Of a stretch of DNA of 64,000 nt, positions 1-64,000 are shown piece after piece (position 1 is the stretch's first letter; every line of letters starts with the position of its first letter). The stretch is from Octopus vulgaris (taxonomy: Eukaryota). The notes below the pieces were generated by a model. It saw only the letters and a program-made list of their open reading frames with translations, had not been told where the DNA came from and did no database searches. The stretch spans positions 119,040,001-119,104,000 of the forward strand of contig OX597818.1 of NCBI GenBank assembly GCA_951406725.2. The letters are read 5' to 3'. Position numbers and translations under genes: made by a program.

Positions 1-272
1 AGAGACAACGCTCTTTATTAGATTCCTATTGTAGCAAACATGCACATTGTGTAGATTGCGCATAATTTGTTCAGACTTGAAAGGTTGATGTATCCAAATA
101 TCACAATACAGGTGCTTCTTTGACAATCCACGAAACATAGATAAAAGCGGCTTACTTTTACAATGTCATTTAAACGTATAAAAATAATTATAAATTTTTA
201 GATTAGACACAAACTTACATACCTAAATGCGTATACACACATATCACGCACACACACATGTACACATATATG

Positions 273-278
<6 letters not shown>

Positions 279-364
<86 letters not shown>

Positions 365-392
365 GTGTGTGTATGTGTGTGTATGTGTGTGT

Positions 393-435
<43 letters not shown>

Positions 436-630
436 TGTGGTGATAATTTGCAAAACAAACAAAAGATGAAGACGCGTGTGTTAACAACAAACAGATGTAT
501 TAGTTTAAAGCTCCGGAAGTGATAAAGTGTTTTAGGTTTCGAGCCTACGCTCTTCGACAGAAAGGAACACAGAAATAAACAGGGAGAGAAAATATATATA
601 TATATATACATACACATACACGCACGCACG

Positions 631-716
<86 letters not shown>
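279..716. repeat. Compound (TA)n/(TG)n and (CA)n/(TA)n microsatellites flanking a ~140 bp insert
   Basis: Dinucleotide tracts at 279-438 and 592-716; they explain the [12 protein letters not shown] ORFs. Confidence 0.95.
453..591 (-). mobile_element. Penelope-like pLTR fragment with degenerate hammerhead motif
   Basis: Minus strand 533-560 reads CTGTCGA-A-GAGC-gtag-GCTC-GAAAC; lies between microsatellites; similar layout to 27930-28126. Confidence 0.45.
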
Positions 717-719
<3 letters not shown>

Positions 720-2047
720 GCATATATATGGGTGTCTAAAACGCTGTACTCTATTGGTTCTTAGAATGTGAATAACATTAAAAACTTAGCAAACTAGTTT
801 ATGCTACACAATCAGGTAGATGTGCGTGTACATCTACTTTTCAGAGTGTGAATGTTTGTGAGTGTATGTAAATGCGTCGGAACGTGTATGCGTGAAAGTG
901 AGAGTCATTTTATTCGGATACCAAATGTAGCGTACGGAATTTAATTTACCTTAATACGAAATTAATAACAATTCTGGAACATTTTATGTGTAAATAATAT
1001 TCGGTAATTTTTCATTTTTTTTTTCTTCTATTATCCCTGTAACTCAATTATATTAACACTGTGTGATTGATCAAATTTCATTTCAATTGTCTTAGGCAAC
1101 TGTACGACGGCGCAGCACATCTTTGCACAGCGCAAAACGTGGAAATGTTATGAAGCGAAACCCTTGAAAATGTACAGAATGTAATGGTAAGTGTCTGTCC
1201 TAAATACTAACACTGATTTTAAGGTATGATTGCATTGCATCAATTTTTCTTTCTAAAACAAGTTAGTCATCAGATAACCTCACTAAGGTGGTGATCGAGC
1301 AGAATTCTTAGAACGTCGAATTTGCTTTACCATATTACTCTCAGAATTACTATTCTACTAACTTTGCCCTTCTCCCTTTCGATGCCATTACCAGTAATTC
1401 TGTGTGTGTGTTTGTGTGTGTGTGTGTGTATGTGTATGTGTGCATCTGCGTGTAGGCGTTCCTTCAGTGCTTGTACGCGCACGCGTAGGTCTGTGTTTGT
1501 GTGTGTTATGAAGCTAAACGGTCGATGGCATGGCAGAAGTGAAATACAGGTGTGAAACAAAGCAAGAGAGGCAAGGGAAGGTAATATGACTGAGTTAGAA
1601 AACCACTGTGTAGGAGTGTTTGTGTTTTTATGTGGGCGAATAAAAACCGCGGGAGAGTTCTGGAGGCTACATATGTATGAATGAAAGACAAAAGCTGGTG
1701 GAGTAATAGCGAAGTGCTTATGTGTGTATGTATGTGTGCGAAGAATGCATAGTGTGAGTATTTGCGTGTCCACATGACTATATGTGTAGGTATATGTGTG
1801 TAAGAGATATAAAATATAGTGTATATATGTGTGGGTAGGTGTTTATAACTGCTATTATTATTAATGAATGGAAGAATTTTTTTATAACTTCATCTAATGG
1901 ATCCTCGAATGCTTCAAATGAGAGAATGGCATATTTTTTTTTTTTTGTTTAAATTACCATTGTTTTGGAAAACATATTTACATTAGATATTTCATGAATT
2001 CTTTCGTTTTCAGATTTCATACAAATTTATTTCCAAAGATCTCTCTC

Positions 2048-2086
<39 letters not shown>

Positions 2087-2303
2087 TGTTTTCTCTAATT
2101 TGTCATTATTATTTTTTGTACCTTGTCCATTCTCACCCCACACCAAATTCTTCTCACGTTTAGTTCTCAATTAATGTGAGTCACAGTAAAACAAAGGAGA
2201 CAGATATCGAATTTTTTTTAGTCTAAAACCATTCCTGTTTATGGGTATCGGCATGAGAATACGTTACAGCTATATCAAATATACGAGGAATTACTATTTA
2301 TTT

Positions 2304-2390
2304 ACATATATAGTTTTGCCACAGTTCGTACATGAAAAATAAAAATAAAATATTCACATATAACCGTAGACACACCCACACATATAAAAA

Positions 2391-2432
<42 letters not shown>

Positions 2433-2468
2433 CATACGTTCTAAACGGAATACACCTCAACTACACAC

Positions 2469-2533
<65 letters not shown>

Positions 2534-2652
2534 CATATATACCTATACATATATATATTTACATATATAGTTTTGCCATAATTATTTCGTAGATGAAAAA
2601 TAAAAATAATATTCACATATACCCGTAGACAAACCCACATATATATAAAAAC

Positions 2653-2660
<8 letters not shown>
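2304..2660 (+). repeat. Local direct duplication (~100 bp unit plus microsatellite, ~257 bp period)
   Basis: acatatatagttttgcca...atgaaaaataaaaata...attcacatata.ccgtagaca.acccaca...aaaaacgtgt occurs at ~2304 and ~2561. Confidence 0.85.
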
Positions 2661-2697
<37 letters not shown>

Positions 2698-3399
2698 TAT
2701 TTATTTATTTATCATAGGGACATTATAGTCGCTCTCTTTTCAATTGTTAATACTTAAATGGTGTCTTCAGAAAAACGAAATTACTCCTTATTCAAAATTC
2801 GAAAGAGAACTTCAAAACTTGAAGCGTTTTATATTTAAAGAAAGTCACATTATGAAAAACTATTTTTTTCTCTATATTATCAGATGGCACTTTTCATTAT
2901 TAATTTCTTTTTCATCATGAGTTATTTTCTCAATTTTCTTTCTCGCTTTTGTTCTAAGTGTATTTGTTTGTTTTGCTTTGTACCCGGCGTTCGCTAAATA
3001 TTTACAAAGAAAATCAGGCAGAAGTGATGACGTGAAATCGATAGTATGATAAGAGAATCGCAGGAAGAACATGTCTTTTTAGTCTCCTGGGGTGATGGCC
3101 ACCAATTGGAAAGTTATTCGTGATTTAACTATTTCGTACTCATCAGCAAAATTGTTACATTTTAGACTATAGCAGAAACACCTCTTCATTCACTAGAAGG
3201 AGTCAACAGTCGAGATTCTATCAAACAGAATTTTACGTGGTCACATTGTGCTACGAACAGCACGATGAGTTTCATCAGATGGAATGCTATAAGAATGAAA
3301 ATAAGAACGTTTTTCCTAATGCAAGCATTGTTACTTTCAGACTCAAAATGCTGGAGATGTCCTGTAGAACACATTTAGGCATAAATCTATTCAATAACG

Positions 3400-3664
3400 G
3401 TGGATGCGCAATGGCCCAGTGGTTAGGGCAGCCGTCACACAGTTGTGAGATCGCGTTTTCGATGCTCAGACCGGCCGTTGTTAGTGTTTATTGAGCGAAA
3501 ACACCTAAAGCTCCAGGTGGCTCCTGCAGGGGGTGGGGTGAACCCTGATATACTCTTTGACCACAATTTTCTCTCACTTTTTCTTCCTGTTTTTGTTGTA
3601 GGACCACTCATGTCACACTCCGTGTCACGTTGAATCTAATCGAGAACTATGTTAAGGGTACACG
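3400..3664 (+). mobile_element. tRNA-derived SINE family A (octopus OR1-like), 3' truncated
   Basis: Head GCAATGGCCCAGTGGTTAGGGCAGC (Pol III A-box); body aligns with copies at 11237, 27117, 34108 and 48256. Family name is from recall. Confidence 0.85.
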
Positions 3665-5059
3665 ATACTAGTTTATAAATTGTAGGGTGACATTTCTTGA
3701 ATCTAGTGTTTGTGATACACACACACCGAGAGTATGTATTTGTGCGTGTGTGCATGCGTGTGTTGGTGTGTGTGTGCGTGTGTGTTATAATGGAACTGAT
3801 TTGAGTCAAGTGATTATTATTTATAAACAACTTCATGATGTACACACATGGAAAGTTAAATTTCACCAATCTTTAACTTAAAACATTTAGCACTTAGTAA
3901 ATCAACCCAAATCGTTATTCAGAACAAGCATGAACAAAGGGATATATTCTATATATCATCTTGAGTTCCAGTCAAACACAAACAATAATTGAAATAGCAT
4001 CTCACATCAATAGAAATTTCAGTTTGTCATCAGAGGGAATTTCACGTGAATTGATATCCATTAATTACAACGGCCTGTTAAAATTTTGTAGCATTAGTAA
4101 CAGAGAACAACCAAAGTATAACTTGAACCAATCTTCTCTTCACACTAAGTCTCCAGGAGGACATATGCGAACGTTTTAGTCTTATTTATCTATCAATTTC
4201 CAAGAATATGGAAACGTCACAGACTCTATAATGTGTATGATGTTGAGATACACTTTCTTGGAAAAGACAAAACTCAGCATCACACACTGCAACGGAGAAA
4301 GAGAACTAATCTACGCAGGCTTTATCTCAGCCATTCTACTAATCGCAACAACCAAAATCAAACAACTATTCCCGTATTTTGCGTTTGTCGCGCAGTATTT
4401 AGTCGGAAGATTATTGCTGGGAAAACCTTTAAGGACTTCAATAAAATATTAACTTATATGAGCTCTGAGACCAATGGAAAGCTTAACCGACAGGCACCAA
4501 ATTATCGCGAAACTTCGACAGCAGGGTAATTACCTGCCCAGTGTAAAACGTCGTGGTATCCCATAATTTTCGTAATTTATCACTGCACGTATTATATTAT
4601 GTTGTATCCTTTAACAACTGAAACTTTATACAACTGTCGTTGTCGCCGTTTCGAGTGAATTCTTAGTCATTAGTTGTTAACGCGATCTAAATAAATTTAA
4701 GTGAGATATTTGTCATCTTTAACAATAAAGTTGACGAGACGATATAAACGAACGGAAACAGCGAACATTACAATATTGTATTGGCAAAGTGAGATTTTTA
4801 ACTGCAAAGAAACTACGCCTATTTAATGTCCTAAAGGTGCTGCACATCCACCAGATATTAGACAACCGATTGAAATCCTACTAGTGGCCCAAAAATGGTT
4901 CCAAACCATGATCCGGAAACGCAAATAGATACGCCATTCTTTTCTCATAACATAGCAATCACCTTTAATCGCATCAGTTACCGACGAAGTCACATACCAT
5001 GGTGTAACTCATTATGAAAATTTTAGTGCGGCATATCTTACGCACAACAAAAGATTGCG

Positions 5060-5115
<56 letters not shown>

Positions 5116-5179
5116 CATACATACATAAATACATACATAAATACATACATACATACACGCAAACACACACAGGCACACA

Positions 5180-5224
<45 letters not shown>

Positions 5225-5290
5225 CGTATTACTTCAAGTTTCGAAGCCCCTAACGCACCCTATCTATTCAATCTTGTAAGAATTCGAATG

Positions 5291-5328
<38 letters not shown>

Positions 5329-5373
5329 TGTGTGTGTAAGTATGTTTATGTATATATATATATATATATATAT

Positions 5374-5426
<53 letters not shown>

Positions 5427-5724
5427 ATACATGTAAAGTTATATTTAATATAGATATACGCATATACACATATACACATGTATATGTACGAGTGTGTACG
5501 TATGTCCGAGTGCGTGTGCGTGCGTGTTTGTGCATGTGTGTGTTCTTGTCTGTATGCTAGTTTGTGCATGAGAGTGTAAAATAGTAAAATATATTAATAG
5601 TGTGCAGTGAACTTACAACGACACATATTGATAAGGGAAAATTAATGAGAAGCAGCATAATATTACTTCCACCTTGGAGGATATGAAACTGATCTCTATC
5701 ATTATTTTCTCTTCTTTCAACTTT

Positions 5725-5757
5725 TCCCTGAAGAAGCATTCTATCCGAAACGTTGGA
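5725..5757 (+). ncRNA. Minimal type-I hammerhead ribozyme motif (one stem II mismatch)
   Basis: tcc-CTGAAGA-A-GCAT-tct-ATCC-GAAAC-GTT-gga: core, stem II, palindromic AACGTT helix III and 3-bp stem I. Confidence 0.5.
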
Positions 5758-5932
5758 TTTCTCACTCTCCACGGCCAGGTCAGTGGACGCACTTTATCGA
5801 TTTTAGAAAGTCATACAAATCTCTCCTACACAGACAAATAGGAGCTACTTTGAAGTCTATTTATTCGTATTATATATGTACGTGTGTATGTACGTATGTA
5901 TGTATGTATGTATGTATGTATGTATATATATA

Positions 5933-5970
<38 letters not shown>

Positions 5971-6140
5971 CAAATAATCAAAAGTACATACACGCACACA
6001 TATGCACACACCTAACCAAATATGCGTGGTTGGATAACAGAAAGAGAGAGAGACAGAGATAGAGAGAGAGAGAGAGAGACCATGCGTGTTTGCCTGATTG
6101 CCAGTATGTCTATTATAATTTGCCCGCCAGATATATAGAT

Positions 6141-6186
<46 letters not shown>

Positions 6187-6293
6187 TATATATATATATA
6201 TACATATATACATATATGCATATATATATACATACATAAATACATATATATATATATATACATATATACATATATAAATATATACATACATAT

Positions 6294-6325
<32 letters not shown>

Positions 6326-6326
<1 letters not shown>

Positions 6327-6420
6327 CCTACACACACATACATATATATATTTGGATTAACTTTATATATATATATATATATATATACCTACACACACAT
6401 ACATATATATATTTGGATTA

Positions 6421-6455
<35 letters not shown>

Positions 6456-6481
6456 ACACACACATACATATGTTTGGATTA

Positions 6482-6490
<9 letters not shown>
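6326..6490. repeat. Three tandem ~60 bp units: acctacacacacatacata...tttggattaactt(ta)n
   Basis: Unit visible three times with variable (TA)n length. Confidence 0.9.
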
Positions 6491-6537
<47 letters not shown>

Positions 6538-7244
6538 CACATATACACGTACGCACACCTACGCAAGCATATACATGTTTACATACAGCTATCAATGTCC
6601 TCTGTTTATCGAACTAAATCTAATATCATGTGTTTAAATTCTTGCAATATTTCATTGATGACGCTAAAATTAACAAGAAATGTAAGTATTAATGACAAGG
6701 CCTTTGTCTATGTTGTTTATAAGTATTAATTGCATTCTTTATACTTCTGACGATCGATGCGAGTATCTGTTGCAGTTGATTCTCTTAAGAGTCAGATTCC
6801 CACCAACATTATTGGTGTGAACAACAGCTGTGAAATTCTGCCCCATTCCCGTTTAGTATTCACAATGGCCGGCGTATGAAATCTATTGTCACCCTCTAAA
6901 TTCCAATCGATTTATGATTCCCAATTGTAATTGCATACCATTTTCAAAGATTATGATCGAATAGATTTTCCCTTTTATAATGCACTGTCCCGCATCTCTT
7001 ATGATCTTCTATTAGTTTTACATTGCTTTTATACGCCATTTTATATGCAATGAAAGAAACTAAAGCGTTTCGATTTTTTATTTAGTCGCTGCCTATTTCA
7101 CTGTTTTTCTATTTCTCTCTCTTTCACGTTCCCCTATATGTTTCTCTGTCCCTGTCTGTCAGTCTGTCTGTCTGTCTCTTTCTCTCTCTCTCTTTCTGTA
7201 TGAAACTACACGCAAGCACATACATACATACATACACACACACA

Positions 7245-7293
<49 letters not shown>

Positions 7294-7319
7294 GCACTTA
7301 TACACACATTTATACATGA

Positions 7320-7363
<44 letters not shown>

Positions 7364-7555
7364 AGAGAGAGAGAGAGAGAGAGAGTTATACGCATATCAT
7401 ATATAAAGACATATATGTATTTATGAATTATGTATGTATGTATCTATCTATGTATCTGTCTGTGTGTACATATATATATGTATATATCATATATAAATAT
7501 ATGTATGTATGTGTCTATGTATCTATGTATGTATATATCTGTCAATCTATTTATA

Positions 7556-7630
<75 letters not shown>

Positions 7631-9324
7631 GTATGTGTGAGTGTATATGTGTGTATGTGTGTTTGTGTTTACATGTGTCTGTGTGTATGTCGATATACAT
7701 GCATCTACGAAGCTCTGCAACACAGTGCAATTACACTGTGCTTCTTTCCGTTACTACAATAAAAGATACTGATTCTCATTAAAAAATGATACTGAATTTC
7801 CTTGTCGCATGGAGATTTTTGTAGCTGCCTCTCTTCTTCGTTTTATTGTTGATGCACATTTAGTGATAAACACATATCCTTGTCTGCAATAAGTTATATT
7901 GTGAGAACTATGTAGGAAAGAAGTTCAATTGTTGTTGCATTGAAGCTATACTCCAATTAAAAAGGGAAAACGGATATTTACTGCAGAACTACTTGGTAAT
8001 ATGTTTGTATGCACACTCAATGTTTGAAGTGAAGGCTTAGATATTCTGTGTGCCGGCCGGTCGTGCGGATATATTGTATCGTAAAACTGTATGGGTGTGT
8101 TCTTTCTTTAGTTAGAGCTGTGAAGCAATTTAAGCCACCATTTAATACTCCTAATTATTAAGAGTTTGAAATCAATCCTTTATATAAACCCCATGACGCC
8201 GATATTTTTCAGCGAATATTTGTATTTGTTTTGTAAAGCAGATATACTCGAAAGGTAACATCTGGAAAACCACATTTACACGTGAATTAATTGACATTAG
8301 AATTTGTAGTAATTTTAGCCTCCTGGTGTTCATGAAATACCTGTTAGTCGCCAAAAATGTGTCTGATTTACAGTGTTTTTCGCTTGAGTTCCAGTCAGAA
8401 CTGCAAACTTCAGAGAGTAATGTCGATGTGTAGCTGAATAAAATGTCTAGCCTCTAAATTTCCCCCAATAAAAAAACACTCTTGCATTTATTTTATGATG
8501 TTGAAGGCCTCTTACATTTTGGAAGATACAAGGGCCCATACATTACACGAATATTTTTAATTGTGAATTTTAGTATAAACACCACGGATGCAGAAGTTTC
8601 CTTGAGACTCATTAAGTGTGTCACAAATTTCTGATCAGTTAATTAATAAGTACCCCCACTATATCATTGTCAAATACTAGCCACGTCTTCCTCGACATGG
8701 GGGGAATGCTATAGTGAAATGCATATACCTACTTAGATGCGAGAGGTTAGAAATTGTGTGTATACGAGTCCATTTATTATACAATTTACGCTAAAACCTT
8801 TAGAAATGTAGACAAACCCACGCAAAATTTCAAAAGTTTAGAACCAATTATGTAACACACTTGAAATGAAACTATCAAAAGTATTGAGAAAAGATTCATA
8901 AACGTCAATATCAAAATCTGTGAGACGTCCAACCTTATGCAGGTTTTTAGTAGAAATACGAATCTCCTGTGAAGAAAGAAAACCCTTTTCAATTGTATAT
9001 ATGTATGTCAATGTTATATAAAATGAATTCTGTCAGTGTTTGGCTGACTTGAAAAGAAAGAAAATATAGATTCATTAGTCAGAGTGCCTTAACTTAAAAA
9101 TGACTTTGGATTTCTACAATTCTGATTTAGCGGCGTGTATTATTATTTATTTGTGGCATTTTCCTTCTTGAAATATTGTGTTATATCTAACTTCATGCAT
9201 TACTGAATTACATGTTTCATGGAAAAGGATGTCGTGACATGACTTTTTTTAGCATGCTAAAAAAAGTAAGCCGCTTATAGTCATTTTACGAAGAGCAAAA
9301 TTATCAGATAAAATATTGATTTCC

Positions 9325-9525
9325 AATGTTAGTACTAGGCCAGCAATTGCACTGGAGCCAACTACAACGACACCAGTGTTCAACTGGTACTTGCTTCATC
9401 TATCTCTAAATGATGAAATGCAAATTTGACCCCGGCGGTGTTTGGACTCAAAGCATAAAGTCGGAAGAAATGGTTCTAAGCATTGTTTTGGGTGCGTTAA
9501 AGATGATGCCATCTTACCGTCTTAT
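9325..9525 (-). mobile_element. SINE family C, old divergent copy
   Basis: caactggtactt...atgaaatgcaaatttgaccccggcgg...actcaaagcataaag resembles the reverse complement of family C. Confidence 0.55.
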
Positions 9526-9636
9526 TATGCGATAAATCATTAATCTCTGAAGTTGGAAATTAGAGATGGATGTGTTTGAATGAAAGATCAGAATTGAGGA
9601 TATGTTGAAAACAATAGTAATGTCTTATCGATTTAT

Positions 9637-9999
9637 AGGCGTATGAGTGGCTGTGAGGTAAGTAGTTTGCTTACGAACCACATGGTTCCGGGCTCAGTCC
9701 CACTGCGTGGCACCTTTGCCAAGTGTCTTCTACTATAGCCTCGGGCCGACCAAAGCCTTGTGAGTGAATTTGACAGACGGAATTGGAAAGCCCGTCGTAT
9801 ATATATGTATATATATATAAATAATAATAAATATTAGGGAATGAATCCAAAATTACAGGGAAAAATCAGATTTAGGGTTAAATCCAATTTTATAGTAAAA
9901 TATTATATAATATAATTCGAGACAAAATTTATATTAACATTTTATGTATTGATTAAGTCTTTCCTTGTTTGGTTTTAAAATAGTGGTTTTGTCTCGAAT

Positions 10000-10045
<46 letters not shown>

Positions 10046-10252
10046 TTGTGTCTGTGTTTGTCTCCCCAACATCGCTTGACAACCGATGCTGGTGTGTTTA
10101 TGTTCCCTTACCTTAGCGGTTCGGGAAAAGTGACCGATAGAATAAGTACTTGACTTACAATGAATAAGCCCTGCGGTCGATTTGCTCGACTAAAGGCGTT
10201 GCTCCAGCATGGCCGCAGTCACATGACTGAAACAAGTAAAAGAGTAAAAGAG
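9637..10252 (+). mobile_element. tRNA-derived CORE-type SINE family B (octopus OR2-like), with nested insert
   Basis: A-box TGGCTGTGAGG, B-box GGCTCAGTCCC, CORE-like CCTTTGCCAAGTGTC, internal microsatellite, tail CAGCATGGCCGCAGTCACATGACTGAAACAAG(TAAAAGAG)n. Confidence 0.9.
9820..10009 (-). mobile_element. Centre-deleted copy of the 51511-51907 hairpin element, inside the SINE's (TA)n tract
   Basis: 9820-9927 matches the reverse complement of ~51801-51907; ~9940-10009 matches ~51753-51824 directly; perfect 23-bp inverted repeat 9905-9927/9987-10009. Confidence 0.85.
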
Positions 10253-10724
10253 TATAAGCTTCAAGGTATGTGTTTCAACGAAAAACATGAAACTATAATG
10301 AATTTTAGGAGACATGCCATGATTGTATGTGCAATTTGTAATATTTTTGTTCCCTCTTTGTAATGGGTATTGATAACGTGAGTTTTATAAACTTCGCCAA
10401 GGGAACCAAAGTATAGAAGAAGGATAACTTAAAACGTAACTCATTGAAGACATGCATAGAATATCTCATAATATCATTTTCACACCAGCATTTCTTCACA
10501 TGTTAGTTACTTTACGTCTTTCGTACATCACGAGATGATATTGCGTTTCAACAAATGTGACAGAACTTTAAAGTGACGATGCTTAACCTGGAGCCAAGAC
10601 GATTGTTTTACGAACACAATCACGCGCTTATCAAAAAAAAAAAAAAAAGAAATACCCTGAATTTGTAAAGGAATGCAAAATTTGTTACTAAAAGATAAAA
10701 TGAAATAATAGTAGTAGTAATATT

Positions 10725-10756
10725 AATAATAATAAGACTACTACTACTACTACTTC

Positions 10757-10815
<59 letters not shown>

Positions 10816-11044
10816 TTGATGAGAGCATTATCGCTGTGAAAACAACATCCATTCAGGGATTTATTTATTTATTAATCTTTTAAATACATATTTTACTTGT
10901 GAATTTGCGTGTGTACTCTGGGAGTGCATGCAATGAGCTTCTCTGCCCTGGGTTTAAGGAAAACATTCGGTGAGAAATGGAAGAAAATTTGAAGAAAGAA
11001 GGAAACATTATAATAATGATGGTAACAACAACAACAACAACAAC

Positions 11045-11078
<34 letters not shown>
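10725..11078. repeat. (ACT)n/(AAT)n and (AAC)n/(AAT)n microsatellites
   Basis: Trinucleotide tracts at ~10737-10812 and ~11023-11078. Confidence 0.9.
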
Positions 11079-11081
<3 letters not shown>

Positions 11082-11236
11082 GAAATACTTTTATTCAGTT
11101 TGCAGATTTATGCGAAGTGTGACAATTTTAGAAAAAGAAAAATGATGAAAATTTCGCTCGGAAATGACTGACACAGAAAAGATATAGAAATGGGAAATAC
11201 AATTCAAGATTAATTGCATAATGCCAGTTTAGATAT

Positions 11237-11625
11237 GGGAAGCACTCCGTCGGTTACGACGATGAGGGTTCCGGTTGATCCGAATCAACGGAATAGCCTG
11301 CTCATGAAATTAACGTGTAAGTGGCTAAGCACTCCACAGACACGTGTACCCTTAACGTAGTTCTCAGGGATATTCAGCGTGACACAGAGAGTGACAAGGC
11401 CGGCCCTTTGAAATACAGGTACAACAGAAACAGGAAGCAAGAGTGAGAGAAAGTTGTGGTGAAAGAGTACAGCAGGGATCACCACCATCCCCTGCCGGAG
11501 TCTCGTGGAGCTTTTAGGTGTTTTCGCTCAAGAAAAAACTCACAACACCCGGTCTGGGAATCGAAACCGCGATCCTATGACCGCGAGTCCGCTGCGCTAA
11601 CCACTGGGCCATTGCGCCTCCGCAT
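11237..11625 (-). mobile_element. SINE family A, full length, with 9-bp TSD
   Basis: tRNA-like head (A-box TGGCCCAGTGG, B-box GGTTTCGATTCC) on minus strand; TTTAGATAT direct repeat at 11228-11236 and 11626-11634. Confidence 0.92.
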
Positions 11626-13625
11626 TTTAGATATACGGTCGTATACTCATAGCGAATTTAATTTAATTCCATTGACCTACATTGTTTTATAACAGTGAGC
11701 GAAATTATCTGAAAATCTACCACAACGCTTCCCTGTTAAAACAGTGAACACGTAACATCTTGGACGGTATTTGAGGCATTTTGTTACATAATTACTCGGT
11801 TAAAAACTTACAACTCGTGATCACGATCTGTGATAAAACTTGTCTACTTGGACGCGATGTATTAAGAGTTAACTCAAAACAATCTAATTCTGCTGAGCTT
11901 TGCAGGTTCATTGATATGTATAAAACCAGTATTAAACCATCGAATATACACATCTTTTCATATCCTTACGTATCTTTCAAAAGTACCAATTTATAATGAC
12001 TGAAGCGTGGAAGATACATGCTAGATATTCAGAAACACACTGTTCTTGCCATTTAAACATTTATTATTCTTATTATGGTTTCAAAATGGTCTTCCCACAA
12101 AACTGCGCTCTGATCACAGATAACATTGAAATTATTAGTCTTACTGTGATTCTGAATGGCGGGCATATGTTTTTCAGGCTACAATCGCTTTTGTTTTAAC
12201 ATGCGGTCTCAGATAAAAAAATATTTCCCATTGCAAGCATGTCTCCATAATGACCCCCATCTAATGATAGTTGTAAAGTCATAGACAGCTATAAACAAAG
12301 CATATAAGCTTGGTTAAACCAAGTAAGCATGGTCTATTTCAGTAATATGAAAACGTAATAGTATTTAACGGATCAGTAGTGAGTACAATGTAGTGTTAAT
12401 TACATGCTGTACAGTCCAAAAGGAACATCTAAATGTGAGACATCATCTATACAGAATGAAAGCATGCTCTTGATCAATAACAAGCGACACACTCCACAGT
12501 ATCAACATTGAAATGACCCTCAAGGAAAGCACTACAAGTCATGTGAAATATGAAGGCAGCTTCATTCAACAAGAACGTACAACACGTATCCAATTCATAA
12601 AGATTCGATGAACAAAATAATAATTGTCCACATCTTCCACCAAATTACTAATTTGATTGTTAAGTTATTATCTTCTGTATTATTCCGCTGAGATATGTAT
12701 CCCTCAGTAATATAGGAGGTAATGGCAAATGAGGGTTGATCTGGTCACCAGACATCGGAAAGTTAGTGTTGACGTTTCTATAGTCAACATACCCAACACA
12801 ATGATTTATAGCGTATTAAGTATTTCTCGATGACAAGAAAAACGATTGAAACGAAAGCAAACTTATTGATTTTCTGTTACTGAAATCGTTTCATGATATT
12901 CTCTCCTTATCCTCTGACAAAAGAATGTCGTGATTTTTATGAATTTTACAATAAATAAATATAGTCATGTACATTATCGCAATGAATATTAAATATACTT
13001 GAAACATCTAGAAGTCTACATCCTTTATCATCTTTTAAGCCCCCGATCATAACGTAAATGCTATAAACAATGCACAACACATTACTTGGTGGATATTCTA
13101 CTCGTATTTCTTTCAAGTTATCACGCCACGTTGAATTTATTTAGAAAATATCAGCTTTCCCTGAAGCCATATTTGTCAAGAAGAGCTTGAGAGATCACAG
13201 TTTATTGAAAAGTTTAAACCATACCGTGATATGTCTAGTGTTGCTCTACCACTGTCAACAAAGGACACACTTCCTGTTACACTAAATGTATTATATTTTC
13301 AATTGATTTAAATTATTATTTGGATCCGAATTGAATATTAAGCTATTTTCTTTTAAACATTATAAATAGATAATTATTGAAAGTGTCTAATTGTCCTTGT
13401 ATATGTTAAACGTTCTTATTACCACAGGTCTATTATTAAATTCCATCCATACATTTCATCAAATATTCTAACAAATGTTTGAGTTTCATGCAAAACATAT
13501 CTCTGAATATTATTTCCATATCTTGTGTATAATCAAACAATAGACGACGTACATGGTCACTGAATTTTCTAACAATAGAAGCAGAAACCCATCTTAACGT
13601 CTTAAACAGAGGTGCAAACTAATAT

Positions 13626-14041
13626 ACTCTTTACTCTTTTACTCTTTTACTTGTTTCAGTCATTTGACTGCGGCCATGCTGGAGCACCGCCTTTAGTCGA
13701 GCAAATCGACCCCGGGACTTATTCTTTGTAAGCCCAGTACTTATTCTATCGGTCTCTTTTGCCGAACCGCTAAGTGACGGGGACGTAAACACACCAGCAT
13801 CGGTTGTCAAGCAATGCTAGGGGGACAAACACAGACACACAAACATATACACACACACTTATATATATACATATATACGACAGGCTTCTTTCAGTTTCCA
13901 TCTACCAAATCCACTCACAAGGCATTGGTCGGCCCGGGGCTATAGCAGAAGACACTTGCCCAAGATGCCACGCAGTGGGACTGAACCCGGAACCATGTGG
14001 TTGGTTAGCAAGCTACTTACCACACAGCCACTCCTGCGCCT
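13626..14041 (-). mobile_element. SINE family B, full length, young
   Basis: Closely similar to 45233-45628; head, CORE-like box and (TAAAAGAG)n tail present. Confidence 0.92.
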
Positions 14042-15736
14042 ATGTTTCTAAATATATAAAAAAATATTGTTGGAAGATATTGATCATAGGTCTCCTCTAC
14101 CAGAACTATCCAGGGATTCAACAGTCTCTACTAAGACCACCACCACCAACAACAACAACAACAACACCACCACCTCAACACAACATATGATCAAAAATAT
14201 CTGTAAAATATCTAACTTATTTTTTTATACATAAATTACGTGTGACAAACTCCTCTGATAGTTCCAAAGAACGGACAGACACTGAGACATATCTCTTTGA
14301 CGATACCTTTATTGGTAATACAATTGCTGTCGATTTTGCTAGGGTTTTTTGTTGTTGTTGTTATTGATTTCCTTATTGGTTAAAACAGGCCAACTACAAC
14401 GGAATACGACGACGACCAGAAGCATTTCCGCCTTCTTATCTCGTCTATTACCATACAGTTTTTGCAAGATTACATTATGAAATGTGATATATATATATGT
14501 TTTAAATAACAGCTTGCAACTTGAAGCAGGTTTCGCTCTTATTTTACGATGTGGAGTGATCACTTAGCAACCATGATTTTCTCAGCAATCTTGTTTAAAT
14601 GAATGGGTATGAGATATTTCTAAATAATGCTCATTAAGAAAATCATACCTTTTAATTTTTTTTTTCCTTTTGGTTCTCTTGTCTTGCTATTTTATTTAAA
14701 TTTATTTTTTCCGAAACGAATATTGATATAATAATAATAACGATGTATCAAATATCTTCAAAGAAGGTTTTAATACTTTAATTTGTATTGAGGTGGGAAT
14801 GGCATTCAGCAAAACCGCAACAAGTGGAACAAGAAAGACATGCTCTATATAAAATCAAAGATATCATTCAGTTTTAGTTTTATATCATAGTGTATCACAT
14901 GTTATATAATCAAATGTGTCCTTCCCCTAATTACTTTGGGACATAAAGTGCATTTTGTGCACGATCTGGTGACAGTCTGTAGCATGTTGACACACCATAT
15001 TGAATATCGCCGAATAAAAGAAATGCGTTAGATCTTAAAATATATCAATGAAAAAATATTTTATCTAGAAACAAACGTATTGATTATCTTTGGATTACTA
15101 CGTGAATGTTTCGTTCGATTTTTCATAGAATAAAAGCAAGACTATAAAGTTTGAACTGAAAGGTGTGAATGTATATTGGCTGAGGGAGAAACACAACATG
15201 GGCATCATTTTATTTTCTACTTCAACACATAATAATAATATTTGCTTCCCGCGTAAAATGTCTGTTATGAGTTCGGATAGGTCAATAATATTTCCATAGG
15301 TCACGCTGTATTTTCAGATCAGTGTTCGATATATCGATTTGTGTGTGAAAAGAAAAAAATGTATTATATGTGTTTATTATACGTTTTTGCATGCAACCGA
15401 TATAATTTAATGAGTAGAGCAAGAGGACGATGAAGGGATTTCTCTGTCATCGTCACCTACAATTCGCTTATATTTCGTCACATTCTCGTTATTTGAGGAA
15501 ATATTTATATTTCTTTTACATTCTTATTTTCATTCTTAAATATTTCATTACACCCATTCTGACCCTTCTTTCACGTGTATTTTTATTAATATCATCCTCA
15601 CTCGCCCTCGCTAAATTACTTTCGAAATTCTATTTGACCCCCTCAGTCAACTCTACCACTGTGTGTCGAAATATATGAATGTATACAATCTATAAGCATA
15701 CATACATAAATACACACGCTTACATATATTTATATA

Positions 15737-15796
<60 letters not shown>

Positions 15797-16034
15797 GTGT
15801 TTGCGTGTGTGTCTGTTTTGAGCATAAACAATCTCTTTCTGTTAGAATCAAACTAGCTGCAGCCATGTCAATAGTTCACAATTCTGAATGGTTTAGTTTC
15901 AAACGCTCCGTGTTTTTCTTCTTTACATTTTATATTCTAGAATATCAACAATCGTTCTCTTTATGTGTCTCATTCTCTCTCTAGCTCTCCCTGTTTCACT
16001 CCTTCTCTCTCTTTCTTTCTCTCACTATGTGTAT

Positions 16035-16186
16035 GTCTGTATGTCTGTCTCGGCAAAAGAACCCTACAGAATAAGTACCAGGCTTTGGAAATCAAAAGCA
16101 CTAAGTTTGTGTCATTCCACTGAAAGAAATTTTAGGTGATGCACCAGTATGGCTGCAGTTTAAAGACAACAACAAACAGCAGATAA

Positions 16187-16190
<4 letters not shown>
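16035..16190 (+). mobile_element. SINE family B, divergent 3' fragment
   Basis: cggcaaaaga..agaataagtaccaggct...gcaccagtatggctgcagt. Confidence 0.55.
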
Positions 16191-16220
<30 letters not shown>

Positions 16221-16326
16221 CGGATGCTTTACACCTGGTGGCTTACAGTTAAAGCACAGTCATTTTCAGAGTGATGGTTAGGTATATAGCAAATTCTAAT
16301 ACATTCCATCTTCTGTCTTTCATTTG

Positions 16327-16372
<46 letters not shown>

Positions 16373-17358
16373 TTGCATGGAAGTGTATATATATAAAACA
16401 GCATGTGTTGAACAAAGTGATGGTGAGTTTCCTCCGACTACATCGTAGTCTTGCCTCTTGTATAGATTAACGTTTTTTGTCGGAAAAAATATGATATTGT
16501 GTGAATTACTAAAATATAATTTTTTGTGCCTGTTACAAAAAAAATGTGATATTGTGTCAGGTAATTATAAGCTATATTGTTCGTATTATAAAATGGTGCC
16601 ATGGATTTTAGAAACGAAAATTGAATGAGTGACATAAATAGAAATAGAATTTAATATATCATTTAGAAATCTTATTATCGAGAATTGATAGAGCAAGAAA
16701 ATTTGATTTCTGTCTGATATGAAAAGATGTAGCGTCTTTAAACATATATCCTTGTTTTAGGGCAATGGGAAACTGTGCTTTCTATACAAACGGTTTCCTA
16801 GAAAGAAATCAATCTTCTTTTATAGAGATATATTTAATAACTCTTGTAGAGAATTACTATTTTTAAGAAAGATATTAGGAAGTTTTATTTTAAAGAACAT
16901 CCTTAACATCAATCAAGTTAAAAGTAGCTGATAAACGAAATTTTATTAAATCATTCCACAGAAAATCTTGTAGGAAGAGTTATTGTTGCACAGTTTTTGC
17001 ACTACGCCATTAAATTTTCATTTCTCTATTTATTCGTTTATTTGTACCATCTTCATCATTTTAACACATAAAAAAATGAAGTTTCAAAATGTCATATTTC
17101 AAGTCAGACAATATACAATTAATCTTTAAGGAAAGTACGAAGCCAAGATATTAATAAAAATAATAACAATATTTGGTAAGAAACATTTCTTTTGTAGCAT
17201 ACGTGTTTTATAAGCAATTTATGAATTGAGATCGAGCAAGTTTAATACCCCACATGAACAGCAATATATTCTTTGTATGCTCGCCACTGAATATCAACAC
17301 ATATTAAGACAAGTCATCAACAATATACAAAGGAGAAATATAATATCAGTCTCCAGGA

Positions 17359-17990
17359 TGTAACAGGGTTTTACTGAAGCATACTTATAGCAGAAATAGT
17401 GAAATTAATTTGTAGGAAGTGAGGTTGGCACTGGAAGGGTGCCTCAGAATTCCTTACATAGTCGTGGAAAGGAAAATAGCGGGAACAAGAATCTCCTAAC
17501 AAATAACAATATGTGGGGAAAGCAGCGGAGTCGGTTTAATCACAATTGTGAAGACATTTTTCACAGATTCACCGAAGACTTGGATCGCCTTCAGAATTCC
17601 AGCCACACGGAGCTGGTCAAGTGGCGTCCGTCTCGTTTGGCAGCACGGGCGAAGAGAGAGAATGGCGGTCAAGTCTAGCTGTAGCTGATGACTGCGCTTG
17701 CGCATAGGGGGCTTCCGGAAGGCTCTAATCTCTGCGATGCTTGGATGAAAATCCCTAAATGGCGCCTGGAACCAAGCGCCATTATAAATTAAACAATGAA
17801 TTGTCACAAGATATACAATTCTCCAGCGTCGAAAAGACATCATTGTCCTTAGTACTACTCTCCGTCCTTCAGTGCCAGAACGTTGGTCTTCTGAAATTCT
17901 AACTATCCTGCAGGGGTACGTTTACAAAGAGCCAAAGAAGAACATTAACGACACCCGTCTAGGGGTGCCAACCAAGACACGAGCACTACA
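17359..17990 (-). mobile_element. GC-rich island, possible solo LTR
   Basis: Much higher GC than flanks; TGTAG (17411) or TGTAA (17359) ... CTACA (17990) termini; ATTAAA on minus strand; no TSD found. Confidence 0.3.
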
Positions 17991-18399
17991 TCGTCTTTCA
18001 GGCAAAGAATGTCAAATATGTAACGCAGTCTAAATAACAGCACATAAATTTAGAAATTAAATAAATTAGAACAAAATGTTAACTAGATTTAACATAACCA
18101 ATAAATGATTAAAATTTAAAACATGAAATTTAATAATCTAAAAAATTATTATTGAATAAGAGGTTTAAAATGCATAGAATTAGCAAAAATATATTTTCCA
18201 AAGCGAATAATATTGTTGAGAACTAATCTGTCTCGTTAGAGGAATATTTCAAAGAAAATAGTTTCCAGAAAGTATCATAGCAGCTAATCTAGGATTTACA
18301 GTAGACAATTTCGAAATTGAATTGGTCCAGGCATTGACAATATCCAAAATTCTTTGGCTGTTTCTAATTTCATGAGCGGTATTTTTTAGACAAAGTCTA

Positions 18400-18680
18400 C
18401 ATTGACCTCTATGTCAAAGTCGGCCTCTATGCAATTTGAATTCAGAACGTAATGAGCGTCGAATTGCCGCTAAGCGTTTTGTCCAGCGTGCTAACGATTC
18501 TGCCTAAACAATGACGATAATATTATTTACAGCTATTCTTAAGGCGGTGAGCTGGCGCAATTGTTTGCACACCGCCTTCACGTTCTAGGTTCAAATTCTG
18601 CCGGGGTCGACTTTGCCTTTCATCCCTTCGGCGTCGGTAAACTAAGTACCAGTCAAGTACTGGGGTCGATGTGATCGATT
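18400..18680. mobile_element. Two SINE family C copies back to back (18400-18505 minus; 18541-18680 plus)
   Basis: GGCGGTGAGCTGGC head and GTCGACTTTGCCTTTCATCCCTTCGGCGTCGGTAAACTAAGTACCAG Meta-like domain. Confidence 0.8.
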
Positions 18681-19836
18681 GAAAGAGTGTGGCGCAGCAA
18701 TCTTCGCTATAGACTCTGCCAACCGGCGGATCCATCCCACACGTGACAGCAGCTGTTCAGCATAACCCCACAAGTCAGCCATGATTGGACACTAAACGAG
18801 GGTGTGCAGAATGGTTCCGTCACTCTACGAGCACATCGGACAAGTCCGTCTGACATCACATTATTGCCAGTAGAATTTATCTCGAACTGGTACCGCACTC
18901 CGGTAGCACTGTCAGGTTATGGACATGTGGAAATTATTCATAATAGACACCAACCGTAAAGTTCTCCGAAACAGATTAAACAGTTCGTTCTCGTCGGCGC
19001 CCAGAGTCTCACCGCACTTCCATGCCAGTAATCCTCTATGAATTTCTAACGATGAACGTCCACCGATCCCATTGCCCGACTGGTAGAGGGTTGTGAGCGC
19101 TTGACAACATTCCAGGCGCCAGACGTGGTCTTTTCTTCACCCGGGACTGCAGCTCCGTCAAGGAAACGAGCTGCAGAAAGTGGAGCCTTACAAACGGATC
19201 CTACACACGCTTACAGTCCAGATATCGTTGAAGATGGCATAACGTAAGTGCGTGTCTGCGCATTAGCAGTCGCTGCATACCTAACCAGCCACTCAGTGGA
19301 TGCTGGCAACAGACTGACCGCCTGAACATTGGAACGCGCTCCTTCCACAAGAATTTAAATAAGAGACGCTCCAGCCTGGTCAAGCAATAACCGGGGAAAG
19401 GCACGATGGTCAGGCGATAAATAATAACGGAGGTGATGTAAGCATTCGCACCTCTGCCGACCTTTCAGGGACAGATTACTTTCAGCCCATTTCTGGGTAA
19501 GAGTGGCCACCCTGTTCGCTACCTCGGCGAGTTCTTATCAGTCTGGAGGTCGGGACCAAACCAGACTCCGAGCACTTTAACTGGTCCGTCGGTCTAGCGT
19601 CCGACGACGCCACCCGATGGCAACGCTCTTTCTCTCCTGGAGCCCAGCCACAAACCAACCGATTTCTCGGCGTTGATTTCAGCCCCTGCAACCGAGTCAT
19701 ATTCCTTTAGGAATGTGCTGACCGTCTCCACTTCGGAGGCATCTGACACCGTGACGGTGACATCGTATGCTGATACTACCCTTCCTTGTCCCAGTTCGAG
19801 AGGGATGCCCTTTAGCTGTTCCAACTTCCGCAGTTG
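18681..19836 (-). mobile_element. Decayed Tx1/L1-clade non-LTR retrotransposon, RT C-terminal half
   Basis: Frameshifted peptides VSAY--DVTV...EYDSVAGAEINAEKSVGLWLG (YADD region) and LERLLFKFLWKERVPMFRRSVCCQHPLSGWLGM, typical of Tx1-like ORF2. Confidence 0.82.
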
Positions 19837-19879
19837 CAACAACAACAACAACTACACCACACCCAACAACAACAACAAC

Positions 19880-19923
<44 letters not shown>

Positions 19924-19931
19924 TAATAATA
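19836..19931. repeat. (AAC)n(AAT)n microsatellite
   Basis: Directly visible. Confidence 0.95.
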
Positions 19932-20222
19932 GGCTCTCGTGGTTTCTGATCTTAACTGATTGGAAGTGTTATCATGTATATTGTTTTGTCTTGGTATAAA
20001 AGATGGGCTACGGCAAATATTCTGCTCAATACCACAGATTTGCTTGCCAGTTACTTGACCGTAATTCGTTGAGCATGTCCCTTAGTGGCTGATAATATAT
20101 GTATCTCTGATCGCGAGTAGAATTAGTGGGGGAGTATCATAGCCATGGGTTGAGAGGAATACTTTGGGATTTGAATAATTCACCTCTAAAACAATGGTGT
20201 TTGTTCAACATTCCTAAACAAA
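19932..20222. mobile_element. Interspersed repeat family D abutting (AAT)n
   Basis: 20030-20222 aligns with 42338-42530 (accacagattt...gagcatgtcccttagtggctga...ttcaacat.c.taaacaa). Confidence 0.8.
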
Positions 20223-20922
20223 CATGTTACAAGATTTAATCTGCCAGATATACTAAAAACTCTAAACAAGCAAACTGATATTCCTGATTCAGTGGAACAA
20301 GTCAGAAATTTAAAAATTAAGTTTACTCAATGGGAGTCAATGTGCTTGGTTTTATACTGAAGGAATATATACTGAAGTACTTGTTTGATGACAACGATCC
20401 AACTATCAGCCGACCACTGAAAATTATACAAGATCTTCATGAATTGATCTTGAGTCATTGTCCTTCGCTACAGCATATTACAGTGATCACTTACAAGAAA
20501 TAAAAGAAACATGAAGCTATATATTATATACATATGTATACACATCTATACATCATTATATATGCTTAAATATGTGGAAGTTGCGTATTGTTTAGTACAT
20601 ATATACAAATATCCTGGTATATATTTAGTCAGATAACTTAGTATAATTTTTAACTAAATGAGCTGTCACACACACAACAAAAAAAAAACAGAAAAAAACT
20701 AGAAAGTCCTACTAAACCAGTATAGCTCGCCATTTTCATATTTACTGTCTAACATCTTATATTAGAAATTTATGACATAGCGATATCACTTAGATCCGTA
20801 TTAGCTACAACAGCGTCTCTTGGCCAATAATACCAGAGATGCAATGCAGTAAATGTACATATCTACCTACATGCGAAAAACCATAAATTGAAAGGTGCAG
20901 TTTGCCATGCAAACACACACAG

Positions 20923-20963
<41 letters not shown>

Positions 20964-20970
20964 GAGAGAG

Positions 20971-21011
<41 letters not shown>

Positions 21012-21082
21012 GTTCATGTACATATTCATTTATGTATGCATATATAAATACATTCACAAACACACACATATCTATCTATCTA

Positions 21083-21140
<58 letters not shown>

Positions 21141-23067
21141 CATACACTGAAATTGATAGACACAGAGAAACAGTGAGGAGAAAAGAGAGCGATACAAAGT
21201 GGGAAAGAGAAATATAGAGAGGCACGAATGGAAAAACTGATATCAACTTAGAGAAGGAAACATAAGAAGCAGCAGTGGAAGCCATCAGAAGAAATAAGTA
21301 AATAGAATATAGAACATAGCAATGAAAATAAAACAATCGAAATCAGTTGTATAAAGAATACAGAAAGTTTGAAATATAAAAATGATTCGATAGCAAAAAG
21401 TGTACACGTGGTGGAGAGAAGCAAATAAGAAAAGTAAAGAAGGAAATTGTTTGGACAGAGGGTACAAGAAATATCTACATGCATGTACGCATGCGTATGT
21501 GCATATACATACATAGACATATGTTTAGATGTAAATACATATATATTCGAGCAAATACACACACACACACACACATATATATATGTACACACGGAGGCAG
21601 GGTACGTGAGTGGGTCAGATTAATGGAATGTATGTATTTAAACGGTACGATCCAATTTGTGATAAAATTCTGTAGAAAAATACCAGAAAATATGAAAAAA
21701 AGCTATCAAGTCAAGTTTAACTAGGATTAGCATCATTGCTAAATTAAGTAACAGTTGCCTCTTCGGGTCGAGTTCGCATCAGGAATATTGCAAAGCAAAT
21801 AAAAAAATGGATTATACATTGATTAATAAAAATATGCAAAGTATCATCTGCGAAAGTTAGGTAGAAGAATGCTTAGCCGAAGTATGTCACGGCGTGTCTT
21901 GCAAAGAATCAGGAAGGGAAATAAAGATATGTATTTAAGCCAGAAGAAGAGGTGAAACACTAGACGAGAAAACATATTGATGTCGTTATACAAGGTAAAG
22001 AAGCATTTTTTAGAAAAATATGGATATGTGTCGTATTCGGAATTAATATGTAGCTGACCCTCGGGTATGTGCAAAGAGAGGCAGCTCGTCACGTCATAAG
22101 AGGGAAATGTGTTTTTTGAGTCGCAGAGTTACAGAAAGTCTGCATGTTGTCTAAACTATATAGTTTGATAGATATTTAAGCAACGATTCATATTATAATA
22201 CGAATCTATTCAAGGTATTCAGGGACTTTTCTTTATTAATATGTTTTAATCGATTTTAAATCCACTGGATTTAAAACAGTCCCATTATACAAGTATAATT
22301 GACAGGGAATCATTCTTCGAAGATATGAAGTTTGAACTTAAACATCAGATATTGAACGATAAGTATGAGAATAAAATATTTATCTTGTGTTTCTGATTAA
22401 GTATTTTATTCGTCTCTGTAAATGTATTCTCAAAGTAGCATACAAAATTATATCTAAAGATAAAAGATAATATATCTCAAATAAATCATTCAACTTGATA
22501 GATTAACATTACAGTATACATCAGATTACATCTTATAATATTAGATTATATTTTATTATATTATAAACAAATAACATTGACATCAACCTAATCTTTAAAC
22601 ATGAACATACGATGCATAACTATCGACATATTTAAATCCCGAAACATTATTTGTCCACAGGTCTGATATAGAAAACAAGTGAATGGTCATTTCCTGAAAG
22701 GTCACTTTATAAATAGTAAAACGAGAACCAAGGAGATATCGTAAAATCAATGGAATTACAAGTATAGTTTGGAAATGGTAAATACATATGTTAATCTTAC
22801 TGTTAAAAATCAGCAGCGTTTATGTAAAGGCTAGAGTATACCAAAATATATTTGTTTATTCGCACCTATAATAAATAATGGAACATTACAAAAAATTTCC
22901 ATTTCAAATTATTGCTGCAGATCAAGAGATACAGCTTTCGCTCACCACCTATAGAGTTCATCAGCTAACTTCTTTTCTATTTTATTTCTCCATGACCATT
23001 TGCTAAACTTGTTTAACTACTCTTTTCAGGATCTTCTATTTACAGAGGGGTTTGCCCATAAATTACC

Positions 23068-23478
23068 TATTTCTTTACTACCCACAAGGGGCTAAACACA
23101 GGGAGGACAAACAAGGACAGACAAACGGATTAAGTCGATTATATCGACCCCAGTGCGTAACTGGTACTTATTTAATCGACCCCGAAAGAATGAAAGGCAA
23201 AGTCGACCAGCGGCGGAATTTGAACTCAGAATGTAGCGGCAGACGAAATACTTGTTTCTTTACTAATCACAATGGGCTAAACATAGAGTGGACAAGCAAT
23301 GACAGACAAATGGATTAATTCGATTACATCGACCCAGTGCGTAACTGGTACTTAATTTATCGAATCCGTAAAAATGAAAGGCAAAGTCGACCTCGGCGGA
23401 AGTTGAACTCAGAACGTAGCGGCGGACTTTCGCTAAGCATTTCGCCTGACGTGCTAACGATTCCGCCAGCTCGCCGCC
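23068..23478 (-). mobile_element. SINE family C (Meta-domain, octopus OK-like) tandem dimer with 17-bp TSD
   Basis: TTTGCCCATAAATTACC at 23051-23067 and 23479-23495; a full monomer followed by a headless monomer, each with a GCCTTTCAT...GTCGAT...AAGTACCAG-type domain. Confidence 0.92.
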
Positions 23479-24662
23479 TTTGCCCATAAATTACCGTACT
23501 AATGAAAGATACAGTATCAAAATGTCGGTTTGTCAATTTATATAACCGAACCACTTATAACTTTGACCACTTCAAGTTTTATTGTCATTTTATAGAAGTA
23601 AAATTATTTAATTTTTAAAAAGTTAAAGAATAGAACTTAACTATTAAATACTCTGCAGCTTCGTATGTCTGGTGAACAGATTAAACTGACTGTCTGTAAA
23701 TGGTTTTAAATTCCTATGTCATAATGGTTATAATTAAATACAACTACTCAAAGGAAAATCATTTTTTGTATTTTCTTAATGTGGTGTATTTGTAATTTCT
23801 CAAGGGAGAGCAAAATAAACCGACTTTATGCAAATTATTCGGAATTTACACCAACCGGTTTTTAACAAATTCTAACGAAAACATTGAAAAAGCACTTCAA
23901 ATTATAAAATTCCAGTTCGATACCGAGGATTTCTTGGGGAGATCTCGAGATATATTTATGTAGTTTTGTGACGAAAATAAGAGTAATGCTTTGTTTGTTC
24001 ACAACACGTAATACATAAGTCAAAAACTACAACTTTCTTGAGGCGTACTTAATAATTTTCACATGAGGAGGACATCACAAGCACAGTCAAGCACAGTGTG
24101 GGGTCTTACATAACTGATGTTGATGAAGAAATGGCAATGATAGTGAAATGCAATAATAGTATACCATAGTATAAAAAGTATGTGATAGCAGGATGATTCA
24201 GTGTTCCGGAGCACTGGAGAACAGCCGGTTCGAGATAAACTGTACAGGAACGGAAGCGCTCTACTATTTATTTTCTTTTAAGTCCATCCCCTACTGCCTC
24301 TCAGTTTTTCTTTAGCTTCTTCGAGTAGCAACCCAGCGTTTCAACCAGAGTAGATTAATGAGAATGTCTGTATCAGCAATTCGCTGCTTCCTGTTTCGGA
24401 AACTCAAACGCATTTAGTGTTTCATGATAACCTTTCTCAGAGCGCAAAATAGTCCATTTAAAAGGAAAGAGACAGAAAGAATAATTACTCACAACATTTT
24501 AATCGTTTGTTTTATATATAAAGAACTGATGAATAACAGAAGAAATTTCACAACTGTTTAATATGAAATTAATGGGCAGCGAAACTGAGTAACTTCAGCA
24601 AAGTATTCCATGTGAATATCAGCATGAGTGCTGGTGTCCACGTTCATATATTATATACGCAT

Positions 24663-24956
24663 TCTGTTATTCTTTTATTCCTCTACTTATTTCAGTCACT
24701 TGACTGCAGCCATGTTGGGGAACCGCCTTGAAGATTTTTTGTTTTCTTGTTGAACGAATCCACACTGGTACTAACTTTTTTAAACTGGTGCTTCTTCTAC
24801 ACGTCTTTAAACGGACCGATAGGTTACGAAGTCGTAAACACCCCTAAAGCCGGTTGTTGGGGATTAGCAGTGGTTGGGAAGAAACAAAGACCTAAAGACA
24901 CCCATATATATGTATATATACACTCACACATTCATGCATCATACTCACATTCTTTA

Positions 24957-25001
<45 letters not shown>

Positions 25002-25160
25002 ATATCTGAACGACGGGCTTCTTTCATTTCCGTCTACTAAATCCGCTTACAAGGTTTTGGTCGGACCGAGGTTATAGTAGGAGACACTTTCTACTATAGG
25101 ATTTGCCACACAGTGAGACGGAACTCCGAAATATGTGGTTGCGCAGCAAACTTCCTTCCC
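24663..25160 (-). mobile_element. SINE family B, divergent copy
   Basis: tttcagtcacttgactgcagccatg...cgacgggcttctttc...ggtcggaccgaggttatagtaggagacact. Confidence 0.8.
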
Positions 25161-25194
25161 CACAGCTTTTTCTCAGAGAAACACACACACACAC

Positions 25195-25245
<51 letters not shown>

Positions 25246-25334
25246 CGTACATACATACATACATACATATACATATATATAAATGTACATATATAAATAT
25301 ATATATATATATGTATATATAAATATATATAAAT

Positions 25335-25366
<32 letters not shown>

Positions 25367-25515
25367 CTTTTATATTTTGATAAGCATAACAAATGCGCAA
25401 CCGGTAAAAAGAACTTTCACCTAATTAAATTACTTAAATTACTTCAATTATTTGTCAGCATTTTCTTCATTTCCTTTTTTATATATCACCACTCGTGTTC
25501 GACATCTCCTTTTTT

Positions 25516-25549
<34 letters not shown>

Positions 25550-25553
<4 letters not shown>

Positions 25554-25661
25554 GCAGCTCGCTTAGCCAGCGGGGTGGCGTCATTCGAAGGCTAAACCAA
25601 TGCGAACGCATTGTGACCAGCGATGTGTAGCAACATCTGATGGTCTGGTCGATCACGTGAT

Positions 25662-25668
<7 letters not shown>
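25550..25668 (+). mobile_element. Short (TA)n-embedded element family E with (CACGTGAT)n tail
   Basis: Homologous to the reverse complement of 51231-51360; both are flanked by (TA)n. Confidence 0.85.
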
Positions 25669-25702
<34 letters not shown>

Positions 25703-25726
25703 CATATATACATACATATAGTATAC

Positions 25727-25785
<59 letters not shown>

Positions 25786-26227
25786 TACAATTATGTATAC
25801 GTAATTAAATATATGCATGCGTGTGTGTGTTTTCATATCAACTTCCGCTCTCGCTCTCTATGTCTCACATACACAGATGGAGACGCTGAACAATGTTTTA
25901 ACACAAGTAATTGAGTATGATAATTTAATCTATTAGCTACAGAATGCAATCTGAACTAAGTACTACATCGTGAGATGTTAAATAACATTCAACACACAAA
26001 CCTTCTAAGGAGATACTTCTAAGGAATTATTTCACTGGAATATCTCCCGAGGCGTTTATTACAATTAACTGAACTACTCTCCGTTGTATTAATCTGTCAA
26101 CAATATGAACAAAGTCTCAAAACTAATCAATAATAGGAACCATATTAATAATAGTAATAAAATGAACATCATTTCAATTACCCTCATTGACATCAGCAGC
26201 AGAGGTAGCAGCATTATTGCTCTCAAC

Positions 26228-26246
26228 ATTATCGTCATCATCGTCG

Positions 26247-26279
<33 letters not shown>

Positions 26280-26280
26280 C
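26228..26280. repeat. (ATC)n microsatellite
   Basis: Directly visible; explains the poly-M/poly-I ORFs. Confidence 0.9.
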
Positions 26281-27116
26281 CGCTGTCCTATCTTCGCAAT
26301 CAATAAACAGAGAAGGCAAATACAGTAACAACAACAAAATTGATACACCAATAATAATAAAGCTGAAATTTAAGTATTTCAGTCGTATCTATTTTTACCA
26401 AGATGATCTGGGGCGGACACAATCACATTAAAAGGAAGAAATGTCGCTTCCTGTTATGTTTTACTGAATATTTAGTGGAAATTACGATATTGGAAGTTCG
26501 TAATTTATCGCCATTTATATTTGAATTCAATTAGGAGTAATATACTTTTGACAGATTAAGTTTTTGTTATGGGGAAATGTTATGATTTGTGCTTATAGAA
26601 AGAATTAAAAGATTCAATCTGATTTATTATTACCTTCTACTTTTTCCTGCTTAACATCAATCCACTTTTAGCAGGCCACACCTACAACCAATGTGGTAAC
26701 TTCAATTAACAGACTAGTATTATTTTTTATAAAAGTATATGTAGGTCTCACATACATACCTCTAATCCCCCTATATGTATATGAATATATATTTATATCT
26801 ATATCTATCCAATCTATCAATGTATTTATCTATCTTTCTATCTGTCTCATTATCTACTATGTGTGTGTGTGTGTATGTGTAAGAGTATATATATTATTAT
26901 TTTTATATAATTATATATAGTCATATTAATTATTACCTATTTGGTTCATTACATGCTAGCTACTTGATAAAATCTTATAAAGATTCTATCCTTGATTATT
27001 ATGTGTGTGTGTGTGTTTATGTATATGTATATATATATATATGTATATATTTATATGTATGTATGTATCTATATATATATATAGTTAAGTATTTATGTAT
27101 ACATTGTGTGTGTGTC

Positions 27117-27481
27117 GTAGAGATGCAATTGCCCATTGGTTCAGGCAGTAGACTCGCGGTCGAGGGATTTTGGTTTCGATCTCTAGACCGAGCGTTTGGA
27201 GTGTTTATTGAGCGAAAACACCTGAAGCTCTACGAGGCCCCGGCAGTGGGGTTGTGGCAAAACCTGCTGTACTCTCTCACCACAACATTCTCTCAAACTT
27301 TCATCTTGTTTCTGTTGTACCTGTATTTCAAAGTGTCAGCCTTGTCACACTAAATCTCCCCGAGAACTACGTTAAGGATACACGTGACTGTGGAGTGCTC
27401 TGCCACTTACACGCTAATTTCATGATCACGTTATTCTGTTGATGGGATCAACTGGAACAATTGTCGTCGCAACCGACGGAG
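27117..27481 (+). mobile_element. SINE family A, divergent full-length copy
   Basis: Aligns end to end with 11237-11625. Confidence 0.88.
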
Positions 27482-27621
27482 ACCCACGTCCATATATATG
27501 CCTACACGTATGCATTTCTATGTACGTGTATATAAAGAGAGATATGGAGGATATATATATAATAATATAATACACACATACATACACACACACACGCATA
27601 AAGATATATATATATATATAT

Positions 27622-27685
<64 letters not shown>

Positions 27686-28121
27686 TCACGTCCATTGTCC
27701 GGAAAACTTTCGTCACACATCTGTGACCTCTTCAGCAATACTTTCCGTTGTCGTGTGTGCTCTTCCTCTGCTTATTCCATTTGTTCTTCTATGGGGAGTA
27801 TCATTATATGCGCATGCGTCTGTGTGTGTGTGCCCTTATTCTTCGTTGTACTACGACTCCCTTCCTCTGTCCCGTCCCCGACCACATTGCCACTGCTGCT
27901 GCCCTTGTTCTCGACTTTAAGTATCGTTCTCATAAACGTTGGCGATTTTTTTCCTCTGTCTTCCTTTCTCTGGATCTTTCCTTCTCCTATGTTTCCGACG
28001 AAGAGCTCCGCTCGAAACGTTATACCCTCTTTCTTTCCTTCTTTCCTGAGCGTCCAATAATACTATATTTGTTCTACGTCCTCGCGTTGTTGTGTTTTTT
28101 TTTCTGCTTTCTTGTTTGGAT

Positions 28122-28126
<5 letters not shown>
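27686..28126. mobile_element. Composite of two Penelope-like pLTR fragments inside (TA)n
   Basis: 27686-27930 is homologous to the reverse complement of ~34660-34935, with minus-strand CTGAAGA-G-GTCACA-gatg-TGTGAC-GAAA; 27930-28126 carries plus-strand CCGACGA-A-GAGC-tcc-GCTC-GAAACGTT. Confidence 0.65.
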
Positions 28127-28165
<39 letters not shown>

Positions 28166-28697
28166 TATGCTACTTCATGTTTCCTAGCGTCTTGCCTTCG
28201 TTTATTTTGCATGAATCAAGCAACTGCTCAGTTTATACTTAATGTAAAAATTGCTAGTGAGTGGCTAGCGTTCTTTGGTTTACTACAATAAACTTTTCCA
28301 TTTCTCGCCTGTTATTTTCAAGCTTGTGAGACATTTCTAGATCTATTCCTAGTTTAAATCATTTTACATTTGTACAGGTGTTTGTTTGCTGTATTGTATA
28401 TGTGCGTGTGTGTGCGTGTGTGTGTATGCGTGTGTATAAGAAGAAAAAAAGTGATTTAAGAAATCCTTTTTAGTTAAATGTTAACTAATTTTATATCGCT
28501 ATGAAAAGGTTGCGTGAAAATGTGCTTTCGGAAATAATAATTTCATCGATATTTTCTACATCTAGATATGTTGACATAATAGAAACATTTGCCGGCTTTA
28601 TAACGTGAATTCTACAATTAAAGTTGTGATTTTATCTACATGTACTACATATTTTTGTAATACATATACACACACATACACACACATATATATATAT

Positions 28698-28772
<75 letters not shown>

Positions 28773-28784
28773 CATATATATATG

Positions 28785-28825
<41 letters not shown>

Positions 28826-28829
<4 letters not shown>

Positions 28830-29068
28830 CAGAGTAAGCACATAACTGCGAAACCATAGGTAGAGTAATGTGCTTTATTAAAAGGCAGCAAATTTACCAC
28901 AAAAATCTGTTACTCCGACAATTTTGTTTAAAATGGAGTAAGATAGAAGTTATGTACAGAAATATTTCTGCATATAACTTTATCTTCTAAACAAAACTGT
29001 TCGACGAACGGAAACTTGAAACTCAGAGTAACAAGTTTTGTGATATTTCTGCTCCTTTTTAATACAGT
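28826..29068 (-). mobile_element. Divergent copy of hairpin family P2
   Basis: caccagagtaagcacataa..gtagagtaatgtgctttatt matches the reverse complement of 29243-29322; carries TCGACGAACGGAAACTTGAAACTCAGAGTAACA; between (TA)n tracts. Confidence 0.75.
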
Positions 29069-29092
29069 ATATATTTTATATATATATAAATA

Positions 29093-29322
29093 CTTTATTT
29101 AAAGCAGCAGAAAATTCAACAAAACCTGTTACTCTGAGTTTCCCGTTGCCGTTCGTCGGACAGTTTTTGCTAGCAAAAACTGTCCAGCGAACGGCAACGG
29201 GAAACTCAGAGTAACAGGTTTTGTTGAATTTTCTGCTGCTTTAAATAAAGCATATTACTCTACCACTGGTATTTGAGTACTCTTTTCTCCACCTTGTTTC
29301 ACATTTATGTGTTTACTCCGGT
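29093..29322 (+). mobile_element. Hairpin element P2: 158-bp spacerless palindrome plus 72-bp tail
   Basis: 29093-29250 is self-complementary about GCT|AGC (29171/29172) with 2 mismatches; tail ends in (TA)n. Confidence 0.85.
29126..29163 (-). ncRNA. Type-I hammerhead ribozyme variant (U4C core)
   Basis: ctgt-CCGACGA-acg-GCAA-cgg-GAA-ACTC-a-GAGT-A-acag: stem I CTGT/ACAG, GNRA-capped stem II, stem III ACTC/GAGT, GUA triplet. Confidence 0.6.
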
Positions 29323-29755
29323 ATATATTTATATATATACATATATATATACACACACATATATATTCCTATACATATATATGTGTGTGGGTGGGTGTAT
29401 ATTTGTACATACACGTATATATGTGTGTATGTATTTACGTGTGTATACACATAGAATTTTCTGGTTGCTTCGTCTGATGAAATATCATTTCAGCCTCCTT
29501 ACTAATCTATGGTAGCTCTAATTATATTATGTCCTAAATAAGATGTCTTTATACAACTGAAATAACATTCATCACAGATTGTTCCCTTTCAGTGATCGAA
29601 ACAGAAATCAACATTGTGTCAATTAGTCTGAACAAAACCATACATCGATTGACCTACATACCTATCACGTTATCAACACGTAGTTATGTACTTGTTTGTC
29701 AACAAATGTCGGGTCGTATACGTTACTTCGACCTCGTAGAAATAGTGGAATATTT

Positions 29756-29976
29756 AAGGCGAGCTGGCAGAAACGTTAGAACTCCGGGCGAAATGCTTAG
29801 CGGCTTTTCGTCTGCCGTTACGTTCTGATTTCAAATTCCGCCGAGGTCGACTTTCCTTTCATCCTTTCGGAGTCGATAAATTAAGTACTAGTTACGCACT
29901 GGGGTCGATGTAATCGACTTAATCCGTTCGTCTGTCCTTGTTTGTCCCCTCTATTGTGGGCAATAAAGAATTAAGT
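29756..29976 (+). mobile_element. SINE family C monomer with 15-bp TSD
   Basis: AATAGTGGAATATTT at 29741-29755 and 29977-29991. Confidence 0.92.
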
Positions 29977-30534
29977 AATAGTGGAATATTTTCCGTCTAA
30001 ATCATACAGTATTTTCTAATATTTAAAAATTACATATAATGTAGACCTAGATTAATACAGATTAATTGTGAAATGTTAGAAACTCTGCTAAGCTTATCAC
30101 TTAATGGAAACAACCTCGAAGTTTAGTTGTAAGCGATCGTAGCTTTATAAACAAGAAATGCCACTTGGAGAACAATAATACGAACAATCAAAGGAAGGTA
30201 ATGACCAGGTAGCGGCAAGTGGCTTTTCATTTATTTGAATTTCCTAGACCCTTCTGTATCCAAAGCTATCCTTATATTTATATTTCTGGAGTCACCCCTT
30301 TTGCGTATTGTCCTAAATATTCTGGCGACCACAACATCATATTCTCGTTGCAATTTAGACGACAAATATTACTTACAAATTTGAACTATTTGGGGTTTTT
30401 TTTGTGTGTTTTACTTTCTGGTGACATTAATCCCAAAACTAGTATCAATATTCTGCTGACTTTTGTGGGCAACACATTACATCTTGTTTAAACAAACACG
30501 CACAGCTTAGGAAAATGAGCCAAGAAATATTGAT

Positions 30535-30700
30535 TACAAATTTTGGCACAAGGCCTAACCGATCCCAGCGCTGAACTGGTAATTACTTTATCGACTCCAA
30601 AAGGACTAAAAGCAACGATTTGAACTCAGAACGTAAAGACGTATGAAATGTCGCAAAGTATTTTGCTCGGTGTGCTAATAATTATGCCAGCTAGCCACTT
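30535..30700 (-). mobile_element. SINE family C, divergent copy
   Basis: aactggta..actttatcgac...tttgaactcagaacgtaaag...gccagct.gcc. Confidence 0.7.
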
Positions 30701-31357
30701 CGATGCAAGGGTTATTAACACCAGATGACACACCATGCATAAAATATTTCTGTGAATTCAGCAACTCATTTTTTCGCAGACCTTTTATTATAACATTGAT
30801 ATCAGTTAGTCGTGCAAACTACTTTTTGGCGCCCACTGAGCAAAATCATCCAAAATTCGCTTTGGCCCATTCCACATATCTTTAAACTAACGTGGCACTG
30901 ATTATATCACATTTAGTATTTGGACTTCCGAGATGTCAAGGTTGCTCTCTGTCAACTTGTTGCTGTTATTCTAAGAAATACTTCCTGTAAAATCCATTTT
31001 CTACTTTCTATCCCTGCTTTCTTTTTCATTCTCTTTTATCCCCATTCTCCCTCTCTCTCTTATCCTTTGCAACATAATTTAATTATCCCTTCAGAATGAA
31101 AAGGGTTTTTGTGTTGCATTTAATGCCTGCTTTCAGTGTAAGTTGGCTTCACGTCATACTTCATGTGAGTATTCCCACATCCCATGTACGAAGAAAGCAT
31201 TTCCATGTAGAAATCGTTCCTTTGATCCATCTATATTTTTCCTTAAGTTTCCCAGGAATTCTTTACCTTCCTTATAGATACACACACATACATGGGCTTT
31301 GCGTGCGTGTGAACTTAACTATATATGTGTGTTTACGTGTGTGTGTGTTTAAATGCT

Positions 31358-31402
<45 letters not shown>

Positions 31403-33899
31403 GCATTTAATATATACGAGGATATTATTGTTTATAATAATATCAGCGTAGAAAATCATAAAAATCAAGATTATCAATTAATAATTAAAGGTACTAACAG
31501 GCGGTACCCACATGCTAACATAGCAGTCAAAACCACAAGTTTTCACTTAAATACAAAGGTGAAAGCGGGAAAATGACCAAAAATCCTAACACTCCGTACC
31601 AATGATGAAAATAATCGAAAATTTAAAAAGCCAGACATACAACTTTGAGAAATACCCTTAGTTCATTCTAAGCGAGACTTACTGACCCCAGGGTTGAAGA
31701 GTTTGTTAATTTCAACCAATGTGTGCGATGACCGTTTTTAATGCTGCAACAAATTTCAAAACGTGATCAAAGTGGATAAAAATTGGAGAGTATTGTAGTT
31801 CGCTTGAAGCATTGTATATTGTTTGTAAATAATAAAAAGTTTTGAATAGTACAACAATGCACTATAATATAATATAAACAATGGGCTATATACATGTTGT
31901 AATTTAGTCATCCATAGTCTGATGATATTTCGGAATAAAATTCCTTCTTCAGGTATTCTTAGATTGAGACGCTCCTCAGTCAGAAAGGAGAAGTTGGCGT
32001 TTCTCTGTAGGCGTTGTTAGTATGAAACCCAATACACTCTAGAATCAGCGAGGTTATTGATATTGCTGCCATTACGGCGCAGATATGAAAATAACGCATT
32101 TTTGTGCTGAGAAAGAAAGAATATAGTAAAAAGTGTTAAAATGGTGGTACAAGGGTCTCAATATGACGATGGAAATTGCTCGGTACTAGAACCTGTATTT
32201 GTCCCCTTGTTGCAGCGGATTCAGAAGTTAACTCTACTAATTAATGCGAGGTATTTTGCTGACATGATTCAAAATCAGAACCGGTCACCTAAGGGTGTTT
32301 ACCTGGCGTTTGGTCTACCGATCTTTTGATTCAGTCGTTCGCAGATTCTTGTGCTTCTGTTAACTATAAAATTGAATACTTCCTTATGACTATGTGATTT
32401 ACTTGTGTCTAGAAGGGTAGAAAACAAACGATTTAAACAAGTGAAAATCTCGTGTCACAAACAGGTGAAAAGCTAAACGAAGCAACTATGGAGCCATCAG
32501 ACATATGTGAAAAGCCGGATAGAAAAATGAGAAGAGGATCAGAATGAAGACATCAGAGCAATTATCTTATACGTTCGCTATTTCTTTTGTCTAGCACAGA
32601 AGCAAAGCTATATCTTTCTCTCAGTTGCCAAGTCAAATTATGTATGTGGACACAAATTTGTCTCTTTTACTCAAGTAAGTCATTGAAGAGAATATATCTG
32701 ATTCAAAATGAAGAGAAAGACACAAAAAAAATCGATGTCTATTTATCTTTCTTTACTTGCTGAGAATGTATACCTCTTTTGAGTGATCACATTGAATTGG
32801 AAGAAAGAAATTCATAGCTGGAACATATCAGTCAATAGTTGGGATGACGAGTGACAACATTTTCTCTGAAAGGTTAGTTTCACTACGATAGACATTTGCA
32901 TCCAAGTTTCGAATTTCTTTGTTTTTAATTTTTTTGTTTTTAATTTTTGTTTTATTCCTTTAATGCTCAGCTGGCAGCATAAATTTTGTCATTTAACCTG
33001 AAAACATAACAGTAAAGTTTTTGATGCGGTCCAGTCAATTGAGATGACAATAATTTCTTTTAAAATGTCTTTCATAGATTTTTTTTGAGAAATGGTATAG
33101 ATTGCTTTCTTAACAACATATATACGCTTGTGTTTTCATTCAGAAGTATTAGTTACACTACAAGATTTCTTTTCCTTATATTCATATGAATAAAATATAT
33201 ATTCTATTTCGAAGTGATTACATATTTCTTATACATTTAATAAAATATTGTCTGATTATTTTTTAAAGTAAATATTTTTCTCTTTGCCTAGGTTATATCT
33301 TCTATCTTTCGAAATGAATTAATCTTTAAACAGTATTTTCATTTGGTTTTCATTTACTGTGTTTTCAACTGCGTCATCATATATCAGATTAGAAATACAT
33401 TTTTACATTTCAATGATATAAATTTTGATCATAATTTTTTTTTAATATACATATATATTTAAAGACGTTGAAATTTTACTTCTTTACATGCAAGACATAT
33501 ATTTACAACTGTAGAGAGTACTATTTATGTCATTTCCTTGAAATTATATTTCGTGAAAAAATATTTGCATATTTTTCTTATATTTTCGTGACTGCTCACA
33601 TGCCTTAGAACTGTAAATCAAATAGTAAGACGCTTCCGAAGTAATACTGCTTCTGTAACGAAAAATCATTGAAAATATGAACTCTTAGATTTGCACATTG
33701 ATCTTCACGATTTCGTCAGGGCGTAGGAGAGTAATCTACACGACACTCAGCGATATCACAGAGGCTACACACATTGGCAATAGACAGAGAGAGCCTCAGC
33801 AGAAAACACCCACTAACACACCACACAACGTGATGAATAAAGACTAAAGGCTGAAGGGAGGAAAAGAGAAAAAAAGAAAAACAGATACAAACAGCGTAT

Positions 33900-34105
33900 T
33901 TGTTGTTGTGACCCCCTTCGTTCATGCATGACCATGGGATTGCACCTAGAAAGTTACCTTCCGAGGCACAAGTCCGGGCAAGGTTGTTTATGGGAGACCA
34001 GCAGTCGTCCACGCATAACAACCTCCCCTCTCTACGCCACTGATGTTATCCAAGGGAAATGCAAAGGCCGATACAGCTTAGTACCAGTGACGTCGCAGCT
34101 CATTT
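33900..34105 (-). mobile_element. 3' part of another SINE/LINE-like repeat, joined to a family A copy
   Basis: GC-rich block (gcacaagtccgggcaagg...ggccgatacagctt.g.accagtgacgtcgca) recalled as a retroposon tail; single copy in this window. Confidence 0.5.
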
Positions 34106-34107
34106 AG

Positions 34108-34413
34108 TAACGTGCAAGTGGCTGAGCACTCCACAGACACGTGTACCCTTAACGTAGTTCCCGGGGAGATTCAGCATGACACAGAGTGTGACAAGGCTGG
34201 CCCTTTGAAATGCAGGTACAACAGAAACAGGAAGAAAGAGTAAGAGAAATTTGTGGTGAAAAAATACAGCAGGGTTCACCCCCTGCAGGAGCCTCCCGGA
34301 GCTTTAGTTTTTTTTCGCTCAATAAACACTCACAATGCTCGGTCTGGGAATCGAAACCGCGATCCTACGACCGCGAGTCCGCTGCCCTAACCACTGGGCC
34401 ATTGCACCTCCAC
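34108..34413 (-). mobile_element. SINE family A, 3' truncated
   Basis: Intact tRNA-like head; aligns with 11310-11621. Confidence 0.9.
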
Positions 34414-34429
34414 GTAATACACATACAAT

Positions 34430-34935
34430 AAACATATATGCGCATACCTATGATAAATATTTGAAAATTAGAGACATTAAAAAAACACTGTATAAAGGGA
34501 ACGGATAGAAACAACATAGGAAGCGAACCCATATATACACACAGAGACACACATACGGTAACTTCACAGACGGCTCTGCAACATTATCACCATGATGACT
34601 AAAATCAATGGCAACAACAGCAACAACAACATCTACCACGATGGCAAAACAAGAACGATACTTATATTCGGGATCAAGGGCAGCAGCAGTGGCAATGTGG
34701 TCGGGGACGGGGCTGAGGAATGGGGTCATAGTACAACGAAGAACAATGGCACACACACACACACACACACACGCGCGCACACACACATACACACACACAA
34801 ACGCATGTGCATATAAGGATACTTACCATATAACAACTAATGGATTAAGCAGAGCAAGTGCACACACGAAACCAGAAAGTGTCGCTGAAGAGGACACAGG
34901 TGTGTGAAGAAAGATTTACGGACAGTGGACATGAG
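34430..34935 (+). mobile_element. Interspersed repeat homologous to 27686-27930, with degenerate hammerhead near 34885
   Basis: gcagcagcagtggcaatgtggtcggggacggg...CTGAAGAggacacaggtgtgtgaaGAAA...ggacagtggacatgag. Confidence 0.7.
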
Positions 34936-36899
34936 TTTTATTTTTTACTGTATTGTCAATCAAATGTGTAACGTATTTTTCATAACCGCAGATGCTTGTA
35001 CAAATTTATCCAATTCTTACTTATAATTGCTATGTAATGAGCATGTTATGAATTTAAATTTCAAAGTCGTTGACACGCTATCGTGAACTAGAATTACAGA
35101 AACGAATATCTTGGGTATGTGCAAATCTAGGTACTGCCAAATATGCTAGCTCCATGAGCAGAAGAACTGTATAAAATACAAGGATGTGAGAAAACGTGTT
35201 TTAGAAAATAGATCAGATTTGGTTAGTAAGTTACGTAATACTAATCAGTCAAGCAGCATTTCTTCAACTGTTCGAACTTGTAGAATACCAAGCAAATAGT
35301 GGGACTTTGTAATCAATGTTGTTTATTTAATTAGGGCATACATAAATTTGTTTATATTAAAAACGTAATGAATTTTTGATTAAAGTAATTAATCTGTAAT
35401 ATCATTAAGACGTTAATCTCTGCGGGCACAAAATTTTATTTAGCAAAATAGTAAGTCATTTTCCTTACCAGCCTAGATTCGGATATTTACTAGTTTTTGT
35501 ATTTATATTAATTTCACTAACAATAATTAATTAGTCACTTTTCACAAACAATGTCCTTAAGATATCTTTTCTCAGTTTCATATTTCTGTCAACAAAGTTA
35601 TATCAGCTAGACCCAAGTGCTATGACTACATGCGGTTTTCTCAAGCAAAATAAATTTGAATTTAAACGTAATGAAGCTTATGTTTGTCTCTCAATAAATA
35701 TATTTCCTTAACGACCGAGTATATACACACATACATATTACTGACATGACACCATCCAATATTAAACAATGTTGTTTTAAATATAAAAACGGCTTCTTTT
35801 GATTTATTTATATTATTTATCAATTGTGATGTTGCTTTGCACGAAAAATAAGGAGCTGCTTTACGAAGTAATATACTAATATTTAAATTGTTGTAATAGG
35901 TGTTTGTATTTGTATATAATTATGCACGCGTATTTAAGTATAAAATTTCTGATGAATCATGTTACCCGAAGGTTTAAAGGTATTTCTATAATTTCCCCAA
36001 ATATAATTGGCATTTTGGCAAATAAGCAGCCAAAATAACCCTATTTTTGTAACATTACACATACACATTTAGAAGGAATTTCTGAAACCGATTCCTACAT
36101 ACATACGTTTATTTATATACGTTATACTTAGTTTCAAAAATAATATTCTCATTTATATTTAAGTCAATTATTTGAAACTTTTCTATTTTACCATGATTCT
36201 GCTCTCATCGTCCTAAATTTGCTTAAGTCTTACCTAATCGTATTTTGACCTCTTCATATTATTTTTATGCATCTGCTCTAAACATCATCGCATTTAGCAT
36301 CATGTTTTATTCATTACTGCAAAAAAGCCCCATTTTCAAATACAGAAGCCTTTTTTCATTATTGCATAAGCATTTAGTATAATTACACTAATGATATAAG
36401 CATTAGGTATACATACTCTCTTTGCACGCTCAAATTGCTTTATGTCTCCGCGTAACTCCATATTTCCCACCCCGCTTTTATTTAAACTTATATTGAAACA
36501 TGTCTACTTAAACACATTTAATTTCCGCTTTTTTCTATAATTCTGTTTCAAACTGACCATAATTTTTTTCACATTCATTACTGCACAAAATTTCATATCT
36601 ATTTATTCATTCACCAGAGTTTGGAACAACTTCGGAACGCTTCCACATCACTGACCCCTCAAAAACTGACAAAAAATATATCATGTAATATTGTGTGTGT
36701 TTCTGTGCGTTTTGTTTTTGTGTTTCTCTTTCTGTTTGACCCCCCCACAAAGGTTTAAAAACTCTATAATTTAGTGATTCGATATAAGAGAACAATAATA
36801 AGAACTAGAATTTAGATATAAGTAATGGAGTCGATTTCTTCAACTAAACTCTTCAAGATCACATCTCATATATATGTATATAGTTTCATGTATATGCTT

Positions 36900-36974
<75 letters not shown>
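36900..36974. repeat. (GATA)n microsatellite (others at ~25195, ~28700, ~57798, ~62700)
   Basis: Directly visible. Confidence 0.95.
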
Positions 36975-37537
36975 CTTATATACACATATTCACATACCCA
37001 AACTATATGCACGCACACACGCATATATAATCTACACACATCTACACGTCATTGCGTATACTCACGAGTACACACGTACACACATACACACAAACACGGA
37101 CTTTCGTATATTCTAACGTCGCATGTCTGTATTTTTCATTATTGAGCTACTCTGCTATAATGTTTTAGTGAATACAACATTGTAAAAAAATATAGAATAT
37201 AAACATCAATTATGAATAATTACAAGCTATGGACGAAATAAAAAGGTTTCGTTTATTATATCGTAATATGAGACAAGGTATTGACAAAATCATATAAGCA
37301 TCAAACAATATGATTATCGTTCTGACTTCAACCCCGACGAATTCGATTTTGTACTTTAACTATTCGGACTTGATAAAATAAGATATCTGTCAACTTGTTT
37401 TCTACACTAAAAATTACTGGCCCTGTGTCAAAAATTAGAAAGAATTATATTGGAGTGAGAAAGAATAAGCATAAGACAGTGTAAATGAACATGTGTGTAT
37501 AAGTCACAGATTAAGATTCTGTTGATTATGACAGTTC

Positions 37538-37583
<46 letters not shown>

Positions 37584-37867
37584 CAGAGAGAAAGGAGAAG
37601 TGATTTTTAGATAAAGCATTAGATAGATGTGTCAGGGAAGAATCATTTTCTGTTGTGTCTGGGGAGAGTCATTTTCTTTTTGTGCCTTTTAATTTAACAC
37701 ACTCACCGATAAGATTTCCACTTGTTCCTTATTTTTATTTTCCTAAATTTTCCGTTGCGTCTTGCAAACTTTTCAATAGTCTTCATGAATTCTGATATTG
37801 CAAAAATGATTGATTATGTAATGTGTGTGGCATTTAGTAAAAGAGTGAACAGAATTTATTTTCGTGA

Positions 37868-38274
37868 GAGTGGCTGTGTGGTAAGTAGCTTGCTTACGAA
37901 CCACATGGTTCCGGGTTCAGTCCAACTGTGTGGCAACTTGGGTGTCTTCTACTATAGCCTCGGATCAACCAAAGCCTTGTGATTGGATTTGGTAGACGAA
38001 AACTGAAAGCAGCCTGTCGTATATAAGTATATGTATATGTATATATATATGTGTGTGTATGTGTGTTTGTGCTTCTATATTTATCCCCCCAATATCGCTT
38101 AACAATCGATGCTGGTGTTTTTACATCCCCGTAGCTTAGCGGTCTGGCAAAAGAGACCGATGGAATAAGTACTAGGCTTACAAAGAATAAGTCCCGGGTC
38201 GATTTGCTCGACTAAAGACGGTACTCCAGCATGGCCGCAGTCCAATGACTGAAACAAGTGAAAAAGTAAAAAAG
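37868..38274 (+). mobile_element. SINE family B, full length
   Basis: gagtggctgtgtggtaagtagcttgcttacgaaccacatggttccgggttcagtcc...cagcatggccgcagtccaatgactgaaacaag. Confidence 0.92.
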
Positions 38275-38785
38275 TAAATTTGTTGAGAGAGAAATTTTAA
38301 AAAATTAAGCATTTTGAAAATATTGTGGATGTTTGAGAACGTTAATTATTGGTATTTATATCTTGGATGGGGTTAAATAGTTAATACTACGACATTAGAA
38401 TTCAAATCTGTATAATTAGAAAGCTGCTTTGTTCAAAAGATAATATTCATGTCTTAAAAGTTACGTGAGATTTATAAGAGAAAATAAAGTGTTGTACACA
38501 TATTATTTGAAGCAGCTTACAAATAATGAAAGAGTAGAGAGGATAGCTGGCGTGAAGAAGAAAGATAGAACGTCAAACACTCTTAATCCGGTCGCTTTAA
38601 ATATTGTGCCATTAATGGATTTTATATTTCTAACTTTAAATAGAAGATGAATAACAAAGGGGAATAAATAATTTTAGAAGATCGAAATGGTGATTTATAT
38701 AGATTAAGGTTAGCAGATTTGAATCGATGTCGAGAGTAGAAAAGGCGACACATATACATAGATGTGTGTGAGTGCGTGCGTGTGT

Positions 38786-38821
<36 letters not shown>

Positions 38822-38957
38822 GTGTGTATGTGTATGTGTGTAAAAAGACAATCGCTGGAGTATTAATTTGAGAAAGTATATGTTTAGGTGGGAAATAACT
38901 TATAATGTTATTTAAATAGGAAGTCATTAAAAACAAAATATATCTAAAATATACATA

Positions 38958-39320
38958 TTTTTGTTTTAGTTTCAGCTCAGAGCTGCGGCCATGCTGATGC
39001 ACCACCGTTTTGCTACACTGTTATTACTAAAAGCCTCCTCTAATATGTGGCACTTGGTGAAGAATGGAGTTTGATATAGCTACCCTCATTTGTACCTCTG
39101 GGACTCTCGACAGGAAGAGGTCCAGCTTTGATTTAAAAAACCCTACATCTACTTTGTGCAAGTTCCTCAGACTCTTTGGAAGAATAATAAAAAGCTGTGG
39201 GCTCTTGAAACCCAGGCTGTTGCAGTAACTGGTCCTGAAGCGTGATGGCATTGCTGGGACCTTTGGCACTATGCAGTGTCGTCCCGTTCTGGCATTGGTG
39301 TAGCTTTCACTGCCAAACTA
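38958..39320 (-). mobile_element. CR1/L2-group LINE 3' end (ORF2 C-terminus plus 3' UTR)
   Basis: Peptide RTGRHCIVPKVP...NSLGFKSPQLFIILPKSLRNL...FKSKLDLFLSRVP...SNSILHQ fits the GPxLFNxLP/FKxxLDxFL C-terminal pattern; second copy at 61720. Confidence 0.8.
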
Positions 39321-39913
39321 GTCGTTTTTTTTAAGATTGAGAATCGAAGACAATCAAATAATTACTTAAACTGTAGAGAAGAAAATGGATAAAATTAACG
39401 AGAAGCTGTAGAGAAGACAACCCATATGTAGCAATAGTGGACACACATACGTTTAATTTACGACAGTAAGGAACTAATAGGAATAAGAACTAATATGAAC
39501 ATATAATAGTTTTTAAGTTACATTAAATATGATTGCCCATTACTGCTATGAGTGATCAGGAAAGAGGAAAAGGAAAGTAGTTAAAAAAACATAGTACCAA
39601 GCAGCAATTAGAAGTAATTACAGATACTTATATTGGAGTATCAATGTATGAGATAACAACATGGAACGCAAAATATCAATAAACGCATAAAATACAGAAA
39701 AATAATTTCCATTCTACTGAAATCAAGAAGGAACCTACTCCATTAATGATAGGATACTCAAATACTAAGGAAAAGAAATACGTTGAACCAAAGACTTTCT
39801 GAAGATAATAAACACTGACCAAATCGCAAATGATTTGTAGACATGAGAATCAGAGACAATGCTCTAAACACAAGATTCAGATCGACGCCAACTTTAAAGG
39901 ATTTTATCAGAAA

Positions 39914-40304
39914 CTAGCAGTATCGCCCGGCGTTGCTCGGGTTTGTTTCGACTCTTTAGAATTGGAATTTTTGAAAAGTAAAAATGTTGCATTATGTAGC
40001 TTGTTATTCTCTTTAAGTGAACATTCTTCTGGTTGACATATACCAAAAATGGCGACACAGTAGTCAAAACATCATAAAAAATAGGGATTTTCATAGGAAA
40101 AAAGCACCTTTTTGATGTAAATAATTTTTGGTGTTAACATGGTCCGATTTGAATTTTATCTCCTACGAAAGGAAGAACAAGCCTTCTTCTATCATACTCT
40201 CAATTTTGGTCAACTTGCGCCGCAGGGTCTCAGAGGCGATAGTGTTAGTTGAGGGCTACCAAACCTGCCATACACAGACAACTTCAGCTTTATATATAGA
40301 GAGA
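39914..40304 (-). mobile_element. Non-autonomous Helitron (~390 bp)
   Basis: Minus strand begins TCTCTCTATATATAAAGC and ends with hairpin CCCGAGC-AAC-GCCGGG, a short spacer, then CTAG followed by T; no TSD. Confidence 0.85.
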
Positions 40305-40837
40305 CTAGACAAAAGGATTATTGAAATCAATATTGTTTCAACAAGAAAAAAAAAGACGTCTGAGGTGTAAGAGCTAGGTAATAATCTCCACGGAAATTTT
40401 TCAAAGGAACGAAAAGTATCTGATCCATCGTGGTAAGTAATAAAACACAATTAGATCGAACACATGAGAGTAAAAGGTAAAGTTAGAGCACCTGGACGTA
40501 ATAAGATAACTGGAACACGTATTCTGTTAAGAGAGAATTCTTATAAGATACTGAGAGAGGTAAAGAAAACACTTCGTTTCCTCACTGAGGTGTAACCAAA
40601 GACAATTAGAAGAAAAAGAAGATTTTGGATAGATTACACATGAGCAAGGTAGAACCAATAATAAGTAACACATTAATCAATTTATATATAAATGATTATG
40701 ACTTTTATAGATGCATATCTTCAATGAACGGAATCCCCCATATCATTCCTTTCGTAAACAGGTAATGACACCTTACCGACATTTAAAAACTGCTGTAATG
40801 ACATGCAAGTCCCTTATCGCAATTTGTTATCGTTTTA

Positions 40838-41210
40838 GTAGTTCCAGCCCGAGAACTGCGGCCATGCTGAAGGACGGGCGATGCATTTGTTGCTCTTTCT
40901 CCAATATTTAGCTTTCAGTCAATGAACGCGTTCGTTGTCTCTGTTCTGACTTGCATTTCTTGCCGCAGCGGTATTTAATCTCGAATGGTAGAACAGACTA
41001 TTCAGGGTCTTCTTCAATGCATCTCCATGAAATTGATGTACTTTTGTTCAGTTTTAGGATAAAATATTGAAAAGCTATTAGCCTTTGGACCCTAGACTAT
41101 TGTCATATGTGGTTCATATATTTGATGGCGAGAGCTGTAAAATCTGAACTAAACAGTGGTGACTAGTTTGGGGATTTGGTGTAACTCTCAAAAGTTTGAC
41201 GAGAACGATA
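40838..41210 (-). mobile_element. Older divergent copy of the CR1-like LINE 3' end
   Basis: Minus-strand remnants ESYT...HCLV...YDNSLGSKG..LFNIL...QEMQVR plus tail CAGCATGGCCGCAGTTCTCGGGCTGGAAC. Confidence 0.65.
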
Positions 41211-42337
41211 CATGGATTTCTTCGCTGTAAACTATCAGAAAACTAGAAAGAATACTGCAGACGATAATGAGATTATTATAGAAATAATTATTAGTAAATG
41301 AATAACTGATTTTGATAAAACTATGCTACTTTGAACAATTGATGAAGAATTACAATAAAATATATCTAAAAATAGCGAAGTGAGGAAATTCAAATCAGGA
41401 ATTGAAATGACTGCCAGTTTTGGAGAAAGAGATGAGAAACATTAGACTAATACAATGGGAAGCTAACCCTAAACTAAAATTTGATCTAGCAAATTATGCT
41501 AATACAAAAACAAAATAAATCATATGTTTATTAGAGAAAGATAATTGAGTAGTTATGCATGCACATGATTTACAACACTGTCTGAGAAGTGTGTCTGATA
41601 GCTGAGAGAGAAGGAGTAAAGTGTTCCCACAAGAAATCATGAAATGGGTGTTATAAATCAAAATACATTCGGGAAATGCAGACGATGGCGCGGTTGGAAT
41701 TAGAAACAAAATTAATCACTCTTTCGTCTGGCTACACAGTCTTCGACAAAACTTAACACAGCTGCGGACATAAACGATTTTAGGCATTGCATACACTTAA
41801 ATGTAAGATAGTATGATCAAAAGCAAACAGCAACACTGACATGAAGATTAAAAGTAGTCAGATTAATATTGTTGTCAATGACAACAAAGAAAATACCTCA
41901 TAATCGTTGTATCATTCCCATCTCAAACAGAGAGTTATATCACGTACACCTAACAAAAAATTGAAAAATATTTACAAACATGACTGGAAAATGAATCCAG
42001 AAATCCGTATCAGAATAGGTGCCTTGGAAATGAAATCAGAACAAAAAAATTCACGAGGAAGACCAAAAGACAAATATACACGGTAATTTTACTAAGCACC
42101 GACACTAGTTTTGGCATTCACCTCAGATGTCTATCGCCCTCATCACTTCAGTTGCTGCCTACTTACTCTCTTGTTTCTACTTTCTCCTATTTCGGGATGT
42201 AAACACTTAAATGTTCTTTACTATTACATGTATCACAATTGGAATTTCTGCCAGGCAATTATCACCCCTCGATGTTATATAAAATCGCGAGAGGCCTATG
42301 AATTTCAAGTACCGCTAAAAGCTGAAGAGTCATTCAC

Positions 42338-42767
42338 AACCACAGATTTTCTTGTCAGTTGTTTGACTTTAACCAGTTGAGCATGTCCCTTAGTGGCTGA
42401 CGATATCTGCATCTCTGATCACGAGCAGAAGTAGTGGGAGAGCGTCATAGCTATGCGCTGAGAGGAATTATGTGGGTTTGGATAATTAACCATTGGAAGC
42501 ATGGGTGTTTCGTTCAACATCCTTAAACAACCCTTATTCAGGGACATCTTGAGCGGGATGGGCTACTCTACCTGAAGAAAACTCTAAAAGGGCCCCACCT
42601 ACAAGGCCATGTGATGTGTATCTTGATATGAGATCTCCATGTCGAGCACATATGGTTTTGATGCATGTGCCTGGTGTACCTTTAGGCGGGTAGTCTTGAT
42701 GGGTATACTGGGCTTCGTATATTTTACTCTAGTGTCACTTTGATTGCATGCACTGCTCTCTCACTCA
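42338..42767. mobile_element. Repeat family D, ending directly at (AAT)n
   Basis: Overlaps the 19932-20222 sequence; ends ...ctctctcactc|aataataat. Confidence 0.82.
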
Positions 42768-42797
42768 ATAATAATAATAATAATAATAATAATGATG

Positions 42798-42895
<98 letters not shown>

Positions 42896-42909
42896 AAGAA
42901 GAAGAAGAA
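42768..42909. repeat. (AAT)n(AAG)n microsatellite
   Basis: Directly visible. Confidence 0.95.
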
Positions 42910-44108
42910 ATCCTAAAGTGCGGGCCTAATACGTCAGATTTCCCTGATACATCCTTCTATTTTTTTACATTATATTTTTCTATTTATCAACAGAAGAAAT
43001 TGTCACGCAACGCTTGGTGATAATATGCGTAACTGTGACTGTTATATGACTGTAAACTACACTTTATCTATATATGTCTCAGTTTCTCATCTCTATACCA
43101 TCTTTGCTGGTTTTGTCTTCTATGTTTTGTTTGATTTTGGTTTGTTCCTCCCCGCTTCCTCTCTATTCTCATTATTTTCTCTATTCTCATTGTAATCACA
43201 CATCGTCTACCGTGGCCGAAACAAATACGTTTAGAAGACAATCAAATAGAAGTAGCCAGATTACAAAGTATTCTTTGTAACTTGCCAAAGAAGATATGTC
43301 AATGGTACGGATGCGTTTTTTCCCATGCTGAATACAATATTAATTATTCACGGATTATATTACGTTTTCTGTTGATATATTTCTCGAAGAGATAATGCAA
43401 ATAACAAAAGATAAAAAAAACGAAAGAAGACGCAATATAAGGAAATCTAACACAAAATAAAATAAGTAGAATAGCAAAGGAAAAAAAGTATCAATGAACG
43501 GTCTGACTGATAGTCAGTACAGTTTAGTGTCTTAAAGTGATCCAGAACCAGTATTTATTTAATATCAACCAGTTATGTTCAAAGCGTGCAAATAGAAATC
43601 AATCTATTCAACACGAAAGCAATTAGCTTTAACTTAATTCTGCTAGATTCTGAGAATAATTTGTGGCCAATACAGTAATGTTAAATTGCTTCATATGCTT
43701 ATGGCACGTCGCTCTTGAAATATTGTCTAATCTAGAAGATTAAATCTCTTCGCTTAAATATTTAATTGAGTAAATCTTGTTAGGTCTTAGTTACAGTTTG
43801 TATCATTGTCTAATATTTACAATACTCTCAAATATACCAATGCGTAGATATTATATTTGATAGTGTAGCGGACAAACCCACTCCACATAGTATCGTAATA
43901 TCCTTCCTAAACTACGCACGTATTAACCAAACAGGAGTAGGTGCAATGAGGGATGCATCTTTGCAAAAGCAAAGGTGTAGATCAGTTGGAATTCTTCTTA
44001 TAGCACATAAAGAATCTTTTAAAAATATGCTTTAGTAATAAGCATTATCATTACCAACTTTAAATAAATGTGGAATTCGGAAGGAAAGTTCTTGTACTGA
44101 ACAAAATA

Positions 44109-44673
44109 TCGGGTTGTACGGAAAGTTCGTGCCGACTTTTAAAGGAAAGAAAAAGGCTAATAAATACTTGCCATTACATTTTTACTCAACCAAATATGAA
44201 CCATTTTGTTCCAAAATGCGTCTCCATCTTTCCTTAACTTAATAATACCCTCTTCCCAAAACTGATGTGGTTTCATGGCAAAGAATACATCAAGGTATCT
44301 TTTTATGTCATCCAAGGAATTGCAATTTTTACCATTAAAACTATTCTGCAGAGACTTGAATAAGTGGAAATCCGAAGGATCAATATCTGGTGAATATGGA
44401 GGGTGGGGTAACACATCCCAGCCGAGCAACAGCAATTTTTGTCTGGTTCCCAAAACATCAAGTGCCGAAATCGAACTTTCTTATCTTCCATTTTAAAGGG
44501 TTACAGAATTAACACAGGTTATAGGAACATAAATTTTCTTCCACGAAAAAATAGCTTAAACTGTGTTCTAAATGGAGGTGTAGTCAAATCCTATTTTATG
44601 GACTCAACCATGTTCTAAAATAAGTCGAGAGGTAAGCTACAATAAATCGGCATGAACTTTCCGGACAGCCCAA
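44109..44673 (-). mobile_element. Internally deleted mariner DNA transposon (565 bp)
   Basis: Imperfect ~30-bp TIRs (tcgggttgtacggaaagttcgtgccgac / atcggcatgaactttccggacagcccaa), TA on both sides; N-terminus MEDKKVRFRHLM joined to WDVLPHPPYSPDIDPSDFHLF (YSPDLAPSD motif). Confidence 0.93.
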
Positions 44674-45232
44674 TAAAATACATATATATCATCACCTCTG
44701 AATCTTCATATCAAATTGCATAATTTTAGTTTCCACATTTACTAGTTTAATATTCCAGGTAGAGTCAGTAGCCTATACTCTTTCATATATTCCTGGACAT
44801 GAAACGATTATTAAATTAATGAGTTATTAAGATTAGTATACGTTTGTGTTATGTGTTTCCATAGATAAGATTCATGTCTCTAAAATCCTTCTTCATTGTT
44901 TCGATCTCAGATTGCTTACTCGTAGAGCACTAATGAATTGTATAATTCTTTTATTTTTGTCGCTTATGAATTTCGTCCCGGTGTCGTTTTTTCTTTTTCT
45001 TTCTGTAAAATTTCAGCAAGAAGGTTTGAGATCTGTAAAGACTTTGTGGCTTTATGAAAATTGCGATTGTAGTAGAAAATTCATGGTGTAGTTACATGAA
45101 GTGAGCTTGTTGGCAGTCAAAAAAAAGGAATCTTGCAAATAATGCATCACTTAATTGTTTTTTTCTCTCTCACCAATATATTTTCAAAATATGAAAAATA
45201 ATTCTTAATTTGAATGTAAGTACTGTAAGTGA

Positions 45233-45628
45233 ACTCTTTTACTCTTTTACTTGTTTCAGTCATTTGACTGCGGCCATGCTGGAGCACCGCTTTTAGTCGA
45301 GCAAATCGACCCCGGGACTTATTCTTTGTAAGCCCAGTACTTATTCTATCGGTCTCTTTTGCCGAACCGCTAAGTGACGGGGACATAAACAAACCAGCAT
45401 CGGTTGTCAAGCAATGCCAGGGGGACAAACACAGACACACAAGCACACACACACACACACACATATACGACGGGCTTCTTTCAGTTTCCGTCTACCAAAT
45501 CCACTCACAAGGCTTTGGTCGGCCCGAGGCTATAGTAGAAGACACTTGCCTAAGGTGCCATGCAGTGGAACTGAACCCGGAACCATGTGGTTGGTAAGCA
45601 AGCTACTTACCACAAAGCCACTTCTGCG
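45233..45628 (-). mobile_element. SINE family B, full length, young
   Basis: Closely similar to 13626-14041. Confidence 0.92.
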
Positions 45629-45635
45629 ATAAAAT

Positions 45636-46033
45636 CTTTTCTGATCTAGGCAGAAGGCCCGAAATTTTAGTGGAGGGGGCTAGTCGATTAGATCAACCCC
45701 AGTACGCAAATGATACGTAATTTATCGACTCCGAAAGGATGAAAGTCAAATTCGACTTCGGCGGAATTTGAACTTAGAACGTAGCAGCAGACGAAATACG
45801 TATTTCTTTACTACCTACAAGGGACTAAACACAGAGGGGACAAACAAGGACAGACAAATGGATTAAGTTGGTTATATCGACCCCAGTGCGTAACTGGTAC
45901 TTATTCAATCGACCCCGAAAGGATGAAAGGCAAAGTCGACCTCGGCGGAATTTGAACTCAGAACGTAAAGAAAGATGAAATACCGCTAAGAATTTCACCC
46001 GGCGTGCTAAGGTTTCTGCCAGCTCGCCGCCTT
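45636..46033 (-). mobile_element. SINE family C tandem dimer
   Basis: Same internal junction as 23068-23478; GCGATAAAAT direct repeat at 45626-45635 and 46040-46049. Confidence 0.88.
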
Positions 46034-46327
46034 GAATCGGCGATAAAATGACATATAGAAACATTTAAAAACATAACATGGTGAAAGTTTCAAAGTCCGT
46101 TCACCTAGGGTCACGCCTTGGAACAAAAGACTGTATCTTCAGGCTTTGACATAGGTTATAAGCAAAATTGCCTGGTACTATTTTGAACAAGATCACTCGG
46201 AAAAATGAAAAGTATGATGAAGACCTTTAAGTTGAAGGCATTCCAGTTTATATTGAGACGTAAAATCTGCCTGAGAATAAAGATATTTTACGTATTTTCA
46301 AGGGTAAACTGAGAAAATCGTGACTGA

Positions 46328-46915
46328 GTGGGACAAAATGCTTAGCAGCATTTCCTCTGCCATTACGTTCTGTGTCCAAGTGCCACCGGGGTCGAGTTTA
46401 CCTTTCATACTTTTGGGGTCATAAAATAAGTATCAGTTAAGCACTGGGGTCGATGCAATCGACTCAGTTCCACCCACGAAATTGCTGGCCTGGTGTCAAT
46501 ATTTGAAACCAATATTTTATCTTCTTTAAAGTAATAACCCTTTTTACTGAAGGAACAATGCCTGGAATTTGGTGGGAGGGGACTAGTCATGTGCATCGCC
46601 CCCAAACCAGTGTTTCACTCGTGCGTAATGTATTGAACCCTGAAAGAAGGAAAAGCAAAGTCGACCTCGACTGAATTTGAAATCAGAACGTGAAGACGGA
46701 CTAAACGTTCCTGAGCCTTTTCCCCGCCGTCCGACCGATTCTGCCAACCTTGTTTTTAAATTAATAATCTTATCTATTATATGTACAAGGCTTGAAATTT
46801 GGCGGCAGGGAGTTAGTCGGTTACATCGATCTCAGTGTTTCACTATTACTCAATTTATCTACCCAGAAAACATGAAAGGCAAAGTCGACCTCTAATTTGA
46901 ACTTAGAACGTAGCG
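46328..46915. mobile_element. Cluster of three divergent family C copies (46328-46515 plus; 46545-46750 minus; 46775-46915 minus)
   Basis: Repeated aaggcaaagtcgacctc...tttgaac..agaacgt motifs and their reverse complement. Confidence 0.75.
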
Positions 46916-47722
46916 CCATGTTTTTAAAGTAATAATACAATACAATTTAAAGGAGTTTTGCTTGCTATTTATTGGAAGTTGGAGGCCCTTACAGAGGCCC
47001 TCCTATTTCTGAAGTATACTTCCAGGTCTGATGTGAAGAGATATAATCGATCGGTAAATAGATTAAATTATGTCTGCCTCGAACCTAACGTTGAAATCTA
47101 ATACAGCTTTGAACTTAGATCATTGATTGTCAAAATTATACGGCATAAATTTATTCCTTCCTTTTAGCGATATATAACTTTTCAATAAAATCAAAACTTG
47201 CTATTTTGACAAAAACAAAGACGCTCAGTCAATCCTTCAACATTTATGTATAAACAGATTTGAATGAAATTAAATGCAACCGGATGATTACAAAAAAAAA
47301 AAAATACATGAAAGTGAGGAAACATTAAAAGGAAAAAAATATACTTATACAAAAAATACAGAAATAGTCGCAAAATGAAAACTAGAAATTAAATCTCAAA
47401 ATTTCAAAGATCAAATATTATTTCATACAAGAGACACTTCATATTACCAGGGGCTATAATTTTACGTTAAAGACAATATGAACTGATGGTAAATTAAATA
47501 TAGAAGAGATTATTATGATACCGAAATTATAAAGTTTGATCATTTACGTGATTGATATTTAGAGAAGATATCAGTGAAGCGTTTTATAAACTTTATTGAA
47601 ATGGCGTCTTGAAAACATTTTAGTTTAAAAAATTTAAATGTCGTATAAAAAACTACAGTGGATTTAAAATTCTAAGTAGGATAATAGGATAAAGGTCAAC
47701 TGAAACTCAGTAACGAAATTGC

Positions 47723-47766
<44 letters not shown>

Positions 47767-47974
47767 CTTTCATTTATTCATATACAACACACAAATTTCT
47801 GCACATGAACCCGGAGTTTCTACCCTTGGACAGGTCGCTTCAAATGTGTTTCTGACGTGAATTTGCTACCCAGGTTTCGGTTAAACGAGTTTCCCATGCT
47901 GACGATAAACATAGGATAATTCATTCACCTATTTAAATATATATATATACATACTTATAAATAAGTTGTTTATA

Positions 47975-48025
47975 ATTTAACCTTTAATAAATTTAACCTT
48001 TGATAAATTTAACCTTTGATAAATT
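47975..48025. repeat. 15-bp tandem repeat x3 (aatttaacctttrat)
   Basis: Directly visible. Confidence 0.85.
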
Positions 48026-48223
48026 TTTTTTCGAAAAAATGTTATCCTACATTAGATATGGATAGGGACCGTAAATGGCCAAAAAACACCGGTCGATTAC
48101 GGTCCTTGTAAGCATGCATGCTTTGACTGCACCATTCAAGCGTTTTGTTGTTATTTCTAGCAATGTATGTGCTTCTAACGCTTTTGATACACATTTGCTT
48201 ATTGCTGACTAAATCAATTGTGC

Positions 48224-48255
<32 letters not shown>

Positions 48256-48257
<2 letters not shown>

Positions 48258-48627
48258 AGGCACGATGGCCTAGTTGTTAGGGTATCAGACTTGCGGCGAA
48301 AGGATAGCGGTTTCGATTTGCAGACCGAGAGTTGTGAGTGTTTATTGAGCAAAATCATCTAAAGCTCCTCCAAGCTACAGCAGGGGCTGGTGTTGAACCC
48401 CGCTGTATTATTTCAACACAACTTTCTCTCACTCTTTCTTCTTGTTTCTGTTGTATCTGTATTTAAAAGTGCCAGCCTTGTCGCACGCTGAATCTCCCCG
48501 GGAAGTACGTTAAAAGTACGTGTCTGTGGAAAGCTCAGCTACTTGCACTTGCACGTTAATTTCACGAGCAGGCTGTTCCATTGATTGGATGAACTGGAAC
48601 CCTCGTCGTCGTAACCGACGGAGTGCC
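48256..48627 (+). mobile_element. SINE family A, divergent full-length copy
   Basis: Aligns with the other family A copies; ends ggaaccctcgtcgtcgtaaccgacggagtgc. Confidence 0.88.
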
Positions 48628-48667
48628 ATGGTCATATATATATATATATATAAATATATATATATAT

Positions 48668-48711
<44 letters not shown>

Positions 48712-49770
48712 AGAGAGAGAGAGACAGACAGATATAGATACATACATACATACATACATACATACATACATACATACATACATACATACACGCACGTGTA
48801 TATAATATATATAGAGAGATTAATCAAAGGAATGGCAAGATATTGGCTTTGAACTCCATGCTACGCGCTTCATCATTGCATAATTGGGATTTCAAAGGTA
48901 TGTAGGCCTATTATACATGAATAAAATGGTAGTTTCTACACTTTAATGAAAATCGTGTGATATGGATTTTAATCTATAGCAACCATTTGTCTTCATTTTT
49001 TCTTTAATGTAGTTACTCTGCAAATAAGACTGGGGATCTTGGAGCACTTTCGTGCCTGGTGGACACAGTGTCCAAGAAAATCCTCTGGTGAACATGAACA
49101 AGGTACTTCTTCCTCGTATTCATATCAAGCTTTGTTTAATGAAGAATTTTGTGAAGGTCATGGACAAGGTTCTGCTAAGCTCAAGGACCTCAAATCCGCG
49201 AGGTGCTGAAGGATAAGGACTTTGAGAAGCTTCTGACTTTAAAGCAAATGAGAGTATAGGCAGCATTTAAGTCAGTCTGTCATGGCTTCCTTGGTAACAC
49301 CAGGGTACTAGATTACCAAGAGTGTATCGAGAAGTTGTTAGTTTTATGAGGGTATGAGATGCCGAATGCCACTCAAAATTCACTTTCTCTACTCCCACCT
49401 CAATTTCTTCCCTCCGAAACTCGGGGCAGTGAGCGAAGAGCATGGAGAAAGGTTCTACCAAGATATTACTAAGATGAAGAGCAACTACTAAGGGAAGTGT
49501 AACCCCAGCATGATGGGGGACTTTTACTGGGTGTTCTTGCATGACATCCCGGAGTCAAAGTACACAAGATCGTCCAAAATAGCCACTACTGTCTGTTGTA
49601 ATATGATTTCTGTGTATTGTATTATCCAAGTAGTTTAGTTCTATCAGTATTCTGTATCTATACTTTTTGCTGATTTTTGTAATATGCTTTTGTAACAGAT
49701 GAAATAAATACATTATTATTTAAATTATTTACAGTGGACGAATATGTATCCTCATCTTGTTTGTTGTTAG

Positions 49771-49812
49771 CACAACGTTTCGGCTTACTTACTCTTCAGC
49801 CTTCATCAGGTG
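49771..49812 (-). ncRNA. Minimal type-I hammerhead motif (inverted arm, weakened stem II)
   Basis: cac-CTGATGA-A-GGCT-gaagagtaagta-AGCC-GAAAC-GTT-gtg. Confidence 0.6.
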
Positions 49813-49948
49813 TACTCATTGAATCTTGAACCCAATCCTGGGTTCTTATTCCTAAGGGGTTTTTGCTGATGTTATTATTATTATTTATTCAAGGAACTGC
49901 CTGAAATTGAGCTTGGAACCTAGGGTTGGGTTCCAAATTCTTCCAGGA

Positions 49949-49990
49949 CACCTGATGAAGGCTGGAGAGTAAACCAGCCGAAACGTTGTG
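49949..49990 (+). ncRNA. Minimal type-I hammerhead ribozyme motif
   Basis: cac-CTGATGA-A-GGCTGG-agagtaaa-CCAGCC-GAAAC-GTT-gtg. Confidence 0.72.
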
Positions 49991-51146
49991 GTAACAACAA
50001 AAAACATGAGGACACATATCCGTCCAATGTAAATAATGTAAATGATATACAGAATTCCTCATCTCTAAAATATATAACATTAAACATATATTTTGAATTT
50101 ATATGCAGTATAATTAAAATGGGATATATGAAAGCAAAAAAAAATCTAGAGCTGATAGAACAAAACTGTTCAGAAAATTTATTTCAGCATCTCAGAATTA
50201 GTAAAAAAAAAACACCTGTTCATATCCTTACCTCAGAGCAAACAGAAAACGTTTTGTAAACCAATGTAATTTATTGCGAAGACAAAAGGACAAAAACGTC
50301 AAGAACTTTGAGAGTTTTTTTTTACACAATATTTAGGATATTGCAAGACACAGAATAAAGAAAAAAAAACAATTAACTGAGGTCGTTGATCTCTTTTAAA
50401 ACAATTAGCGTTTCAACAGCATTTTATAGCTGTCAGTTAACTGTTTGTCTTCGCCTGTCTGTTTCGGTTCCCTATGGTGTTGTTAGTAATATCTGGAGGT
50501 TATTGAGAACAAGATGATGCATCTTACGCATGGATAAGTTGAAGTAGAAGATACCCATTGTCTAGTCTAACTATTCATTATTTGCGTTAGAAACCAGGCA
50601 ATAATGATATTAACAATACAATACGGGTGACTTTAAAAAAATTCCAATTTATCACAGATATCCAGACTCAACAAGGCTGAAAAGAGATCTCGAGTTTGAG
50701 GTGTAGAGCTGTTTCTAAGATACAAGTCGAATCAATTCTCTATAAGGCATCGCGATAAAGTGAATTCCTTATAAGTTTGAGATGTCAAGACGCCAATAAT
50801 TTTAAACTACTAATATTGAAATATATGTGTAGAAAATATTCAGAAGCAGATTGTGTGTTACCAATTCGGAACGCCTAGCAAAGTATTTTCTTAAATCTAA
50901 GTTTTCTTGAAAACAACCAAACCGGAAAGAAGATTTATATGAGGTTATGAGAAGGATGTTTCAAAAGAAGATATGCTAACCACCTAAATTCTTTCCGGCA
51001 TATGGACAAAATTAAGCTGCGTTCTACTTTAAACATACGATAAGTTCTGATCGCCCCGAAACTACAGAAGCTGCATGCACATGATGCTGCTTAATTGAAT
51101 CAGGTCAAAATCCACATCGCTACTGAACACATATATAGTACAGTAC

Positions 51147-51202
<56 letters not shown>

Positions 51203-51230
51203 ATATATATATGTATGTATATATATATAT

Positions 51231-51360
51231 CACCGTGATCACCGTGACCACCGTGACCGACCAGGCTATCAAATGTTGCTACACATCGCTGGTCACAATG
51301 CGCTTCGCATTGTTTTAGCCTTCAAATGACGCCACCCAGCTGGCTAAGCGAGCAGGCCAA
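51231..51360 (-). mobile_element. Family E element, second copy
   Basis: Reverse complement of 25550-25668; tail of CACGGT(G/GAT)-type repeats; inside (TA)n. Confidence 0.85.
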
Positions 51361-51607
51361 TATATATATTGTAAGTATGATCGTTGTGATTGTAAATGGA
51401 AGACGAACGGCATACGTTAAACCGAGTTCTGTTATATACCTATAAGCTGTGATTGTTACAGGAACTACTCAGATCCGTATATTTTATATTTATATATATA
51501 TATATATATATATAAAATATTATTAGAGACAAAACCACTATTTTGCAAAACAAACAAGGAAAGACTTAATCAATACATAAAATTTTAATAAATAGTCAAA
51601 AAAACCG

Positions 51608-51650
51608 CCACTACAATTGTTTCTTGTCTTGATCGACAATCTTCAGGTGG
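51608..51650 (-). ncRNA. Type-I hammerhead ribozyme (inverted-arm copy)
   Basis: Exact reverse complement of 51685-51727. Confidence 0.78.
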
Positions 51651-51684
51651 ACTTCCAATAAGTCAAAACTGACTTATTGGAAAT

Positions 51685-51727
51685 CCACCTGAAGATTGTC
51701 GATCAAGACAAGAAACAATTGTAGTGG
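51685..51727 (+). ncRNA. Minimal type-I hammerhead ribozyme with intact core
   Basis: CCAC-CTGAAGA-TTGTC-gatcaa-GACAA-GAA-AC-aatt-GT-A-GTGG: stems I, II and III all pair; GUA cleavage triplet at 51721-51723. Confidence 0.8.
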
Positions 51728-51902
51728 CGGTTTTTTTGACTATTTATTAAAATTTTATGTATTGATTAAGTCTTTCCTTGTTTGTTTTGAAAAATAGTGG
51801 TTTTGTCTCTAATAATATTTTATAATATTTTACTATAAAATTGGATTTAATCCTAAATCTGATTTTTTCCCTGTAAATTTGGATTTATTCCCTAATATTT
51901 AT

Positions 51903-51997
<95 letters not shown>

Positions 51998-52004
51998 CAC
52001 CTTT

Positions 52005-52369
52005 AACTGTTTCAGCTTGAAAGCTGCGTCATGCTGGGGTACTACTGTTGGCTCTGCTACACATTCCTTACTTGACAGACTAACAGACAGATAGATACAT
52101 GCATACGTACATATGGCCGAAGACCGAAGCGTGGAGTAGATGAAACAGGGACAACTGAAGAAGGGGAATATTCTTTATGTTGTATGTCTCGTTTCTCTGG
52201 GGTTTTTTTCGCTGTTCGAAACAAAGTTCGTTTCTATGTTTCTGTTTTTATGTTTTCGTTTCTTATTGTGTTCAACGTTTTTTTTTTTGATGCCTTGTAT
52301 CCATATATGCATGTATATATACATATATATGTAAGTATGCACATATATGTATGTATATATGCATATGTA

Positions 52370-52411
<42 letters not shown>

Positions 52412-52555
52412 GCATACAGGACGTGTTCCTTTCAGTTTCTGAGAAGGAATCCTCTCACAGGGCTTCAATCGCACCGGTGGCGTAGCAGAAGACATCGGCT
52501 TTGATATCACGTTGTGATACTGAACACCGTACCACGCGGTTGGAGAGCAATCTTT
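52005..52555 (-). mobile_element. Old family B-like SINE interrupted by microsatellites and a pLTR-like insert (~52125-52300)
   Basis: Tail ctgtttcagcttgaaagctgcgtcatgctgg at ~52007; cctttcagtttc..aatcc.ctcaca.ggctt...tagcagaagaca at ~52430-52495. Confidence 0.55.
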
Positions 52556-52865
52556 TTTCAAGTATTCTTAACATACGATGACTGGAGAAGAAATTCATGA
52601 TGATATTTAGTCCATATTGTTATGCACTACAATGTAATATACCATATATGCACTTTTCTCGCAAGTGCTTTATGCGTTTGTTTAAAAAGAGAAAATGGAG
52701 TCACAGTTTTGAAATATTAATGGTCTATTTAGATTTTTTTAATGAAAGTTTACTTATCTTTAACATTTACTTGAGATATGAATATTTTATATCCAATCAT
52801 ATGAAACTTCTTATACTTTTGCTAATATAATTCAAAAATATGTAGTAAATCTTTTGTTTGTTGGG

Positions 52866-52908
<43 letters not shown>

Positions 52909-55217
52909 GATCAATTTTGGAGTGCACAAAAGAGTTTTATGCATAAAATGACCATTGTAATGTAAATGCTGTCAGCTTCTCCTATATATGTATTTATAAA
53001 AAAAAAACTAGGCCAATAGCCAATATAGGTGTAACCTGCAACTCCAACAGTTGCACTTGTGCACATATATTCACATATACACTTTTGTCCGTGTAAGTGC
53101 ACACGTATTTGTGTCTGTAGTAGCAAAAATGTATGTCACAAGTACATACATTTCTGTTTTTTATGTATAACGTGTGTGAGTGGGTGTCCACGTGTGTTGT
53201 GAAGTTTCATGTCACGTATTTAGTATTTTTCGCTCTGTGTGGTGGTGGTAGTGGGGGTGATGTGTGTATGAAAATATTTTCGAAAAGAAGGCCATGTATA
53301 TCTTGTGACTGGTAATTTTCCCAACTTGCTTACCGTTCCTTGCACAGAACAGAAGGCGGCGCCCTACTCCATTCGATTATATAGATCACCTGCCCATAAA
53401 CGCTTATGAATTATGTTAGCACCATAAGAAATATCCTAATTTTGATACATACGCTTCTTAGATCTCTTTAAAGGCTATTCACTGCGGATGTAACTGCGTT
53501 TGATATAGCATCAGGAAATGCTAGTCGGTGGAACCGTGACGTATCTTCGCATACTAGTAGAATACAAAGATTGCGTTTGTAGTCATAGTTTTATTTGACT
53601 CCTCTTTGGTTGCAAAATATTCAAATATATTTCATTCCACGAGATTTATACTGCTGTGTGTATAAATAGCAAGACCGTCAAAAGTACTCATATACGAATA
53701 ATGATATCCACTACGATGTTGTGTAATTCAGGATTGTTTTATAAGCAACTGTTGTATGCTTATGATTGTTACATCTTCTCCGAGGAGCGAGTGACAAAAA
53801 TTAAACGGTCCGTCAAGAGACTTTTCTTCTTACACATGATTAGTGTAGAAACATGCTTACTTTCTAGTTCTTATTTAAACCTGGGAAAAACTTTGTAATA
53901 TTCAATTTAGCTTCAATTCTTTTAATTAAAGCTATGTTATATATGCGTGTTGGGGTGTGTGTATATGTCACATATCTTGCGTTGCGTGTTTATATGCCAC
54001 ATGCAAACGTGTGTATGTGTTTATATGTGTGCATTTCGCAATCGTTTGATATTATCTCTCAGTCAATATTATAATGTTTATGTCACCCACCACCACAACC
54101 ACAATTTTATTCTAGCTATCAGGACTGTTTTCAACATTATGAAAATCATTTACTTTTTAAAACACGTATTACCAAACTTTTTAATCTACAAAACAATTTC
54201 TTAGACACTTTATTCATTTTTATCATAAACCTTCCTCCTTTTTCTCACAATATCTTTTCAAAATATCCAAATATTGTCCACTGAAAGTCGCGTACAAATT
54301 CTTTCAATGGCAGTTTACCCGTCGCAAATTATTACTTTGCTTACGTTGTTTAATAGTTATTGTTCAGATTTTCTCATTAAGTCGCTAAATAATTATATTT
54401 AGCAAACTTCTTTTGGAAACAGTCTAGACCTATTTTTTGTTTATATTCAGTTTCATTCACTTCTCTTATTTTATGTTTTTGACTTGAGAAATTTGAAATT
54501 TAAAATGTAACCGGCGGTAAGTGGAATTAGTAGGGTGCATGGCAAGACAGCTCTGCTGTATTTTTTATTTCAAATCTTACCGATTCTACCTGACATGTTA
54601 ACATTCCTTCTGCGATCAATGAACTGTATGTCGTGATTGGAATATCGGAAATCATCTTAAATTAACACTCAATGCTTTTTGACAAATCAGCTATGTAAGT
54701 AACTAATAACAAAAATATTAATATAAAGTAGCTAATAACAAAAATATTAAATGAGAAATTGTGTGTTGAAGCATAAATCTAAAATTTGTCTTACACTGGT
54801 TACTATCAAGACAGTTACTTTTAATTAAATGACGAATACATTTTTCAAACCAAACGAAGTTCGAATTATACGCTGTTTTAAGAAATGCACTGACAAAATC
54901 CCGGATTCAGAAATTAAGAAAGCGACCGTGTATTTCATTGGTCGAGAGGTCGATGTATTTTATTGCCATTATAAAAATTGTGGAGTAATGGGGATTCGAA
55001 AACTAGAATCGATATGTCCTTTGCATTTTTCCAAAAATATTTCTCCATATATTTCATTGTAATTACTATGGTGAGGCCGACTGTAATGTGTCTTGTAACT
55101 GAAATGCTGATAAAACTGCAGATTCTTAATGTGTCCTGAATTAAAAAGTCTCTTCTTTTATACGTCTCTCTATATATATCTACATCTACAGCTATATATA
55201 TATATATATGTATATGT

Positions 55218-55377
55218 AGGTCCCGGGTTGAGTCGGGGTTAACCACAGTAAATAAGGTACTCAATACATGGCAGAGTAAATTAATTTATTTTATAGAAGG
55301 AGCTTCTACAGGACTAGAACTGTTTCATTTGAATGAAACAGTTCTAGTCCTGTAGAAGCTCCTTCTATAAAATAAAT
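55218..55377 (-). mobile_element. Hairpin element P4: perfect 46-bp arms, 2-nt loop, ~65-bp tail, in (TA)n
   Basis: 55284-55329 is the exact reverse complement of 55332-55377. Confidence 0.85.
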
Positions 55378-56355
55378 AAATATATATATATATATATATA
55401 TACACATCTACATCTATATATATATCTATACGTGTCTATATATATCTATATCTACGTCTCGATATAAGCATGTGGGTTTTAGCAACATTAGGTTCCAATT
55501 TATTTTACGTTCCTAGGTGACTTACATTTTGCTTTCATCTAGATATACTTGTAGATTATTGTAAACCGAAAGATCGTAGCTGAATATCGAAACAGCATTA
55601 TCAATGTATATCATTATGTGTTACGAAACATCCACGAAATTGACCTTTACTTACAGATATTCCCAAATTAATATATATACTTACGCTAGAAATATAAATA
55701 TGATATTTTTTGCTTTTCAGTGAAGCATGAATAGATAAATATGAGTTCAGAGTATATTCAGCGATTGCTTAAACTCATACTCAAATATGTATAAACTGCC
55801 GACATCTTTTGGTTATTTTCATTAGTTGTATTAAAAAATAACATGCGTTAAGCATTAAACTATGAATGTTAGACAAACACACAAATAAATATTAACAAGC
55901 TTAACTTTCACCGAAATAATTCATAAACTATACAACGCAAAAAAAAACAACAACATATTTATTCAGCACACAAGCGTAAGTTACAATTTCTATATAACTC
56001 GAAATACAGCCTCGGTTAATTTAGCATAAAATACAAGAATCTTCAGAAGATTGGATTTACGAGGAGATAAGACTGATAGTCGAGAAATGAAGCGACGCTA
56101 TGTGCCTCATTAAGCAAAAAATTTATTAAAGTAGGTATAACCACTTGGATGCACTACAACAAGTGTGAAAGGAGGTCGATATTAGAAAAGAATAAAAACA
56201 TAGCGATATTTCCTTCACAAAGAACATAGACGATTGAAGATTCTGTCTTTTGGTTTGCTTGTCTGATTGCCTGTCTATCTATCTCTCCTCCTTCGCTCTT
56301 TCAGTCTACTTATATGTATATATATGTGTGTGACTGTATGTGTATGTGACTGTGT

Positions 56356-56386
<31 letters not shown>

Positions 56387-56392
56387 CACACA

Positions 56393-56423
<31 letters not shown>

Positions 56424-56426
<3 letters not shown>

Positions 56427-56572
56427 CATTGCTGTGTGGTAAGAAGCTTGCTTGACAACCACGTGGTTCCGGGTTCAGTCCCACTACATGGCACCTTGTG
56501 CCAGTGTCTTCTACTTGACGACAAGATCCATCTGAGTGGATTTGGTAGATGGAGATTGGAAGAAGAGCGTCG

Positions 56573-56575
<3 letters not shown>
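56424..56575 (+). mobile_element. SINE family B, 5' half
   Basis: gctgtgtggtaagaagcttgcttgacaaccacgtggttccgggttcagtccc...ggatttggtagatgg. Confidence 0.85.
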
Positions 56576-56637
<62 letters not shown>

Positions 56638-57818
56638 TAAGTGAGAGAGAGAGAGAAAGAGAGAGCGAGAGAGAGAGAGAGAGAGAGAGAAAGATTGTGA
56701 GAGGTAATGGTGTCAATAAGACCCAAAGGTGTCAGGTAATGCTAAGCAAGTGCTATGGTCAGACCATAGTTAAGCTCCAGGTTCGGTGATTATGCGAATT
56801 AGTAGTCCAACGTAGGTCATATATCAGCATGTGTATATATACATTTTTTTTTTTTCAAAATGAGATTAAAAAAAACCCAAGGCTGTGAAGAATTTGTTTA
56901 ATATGCAAATTGTTCTATCCAGTAGTATTACACCGTTAACCGTTATGGGTATTTAAGTAATACGTTCGTGGATAGCTGATGGGTCGAATTTGGTGGTGAT
57001 GAAAGAGTAACACCTCATGTGATATGATTTCTATCTTCGATCGCGTTGTTTTGATAATCGTATTCGTATAAGCAACGTCGTAACATAGAGTGCCAGTCCT
57101 CAATCGTATAGATAATCTGTAGTGGTAAAGATTAAAATGAGAACATCGCCACAGTTATGGCGAAAGTAACACACAATATTGTCTTGTAAGCCTTTAGTAT
57201 ACTTCATGTACATCAAAAAGTTGTTTTGACAGCTTTGGTGCATATCAAAAATCCCATATAGATCATATGAAATATTCAGTAATAATACCAATCCTAATTA
57301 ATCTAATAATGCTTTTAGACTCGGTGTGAAAATTATTGTAGGAATTTGAAGTCTCCCAAGGAAAATAAATTTATAAATATGATATACGATTTATCAAATA
57401 AGACAACTATTAGTACGAAATTGAATCGAAAAGAAAATGTGACCAGTTATCTCACCTACATCTCGTGAAAATATTCGCTTAATATAATAACCGTAGCATA
57501 TGAAAATTAAAGAAGTTAAACAATGTTTTGGTAATTTACTGCATCTAAAGAAGAACCACGTAATTTTGTGTTGTTACTGTATTAATGCCAACTAATTCAT
57601 ATTCACATCAATCAATCATTGTATACCCACATATTTATGTGTTCAAAATCATTGTTCAATCATATAATTAGAGATATATGTATGTATGTATGTATGTATT
57701 TGTGCGCGCGTGTTGGTATATATATATGTGTGTGTGTGCGTGTGTGTGCGTGTGTGTGTGTACATATATATGTATGTATGCAAGTAAGTCTGTCTGTCTA
57801 TCTATCTATCTATCAACC

Positions 57819-57924
<106 letters not shown>

Positions 57925-59385
57925 CTAAAAGTATTTAGGCTTTCGTTATCAGTACATCAACTTAACGAAATGTTCATGCATATGAAAAATATTTTTTAGG
58001 TATCTATCTTAAAATTATCACACTTACATACTGATTCATTAAATATTCTGCTGAATCTACATTCTTTTATTTCTTCTGACATAACCGATGATTAGAAAGA
58101 TGTTTATTAAATATAGTATTTAATTCTTAACAAAAGGTTGTAACTTCGTTATCTTTCAACCAACGCTTTTACTTTATAATCACATGCCTACACTCACTTG
58201 ATCCTATCCAGTCGTGGGTCTTTTTACGTAAGACGAATTACGAAATCCGACCGAAAATAATGCATATAGAAATATGGAATATCTTTAATCTAAAGAATTG
58301 TTCAATAGTCGGTAATATTACCGTAATGTTAATTATATTTATCATTTTATAAATCCCAAAGCATCGCTTTACGGAGTATGGAGTAAATCTAAAATATTTT
58401 GAGATTCGTAAAATTTTGTTTGTAAAATTTTCTTGGACGTGAGTAAATAACTGTCTTAAGATATTCTACAATTGTATGACTAATATTGTATTTCTATTAC
58501 ACATTAGAACATTAATATTCCTTTAGTAACTATTATCCAATTCCTGCAGAGACTTTATAACTGCCGTATGTGAATTTACTGTAACGATGGATGCTCTGGC
58601 AACATAATTTAATAATTGTCAAATATGCAACTCATCTACTGCAGTACATCTCTCCGAGGAAAGCCCTAAATGATGATTTGACCAGCTAGAAATTACAGAC
58701 AATTCGAATTCAAATCATACTCTTCCAACATGGGAACGGAACGAACCTAGTGAAAATTGTAGCCCAAGATTTATTTCTAATTAAGAGAGACGCTCATAAC
58801 TTGAATAAATATAAATCTGCTCAATAACAAATTACATGGGATTAAACAATAATAATAAGTGGACATGTCGCCGGCTAGAAATAGTAAGCAAATGTCATTC
58901 GAATCGCTAAAAATAATAGACAAATACACACTGGAAATAGTAATGGAAAGTCACTCAAACTAGACAGTGTAGAACATTCTAAAAATGAGAGAATGAATTG
59001 ATAACACTAGCTATATGTAATAGATGAATATGTATGTGGTATCATGTTCATAAAGTAGTATAGTACATGCTCAGCTGAGAGCAGATAATACAAATAAAAA
59101 CCACAAAAACTATATTTCCCCATTTTTCAATGTGGTAAAAGCAAAGGCGTTTTAGTAACTGAGTTCCATGTCTTAATGAACATGTGAATTAAGAAAAGAG
59201 AGAGAGAGAGAGCCGTAAATGGGAGATAGTTAGCTGCATGATATAATAGAAGTAGTGTTCATATCTGAATAACATTTTATAATTTCTGTGTAATTGTTAG
59301 GCCTTGGTGTAAAAGTAGAAAAGGGAAATGTCCCTACTTGGCTGGAAATATACTCAAGCACTCGCATCAAAATAACTCAGCTAAG

Positions 59386-59417
<32 letters not shown>

Positions 59418-59560
59418 TGATAGAGATGGCAAGACAACAAAGGAATGAAAGAGACCTCGATATTATGTAAATATAATTTATCTGTTAAATATTATATGTG
59501 ACAATTATTCGGTAGCCATGATAAAAGTCCGAGTTTCATATGTTGGGGTGGAAACAACAG
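59418..59560 (-). mobile_element. Family P5 copy, inverted relative to 60473-60672
   Basis: tgatagagatggcaagacaacaaa.gaatgaaagagac...atatgtgacaattattcggtagccatgataaaagtc matches the reverse complement of 60560-60672. Confidence 0.8.
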
Positions 59561-59839
59561 ATCACAAGCAGGAAAAATAACGCATTCAAGACCGCTAGAG
59601 CGTGGGTTCGTTTCCCGAACCGGACGGCTCGTTATACTTTTCAGCAACCACTTCAATTCATGTTGCTCTGAGGTCACTCGACATTTAACATGTACTACAC
59701 TTGTGCTAGCAATGTCGAGTTCCTGGAGAGAGTGAGGTAATATACAGCACATATATAACCACTATAAACAAATCAGTTGTTCAGCAAAAACTGAATTCTC
59801 ATATGTCATCTTCGAGATATGTTAAATTGAATGATATTT

Positions 59840-59963
59840 CTTATTTCTTTTCTGCCCACAAGGGGCTACACATAGAGGGGATAAACAAAGACAGACAAAC
59901 GGATTAAGTCGATTATATCGACCCCAGTGCGAAGTGGTACTTAATTCATCGACACCGAAAGGA
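59840..59963 (-). mobile_element. SINE family C, 3' fragment
   Basis: cccacaaggggcta...gacagacaaacggattaagtcgattatatcgaccccagtgcg. Confidence 0.85.
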
Positions 59964-60165
59964 TATATATATACATCTTATTCTATGAGAATATTATGTG
60001 CTGAATTTACAGTGAGTGCTCTTTTGCATCAAAGTACTAATATTATTAACCTATTTATACATTTAATACGAGCGATTATATATAATATATAGCTAATAAT
60101 ATCAGGAAACTAATATTAGAAAATTATTCAGAAAGATATGCAAATATGTAGAATAATTATTGCAT

Positions 60166-60242
<77 letters not shown>

Positions 60243-60429
60243 ATTTACATATATTTATATATATTTATATTTTTAATAAAATAATTATTCTACATATGTA
60301 CATATCTTTTGGATGAATTTTCTGATATTAATTTCCCGATTTTATTAACAATATGTGATATATGATATATACCTACATATATATATATATATATATATAT
60401 ACCTACAGACACACACACACACACACACA

Positions 60430-60472
<43 letters not shown>

Positions 60473-60473
<1 letters not shown>

Positions 60474-60672
60474 TGTGTGACAATTATTCAGTAGTCATGA
60501 TAGAACTCGAGGCGATAATTGAAGAGATACCGGCGTGGGTTTCCGACCCGACATCCGAAACTCTGACTTTTATCATGGCTACCGAATAATTGTCACATAT
60601 TATATTATACTGATAAATTCCTCTATTTATCGACGTCTCTTTCATTCTTTTGTTGTCTTGCCATCTCTATCA
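60473..60672 (+). mobile_element. Hairpin element P5 (~28-bp inverted arms, ~65-nt spacer, ~70-bp tail)
   Basis: tgtgacaattattcagtagtcatgata ... tatcatggctaccgaataattgtcaca, between microsatellites. Confidence 0.75.
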
Positions 60673-60676
60673 ACAT

Positions 60677-60746
<70 letters not shown>

Positions 60747-61586
60747 ATATTCAACGTAGCAGAGTTATTTTATTTTGATGCGAGTGCTTGAGTATATTTC
60801 CAGCCAAGTAGAGAGATTTCCCTTTTTTACTTTTACATCAATGCCAAGCGTTTAAACAGGTCCTCTTGACAAATATATCTAAATATGTGTCACATTAGCA
60901 CATATTTCGTCATGTTATTTTTAGGCATATTCCGATATCTATAATTTGTCTTTCTTTAATGTTGTGTTGTATAGTGTGTCGTGTCTTAAGATTTATTGAG
61001 GAACAAGTCGAATAGGAAGTATATGCATGCATTTATGCTTATGTGTGTGTGCGCGTGGGACTCTGTGTGTGACGTGTGTATATGCATGTATGTTTGTGTG
61101 AGTGAATAGACATGTAAATCTATGCATACATATCTATATACACACATATTTTGTTCGGCAAACAAATATAAAGCAACACATTGTATATGTGTATTGAATC
61201 TTACTGCAAAAAACTTAGTCATTGTAGTTTTAGATACACACACACACGTATACATACACACACACGCACATACACACGCACGTACACACGCTTATAAGTA
61301 GAAATATGAATAGCTACAGATATATATATATGCCATTTATGTGTTTATGAATATACACGCATACGATATAGATATCTGTGTTCGTTGGAATATTGGTGCG
61401 TATGTAAAAATCTTCAAAGATTCAGTTTGCTATGTATAAGTAAGGTTAAAAGAAATTAGGACAATTTATTAGCCAATCGACGAAAAAAATGTGGACAACA
61501 AGGGAAAATACACACATCTCTCACTCTCACTCTCTCTGTATATATATATATATATATATCTCCTTATTTACCTAAACTCATATATG

Positions 61587-61626
<40 letters not shown>

Positions 61627-61719
61627 TGTGTTTGTATAGATATTTATATATGTATATATATTTATTTATATATGCATATATATGTATGCATGTATATATA
61701 TATGCATATATATATATTG

Positions 61720-61948
<229 letters not shown>

Positions 61949-62669
61949 GTCAAAATTTTGGGTGAACCCCGATTGAATACGATATCCTGTTATTTAAAAT
62001 AAAAAATGTTTTAATACGTATATATAAATATATGTGTGTGTAAATATATACATATTCATACATACACACGCACACACACAGACATGCATATATATATATA
62101 TACGCACACACATATTTATATATATATATGTATATGCATATGTACATAAAACAAACTAAAAACTGTATTTTGTCTTTAAATAATAACAGGATATTTCATT
62201 CCATTCTATGTTCAGAAAAAAATTTTACATGAAAAGTTTAGTTTCCATCTCTACTGGGACAGGGCAAAATATACATAAATTTAGAAAGGGAAAGTAATTC
62301 TCGTACTTTTTTTATTGCAAAAGACATACAATTGAATTAGATAAATGAAAGAAAATATGATTCTTAACAAAACAATAAATAACCCTGTTTGTTATTTTGT
62401 TATCTTCATTATATTCTAAATTTCTTGAATTGTAAATTTTTTCCTCTTATTTTTTCCTCTTGATTTGTTTATATTTCTTTGAATATTTTCTCTGTTCATT
62501 ATTTAGCATTTTTAGTTTTTGTTGCTCTCTTCTACATACTTCTTTTAAATGATCGATGCTATAGGACTCAAAAATCTATGAATATATTTATACAAATAAA
62601 AGTACATATATGTGCATGTGTGTGTGTATAAGCGTAGGAGTGGGCTCGGAAATTATGTATCTAAATACT

Positions 62670-62757
<88 letters not shown>

Positions 62758-62765
62758 TATATATA

Positions 62766-62940
62766 TGGCGGTTTTTTTGACTTTTTATTAAAATTTTATG
62801 TATTGATTAAGTCTTTCCTTGTTTGTTTTGCAAAATAGTGGTTTTGTCTCTAATAATATTATATAATATTTTACTATAAAATTGGATTTAATCCTAAATC
62901 TGATTTTTTCCCTGTAAATTTGGATTTATTCCCTAATATT

Positions 62941-62946
<6 letters not shown>
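62766..62946 (+). mobile_element. Monomeric P1 copy (no inverted arm)
   Basis: Near-identical to 51725-51905; flanked by (TA)n on both sides. Confidence 0.92.
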
Positions 62947-62997
<51 letters not shown>

Positions 62998-63337
62998 AAC
63001 GATATTTTATTCCATTCCATGTGCCAAAATTCGAAATCAATGTAGGATAGAATAATGGGCGAAGATGAGGTAAAAGAACAAGAAACCAATTAACCAAATT
63101 ATATATTATAATCTACGTTGTACACTACCGGCTCACAGTACACGTTATAATTTTCTATTGATTTTAATGACTTTTATGTACTCTTCAACTCATTTTACTA
63201 TTTCTTTACTTAGACCGTATGTATACACTATATTGTACAAATTTTAAATAGCATCCTTAGTTTTATACAAGGTCTTTCTTTGAAATTACAAGGGCTAACT
63301 TAGAAGCCACAAAGTAACGTTACTTATTACTAATAAT

Positions 63338-63461
63338 AACACCGACTATCACCAACCAGGTATAACTCCTTCAGCCAACACCGACTATCACCCACCAGGT
63401 ATAACTCCTTCAGCCAACACCGACTATCAGCCACTAGGTATAACTCCTTCAGCCAACACCG
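63338..63461. repeat. 39-bp minisatellite x3.2
   Basis: Unit aacaccgactatcacc(a/c)accaggtataactccttcagcc at 63338, 63377 and 63416. Confidence 0.95.
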
Positions 63462-64000
63462 CCAGTCAAATAGTCACTGTCCCCACTTACTGCCACATGC
63501 AGCCAAGTGAAGGACTCTACTAACACGTGGAAATATACAAGTCACTAAAATAAAAGCCTTCAGATTTAACGAACTCTTTTCTCTTTCGTTTTTTTTTCCT
63601 TCTTTGCTTTTCTTTTCCCTCTAATCATTCTGAAGGTGTTTATTAAATGTAACGAGGTAAATGTAAATATACTCCAATTTGATAAGCAGAACCAGCAGTA
63701 AAATGTTCTAAATTCAAATAAATAATGACTTTTTAATACCAATGATCAACTTCTCATTGTTAATTATTGCTCCATTTCTTATATTCTTTCTATATATTAA
63801 ACCGCGGTTTTACCTTTATATTACCTACTATTGTATTCCTTATAGCTAGGACGATACATAGTGAAGTAATAAACCAGGAGTGCCTACAGGTACATCAATC
63901 CCTTAGATGGTTGCATTACCTCTAATTTATATCTTGCTTTATATATATTAATATCTACAATTCTTATTCTAAATCATATATATTTCATAATAATTATATT

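What the first reader, a model, noticed from the sequence alone, without database searches (positions are those of the whole stretch)
62766..62946. Monomeric copy begins at the predicted hammerhead cleavage site
Seen: in P1 the predicted cut is GTA|GTGGCGG (51723/51724). This separate copy starts at TGGCGG directly after (TA)n, 1-2 nt downstream of that bond, and runs to the same 3' end. Inference: the reverse-transcribed RNA had its 5' end set by self-cleavage, which would be a genomic record of ribozyme activity in vivo. One copy could be a chance 5' truncation.
Basis: partly seen in the sequence, partly recalled or inferred. Interest (0 to 1): 0.8.

Follow-up and report, generated by a model that had tools for sequence, protein, structure and literature searches.

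The report
Retroelement copies starting at ribozyme cut
This is a short copy of a Penelope-like jumping gene that starts one base after the predicted cut of the element's hammerhead ribozyme, and because such starts are about 3.5 times more common than nearby starts in the part of the genome counted, the ribozyme likely cuts a minority of the element's RNAs in living cells, although most copies run straight through the site.

Summary
Observation confirmed: 62766-62946 begins at +2 of the predicted cut (51723/51724) of a minimal, dimer-type hammerhead. It is a solo 5'-truncated terminal repeat of a young Penelope-like element with Hydra-clade protein motifs, not a copy of P1. On contigs 1-12, leading 5' ends number 18 in the 5 positions around the cut against 32 in the 33 upstream (p=4e-5), with a sharp left edge. 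Older subfamilies repeat this (8 vs 17, by eye). A larger pile follows at +7..+35 and decays, resembling the profile at the inferred transcription start; an equally AT-rich intron stopped 0 of 30 arms. Against: 29 of 30 unselected arms span the cut; the best upstream 5-nt window holds 11; the T-run pile also appears in arms whose partner spans the cut; no RNA end was seen. Verdict: likely (about 0.6) in vivo self-cleavage of a minority of template RNAs; about 0.5 for this single copy. Ribozyme-set 5' junctions are known for R2; I found no such genomic evidence in print for Penelope-like elements. Earlier scan notes on two other genomes report related edges (one mild, one at the ribozyme's start).

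The parts
62766..62946 (+). Solo 5'-truncated terminal-repeat (pLTR) copy of the Penelope-like element, from +2 after the predicted hammerhead cut to the long ('tail') 3' end
62675..62765 (.). Upstream TA / 4-nt microsatellite target flank; last two bases give possible microhomology with -2/-1
62947..62995 (.). Downstream (TA)n target flank
51685..51727 (+). Minimal type I hammerhead in P1's right arm; predicted cut between 51723 and 51724; stem III is an 8-nt palindrome that pairs between two molecules in a cofold
51666..51898 (+). P1 right arm: uncut, spliced pLTR copy (splice junction 51675/51676) with the long 3' end
51506..51665 (-). P1 left arm: inverted, uncut, spliced copy with the short 3' end (about +95)
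9798..10015 (.). Third, more diverged two-armed insertion of the family in the window; its + arm starts about 20 nt downstream of the cut

Best explanation
The copy is a 5'-truncated terminal repeat of a young Penelope-like retrotransposon, and it likely comes from a template RNA whose 5' end was set by hammerhead self-cleavage, a fate that likely befalls a minority of the element's RNAs. Shown: element anatomy (ORF, intron, hammerhead, two 3' ends, inverted arms, TA targets) and a spike of genomic 5' ends at the cut followed by a decaying pile. Inferred mechanism: the element's protein nicks (TA)n DNA and starts reverse transcription inside the RNA at +95 or +175; the cDNA runs to the RNA's 5' end, which is the transcription start (-71) in uncut spliced RNA, far upstream in unspliced RNA, or +1 when two hammerheads have paired through their palindromic stem III and cut; the cDNA end is then joined to the target or folded back, usually after losing some bases to reach an AT-rich microhomology. 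About 3% of arms keep the exact edge; up to about a quarter to a third would come from cut RNA if the +7..+35 pile is mostly trimmed cut ends.
For: Spike: 18 of 130 leading ends in -2..+3 vs 32 in -35..-3, 1 in -5..-3, 1 in +4..+6 (183 arms on contigs 1-12, of which 15 excluded as indel/rearranged, 26 second arms with a spanning partner and 12 shorter arms set apart). Genome-wide targeted list: 23 rows, 2 point deletions, one palindrome counted once, 20 insertions; 7 start exactly at +1 with a non-matching base before, 7 more are compatible with +1, 5 at +2, 1 at +3 (by eye). Replicate in older subfamilies without the T7 run: 8 at -2..+3 vs 17 upstream, 47 downstream, 28 register-shifted or deleted, of 100 listed of 121 (by eye). 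Position-specific in arms with either 3' end (tail 8 vs 9, short 10 vs 23). Downstream leading ends decay 31, 17, 6, 3, 0, 9 over +7..15, +16..25, +26..35, +36..45, +46..55, +56..67 (66 of 100 rows), although +26..35 is the most AT-rich (p=5e-6). AT control: 0 of 30 unspliced arms end within 300 nt of a 78-93% AT intron. Positive control: spliced arms pile at the inferred start with the same shape, 18 of 100 exactly at -71 and 45 at -66..-63 (by eye; 4 and 11 of 30 by script). An ORF-bearing copy starts at -1/+1 (L069). L143 has an arm starting at -1/+1 fused to 20 A and an uncut upstream arm, as an end-to-end template jump would give. 4 of 17 rows stop matching at -1 and none at -13..-3. Hammerhead core, stem I and four stem II pairs are constant across subfamilies while loop II and flanks change, and stem III shows a wobble intermediate and a fully compensated palindrome.
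Against: 29 of 30 unselected arms span the cut; 11 of 17 matches at the tail/ORF junction span it and only 1 starts at it. Best upstream 5-nt window has 11 (18 vs 11, p=0.13). The +7..+15 pile is as strong, relative to upstream, in second arms whose partner spans the cut (17 vs 8) as in leading ends (79 vs 32; Fisher p=0.81), so the T run is a junction hot spot in its own right; their lack of the +1 spike (1 of 26 vs 18 of 130) is not significant (p=0.13). Solo copies alone: 8 vs 23, p=0.04. The 10.1-11.1 pair is not G-C and is often mismatched, and the monomer folds no better than shuffles (z=-0.12). Two of the four 3' stops at -1 resume far downstream and may be deletions; the -1 site offers TA microhomology. 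Frangieh 2024 (PMC11167929) found hammerhead mutants did not affect insertion in vitro and no RNA-seq reads beginning or ending at the site in an anole element. Upstream counts cover contigs 1-12 only (63% of bases).
Confidence: 0.62

Rival explanations
1. No cleavage is recorded. All templates are uncut; 5' boundaries reflect random truncation plus a preference for joining or folding back at T- and AT-rich microhomologies, and this copy's start at +2 is a chance junction with the TA repeat.
For: T-run pile equally present in second arms of spanning partners (17 vs 8); upstream A/T-start positions are twice as often boundaries as G/C-start ones (1.19 vs 0.58); an upstream window reaches 11; the window copy's junction has TA microhomology; most arms span.
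Against: The +1 position starts a G-rich stretch yet holds 5 ends vs 0.58 expected (p=0.001); the edge is sharp on the left (1 end in -5..-3); the excess recurs in subfamilies with other downstream sequence; AT-rich intron gives 0 of 30; decay runs against AT content.
Confidence: 0.24
2. Reverse transcriptase stalls or drops off at the folded or protein-bound but uncut hammerhead, or on the U-rich stretch just 3' of it, giving an edge near the cut without catalysis.
For: The main pile lies just 3' of the motif (+7..+35); the element protein was reported to assist hammerhead folding in another PLE (PMC11167929); an intermolecular stem III helix would end at -2.
Against: A stall before stem I predicts ends at +4..+6, where only 1 of 130 lies; no excess 3' of stem II (about -13); U-rich intron does not stop arms; subfamilies without the T7 run show the same spike; 3' stops at -1 and the poly(A) jump in L143 are not explained.
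Confidence: 0.14

Closest known systems
Hydra-clade endonuclease-positive Penelope-like elements (Craig et al. 2021, PMC8557442)
   Same: C-terminal GIY-YIG-type nuclease, DKT motif, CxCx5C linker, no cysteine pair inside the GIY-YIG core, CxxC and CxH near the end, (TA)n targets, hammerhead in the pLTR, partial tandems, inverted 5'-truncated arms, optional tail.
   Different: Unit about 5.7 kb in L069 rather than under 3 kb, owing to a 1-3.5 kb intron; tail about 80 nt rather than 30-40; RWK present only as a variant; no tree was built.
Minimal PLE hammerheads (Cervera and de la Pena 2014, PMC4209133), in particular the D. virilis Penelope variant
   Same: Type I, 4-bp helix I, short palindromic helix III that needs a dimer, intron 3' end just upstream of helix I, proposed role in cutting precursor RNA.
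   Different: No G10.1-C11.1 pair; the paper states that in vivo evidence is absent and reports no boundary histogram in the Results and Discussion read.
Poseidon element PAc of Anolis (Frangieh et al. 2024, PMC11167929)
   Same: Two 3' ends matching two internal reverse-transcription starts; AT-rich targets; both strands cut and extended; protein-assisted hammerhead.
   Different: There the hammerhead was dispensable in vitro and no RNA-seq reads began or ended at the site; here genomic 5' ends are in excess at the site.
R2 retrotransposon HDV-like ribozyme (Eickbush et al. 2013, PMC3774820, abstract only)
   Same: Ribozyme cut sets the RNA 5' end; where it lies at the element's end, genomic 5' junctions vary through chance microhomologies.
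   Different: Other ribozyme and element class; in R2 the cut defines the element's 5' end, whereas here most copies run through the site.

Membership tests
Endonuclease-positive Penelope-like element | One ORF with reverse transcriptase and C-terminal GIY-YIG nuclease | tested here: met
   L069 830-3345 (two frames, one shift) has the RT core motif and a GIY-YIG-type core; 28 of 30 homologs are 30-44% identical proteins, mostly about 700 aa. Pfam scans of this library gave no relevant family, so the call rests on motifs.
Endonuclease-positive Penelope-like element | Pseudo-LTR partial tandems and inverted 5'-truncated arms | tested here: met
   L069 has repeat-ORF-repeat preceded by an inverted arm; L061-L068 have long inverted structures.
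Endonuclease-positive Penelope-like element | Optional tail at one end | tested here: met
   Two recurrent 3' ends at about +95 and +175; longer than the 30-40 nt described.
Endonuclease-positive Penelope-like element | Retained spliceosomal intron near the hammerhead | tested here: met
   Donor and acceptor seen in long copies; spliced junction in P1 and others.
Hydra clade | DKT motif, CxCx5C linker, CxxC and CxH, CCHH absent | tested here: met
   against the definition read
Hydra clade | RWK motif | tested here: inconclusive
   R followed by two residues and WK at aa 42
Hydra clade | Insertion into (TA)n | tested here: met
Hydra clade | Generally short (under 3 kb) | tested here: not met
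   Unit 5714 nt between the two repeats of L069; a general trait in the paper, not a diagnostic motif, so the element is called Hydra-like by motifs only.
Hydra clade | Phylogenetic placement with Hydra reference sequences | not tested
Minimal type I PLE hammerhead | Both conserved core boxes, helix I of 4-5 bp, helix II, cleavage triplet | tested here: met
   constant across subfamilies while loop II varies
Minimal type I PLE hammerhead | Palindromic helix III allowing a dimer | tested here: met
   8-bp intermolecular helix in the cofold; wobble and fully compensated variants
Minimal type I PLE hammerhead | G10.1-C11.1 pair | tested here: not met
   T-A here, A-T or mismatched in other subfamilies; it is therefore a hammerhead variant, not a textbook member.
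Minimal type I PLE hammerhead | Self-cleavage at the predicted bond | not testable with these tools
   Needs an in vitro assay or end-specific RNA-seq; only contigs were available.

The most novel reading that the evidence does not exclude
This family's genomic copies are a fossil readout of hammerhead cleavage in the germline: a quarter to a third of reverse-transcription events used a cut RNA, both cleavage products were occasionally inserted, and cut 5' ends serve as launch points for template jumps that build the tandem Penelope structure. The family would give the first in vivo, quantitative evidence that Penelope-element hammerheads fire, even without the G10.1-C11.1 pair.
Probability: 0.35. 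Interest if true: 0.75.

Novelty: new member of a known kind. Interest (0 to 1): 0.52.

Why it matters
What hammerheads do in Penelope-like elements is stated as unclear in the papers read (PMC4209133, PMC8557442), and the one in vitro transposition system found them dispensable (PMC11167929). A young family of over a thousand near-identical arms with a built-in positive control (transcription-start edge), a negative control (AT-rich intron) and subfamilies with different flanks turns the question into a counting experiment. If the reading holds, cleavage happens in the germline but is optional: it acts on a minority of templates and mostly yields short dead copies, which bears on whether the ribozyme serves the element or limits it.

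Tried and rejected
Rfam scan of the window: 0 matches at gathering score. Pfam scans of the element's ORFs and of four homologs: no relevant family; solved-structure search with one homolog: nothing below E 0.2. A first DNA search returned only the 40 best-scoring, spanning copies and is useless as a histogram. A TA-flank pattern with a variable gap wasted rows on repeat registers. A pattern anchored at +35 mixed subfamilies and was used only qualitatively. Sequencing runs: no RNA holder listed on record and no raw reads, only contigs; contigs of 8 runs showed no place where many molecules begin or end, which is no evidence either way. One possible-RNA contig stops matching at 51723, not seen in the partly listed loose ends of four other runs; not used as evidence. 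A 3'-end search in one older subfamily gave 3 rows, none ending at the cut. Rejected: that the copy derives from P1; that it is half of a split element; that an extra G before the start site marks a cap (it comes from the partner arm); that the whole +7..+15 pile proves cleavage. The upstream histogram was not extended beyond contigs 1-12 and older subfamilies were not split further, so a whole-genome count with a uniform design remains open. PMC5785218 was not held. No supplements were read; Fig. S2 of PMC11167929 and the hammerhead list of PMC8557442 may bear on novelty.

Full report
Coordinates below are element positions relative to the predicted cut: -1 is window base 51723 and +1 is 51724.

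Observation. P1 (51506-51898) is a two-armed inverted insertion whose right arm holds a type I hammerhead: a 4-bp stem I, both core boxes, stem II and a short palindromic stem III. A cofold of two copies gives an 8-bp intermolecular stem III; the monomer folds no better than shuffles (z=-0.12). The copy at 62766-62946 aligns from +2 to the same long 3' end between microsatellites. It differs from P1 at three sites and is identical to locus L036 over 181 nt, so it is an independent insertion. Rfam found nothing at gathering score.

What the element is. The 16-mer at +3..+18 has 1105 exact matches in the 2.8 Gb genome, control 0. Long copies show repeat-ORF-repeat units preceded by inverted arms. 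The ORF of L069 has an RT core, DKT, a CxCx5C linker, a GIY-YIG-type core with no cysteine pair, then CxxC and CxH, which match the Hydra-clade description (section read), though the unit is 5.7 kb and no tree was made. Pfam gave no relevant hit; of 30 homologs, the two with source names are Octopus bimaculoides proteins at 57% over a quarter to a third of the query. An intron ends at -49/-48; 449 arms retain it and P1 is spliced, which shows an RNA intermediate. Arms end at about +95 or +175, like the two internal initiation sites of the anole element (PMC11167929; parts 1-3 of 4 read). Across subfamilies the hammerhead core, stem I and four stem II pairs stay constant while loop II and the flanks change; stem III occurs as the palindrome seen here, as a wobble variant (change at -7) and as a fully compensated palindrome (changes at -7 and -4). 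The 10.1-11.1 pair is not G-C and is often mismatched.

The histogram. Of the first 30 unselected matches, 29 span the cut and 1 starts at +1. To list truncated arms I required the sequence at +15..+36 and forbade the consensus bases at -38 and -36: 170 + 141 matches, the first 100 of each listed. All listed rows were brought in; the 183 arms on contigs 1-12, where both lists are complete (63% of bases), were classed: 15 excluded as indel-shifted or rearranged, 26 second arms whose partner spans the cut, 12 shorter arms, 130 leading ends. Leading ends: 32 in -35..-3 (0.97 per position), 18 in -2..+3 (3.6; p=4e-5), 1 in +4..+6, 79 in +7..+15. Only 1 lies in -5..-3, and -2/-1 starts are compatible with +1 through one or two shared bases. 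Exact +1 has 5 against 0.58 per upstream G/C-start position (p=0.001). A genome-wide list aimed at -2..+3 gave 23 rows, i.e. 20 insertions after removing 2 point deletions and merging one palindrome: 7 exact +1, 7 compatible with +1, 5 at +2, 1 at +3 (by eye). Older subfamilies lacking the T7 run gave, by eye on 100 of 121 rows, 8 at -2..+3, 17 upstream, 47 downstream and 28 register-shifted or deleted (p=0.008). Scaling 18 to the genome gives roughly 30-40 insertions, about 3% of arms (my estimate).

Downstream and controls. A second design gave 593 matches with starts in +7..+67. Of 100 rows, 66 were leading ends (two symmetric palindromes counted twice): 31, 17, 6, 3, 0 and 9 in successive bins from +7..15 to +56..67. 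The fall from +7..15 (88% AT) to +26..35 (100% AT) runs against composition. 72 of the 100 start in +7..+35 without a spanning partner, about 430 arms against about 1070 spanning ones (rough, different anchors). None of 30 unspliced arms ended within 300 nt of the 78-93% AT intron. Spliced arms pile at an initiator-like site at -71 (my inference of the transcription start): 18 of 100 exactly there, 14 at -70..-67, 45 at -66..-63, 16 at -62..-57, 5 beyond, 2 upstream (by eye; 4, 2, 11, 8, 5 of the 30 held). That is the same shape: an exact spike, then a larger pile at the first AT-rich stretch.

Single cases. L069 is an ORF-bearing unit starting at -1/+1. L143 joins an uncut arm ending near +41, a run of 20 A and an arm starting at -1/+1, as expected if the cDNA ran off a cut 5' end and jumped to a poly(A) tail. 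In a search for 3' truncations in -13..+3, 4 of 17 rows stop at -1 and none earlier; two of the four resume far downstream, and the other 13 rows are indels or degraded copies. The control window +18..+46 had 2 true stops in 15 rows.

Results against. Most arms, and 11 of 17 matches at the tail/ORF junction, span the cut; only 1 of the 17 starts there. The best upstream 5-nt window has 11 ends (18 vs 11, p=0.13). Solo copies alone give 8 vs 23 (p=0.04). Second arms whose partner spans the cut show the T-run pile just as strongly (17 vs 8, against 79 vs 32; p=0.81), so the pile cannot be credited to cleavage alone; they lack the +1 spike (1 of 26) but not significantly (p=0.13). Unspliced arms may be a more processive class, which weakens the intron control. 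No raw RNA reads were available.

Mechanism. Shown: anatomy and boundary counts. From the literature: internal initiation, cutting and extension of both target strands, protein-assisted hammerhead cleavage (PMC11167929); dimer requirement (PMC4209133, Results and Discussion read; review PMC6765202, passages). Inferred: cDNA runs to whichever 5' end the RNA has, start site or cut, and is joined after short trimming. I put in vivo cleavage of a minority of templates at 0.62, junction preference alone at 0.24, stalling at 0.14. For this one copy, the excess fraction at -2..+3 (0.56 for solos, 0.72 overall) times that confidence gives about 0.4-0.5, a little more if trimmed ends count.

Novelty. 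The element and its hammerhead are new members of known kinds. A ribozyme setting a retrotransposon's 5' junction is known for R2 (PMC3774820, abstract only). [quoted passage not shown] Subscription papers and supplements were not seen. Earlier scan notes on other genomes report a mildly favoured cut site (e1-9850483) and an edge at the ribozyme's first bases (e1-9807999); neither was tested here, and none exists for this genome.

Noticed in passing
L143 / L568 (G000:C8:73218243-73218342): Uncut, unspliced arm ending near +41, then 20 A, then an arm starting at -1/+1; suggests a polyadenylation site near +42 (a poly(A)-signal-like hexamer lies at +23..+28) and an end-to-end template jump.
   Followed up: partly
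L545, L550, L552, L557: Arms whose match stops at -1, the 3' end of the predicted upstream cleavage product; two resume far downstream.
   Followed up: partly
window 51676-51723 (run X16, record 1): A deep contig from a possibly-RNA run of another organism matches from the splice acceptor to exactly 51723 and continues with 30 unrelated letters.
   Followed up: partly
L130, L144, L139, L164: Small deletions that touch the cut site in otherwise spanning or palindromic copies; could be imprecise jumps across a nicked RNA or simple slippage.
   Followed up: no
L183, L307, L310, L253: Short reiterations of the first 10-25 nt after the cut stacked at the 5' junction, reminiscent of repeated template re-engagement at an RNA end.
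   Followed up: no
element position -71 (loci L410-L439): Sharp 5' edge of spliced copies at an initiator-like site 23 nt before the splice donor; maps the likely transcription start of the element.
   Followed up: yes
L061-L066 (G000:C1): Insertions up to about 9-15 kb with multi-kilobase inverted and tandem segments; the intron varies from about 1.1 to 3.6 kb through internal repeats.
   Followed up: partly
window 9798-10015: Third, older two-armed copy of the family; starts about 20 nt after the cut and lacks the hammerhead.
   Followed up: partly
L544, L558, L549: Copies with dense substitutions toward TA repeats along the element; may be assembly or polishing errors or repeat conversion.
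   Followed up: no
window 63338-63461: 39-bp tandem repeat, 3.2 copies, 96% matches.
   Followed up: no
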